Of a DNA stretch of 15,180 nucleotides, positions 1-15,180 are shown piece by piece (the first letter of the stretch is position 1; every line of letters begins with the position of its first letter). The notes under the pieces are model-generated. The model saw only the letters and a program-made list of their open reading frames with translations. It made no database searches and was not told where the DNA came from. The stretch comes from an uncultured archaeon. GTDB lineage: Archaea > Asgardarchaeota > Lokiarchaeia > Helarchaeales > HEL-GB-B. Both the position numbers and the translations under genes were made by a program. The stretch is taken from positions 1-15,180 of the forward strand of contig CAZYEE010000001.1 in assembly GCA_964646355.1 (NCBI GenBank). The letters run 5' to 3'.

Positions 1-335
1 ATAGGTGTGAATTTTTTACGTTCAGCCCAATAATCAATTTCGCGGTATTCAAGTGTGGAACCGCATTTGTTACATTTTTCACCTTCTTTACTTGGATATT
101 CAATCCAGTTGCAATTAGGGCACCACGAAACATAATAGATGACTTTACCAGTAAGAGGTTCATGATCTTTAGTACCACGTATGCAATTCATTAATACTGA
201 TTTTCCTGAGCCTGACTTACCAAGAATGCCAAAGGAATCACCCTCATTTATTTCAAAATTAATGCGCTTAATTGCAGGTTCTCCACGTACGAATTCAACA
301 GATAAATCTTCGACTTTTAAGAAGAGTTTGCCCAT
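1..335 (-). CDS. ABC-type ATPase, N-terminal part only (AtwA / methyl-CoM-reductase component A2-like, with zinc-ribbon insert); the rest lies beyond the left window edge
   Basis: My own translation of the minus strand from the ATG at 335-333 gives MGKLFLKVEDLSVEFVRGEPAIKRINFEINEGDSFGILGKSGSGKSVLMNCIRGTKDHEPLTGKVIYYVSWCPNCNWIEYPSKEGEKCNKCGSTLEYREIDYWAERKKFTP..., open to position 1. It has a Walker A motif (GKSGSGKS). This is followed by a CxxC-x14-CxxC insert and an (E/D)xDYW segment, as I remember for AtwA-family ABC ATPases. There is an in-frame TAA upstream of the ATG and a weak GTGA 4 nt upstream. The ORF is absent from the supplied track because it has no stop inside the window. Confidence 0.8.
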   Translation of the reverse strand, partial: MGKLFLKVEDLSVEFVRGEPAIKRINFEINEGDSFGILGKSGSGKSVLMNCIRGTKDHEPLTGKVIYYVSWCPNCNWIEYPSKEGEKCNKCGSTLEYREIDYWAERKKFTP

Positions 336-520
336 AAAATCACTTAACAGTATTTATAATGTATTAGTTATTTTTAATTACTAAAATAATTTTTCTTAAA
401 AAATATTTTGAATAATTTAAATAACAGAACTAGGAACACTTCCCATAAAATAGATTTTTGGGGGAAAATAACGATATTTTAGTAAAATATAGCGATGTAA
501 ATTTAAAATAATAGATATAC

Positions 521-569
521 TAGGATATTTTATTATGAAAATAGACACATTAAGATATCTTATTATGAA
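521..569. repeat. 19-bp imperfect direct repeat TARGATATYTTATTATGAA x2 (521-539 and 551-569, 17/19 identical, 30-bp register)
   Basis: Read directly from the sequence: taggatattttattatgaa / taagatatcttattatgaa. It lies in the 695-bp spacer between the divergent ABC-ATPase and ftsZ genes. Function is unknown. Confidence 0.6.
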
Positions 570-896
570 TCATAAAATTCAATATGTTAATATAAAATAA
601 AGAAAAATGAAATAAGTATTATAGATATTTTTTAAAAAAATTAAAGAGTATATACGATTGGTAAAATATAAACAGGTATTTGTTTTCATTATTAATAATT
701 ATTTGATATTTTGTTTTTAAGCAGATTTTCAAAAAGTATTAAAATTTTTATTTAATTTATAAATAAAATATTTACAGATATTAATACACATTGGGTTATA
801 AAATTCAATGTAAATCTATTTATTAAATTTTATATTCATATGTTTATTTAATTTGATGCTAATTTATGGAATGATTTAAAATATACTGTAAATTTG

Positions 897-913
897 AAAT
901 TTGGCGCAAATTT
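897..913. promoter_or_regulatory. Inverted repeat AAATTTG-gcg-CAAATTT containing TTTGGCGC (matches the eukaryotic E2F consensus TTTSSCGC), ~125 bp upstream of the ftsZ ATG
   Basis: The 7-bp arms at 897-903 and 907-913 are exact reverse complements. TTTGGCGC lies at 900-907. A second GCGC (AGCGCT palindrome) lies at 936-941. Its role as a binding site is a hypothesis only. Confidence 0.3.
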
Positions 914-1030
914 ATGATCTTTTATTTTTTTTCGGAGCGCTGTTAGCTTGTGAGGAAAATAATATCCCAATAATACTCGGATTAAAATTAATTTTGAGAG
1001 GTTAATAAAGATAGAGAAAGGTGTATAGAG

Positions 1031-2128
1031 ATGTTCTCCATAGTAGATTCAATAATAGAAGAAGAAAGAAAAAAGAAAGCTGCAAGCAATAATACGGTAA
1101 GGAGTTCTCAGACAGTAAATGTAGAGTTAGAAGAGATTGTAAGGCAGAGCCATGCAAAAATTATGATAGCTGGAGTAGGTGGTGCGGGAAATAACGCGAT
1201 TACAAGGCTTATGGAATATGGCATAGATGATGCGATTACTTTAGCAATAAATACAGATGCTCAGGATTTATTATATACAACGGCGCATTATAAACTATTA
1301 ATAGGTAAAGAACTAACAAGAGGTCTTGGTGCAGGGAATCACCCGCAAACAGGAGAGGCTGCTGCAAGAGAAAGTTGTGAAGAGATCAAAAATTACATAA
1401 AAGATGTGGATTTATTATTTATAACAGCGGGTATGGGTGGTGGTACAGGTACTGGAGCTGCACATGTAGTAGCAGAAATAGCAAGGGAGTTAGGAATATT
1501 AACAGTATCAACTTGTACATTACCATTTAACGTAGAGGGTAAGAAGAAAAAGCAAAATGCTATGTGGGGCCTATCAAAACTTGCAAATAGTTCAGATACA
1601 ATAATAGTGATTCCAAATCAAAGACTGATTGAATTAGCACCAGATTTATCTTTAGGCGAGGCATTTAGGGTAGCGGATGAAATACTAATAAGAGGAGTGA
1701 AAGGTATTACGGAATTAATCACAAGACCTGGCTTAGTTAATCTTGATTTTGCGGATATAAGAACCATTCTAAGCAGCAATGGTAAGGCGGGTGGCGAAGC
1801 GATCATAGGATTAGGAGAGTCTGACTCCAATAATAGGGCAGAAGTAGCAACTAGAAATGCCCTGAATAATCCATTGCTCGATGTGAATTATATGGATGCA
1901 AAGGGAGCGCTGGTAAATATTTGTGGAGATTCCACGCTAACTTTGCAAGAAGCGGAAACAGTAATGCGTATATTAACTGAGGAACTTAATCCGGATGTTG
2001 AAATAATTTGGGGTGCAATCATAGATCCGGATATAAAAAATAAATTAAGAGTAACTTTAATATTAAGTGGTATTGAATCAAACAATTTCAACACCAATGA
2101 TGTAAACTTTGACATGCCAAATTATTAA
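1031..2128 (+). CDS. ftsZ: Cell division GTPase FtsZ
   Basis: The tubulin/FtsZ signature GMGGGTGTGAA is present, along with the N-terminal GVGGAGNNA nucleotide-binding loop and NTDAQ and LGAG motifs. The length of 365 aa is typical. AAGGTG lies 7-8 nt upstream of the ATG. The position upstream of secE-nusG matches the conserved archaeal arrangement. Confidence 0.97.
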   Translation: MFSIVDSIIEEERKKKAASNNTVRSSQTVNVELEEIVRQSHAKIMIAGVGGAGNNAITRLMEYGIDDAITLAINTDAQDLLYTTAHYKLLIGKELTRGLGAGNHPQTGEAAARESCEEIKNYIKDVDLLFITAGMGGGTGTGAAHVVAEIARELGILTVSTCTLPFNVEGKKKKQNAMWGLSKLANSSDTIIVIPNQRLIELAPDLSLGEAFRVADEILIRGVKGITELITRPGLVNLDFADIRTILSSNGKAGGEAIIGLGESDSNNRAEVATRNALNNPLLDVNYMDAKGALVNICGDSTLTLQEAETVMRILTEELNPDVEIIWGAIIDPDIKNKLRVTLILSGIESNNFNTNDVNFDMPNY

Positions 2129-2624
2129 TTTCTCTAATTTTATTCTTTTTTCTCAAATACCCTAGTTAGATAGATTTTTTAGCATCATATATAAATAATT
2201 TTTAGGAAAAATAAGAAAAATTTGGATATTTTTTCTTTTGAAGATAATTCTAATAAAGGTAAAAAAGTATTATATCAACAGATTTTTGTTTCTAATGTTA
2301 GAATTATGGTGCTTTATTAAATAAATTATAGTTCAATAATTTTAACCGATTTTAGATCATATTATTAAACTTTTTATAATTATATTGTTTGGAATAATTA
2401 TAGAATTTACAAGACTAATCATGTTATTCAATTTAAGAGAGATTTTTTGATATGATTTTTACAAAAAAGATTTAAATATTACTCTTTTTTTATTAGACAT
2501 ATTACTCCACGCTAATATTAGGTATTTATTCCTAATTTTGATGGCGTGATTATTTACGAATTCGGAATAAATTTTTAAATGAAAGCTAGATTATGAAATT
2601 AAATAATCAGTAGTGCGATGTTAA

Positions 2625-2867
2625 ATGGAAAGATTAAAGAATTTTTGGCAAAATGCAAAAAGAGTCATAAAATTATCTCGGAAACCCACATTAAAAGAAT
2701 TTAGAATGATTGCAAGGATATGTGCACTTGGTGTTGTAGTTATAGGATTTATTGGCTATGCAATCCAGATGATGTTTCAATTTCTTATAATACCATTCTT
2801 TAATAGCATGCCAAGTCGAAGTTTAATCGAAATAATTGAGATAATAATCAAGTTAATATTCATTTAG
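2625..2867 (+). CDS. secE: Preprotein translocase subunit SecE / Sec61-gamma
   Basis: This is a small protein with the motif KPTLKEFRMIARICALGVVVIGFIGYAI: a KPT-x-x-EF amphipathic segment followed by one TM helix containing GxIG. It sits 22 nt upstream of nusG/spt5, which is the classical secE-nusG pairing. At 80 aa it is somewhat longer at the C-terminus than I expect. Confidence 0.85.
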   Translation: MERLKNFWQNAKRVIKLSRKPTLKEFRMIARICALGVVVIGFIGYAIQMMFQFLIIPFFNSMPSRSLIEIIEIIIKLIFI

Positions 2868-2889
2868 AAATTAATTTAAATAAAAGAAA

Positions 2890-3498
2890 GTGAATGATAA
2901 AGTGGCAGAAATACATATTAAGGAAAGGAGAAAGAAGGAGCAAGGCTCATCGATATATGTAGTAAGAACTACAATTGGGCAAGAGAAACTGGTAGCAAAG
3001 TCGATCCAACTCCGTGTTGAGAATGAGGGTGTAAAGATTAAAGCGATTCTTGTACCAGATACTCTACGGGGTTATATATTTGTAGAAGCAATGGAAATTG
3101 CTACTGTGGCAGATGCAATTAGAGGATTGCGACATGTCAGAGGTTATAATGCTGTGGGTAAGGTGGATATATCTGAAATTGAGCCCTTCTTAATACCTGC
3201 TCCGCCTACTCAAGGACTTAATGTGAATGATGTCGTAGAAATTGTTTCAGGGCCCTTTAAAGGTGAGAAAGCAAAAATTACCAGGATCGACTCTGCCAAA
3301 GATGAAGTTATTTTAGAACTATTTGAGAGCCCATATCCTATTCCTATTCGAGTTCATGCCGATTATATACGATTAGTCCAATCATCAGAAGAGAAAGAAG
3401 GTGCAGAAGAAAGAAGAAAAGAAAAAGGTGTTTCAGAAGAGGAAATAAGTTCAAAAGAAGAAGAGGAAGAAGAAAAAGAAGTTTTTTTCAAATTATAA
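2890..3498 (+). CDS. nusG: Transcription elongation factor Spt5 / NusG (NGN + KOW) with a charged C-terminal extension
   Basis: The NGN domain is seen in IYVVRTTIGQEKLVAKSI...LRGYIFVEA...VRG. The KOW motif is seen in VVEIVSGPFKGEKAKITRID...EVILEL. No in-frame ATG is available near the 5' end, so the start is GTG at 2890 or possibly GTG at 2902. The last ~38 residues are a Glu/Lys/Ser-rich tail. Confidence 0.93.
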   Translation: MNDKVAEIHIKERRKKEQGSSIYVVRTTIGQEKLVAKSIQLRVENEGVKIKAILVPDTLRGYIFVEAMEIATVADAIRGLRHVRGYNAVGKVDISEIEPFLIPAPPTQGLNVNDVVEIVSGPFKGEKAKITRIDSAKDEVILELFESPYPIPIRVHADYIRLVQSSEEKEGAEERRKEKGVSEEEISSKEEEEEEKEVFFKL

Positions 3499-3805
3499 AT
3501 TTAAATTTATGAAAAAAATAATAACCTAATTTTCAATTTTATTAACGAATTTAAACAATGCTTTCATATAAAATATTCTCAAATTTAATTTATTTTGAGT
3601 AATTTTTTCTCGTATTACTCTTTTTTATACTTAAAAATTTTTCAATATTCCAAAATTTTTTGATTTATTGATTTTTACGTTTAAAATATTGATGATAAAA
3701 TCTATCTTTTGAAAAAAAGAAATCGATAACTCTAACTACTTGTTAATTATTCTTAAAGGTGAAATTTAATTTATTTTAAACAAAACAGTCTGAAATAAAT
3801 TCAGT

Positions 3806-4333
3806 TTATCCTACTGGCTCTACGATCAATCCAGGAGAGTCTACTTCGATAAATACCTGGTATTTTGAGGATAAGACGCGTTTAATCTTTTCTGAAGGTG
3901 ATTTTGATCTGATAATAATGCTTTTATTCGGGAAATTTGTTGGTTTATCGCCTTTTTTAGTATGAATTTTGCTGATTACATTATTTAACATATCGATTTT
4001 TCTTTTTAACTCAAGATTTTCCTTTTCAAGTTCTTTTAATCTATTAAGCTCTTTATAGACCTCATCAGTGATTTTGGCTTTTTGTGTTGATTTTTGATCT
4101 TCAGATTTGACCATATCAGAGCCTTGATTGCTATTGCCTATCCAGTAAATTCTAGTACCACCTTTTTCTCTTTTTGTTGCAATAACATTCGATGCTTTCA
4201 AAATAGCGATAATATCATAAATCCGTCTTCTAGGAATGTTGAGCTTCTTAGCTAACTCGATATTATTTATTCCTTTATCTCCAACAGTTTGTAAAACCTT
4301 TATCGAATCTCTCGCTATATCTATTAATCTCAT
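3806..4333 (-). CDS. Winged-helix DNA-binding protein with E2F/DP-type RRxYD recognition motif, central coiled coil and short beta-rich C-terminus
   Basis: The N-terminus INNIELAKKLNIPRRRIYDIIAILKASNVIATKREKGGTRIYWIG matches the E2F/DP wHTH pattern (L..aA..L.v.+RRIYDI.NVL...g+I.K.....I.W.G). Residues 90-123 (DEVYKELNRLKELEKENLELKRKIDMLNNVISKI) are heptad-like. A TTTAAATTTTATT TATA-like box starts ~29 nt upstream of the ATG, suggesting a leaderless or very short leader. The CDS itself is solid; the family call is by-eye. Confidence 0.7.
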   Translation of the reverse strand: MRLIDIARDSIKVLQTVGDKGINNIELAKKLNIPRRRIYDIIAILKASNVIATKREKGGTRIYWIGNSNQGSDMVKSEDQKSTQKAKITDEVYKELNRLKELEKENLELKRKIDMLNNVISKIHTKKGDKPTNFPNKSIIIRSKSPSEKIKRVLSSKYQVFIEVDSPGLIVEPVG

Positions 4334-4430
4334 AGTTTATACCATTTTCAATAAAATTTAAAGATTTTAATTAATCTTAATGTAATTCTACAAACGATAA
4401 CTTAAAAAATTTATGAAAAATAAAGTTGTT

Positions 4431-4484
4431 ATTATTTTAACAATTTTACCATTATTTTACAATAAATTTTAACAATTATCATTA
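4431..4484. promoter_or_regulatory. Three copies of ATTTTA(A)CAAT in the divergent promoter region between the E2F-like regulator and the YkgJ gene
   Basis: ATTTTAACAAT lies at 4434-4444, ATTTTACAAT at 4454-4463, and ATTTTAACAAT at 4466-4476. The outer copies share an exact 12-mer, ATTTTAACAATT, 32 bp apart. This is a candidate operator or promoter-element array. Confidence 0.4.
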
Positions 4485-4566
4485 ATTTTGTGTTATTTAA
4501 TTACACATCTCTTAAAAATATTTTATAATATTTTTACCCACATATTATTAAATTATAATTGAATGA

Positions 4567-5187
4567 ATGAAAAAAACTCAAAAAATAAAACTGATCAGAA
4601 TGAAAATTTATCGATTTGAGTGCCAGAAATGCGGTCTATGTTGTAGAAACAAGAATCTAATTGTGACATTAACTCATAGAGATTTGCTTTCTATATATTA
4701 TGGTTTGAAGATGAAAAATGTAAAAGATTTACTAAAAATTGTAGCTTTTTATCAAGTTGATGTAAATAATAAAGAATTAATGGAAAGATTAATCTATCCT
4801 GTATTTTATTTAAAAGAAAATTATATGTTATTAGGGTTATTTAAAATAAATCAAACTGATTGTATCTATTTAAAAGATAATAAATGCAGCATATATGAAT
4901 TAAGACCACAAATTTGTCGGATATTTCCATTCACTTTTGTTGAAAAATCAAATCACTTAAAATTACAAGTCAATTCAATTGCTTCTGAAATTTGTATCGG
5001 ATTAAATAAAGGAAACATTGTAGATATGAAATCTCTCAGAAATTTATGGAAAAAGATAATAGAGGAAAAAGAAGAATATGAAAAACTGATATCAATATGG
5101 AATAATTTGGTATTTAACGGAATACTGGATCCAGATCCAATTACATTTCTGAATTTTATTTTAGGAAATATTAAAATTAATATATAA
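4567..5187 (+). CDS. YkgJ-family (UPF0153) Cys-cluster zinc/iron-chelating protein
   Basis: The N-terminal CQKCGLCCRN (CxxCxxCC) and the downstream CIYLKDNKCSIYELRPQICRIFPF (C.[FY]L...C.IY..RP..CR.FPF) together make the characteristic YkgJ/CxxCxxCC family pattern. Confidence 0.8.
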   Translation: MKKTQKIKLIRMKIYRFECQKCGLCCRNKNLIVTLTHRDLLSIYYGLKMKNVKDLLKIVAFYQVDVNNKELMERLIYPVFYLKENYMLLGLFKINQTDCIYLKDNKCSIYELRPQICRIFPFTFVEKSNHLKLQVNSIASEICIGLNKGNIVDMKSLRNLWKKIIEEKEEYEKLISIWNNLVFNGILDPDPITFLNFILGNIKINI

Positions 5188-5314
5188 TATATAACCAAAT
5201 TCTTTAAAGTGTAAGAATAATATATTTCTATAATAAGCATTTATTTGAAACCTCACAAAAAATTTTTATTTTTTATCGAAAGATGTAATTTGTATTTTTT
5301 GAAAGGTGATCATA

Positions 5315-5680
5315 ATGTCAGTTGAAGATGAAATAAAAGAATTAGAAGCTCAGTTAGCAAAAAAGAAAGAAGAAATTAAGGAAATTGAAAGTAAATTGGC
5401 TGAATTAAGAGCAAAAACGGGTAAATCAAAAACGATTTTAGGCGTTCCGATAGATCAAACTACTCGGGGTACAAAGAAAAAAATAATTCAGCAACGCATT
5501 CCAACAAGCGGTACCTCTCAAATAAAATATAGAGAAACACAATATGAATGTCCTATGTGTGGAAGTAGATATAATTATGAAGTAGAGGACAAATCACGTA
5601 TTTTATATATTGACGGTGCAGGTACTAGATTTTACGGAAAGAAACATCGATGCTTAAATTGCGGAAACGAATGGGTTTAA
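5315..5680 (+). CDS. Small coiled-coil + zinc-ribbon protein (hypothetical)
   Basis: The ORF track starts at GTG 5306. However, AAGGTGA at 5303-5309 sits 5 nt before ATG 5315, so I prefer 5315. The N-terminus EDEIKELEAQLAKKKEEIKEIESKLAELRAK is coiled-coil-like. The C-terminus carries CPMCG-x32-CLNCG, a four-Cys ribbon. Confidence 0.7.
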   Translation: MSVEDEIKELEAQLAKKKEEIKEIESKLAELRAKTGKSKTILGVPIDQTTRGTKKKIIQQRIPTSGTSQIKYRETQYECPMCGSRYNYEVEDKSRILYIDGAGTRFYGKKHRCLNCGNEWV

Positions 5681-5980
5681 AAAATATAATAATTTCTGAA
5701 ATTTTGTTGAATAATAAATTCTTCAGGAGTACCAATCAAAAAAAAGCAGATTTTTCATTTTAATAATCTTGGTTACATGAAATTGAATTAATTAAGAAAA
5801 AGATTTAATATTAAAAAATATATTAACAAATTTTAGATGATTTAAAATAGAAAAATAAAAGATAGTTAAATAATTTTTAATGAGATTTAATATCTAACAA
5901 ATTTGGCCTAAAATATTTTAATTTTTTATTTTTTTAATTTATATAATTTAATTTAAAATTTCAATTTTAAGGCGATATTT

Positions 5981-6004
5981 TTATATTCTTTTTTATATTC
6001 TTTT
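5981..6004. repeat. Perfect tandem duplication of a 12-mer (TTATATTCTTTT x2)
   Basis: Positions 5981-5992 and 5993-6004 are identical. The repeat lies inside the 490-bp non-coding spacer between two convergent genes. Confidence 0.7.
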
Positions 6005-6170
6005 TTCAAGAGACTTTAATAAAAGATTTTTATTGGAAATTAATTTCGACAGAAATTTGTTAGTCGTTTTATTAGAAATTTTCTGATTTAATCCAATAAA
6101 TGATTTTATTTTACAACAGACTATTATTAATAGACAATCATTATTTAAGGAAGTGTAAAGAAAAAGTTGA

Positions 6171-7343
6171 TTATTGATTTAATATCTTAGATAAAATACT
6201 AACTGCTGTATCAATTGATTCTTTTTTAATATTGAGTGGTGGGAGCATTCTGATTGTAGAAACACCTGAGGTCAATAAAAGTAATCCTTCTTTAATAGAT
6301 TCTAAAATGAATTTTTTAATTCTGAGCCTTGTCTCTATTGCAATAAAAAGTCCTTTACCTCTGATATTTCGAATGATTTTACTATTACTTAGGCTATTAT
6401 TAAGGGATGTAAGTAAGTATTTACCCATTTCTTTTGATTTTTCTGGCAATTTTTCCTTAATAATTACATCAATTGTGGCAAGAGCTGCAGCACATGATAA
6501 AGGATTGCCTCCAAATGTAGAAAAATGATCTCCTTGTTTTAGTTTACTAAAAATTTCCTCTGTGCTTACTGTAATCCCAATTGGGATACCATTTGCAATT
6601 CCCTTTGCAAGACATAATATATCAGGCTCAATTTTATGATGTTCAAATGCAAATAATTTTCCAGTCCTTCCAAATCCAGTTTGAACCTCATCAATTATAA
6701 GTAAAATATTATGTTTATCGCATAGTTCTCGTAATTCTTCGTGAAATCCTTGAGGAGGTAGAATAACTCCTCCTTCTCCTTGAATAATTTCAGTAATTAT
6801 AGCACAAGTCTTATCGGTTATAAGGGACTTTACACTTTCAATATTTCCAAATTCTGCATGTTTAAAGCCTGGAACAACAGGTTCGAATGGTTTTTTATAA
6901 TTTTCTTTCCATGTGGCCGAGAGTGAGCCATAGGTCCGACCATGAAAACCACCACTCATTGCAATGATTTCGTACCGATGTGGACCTTGATATTTTCTTG
7001 CTAATTTAATTGCTGCTTCCACAGATTCTGTTCCTGAATTCGAGAGAAATGATACAGATAGAGATTTCGGTGTCAATTCAGCGATCTTTTCAACTAATTT
7101 TGCTCTTTTATCATTATAATAAATAGTAGGACATATCACCAATTGTTCTAACTGTTCTTTAATAGCTTTAATAACCTCTGGATGACAATGACCAATTAAA
7201 GCAACACCATTTCCACCAGCACAATCAATATATTTCTTACCTTGAATATCCCAAACAAATTCAGCTTCTGCTTTTACAAGCACTATAGGTCTGCGTGGAA
7301 AAATTTTAGGGCTATAAAGATCTTCAATTTTGATTAATTCCAA
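6171..7343 (-). CDS. argD: Acetylornithine / LysW-lysine aminotransferase (class III PLP aminotransferase, ArgD/LysJ type)
   Basis: Class-III aminotransferase motifs are present: SGTESVEAAIKLAR, GGFHGRTYGSLSAT, LLIIDEVQTGFGRTGK, and the PLP-lysine context DILCLAKGIANG. The start is TTG at 7343, with GGTGA 8 nt upstream on the minus strand. It lies adjacent to argC/lysY on the same strand. Confidence 0.93.
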   Translation of the reverse strand: MELIKIEDLYSPKIFPRRPIVLVKAEAEFVWDIQGKKYIDCAGGNGVALIGHCHPEVIKAIKEQLEQLVICPTIYYNDKRAKLVEKIAELTPKSLSVSFLSNSGTESVEAAIKLARKYQGPHRYEIIAMSGGFHGRTYGSLSATWKENYKKPFEPVVPGFKHAEFGNIESVKSLITDKTCAIITEIIQGEGGVILPPQGFHEELRELCDKHNILLIIDEVQTGFGRTGKLFAFEHHKIEPDILCLAKGIANGIPIGITVSTEEIFSKLKQGDHFSTFGGNPLSCAAALATIDVIIKEKLPEKSKEMGKYLLTSLNNSLSNSKIIRNIRGKGLFIAIETRLRIKKFILESIKEGLLLLTSGVSTIRMLPPLNIKKESIDTAVSILSKILNQ

Positions 7344-7470
7344 ATAAATTCACCAGGATCCAATTTATTAAAAATTTTAAATCTTAAATTACAAACTGAA
7401 ATTAGAAACTCAAAACCTTGAACTTGACAATATTTAGATTTAAATTATTTATTTCTTATAAAATTGATAA

Positions 7471-7504
7471 ATTAATTGAATAGAATCAATAGATTAATTG
7501 AATA
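7471..7504. repeat. Exact 12-mer direct repeat ATTAATTGAATA x2, 22-bp register, 130-160 bp upstream of argD/lysJ
   Basis: Positions 7471-7482 and 7493-7504 are identical. The repeat lies between the argC stop and the argD start. It is a possible regulator site or internal promoter element. Confidence 0.45.
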
Positions 7505-7519
7505 AAATGATAAATTCGT

Positions 7520-8569
7520 TTAGATTGGATGTAGACCCGGATACATTAAGCCAGTTGTTTCATCAAGTCCAAACATCAAATTCATTGATTGTACAGCAGA
7601 ACCTGATGCACCTTTTATTAAGTTATCTAGAGCCGATAGGATAACAATTCTGGGCATATACTGGTCAATTTCGAATCCGACATCGCAAAAATTTGACCCG
7701 TTCACGATCTTTGGATCTGGTAATCTAAAATTGCCAGTTTGTTGCTTTACAATTCTAATGAATGGTTCTTTATTATATTTTGACCGAAACAATTTCCATA
7801 ATTCCTTATCTTCGACCTCTCTATTAATAAAGACTTGTATTGTGGTTAAAATTCCTCTTACCATATTTACACCATGAGCTGAGAATGCCACAGAAATCTC
7901 TTTTTTTGCTATCTTGCTTAACTCTTGATTTATTTCAGCAGAATGTCTATGTCCCGTCACTTTGTACGGTCTTACCACATTTGCTCTTTCAGGATGATGC
8001 GTCGCAAAGCTAAAGGAGGATCTACCTGCACCACTTGACCCGATTTTAGAATCTGCAGTAATATGTTCTGTATCCACAAAATCTGCATTAATAATAGGAG
8101 CAAGACCGAGTATAGTAGATGTAGCCATACAGCCACAAGTAGCAACTAATGAAGCTTTTTTGATTTCATCTCTGTATAATTCAGGTAGCCCATAAACTCT
8201 TTTTTCAAGCAGTTCTGGACAAGCATGCTCCCCATAATATTTTTTATATTCGGATAAATTTTCCAGCCTAAAATCTGCACTTAAATCAATTATCTTTACA
8301 CCAGTTTCAATTATATCAGGCACAATATTCATGGACGCACCATTGGGAACCGCAAGGAAGATAACATCACATTCAGTCGCCCTATTCACTTCAAAGGTCT
8401 CAAACTTAATCTTACAAATATGTCGTAGATTCGGATGAATGGTATGCACATGTTTGCCAGCATATCTGCGGGAAGTGATATATTGAATCTCAACCTGCGG
8501 ATGCCCAATTAATAACCTAACTAATTCACCACCAGTATATCCTGATGCACCAATAATTCCTATTTTCAT
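7520..8569 (-). CDS. argC: N-acetyl-gamma-glutamyl-phosphate reductase / LysW-aminoadipate-phosphate reductase (ArgC/LysY type)
   Basis: The N-terminal Rossmann motif MKIGIIGASGYTGGEL is present. YAGK...HPNLR is typical of the LysY/ArgC family. The catalytic Cys region is ATCGCMATS, and the C-terminus has DNLIKGASGSAVQ. AAGGTG lies 7 nt upstream of the ATG. Confidence 0.95.
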   Translation of the reverse strand: MKIGIIGASGYTGGELVRLLIGHPQVEIQYITSRRYAGKHVHTIHPNLRHICKIKFETFEVNRATECDVIFLAVPNGASMNIVPDIIETGVKIIDLSADFRLENLSEYKKYYGEHACPELLEKRVYGLPELYRDEIKKASLVATCGCMATSTILGLAPIINADFVDTEHITADSKIGSSGAGRSSFSFATHHPERANVVRPYKVTGHRHSAEINQELSKIAKKEISVAFSAHGVNMVRGILTTIQVFINREVEDKELWKLFRSKYNKEPFIRIVKQQTGNFRLPDPKIVNGSNFCDVGFEIDQYMPRIVILSALDNLIKGASGSAVQSMNLMFGLDETTGLMYPGLHPI

Positions 8570-8898
8570 TTTAACACCTTATTTAAGGGCTATATCAATT
8601 ATTTATAATTTACAATTAATCTTATCAATTTAATTTAATTTGATTATATGATGATTTTCTCACTAATAATTCTTTTTTTCTTAAATGAACACTATGACTA
8701 AAAGAAGTTATATATAAAACACTGCTTATTTGAATTATAATAAATGTTTATGCCAAAGAGTTTCTACAAATTCTTTTGTTAATATTAAAACAAAAAATTA
8801 CATGATATGAAACTGTTTAATCCTCCAGATAAATATAAGAAGTAGATAATTTTTTATAATCTTGCATAAAGAGACTTTTAAGTTTAAATGAGATTTAC

Positions 8899-9384
8899 TT
8901 GGTGATTTTTTTGGACTTAAAAAGAAGTTTTTTAAAAAGCATCATTTATAGGATGATATCCATATTAACTGGTTTTTTAATAGGGTATCTATTTACAGGT
9001 CAAGCTATTTCAGCGGCTCTAATTTCAATTTCATCAGAGGTCATTCAATTTTTCAATTATTTTGGCTATGAATTGGTCTGGAGCTATTTTGATGAAAAAA
9101 GAATTAGAAGAATGATAGATGAAGAATACCGAGCTAAAGAAATTAAATTAAAGTTAAGTCTTGAAAGTATCAACACGATAGCACGAGAATTTTCTCAGCT
9201 GGATACTTTTACACCTCGAATATATAAGTCTGTCTTAAATTTCTATAACATGATTTTGGAAAATAAAGAACTTAAAGAATTACATGAAGATTTTTTAAAA
9301 TATAAGAAGATTTTTGAAATTAAACATAAAGGACGAGGATTTGAGGACCAAAAAAAGATTGAAATTCAAAAAAATTCAAGCTAA
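8899..9384 (+). CDS. DUF2061-like membrane protein with a ~90-aa charged C-terminal extension
   Basis: LKRSFLKSIIYRMISILTGFLIGYLFTG...EVIQFFNYFGYELVW fits the DUF2061 pattern (KRS..K.I.WR....-TM-..TG..-TM-..Y..HE..W). The track start is TTG 8899. However, GGTGA at 8901-8905 followed 5 nt later by the in-frame TTG at 8911 makes 8911 the more likely true start. Confidence 0.7.
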   Translation: MVIFLDLKRSFLKSIIYRMISILTGFLIGYLFTGQAISAALISISSEVIQFFNYFGYELVWSYFDEKRIRRMIDEEYRAKEIKLKLSLESINTIAREFSQLDTFTPRIYKSVLNFYNMILENKELKELHEDFLKYKKIFEIKHKGRGFEDQKKIEIQKNSS

Positions 9385-9422
9385 TTATCGGATACTTGAT
9401 AATTAAAAAATAGTAATTTTTT
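9383..9422. terminator. Hairpin (AATTATC-8 nt-GATAATT) followed by A6...T6, between two convergent genes; candidate bidirectional terminator
   Basis: The arms at 9383-9389 and 9398-9404 are exact reverse complements. AAAAAA lies at 9405-9410 and TTTTTT at 9417-9422, so a T-run is presented on both strands. The whole 43-bp gap separates the stops of the DUF2061 gene (+) and the coiled-coil gene (-). Confidence 0.4.
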
Positions 9423-9427
9423 ATTTT

Positions 9428-10456
9428 TCATTTAGAACCTTTTTTGTTTGTTTTTTCCGTCGGAATTTCTAATGAAATCTTAAGTTTCTCGGATAATTTT
9501 TGAGTAATATTTATACATCTGTCCATTTCCTCTTGAATTTTTATTATTTTCTTGAATTCTTTAGTTACATCTTCAAAATTTTTATTTAAAGTATCTATTT
9601 GGTCTGATTGTGATTTATATTCAGTATTTAACAGATTTAGGCTGTTTTTCAAATTTTTGATAACTTCTTCATATGTTTCAATCAACTTAGTTTTATTAGG
9701 CTTTTTATTAGTGATAATTTCAATAGAATTTTTCAATTCGGTTATCATATTTTCAATATTGGTTAACGATTCTTGTATCTCATTTATTCTTAATTTGTAT
9801 TTATCAATAATATTGTCAAATTCATTATGTTTCATTTCTAATGCATGTAAATCGTCTTCATATTCTTTAATTTCTTCATCTAGTTCAGCTTTTCTCAATT
9901 TTCTTCTTTCAATCTGTTCTTCCAGATTTTTTAATTCTTCTTCCTTTACTTTAATTAAATTATTTGAGTTTTGGAGCTCTAATCTATTATTTTCAATCGA
10001 GAGTTTTAAAGCATCATTCTCAGCTTTTATACTTGCGATTCTGTTTTCCAAAGCTTCAATATCTTCAAGATAATTGGTTTTTTTTCGTTCTAATTTTTCT
10101 AATTCTTTCTTTAATTTCGAAATTTCATTACGTAACCCATCTACTTGTGAGATTTTTTCTTTAAATTTATCATTTAACTCGATTAATTTAATTTCCCTGC
10201 TTTTTATTTCATTAGTTATTGAATTTACCCTGTTTGAAAGTTCAATTTCTTGTACTTTTAGATTATTTATATTCGCTTTTAATTCATTTAACTCCTCCTC
10301 TTTTGAAGATATTTTTTTCAAAATTGATTCATATTCAGATTTTTTGGATTCAAGTTCATTTGAAATATCTTCAATTTTTTTGGAATTAAGGGATCCTTTT
10401 GTTGAAAATTCCTCAATTGAGTTATTATTCTTATTATAATTCACTTCGATAACCAA
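9428..10456 (-). CDS. Coiled-coil protein (hypothetical, SMC/Rad50-arm-like composition, no globular domain recognised)
   Basis: This is a 342-aa ORF that is almost entirely E/K/L/N/I heptad-like sequence (e.g. LRNEISKLKKELEKLERKKTNYLEDIEALENRIASIKAENDALKLSIE). It is the only long ORF in this interval; the three + strand ORFs overlapping it are low-complexity shadows. The start is uncertain: TTG 10456 or GTG 10444, with no ATG near the 5' end. Confidence 0.75.
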   Translation of the reverse strand: MVIEVNYNKNNNSIEEFSTKGSLNSKKIEDISNELESKKSEYESILKKISSKEEELNELKANINNLKVQEIELSNRVNSITNEIKSREIKLIELNDKFKEKISQVDGLRNEISKLKKELEKLERKKTNYLEDIEALENRIASIKAENDALKLSIENNRLELQNSNNLIKVKEEELKNLEEQIERRKLRKAELDEEIKEYEDDLHALEMKHNEFDNIIDKYKLRINEIQESLTNIENMITELKNSIEIITNKKPNKTKLIETYEEVIKNLKNSLNLLNTEYKSQSDQIDTLNKNFEDVTKEFKKIIKIQEEMDRCINITQKLSEKLKISLEIPTEKTNKKGSK

Positions 10457-10499
10457 CTATTAATTTAAATAAAATCATATGGTTGTATTTGGATTCATA

Positions 10500-10517
10500 T
10501 TTTGTAATATTACAAAA
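10500..10517. promoter_or_regulatory. Perfect 18-bp palindrome TTTTGTAATATTACAAAA, 45-60 bp upstream of the coiled-coil gene
   Basis: I checked the self-complementarity base by base. The half-site TACAAAAT recurs at 10546-10553 and, as TACAAAATT, at about 10661-10669. This is a candidate dimeric-regulator operator. Confidence 0.4.
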
Positions 10518-10927
10518 TGAAGTTCTTACATTCTCCGTTGTTGGTACAAAATGGTTTTTTAAAATAAAAAGCTTCCGATTTATTTATTATCTGTTTCTAA
10601 TAGGTTATTTATTAATAATTTGATTCCAAAAACTTAAATTAGATAATTTTATTACCTCGTACAAAATTGAGTGTATTTTTATATCTTTAATGATTTTCAC
10701 AAATGATTTTTGTGAATTTTTATCTAGTAAATGGTTTTAAAAAAGTATCTGCCAAATTGTAAGCAATCTTATATCAAATTCTGGGTAATTTTATATTAAA
10801 TATCGCATATACTGCTGATTTTTAAATAAAAATCATTCTATTTGACTCTTATTAAAAGAAATTTTGTTAATTAAATAGGATTTTGTTGGATAGGATTAAA
10901 AACAATAATAAATAATATATTTAGGTG

Positions 10928-10953
10928 TTCCAAGAAATTATTGAATCTTGGAA
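10928..10953. promoter_or_regulatory. Inverted repeat TTCCAAGA-10 nt-TCTTGGAA, 48-73 bp upstream of the ACT-domain gene
   Basis: The 8-bp arms at 10928-10935 and 10946-10953 are exact reverse complements. The relatively G/C-containing arms stand out in very AT-rich DNA. Confidence 0.35.
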
Positions 10954-11000
10954 TTTCTTTTGTGAAAATTTCTGATAAATGAAAATGGCGAATATTAAGT

Positions 11001-11723
11001 ATGAAAAAGAAAAAAGAAGAGATTTCAATTGCTGAAGCATCTAGAATCGTGATCCAGTCTAAACCAGTTGTATTGAACGCTATGATTAATGGTATCGTTA
11101 ATTTCTCTGCGTTAGCAGAACTTATCAAGCATGAAGTATTAAGCCTCGCCAAACGCGAGAAAGTTCAAATAGATGCAATCAAAATGGCTTTAATGAGATA
11201 TGCTGAAGACATTAAAAATAAAAAATTTGAATTCGAGCAAAAGATCGCAACTGTGCTAACCCAAAGTAAACTCCAGCTAAAAAACGACTTGGTCTACATT
11301 ACGGTCTCAAAAAAGGCAGTGATAGACTCCGATATTTTAAAAATGATAAGCGATATAGATGTTTATTTTCAACTTATAGAAGGGACAAACAGTTTTACAA
11401 TCCTTGCAGATATTCAACTAAAAGATAAAATTATAAAGATCTTAAAAGAGGGAAACATTCTATTAATGAATGAAAACCAGTCCGCACTTATTTTAATAAG
11501 CCCACCTGAAATTATAGAAACTCCTGGTATAATCGCATATGTCACCGATCAATTCGCCATGACAGGAATTAACATAACACAATTAATGTCTTGCTATACA
11601 GATACTATATTCGTAGTCCATAGAAATGATGCACTAAAAGCTTTTAAATTATTAGAAGAAAAAATATTGATTCTCCGTAATTTAAATAAAATTAAGAATA
11701 AAATTGAAGTTAATAATGATTAA
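11001..11723 (+). CDS. ACT-domain-containing protein (putative small-molecule-binding regulator)
   Basis: The C-terminal ALILISPPEIIETPGIIAYVTDQFAMTGINITQLMSCYTDTIFVVHRNDALKAFKLLEE matches the ACT-fold pattern (PG+..+...la..gINi..+.s....i.fvV...d...A...L). I did not recognise the N-terminal 150 aa. There is no SD upstream, so a short leader is possible. Confidence 0.65.
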   Translation: MKKKKEEISIAEASRIVIQSKPVVLNAMINGIVNFSALAELIKHEVLSLAKREKVQIDAIKMALMRYAEDIKNKKFEFEQKIATVLTQSKLQLKNDLVYITVSKKAVIDSDILKMISDIDVYFQLIEGTNSFTILADIQLKDKIIKILKEGNILLMNENQSALILISPPEIIETPGIIAYVTDQFAMTGINITQLMSCYTDTIFVVHRNDALKAFKLLEEKILILRNLNKIKNKIEVNND

Positions 11724-12147
11724 TATAATTATAATTCTATTTTAGGATAAATTTTGTAAATATTTAAACAAATTTTTGAACTATTTGAGATTATTATTAG
11801 GTATAAAACAATCAGATGAATATATAAAACGATTATATAATATTTTATAAAATTACACCAAATGATTCCAATAAATTGTATTAATAGTCATATATTAGAA
11901 AGATTAGGATATAAAAATACAAATTTTTAGAGACTTGGGAGAATTCTTTATATAATAATTAAAGATGAAATATAAAAGATATGAAAAAATATGATAAAAG
12001 TATTCAAAGAAACTGCATAATTACCTTTAATTAAACCAAAATATTTAAATAATAAATGTTGAATAATTAACATACTCATATTTTTAAATCTAACATTCTA
12101 TATTTGTTATTACCCTTTTTATAATAAATTTAAGGGGGTAATACAAT

Positions 12148-13041
12148 TTGGATATGGAAGAACTTTTCAAATTGGAGATTATATTTTATAAGCGGTGGCC
12201 CAATATAGGTTCGACACGCTACAGTATTGGATATCCTTTAGAGGTTTCTGACCTCAAATACAATGAGCCAACAGAGTTAATCCATAGATATTGGGATAAG
12301 TGTTATAAAGAATTTCATGATAAATTTTCACTCGCTATCGGTCTGTCTGAAAAAATGGACTTCGATGGGAAAAAATTGAAGTATCGGGGAGATAAATGTA
12401 TGTATGCTGTGATTTCTCAATACAAATTTTTCAATCCAAACCCTACAAGGAACGACCCGAATGTACTTCATAGTATTAATATTTTGTATTCGTATCACCT
12501 CGTATTAGCTGCTCCCAGTAGAATTCAAAGTTTTAACCCAATGCCTAAAGAAGTTTTAGATAGCATCAATTATGTAAATTGGTTGGAATTTGATATAATA
12601 GAACCTAGAGATTATATTTATAATTCAAAGATATCAACATTAATTCATTATAAGACAGAGTTCTTAAGCCCAGTAGAAATGATCAAGAAAAATTGGAAAC
12701 ATTTTAAGAAAGATACTTTATATCCCAAATTTGGCGAAGATCCAGCTAATTTAAAGGGAAATATTGATTTAACATCATTATTTGTTGAACAAAAAAATCC
12801 GAATGGATGTTTAAGAGCATTAAAGTATAAAAATAGAAGATTAATTAATGGATATTATCTTGTATTGAATAAGGATTATTCTATTAAAGATATAGTTGAA
12901 TTTTATCCCGAAGATAAGATTGATAAATATTTGGAAAAAAAGAATTTAGAAGTAAAGGAAATAGAAAATGAGATTGAAAGTGGAGACGGTATTCAGAAAT
13001 ATTTTAAGATATTAGACAAATTACTCGAATATGATTTATAA
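12148..13041 (+). CDS. Hypothetical protein (297 aa, aromatic-rich, no recognised domain); first gene of a 3-gene cluster
   Basis: This is a long ORF with the strongest SD-like site in the window: AAGGGGGT at 12132-12139, 8 nt before TTG 12148. An alternative ATG lies at 12154. It shares strand with the next two ORFs at short spacing. Confidence 0.7.
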   Translation: MDMEELFKLEIIFYKRWPNIGSTRYSIGYPLEVSDLKYNEPTELIHRYWDKCYKEFHDKFSLAIGLSEKMDFDGKKLKYRGDKCMYAVISQYKFFNPNPTRNDPNVLHSINILYSYHLVLAAPSRIQSFNPMPKEVLDSINYVNWLEFDIIEPRDYIYNSKISTLIHYKTEFLSPVEMIKKNWKHFKKDTLYPKFGEDPANLKGNIDLTSLFVEQKNPNGCLRALKYKNRRLINGYYLVLNKDYSIKDIVEFYPEDKIDKYLEKKNLEVKEIENEIESGDGIQKYFKILDKLLEYDL

Positions 13042-13143
13042 ATATTTTTAATTAAATGACCATAATTAATAAAATCTCTTAATAATACTTTTTGGAATTT
13101 TAAAATTCCAAAAAATATTGATATAATTTGTGAGGACATTTCT

Positions 13144-14460
13144 ATGAGCGTTAAAAGTGAAAAAAATGTTATGAAATTAATAAATAAAATTCCGGATATT
13201 AAAATTAGAGAGGCTATTGATAAATTAATAAAATTTATTAAAATTCTAGAAAAAAAATACGTTTTAGACTTAAAATATCAATATAATCGTTTTGATAAAA
13301 AAAAGTTTATGTATGAACCTAAAGATGTTAGATATATTTCCCATAGAATTCCCGAATATGAGTTAAATGATCTAAATAAATGGGATTTTAGAGCTTATTA
13401 TAAAATTTTCCAAGGCCCAAAAGTAGATGCAGATTGGTTGAAGACTGGGCTCGTACAATTAGATGACCTTTTAAAAATATTTCTTCATAATAAGGATTAC
13501 TTGAATATTTTATTAGAATTTCTTGAGTGCCCAGCGAAATTATTGACAAAAACGTTGAATTTTAATAAAGATAAAATTAGTAGGAGAATATATCCATATG
13601 GAGATTTATTAGATTCCTTAATTCGTTATTATCACGTAGCTTGGGGAGAAAATGTATACATACTTGATTATCCTCAAGGATTACGTTTAATTTATGATAA
13701 TTGGATAAGAGATGAATATTGTCCTAATTACTTATTAAGAAAAAGTTTGGATGAAATTTTGGAAATGAAAAAAGAGTTTTTGGGATTATTGAAAAAGGCA
13801 GAAGAATATGAACTACCAGCTGATATTAGAAAATTTATAATCGCGATAAGAAAAATTGACAATTATCTCGAGAAAAAGGGTTCTAGATATTTTAATGAAT
13901 TTCGAGATATGTTCTGGAAAAAAATAAAGAAAGAAAAAATAAGAAAAAAATTCCCAAAAATTGATAATTTTAACAAATTCCTATATCCTTTCTCATATAG
14001 CAATCCTGAAACAGATTTGGCACTTAAATCATGTTATAATTGCATCCATTATAATGATGGAAAATATTATAAAATAGATAGATATTGTGGAATATCCGAA
14101 ATAATACTTAATTATAGAGATTTTCACGAAGGATTAAACAAATTTAATTTTCCATGCACTTTAATATTTAAAAAAGAGCATTTTGGCAATTATGATGATG
14201 CCTTTAATGTAAAAAGTGCGCGAAAACGTGAAAAAATTGAAGACCCCAATTATCTATGCCCATTTTATATTTTAGATGAAAAACACTTTTTAAAATCATT
14301 AAAAGAATATTACAAATTTATTAAAGAAAAGGAAAAACTTTTAGAAAAGAAAAAGATCAGTGAGGGTATTAAGGACATATTCCTTGAATGTAAGGATTGT
14401 GGTAAAACATCACCATTATTTGCAAAATATTGTTTACATTGTGGTAATCTATTATTATAA
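13144..14460 (+). CDS. Hypothetical protein (438 aa): helical-looking N-terminal ~295 aa + Cys-rich C-terminal module ending in a CxxC-x10-CxxC zinc ribbon
   Basis: This is a long ORF with GTGAGGA ~8 nt upstream of the ATG. The C-terminal region contains CYNC, RYC, FPC and YLC, and ends in CKDCGKTSPLFAKYCLHCGN. Confidence 0.8.
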   Translation: MSVKSEKNVMKLINKIPDIKIREAIDKLIKFIKILEKKYVLDLKYQYNRFDKKKFMYEPKDVRYISHRIPEYELNDLNKWDFRAYYKIFQGPKVDADWLKTGLVQLDDLLKIFLHNKDYLNILLEFLECPAKLLTKTLNFNKDKISRRIYPYGDLLDSLIRYYHVAWGENVYILDYPQGLRLIYDNWIRDEYCPNYLLRKSLDEILEMKKEFLGLLKKAEEYELPADIRKFIIAIRKIDNYLEKKGSRYFNEFRDMFWKKIKKEKIRKKFPKIDNFNKFLYPFSYSNPETDLALKSCYNCIHYNDGKYYKIDRYCGISEIILNYRDFHEGLNKFNFPCTLIFKKEHFGNYDDAFNVKSARKREKIEDPNYLCPFYILDEKHFLKSLKEYYKFIKEKEKLLEKKKISEGIKDIFLECKDCGKTSPLFAKYCLHCGNLLL

Positions 14461-14524
14461 TGTTATATTATCAATTTTAATTAGAAATATTTAGTAAATC
14501 AATATTAAAAACATTGTGATTTAT

Positions 14525-15180
14525 ATGCTTAAAGGATTTATAGTATATTTGCCTGGTCCTTCTGGAGAAATTGTTAAATATACTGAGGTTACCTCTGAAT
14601 TTATTAGAAACATAGAAAGAAATGCTAATAGCCCATATTACTCCGTGGCAACTGAAATAAATCAGGTATTATTGAAAAATTTACCAAGAATTGCAAAATT
14701 TCACGCCGGACCAAAATATAGCTGGAGCGATGAGCCGGAAATCCCTACAAGTCCGAATCCTCCAATGGATATTATTAAATTACCCGATGGTTCAGAAGTA
14801 AAGATATTGTATTATTGGCCGTTTCAAGTTAAACATATTGAAACGCACAGAGTTTCTTTAAGTAGAAATTATATTTCTCAAAACATGAGGAGTAATTTGC
14901 CTAATTTTGAGTATATTACCCGGATATCCAGAGATGGTGAACCTATCAAGGAAATCAAATCATTTGACCAAGCAATGAACTATTTCTATTTCAGATGTAC
15001 AAAATGTCATCATTATTTTTTGGAACCTGTCAATTATCACCAATTAAGCTGGCCAGCTTCACCTATTAAAGAAGGATACGTTTATATTAAGGGCAGGAGA
15101 TACTGTGGAAACTGTGGTTATCCCCTAAGATCATTAAGAGAGGCACATGACGCCCTAAATAATCCAGTCGAAAATATTAG
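14525..15180 (+). CDS. Hypothetical protein, N-terminal 218 aa (runs off the right window edge); contains CTKC-x37-CGNCG zinc ribbon
   Basis: My own translation from ATG 14525 gives MLKGFIVYLPGPSGEIVKYTEVTSEFIRNIERNANSPYYSVATEINQVLLKNLPRIAKFHAGPKYSWSDEPEIPTSPNPPMDIIKLPDGSEVKILYYWPFQVKHIETHRVSLSRNYISQNMRSNLPNFEYITRISRDGEPIKEIKSFDQAMNYFYFRCTKCHHYFLEPVNYHQLSWPASPIKEGYVYIKGRRYCGNCGYPLRSLREAHDALNNPVENI..., with no stop before 15180. It is absent from the ORF track because it is open-ended. An alternative in-frame GTG lies at 14516. Confidence 0.75.
   Translation, partial: MLKGFIVYLPGPSGEIVKYTEVTSEFIRNIERNANSPYYSVATEINQVLLKNLPRIAKFHAGPKYSWSDEPEIPTSPNPPMDIIKLPDGSEVKILYYWPFQVKHIETHRVSLSRNYISQNMRSNLPNFEYITRISRDGEPIKEIKSFDQAMNYFYFRCTKCHHYFLEPVNYHQLSWPASPIKEGYVYIKGRRYCGNCGYPLRSLREAHDALNNPVENI

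What the first reader, a model, noticed from the sequence alone, without database searches (positions are those of the whole stretch)
3806..4333. Compact archaeal protein with the whole E2F/DP-like layout: RRxYD winged helix + coiled coil + marked-box-like tail
Residues 22-66 (INNIELAKKLNIPRRRIYDIIAILKASNVIATKREKGGTRIYWIG) align by eye with the E2F/DP DNA-binding domain as I remember it: E2F4 ...[43 protein letters not shown], and DP ...[28 protein letters not shown]. The match includes the hallmark RRxYD recognition-helix motif (RRIYD, nt 4214-4228 on the minus strand, verified codon by codon) and the I-x-W-x-G wing. As in E2F/DP, a heptad coiled coil follows (res 90-123). The last ~40 residues, IIIRSKSPSEKIKRVLSSKYQVFIEVDSPGLIVEP, resemble the end of the E2F coiled-coil/marked-box module (E2F4 ...AIRAPSGTSLEVP...KYQIHLKSVSGPIEV, from memory). 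E2F/DP is regarded as a eukaryote-type cell-cycle transcription factor family. A 175-aa prokaryotic protein carrying all three modules would bear on the origin of that family and on archaeal cell-cycle control. It also sits beside the ftsZ block.
Basis: partly seen in the sequence, partly recalled or inferred. Interest (0 to 1): 0.75.

Follow-up and report, generated by a model that had tools for sequence, protein, structure and literature searches.

The report
Asgard archaeal E2F/DP-like transcription factor
This gene encodes a small Asgard-archaeal relative of the eukaryotic cell-cycle regulators E2F and DP; such relatives are already published, but its second half looks like the E2F-DP pairing module, which the literature says these archaeal proteins lack.

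Summary
The ORF (3806-4333, minus strand, 175 aa) is real and reads as described. Its N-terminal domain is a genuine E2F/DP winged helix: Pfam E2F_TDP scores 34.1 bits against a cut-off of 25.7, RRxYD and the wing Trp are invariant in 27 homologues, and canonical eukaryotic E2Fs are the next hits after the archaeal family. This is already known. Eme et al. [quoted passage not shown]

The C-terminal half is a four-heptad zipper with a conserved Asn at an 'a' position, followed by a conserved four-stranded beta unit. Modelled alone (pLDDT 89), its six best matches among 350,542 PDB chains are all E2F/DP coiled-coil/marked-box chains. Each match is weak (best E=0.23). Sequence tests on the tail are non-significant, but so is the E2F-versus-DP positive control.

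The ftsZ adjacency holds only in this clade (4 of 25 loci). The neighbours conserved across Asgard lineages are a CxxCxxCC gene and a cyclophilin-like gene.

Verdict: a known family. The whole-layout claim is plausible (about 55%) but not proven, and a cell-cycle role has no support.

The parts
3806..4333 (-). Complete gene for the 175-aa Asgard E2F/DP-like protein (ATG at 4331-4333, stop at 3806-3808)
   Evidence: Full-length homologues of 160-185 aa start with the same MKLV/MRLI N-terminus.
4136..4300 (-). E2F/DP-type winged-helix DNA-binding domain (residues 12-66)
   Evidence: Pfam PF02319 at 34.1 bits against a 25.7-bit cut-off. The family profile hits E2F8 at 1.5e-7 and the E2F4 DNA-binding domain at 5.5e-4 in the PDB. 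AlphaFold gives H-H-H plus a beta hairpin, pLDDT about 90.
4214..4228 (-). RRIYD recognition-helix motif (residues 36-40)
   Evidence: Read directly from the sequence. R36, R37, Y39 and D40 are invariant in 27 homologues.
4136..4144 (-). Wing motif W64-I-G66
   Evidence: W64 is invariant. It aligns with the WKG of E2F4 and E2F8.
3974..4060 (-). About four heptads of leucine-zipper-type coiled coil (residues 92-120), with core L102, N106, L109, I113, L116. The AlphaFold helix spans residues 78-124.
   Evidence: Conservation and 3-4 spacing. Single long helix at pLDDT above 90. hhalign against the E2F coiled coil scores 27.8, against 16.0 for the reversed template and 14.7 at most for shuffles.
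3815..3934 (-). Conserved C-terminal beta unit (residues 134-173), with four strands at about 139-143, 150-155, 160-164 and 169-173. Candidate marked-box-like dimerisation domain.
   Evidence: F134, K149, I150, V153, G168 and E172 are invariant and P173 is nearly so. Strands. Also present in short archaeal paralogues that lack the coiled coil. Foldseek with the C-terminal half alone gives E2F/DP CC-MB chains at ranks 1-6.
4334..4566 (.). Intergenic region shared with the divergent CxxCxxCC gene (4567-5187, plus strand). It holds a TATA-like TTTAAATT at 4355-4362 (minus strand, -29 to -22 from the ATG) and three copies of TTGT(T)AAAA (plus strand TTTT(A)ACAA) within 4435-4475.
   Evidence: Sequence. 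The block is conserved in L001 and L007. No CGCG or GCGC core is present. The roles as promoter or operator are inferred.
4567..5187 (+). CxxCxxCC-domain (PF03692) gene, a conserved neighbour and candidate local target
   Evidence: Pfam hit. A homologue lies next to the E2F-like gene in 15 of 25 loci across Asgard lineages.

Best explanation
The gene encodes a member of the Asgard-archaeal E2F/DP family of transcription factors. The organism is Helarchaeota-like with about 25% GC.

Inferred: it recognises a GC-core site of the E2F type.

Shown from sequence and model: it is followed by a short leucine zipper with a conserved Asn at a core 'a' position, then a conserved four-stranded beta unit.

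Inferred: these two elements make the protein a parallel homodimer that places two winged helices on a palindromic site. This would be the one-gene equivalent of the E2F-DP heterodimer.

Probable, about 55%: the zipper plus beta unit is the evolutionary counterpart of the E2F/DP coiled-coil/marked-box (CC-MB) module. In that case eukaryotes inherited the DNA-binding and dimerisation core and later added the transactivation and pocket-protein-binding regions.

The protein ends at residue 175, so it has no Rb-binding or transactivation region. Its targets are unknown. The best candidates are the neighbours conserved across Asgard lineages (the CxxCxxCC and cyclophilin-like genes), and ftsZ is a weaker candidate.
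For: DNA-binding domain: Pfam E2F_TDP above its gathering score in this protein and in 27 of 27 homologues. PDB best hits are E2F8 and E2F4. In a search of 1.84 billion proteins, the roughly 36 archaeal relatives are followed directly by proteins confirmed as canonical E2Fs with E2F_TDP plus E2F_CC-MB.

Co-linearity: the Asgard profile aligns to E2Fs in one stretch from the DNA-binding domain through the coiled coil (query 6 to about 120). In several it runs into the marked box, pairing F..IxIRAxKSLKItEV / IEVxIKAxGKG with F.nq.i.aIKAPpea.L / eI.vKAennG.

Zipper: 3-4 hydrophobic spacing, with L102, L109, I113 and L116 at 96-100% and N106 in 22 of 27 sequences. Asn at an 'a' position marks parallel dimeric zippers such as GCN4 (established knowledge).

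Fold: the C-terminal-only model has pLDDT 89.2. Its Foldseek ranks 1-6 of 350,542 chains are 5tuv_A, 5tuv_D, 2aze_B, 5tuv_E, 2aze_A and 5tuu_A, which are all E2F or DP CC-MB chains; the top probability is 0.82 and alignments cover 82-100 of 100 residues.

Domain status of the tail: short archaeal paralogues consist of winged helix plus tail with no coiled coil.

Distribution: every hit carrying a taxonomic name is an Asgard MAG, apart from one 'Deferrimicrobium' MAG contig, covering Hel, Loki/Prometh, Thor, Hod, Heimdall, Odin, Baldr, Borr and Sif lineages. This agrees with Eme et al. 2023.
Against: No Pfam E2F_CC-MB (PF16421) or DP (PF08781) hit for this protein at E up to 10, and neither is among the 25 families listed of the 193 that the 27 homologues match. 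Neither the full-length nor the C-terminal-only family profile finds a CC-MB chain in the PDB at E up to 10, or within the best 60 shown.

Tail-only hhalign against the E2F CC-MB gives P=0.3, and 39 of 60 column shuffles score as well. Against the last four marked-box strands it gives P=0.079. The tail HMM reaches at most 1.9 bits on E2Fs.

Foldseek E-values are 0.23-5.3 and TM-scores 0.25-0.41. A 'long helix plus small beta sheet' query may favour these chains on architecture alone, and I could not run a control query.

The model is a monomer, so dimerisation is inferred. Eme et al. 2023 state that the dimerisation domain is absent. The coiled coil is missing in some family members, for example the Sif long forms and the short forms.
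Confidence: 0.6

Rival explanations
1. The published view: only the winged helix is homologous to E2F/DP. The zipper and beta tail are an unrelated, Asgard-specific oligomerisation or ligand-sensing module. On this view the resemblance to CC-MB is architectural convergence, as in other prokaryotic regulators built as wHTH, coiled coil and C-terminal domain.
For: Eme et al. 2023 state it explicitly. No sequence test of the tail reaches significance. Foldseek E-values and TM-scores are weak. BusR, which has a wHTH, coiled coil and C-terminal domain, is the top whole-model hit, so this layout recurs independently. The coiled coil is not universal in the family.
Against: The six best PDB matches of the C-terminal half all come from the only three CC-MB entries found here. 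The modules occur in the same order and with similar spacing as in E2F and DP. The sequence negatives carry no weight, because the true pair E2F CC-MB against DP CC-MB also fails (score 13.4, P=0.13). The best local tail matches always fall on the same marked-box strand, and scores against real E2Fs exceed reversed decoys (Mann-Whitney p=0.004).
Confidence: 0.33
2. It is an archaeal cell-cycle regulator that controls ftsZ, like E2F at the G1/S transition.
For: ftsZ lies about 1.7 kb away. A canonical E2F site, TTTGGCGC, sits inside the near-palindrome AAATTTGGCGCAAATTT at 894-910, about 125 bp upstream of the ftsZ ATG and about 15 bp after a TATA-like AAATATAC.
Against: The ftsZ-secE-spt5 block is adjacent in only 4 of 25 loci, all from this clade. 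The nearest relatives L001 and L007 have no such site anywhere, including upstream of ftsZ. The window-wide count is 3 against 0.58 expected, reached by 3 of 200 shuffles, and two of the three sites are inside coding sequence.
Confidence: 0.12
3. It is a generic MarR/ArsR/TrmB-type winged-helix regulator in which RRxYD arose by chance, or a recent transfer of a eukaryotic E2F fragment.
For: Whole-model Foldseek returns MarR, ArsR and Z-alpha folds. Weak TrmB and HTH_11 Pfam hits occur in most members.
Against: E2F_TDP is the only family above its cut-off, and it scores about 17 bits more than TrmB. Eukaryotic E2Fs are the closest non-archaeal relatives among 1.84 billion proteins. The family spans nine or more Asgard lineages with conserved neighbours, which argues for old vertical inheritance. 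Identity to eukaryotic E2Fs is low and limited to the core.
Confidence: 0.03

Closest known systems
Asgard archaeal E2F/DP homologues (Eme et al. 2023, Nature, Suppl. 4.1.5 and sequence table; arCOG02749)
   Same: The same family: PF02319-bearing proteins of about 120-185 aa found across Asgard lineages, with conserved base-contact residues. Sequences listed there (for example Sifarchaeia WORA1_00190) are identical to proteins retrieved here (P0091).
   Different: The paper says homology stops at the DNA-binding domain and that the dimerisation domain is missing. Here the C-terminal half is a conserved zipper plus four-strand unit whose best structural matches are the E2F/DP dimerisation module.
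Eukaryotic E2F1-6 (E2F_TDP + E2F_CC-MB + transactivation and pocket-protein-binding tail)
   Same: Winged helix with RRxYD and a W-x-G wing. A coiled coil starts about 25 residues after the wing. A beta-strand region follows, with a similar pattern (hhIAIKAP..t.LEV / YqI.LkS..GpI.V against IxIRA.KSLKItEV / IEVxIKA.GKGIxVEP)..
   Different: Less than half the size. The zipper is about four heptads rather than five or six. The first marked-box strand and helix, and the variable insert, are absent. There is no transactivation or Rb-binding region. No DP-like partner gene was seen in the genomes sampled from its own lineage, so a homodimer is presumed. No Pfam CC-MB hit.
DP1/DP2 (E2F_TDP + DP domain)
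   Same: The top Foldseek hit (5tuv_A, probability 0.82) is, by inference, a DP1 chain. DP1 also has a coiled coil, a short linker, and four short strands in about 38 residues ([38 protein letters not shown]), which aligns co-linearly with the 40-residue Asgard tail at low confidence.
   Different: The DNA-binding domain is closer to E2F than to DP (DP2 E=0.054 against E2F8 1.5e-7; no DP among the best 150 hits). DP has further C-terminal helices. Sequence similarity of the tail is not significant (P=0.24).
E2F7/E2F8 (atypical E2Fs with two tandem winged helices)
   Same: E2F8 is the best sequence match in the PDB. Both bind DNA without a DP partner.
   Different: E2F7/8 place two DNA-binding domains in one chain and have no CC-MB. 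The Asgard protein has one DNA-binding domain and would need to dimerise.
Prokaryotic regulators built as wHTH, coiled coil and C-terminal domain (BusR; TrmB family)
   Same: The overall plan of an N-terminal wHTH, a dimerising coiled coil and a small C-terminal domain. BusR is the top whole-model Foldseek hit.
   Different: The Pfam TrmB score is below its cut-off. Their C-terminal domains (RCK_C, sugar-binding) are much larger and unrelated. None of them appears in the fold search with the C-terminal half alone.

Membership tests
E2F/DP family (DNA-binding domain level) | Significant match to Pfam E2F_TDP (PF02319) above the gathering score | tested here: met
   34.1 bits against 25.7, E=2.2e-8. 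27 of 27 homologues match, best 5.9e-11.
E2F/DP family (DNA-binding domain level) | RRxYD motif in the recognition helix | tested here: met
   R36-R37-I-Y39-D40, invariant in the family.
E2F/DP family (DNA-binding domain level) | Beta-hairpin wing ending in W-x-G | tested here: met
   W64 is invariant. A hairpin follows helix 3 in the model, pLDDT about 90. It aligns with the WKG of E2F4.
E2F/DP family (DNA-binding domain level) | Reciprocal closeness: eukaryotic E2F/DP are the nearest relatives outside the protein's own group | tested here: met
   In 1.84 billion proteins, archaeal relatives are followed directly by proteins with E2F_TDP plus E2F_CC-MB.
E2F/DP family (full architecture) | Coiled coil immediately C-terminal to the DNA-binding domain | tested here: met
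   Heptad core at 92-120 with Asn at an 'a' position. Long helix. hhalign against the E2F coiled coil scores 27.8, above the reversed template (16.0) and shuffles (14.7 at most).
E2F/DP family (full architecture) | Sequence match to the marked-box models (Pfam E2F_CC-MB PF16421 or DP PF08781) | tested here: not met
   Neither is listed for this protein at E up to 10, nor among the 25 families shown of the 193 that the 27 homologues match. Tail-only profile tests are at chance. Caveat: the positive control E2F CC-MB against DP CC-MB also fails (P=0.13), so this test has little power.
E2F/DP family (full architecture) | CC-MB fold: a helix followed by beta strands that form an intermolecular sandwich | tested here: inconclusive
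   The C-terminal-only model's Foldseek ranks 1-6 of 350,542 chains are all E2F/DP CC-MB chains, but E is 0.23-5.3 and TM is 0.25-0.41. The model is a monomer and no control query was possible.
E2F/DP family (full architecture) | Dimerisation (E2F-DP heterodimer) needed for DNA binding | not testable with these tools
   No multimer prediction was available. A homodimer is inferred from the zipper. One Sifarchaeia genome has a long and a short paralogue, so heterodimers are possible in some lineages.
E2F/DP family (full architecture) | C-terminal transactivation and pocket-protein (Rb) binding region (E2F1-5) | tested here: not met
   The protein ends at residue 175, two residues after the last strand. 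This agrees with Eme et al. 2023.
E2F/DP family (function) | Binds TTTSSCGC-type sites and drives cell-cycle genes | not testable with these tools
   Leads only. TTTGGCGC lies upstream of ftsZ here but is not conserved. GGCGCC or TTTGGCGC lies upstream of the E2F-like gene in four independent lineage groups, with borderline statistics.
TrmB / MarR / ArsR generic wHTH regulators | Pfam family match above the gathering score | tested here: not met
   TrmB scores 17.2 against 25.6, HTH_24 14.7 against 21.9, and MarR_2 gives only weak hits in 8 of 27 members.

The most novel reading that the evidence does not exclude
Asgard E2F/DP proteins already carry the complete DNA-binding plus dimerisation core of the eukaryotic E2F-DP factor: winged helix, zipper and a marked-box-like beta unit. 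They would act as homodimers on palindromic GC-core sites. The eukaryotic heterodimer would then have arisen by duplication of this one gene, without a later fusion of a dimerisation domain. This would overturn the published statement that the dimerisation domain is absent in Asgard archaea.
Probability: 0.5. Interest if true: 0.7.

Novelty: new member of a known kind. Interest (0 to 1): 0.5.

Why it matters
E2F-DP controls entry into S phase in eukaryotes, and its origin bears on how eukaryotic cell-cycle transcription evolved. [quoted passage not shown] The open question is whether the pairing module also predates eukaryotes.

If it does, the ancestral factor was a self-sufficient homodimer, and the E2F/DP split was a simple duplication. 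The compact 175-aa archaeal protein would then be a minimal model for how E2F-type dimers read DNA. The claim is directly testable with a multimer prediction, a crystal structure, SEC-MALS and DAP-seq.

The conserved pairing with CxxCxxCC and cyclophilin-like genes, rather than with division genes, warns against assuming a cell-cycle role.

Tried and rejected
1. Whole-model Foldseek. It returned only generic winged-helix folds, and the E2F/DP DNA-binding structures were not in the top 50, so it cannot discriminate here.

2. Family profile and C-terminal-only profile against PDB sequences. The first found only the DNA-binding domain, the second only generic coiled coils.

3. hhalign of the tail against E2F CC-MB, the last four marked-box strands, and DP. 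All were at chance. I rejected these as evidence either way after the E2F-versus-DP control also failed.

4. Tail-only HMM against E2F regions with reversed and shuffled decoys. Scores were about zero. There was a small excess over decoys, but E2Fs are not independent samples.

5. ftsZ linkage. Rejected as a conserved association.

6. The E2F site upstream of ftsZ. Not conserved in L001 or L007.

7. Enrichment of E2F-type sites in non-coding DNA of 17 non-redundant loci. There were 7 sites against 0.96 expected by simple shuffling (P<0.003), but 3.95 by a conservative shuffle (P=0.08), and GGCGCC is no more common than other GC hexamers. Kept only as a lead.

8. Rfam and tRNA scans of the window and of loci with conserved leaders. 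Nothing found.

9. Literature searches for an architectural analysis of Asgard E2F. None found beyond Eme 2023 and review mentions. Liu et al. 2021 was not available.
Full report
**1. The observation**

The ORF at 3806-4333 on the minus strand is real. RRIYD is residues 36-40, nt 4214-4228. The window has 23-38% GC. It carries FtsZ (1031-2128), SecE, Spt5/NusG, a CxxCxxCC-domain gene divergent from the ORF, ArgD- and ArgC-like genes, and a 342-aa coiled-coil protein.

**2. Whether the E2F/DP resemblance is more than chance**

It is. Pfam E2F_TDP is the best hit (E=2.2e-8, 34.1 bits against a gathering score of 25.7). The next family, TrmB, scores 17.2 bits, below its cut-off. The best PDB sequence hit is E2F8.

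A word-indexed search found 29 homologues of 160-175 aa, all with PF02319 precomputed. A profile search raised this to 67. Those that carry a name are Helarchaeota, Lokiarchaeota/Promethearchaeota, Hodarchaeota, Thorarchaeota and Ranarchaeia MAGs. One is already named 'E2F family transcription factor' by NCBI and one 'transcription factor E2F3' by JGI.

In the 27-sequence alignment, R35-R37, Y39, D40, W64 and other residues are invariant (its numbering is one lower because Met1 was left out). The family profile hits E2F8 (1.5e-7), the E2F4 DNA-binding domain (5.5e-4) and DP2 (0.054) in the PDB.

An exhaustive HMMER search of 1.84 billion representative proteins gave 390 hits. About 36 archaeal relatives came first, followed directly by longer proteins. 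I confirmed ten of these as canonical E2Fs carrying both E2F_TDP and E2F_CC-MB. A scan of GTDB species genomes found 18 loci. Seventeen are from Asgard MAGs (Hel, Odin, Baldr, Borr, Hod, Heimdall, Sif, Asgardarchaeum). One is from a contig labelled 'Deferrimicrobium' that has the Asgard-type neighbourhood.

**3. What is already known**

The review 'The Archaeal Cell Cycle' (PMC7617429) says Asgard genomes have been reported to encode E2F homologues.

Eme et al. [quoted passage not shown] Its supplementary table lists 151 PF02319 occurrences (one per listed Asgard sequence line). One of these sequences is identical to P0091 retrieved here.

So the winged-helix part of the finding is known. The claim that the whole layout is present runs against the published statement.

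**4. Anatomy of the C-terminal half**

All full-length members share the same order: winged helix, variable linker, conserved heptad segment, short linker, conserved tail with consensus F....IxIRAxKSLKITEVxSSGIEVxIKAxGKGIxVEP.

The heptad core has strict 3-4 spacing: 92, 95/96, 99, L102, N106, L109, I113, L116, 120. L109 is 100% conserved, L102, I113 and L116 are 96-100% hydrophobic, and N106 is Asn in 22 of 27 sequences. A conserved Asn at an 'a' position is the classical mark of a parallel, in-register dimeric zipper such as GCN4. That is established knowledge. Dimerisation here is an inference from it.

AlphaFold2 with the family alignment (pLDDT 79.6) gives a three-helix winged helix with a beta-hairpin wing, one long helix (true residues 78-124), and four strands (139-143, 150-155, 160-164, 169-173). 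Only the linkers have low confidence.

The wide search also turned up short archaeal paralogues of 113-137 aa that have the winged helix and the tail but no coiled coil, for example P0082, P0094 and P0176. The tail is therefore a domain in its own right and the most constant partner of the winged helix.

**5. Sequence tests of the tail against the marked box**

The evidence against is as follows:
- Pfam lists no E2F_CC-MB or DP hit for this protein at E up to 10. Neither is among the 25 families shown for the 27 homologues, which match 193 families in all.
- Neither the full-length nor the C-terminal-only profile finds 2AZE, 5TUU or 5TUV chains. The latter finds only generic coiled coils.
- hhalign of the tail alone against a 59-sequence E2F CC-MB alignment gives score 8.3, P=0.3, and 39 of 60 column shuffles do as well.
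- Against the last four marked-box strands it gives P=0.079.
- A tail HMM reaches at most 1.9 bits on E2F post-DBD regions.

Some weak points favour homology:
- Greedy hhalign realignment reproduces that register over all four strands.
- The best local tail match always falls on the T[VI]IAI[KR]AP.GT strand, and real scores exceed reversed decoys (Mann-Whitney p=0.004). E2Fs are not independent samples, though.
- The coiled-coil segment aligns to the E2F coiled coil with score 27.8, against 16.0 for a reversed template and at most 14.7 for shuffles.

The control settles how to read all of this. E2F CC-MB against DP CC-MB, which are partners in the same solved heterodimer, gives only score 13.4 and P=0.13. 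Profile comparison therefore has no power for this module, and the negatives above are uninformative.

**6. Structural test of the tail**

I modelled the C-terminal half alone (residues 76-175, 35-sequence alignment). The model has pLDDT 89.2, with a helix and four strands. I searched it against 350,542 PDB chains.

Ranks 1-6 are 5tuv_A (E=0.23, probability 0.82), 5tuv_D, 2aze_B, 5tuv_E, 2aze_A and 5tuu_A. The alignments span 82-100 of 100 columns. From rank 7 on, the hits are unrelated and have probabilities of 0.11 or less. 2aze_B is E2F1 and 5tuv_B (two chains) is E2F5. By elimination, 5tuv_A/D, 2aze_A and 5tuu_A are DP1, so chains of both partners are hit.

The hypothesis was fixed before the search, and only three entries contain this fold. 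Such a ranking would be very unlikely if there were no real architectural similarity.

There are four caveats:
- No hit reaches E of 1e-3 or better.
- TM-scores are 0.25-0.41. This is expected if the angle between helix and sheet differs in a monomer model, but it is also what a loose match would give.
- 'Long helix plus small sheet' chains are rare in the PDB, so architecture alone may drive the ranking.
- I had no structure jobs left to run a control query.

Together with the homologous DNA-binding domain and the identical module order, I put homology of the zipper plus tail with CC-MB at about 55%.

**7. Genomic context and function**

The ftsZ-secE-spt5 block is adjacent only in the window and its close relatives L001, L002 and L007.

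Across 25 loci from many Asgard lineages, 24 have a cyclophilin-like gene (PF04126, 18 loci), a CxxCxxCC gene (PF03692, 15 loci), or both, beside the E2F-like gene (gaps 3-536 bp). The orientation varies. In the window the CxxCxxCC gene is divergent across a 233-bp intergenic region, which is the classic layout of a local regulator and its target.

That region has no GC-core site. It has a TATA-like TTTAAATT at -29 to -22 from the ATG, compatible with a leaderless transcript (inferred). It also has three TTGT(T)AAAA repeats that are conserved in L001 and L007.

**8. E2F-type sites (a lead only)**

TTTGGCGC lies within the near-palindrome AAATTTGGCGCAAATTT at 894-910, about 125 bp upstream of ftsZ. 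It is absent from L001 and L007.

Elsewhere:
- GGCGCC lies about 134 bp upstream of the E2F-like start in L015, L017 and L019.
- It lies about 224 bp upstream in L014, L018 and L022, and about 25 bp upstream in L012.
- TTTGGCGC lies about 57 bp upstream in L023.
- In L012 and L023 the site directly follows a TATA-like box.

In non-redundant non-coding DNA there are 7 sites, against 0.96 expected from simple shuffles (P<0.003) or 3.95 from a conservative shuffle (P=0.08). GGCGCC is not more frequent than other GC hexamers.

**9. Verdict**

The gene is a new member of the published Asgard E2F/DP family.
- Its marked-box reading is plausible, and it contradicts the literature's statement that there is no dimerisation domain. 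It rests on a fold ranking, without significant scores.
- The novelty premise and the ftsZ hint do not hold.

The most likely mechanism is a homodimeric, E2F-type DNA-binding factor whose targets are unknown and are probably local.

Noticed in passing
window 894-910: AAATTTGGCGCAAATTT is a 7+7 inverted repeat around GCG that contains the canonical eukaryotic E2F site TTTGGCGC. It lies about 125 bp upstream of the ftsZ ATG and about 15 bp after a TATA-like AAATATAC, in DNA of about 24% GC. It is not conserved upstream of ftsZ in L001 or L007.
   Followed up: partly
L012:3976, L014:3777, L015:2730, L017:3865, L018:3777, L019:3869, L022:3775, L023:3944: GGCGCC (or TTTGGCGC in L023), the core of the palindromic E2F site, lies at fixed distances upstream of the E2F-like gene in four independent Asgard lineage groups. 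In L012 and L023 it directly follows a TATA-like box. The enrichment statistics are borderline. It may be an autoregulatory operator.
   Followed up: partly
L015:2720-2866, L017:3855-4001, L019:3860-4001: The roughly 140 nt between the GGCGCC element and the start codon are almost identical in Odin- and Baldr-labelled MAGs, while the sequence further upstream is not. The block includes a hairpin, GAGAGGTAT(N9)ATACCTCT. No Rfam or tRNA match. It could be a conserved leader or a small RNA.
   Followed up: partly
25 loci (window, L001-L024): A cyclophilin-like gene (PF04126, 18 loci) and a CxxCxxCC-domain gene (PF03692, 15 loci) flank the E2F-like gene in 24 of 25 loci across Asgard lineages, in varying orientations. 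This three-gene neighbourhood is conserved and its function is unknown.
   Followed up: partly
window 4435-4475: Three direct copies of TTTT(A)ACAA (TTGT(T)AAAA in gene orientation) lie in the intergenic region between the E2F-like and CxxCxxCC genes. They are conserved in L001 and L007 and could be promoter or operator elements.
   Followed up: partly
window 2890-3498 (+): Spt5/NusG is 202 aa. After the NGN and KOW domains (ending near residue 143) it has a Ser/Glu/Lys-rich acidic C-terminal extension of about 50 aa (SSEEKEGAEERRKEKGVSEEEISSKEEEEEEKE...). The L001 orthologue has a similar length (200 aa).
   Followed up: no
window 1-1030: About 1 kb upstream of ftsZ has no ORF of 80 aa or more and about 24% GC. 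In L001 the equivalent position holds a divergent 190-aa gene only 140 bp from ftsZ. This could be a rearrangement or a decayed gene.
   Followed up: no
window 5306-5680 (+): A 124-aa protein with an N-terminal coiled coil and a C-terminal CPxC...CxxC zinc ribbon has no Pfam family above its cut-off. It is conserved beside the CxxCxxCC gene in L001, L002 and L007.
   Followed up: no
window 9428-10456 (-), 12148-13041 (+), 13144-14460 (+): There is a 342-aa all-coiled-coil protein with crescentin- and tropomyosin-like weak hits, and two ORFs of 297 and 438 aa with no Pfam match at all.
   Followed up: no
L010 (DATKTP010000167.1) / P0023: A family member sits on a contig labelled 'Candidatus Deferrimicrobium sp.', a bacterial name. 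Its neighbourhood (cyclophilin-like, E2F-like, CxxCxxCC) is the Asgard arrangement, so the contig is probably mis-binned.
   Followed up: partly
Eme et al. 2023 suppl. table; P0091 and P0062-P0067: One Sifarchaeia genome (WORA1) encodes both a short form (125 aa, no coiled coil) and a long form (185 aa) of the protein. Some Asgard lineages therefore have two paralogues that could pair, as E2F and DP do.
   Followed up: no
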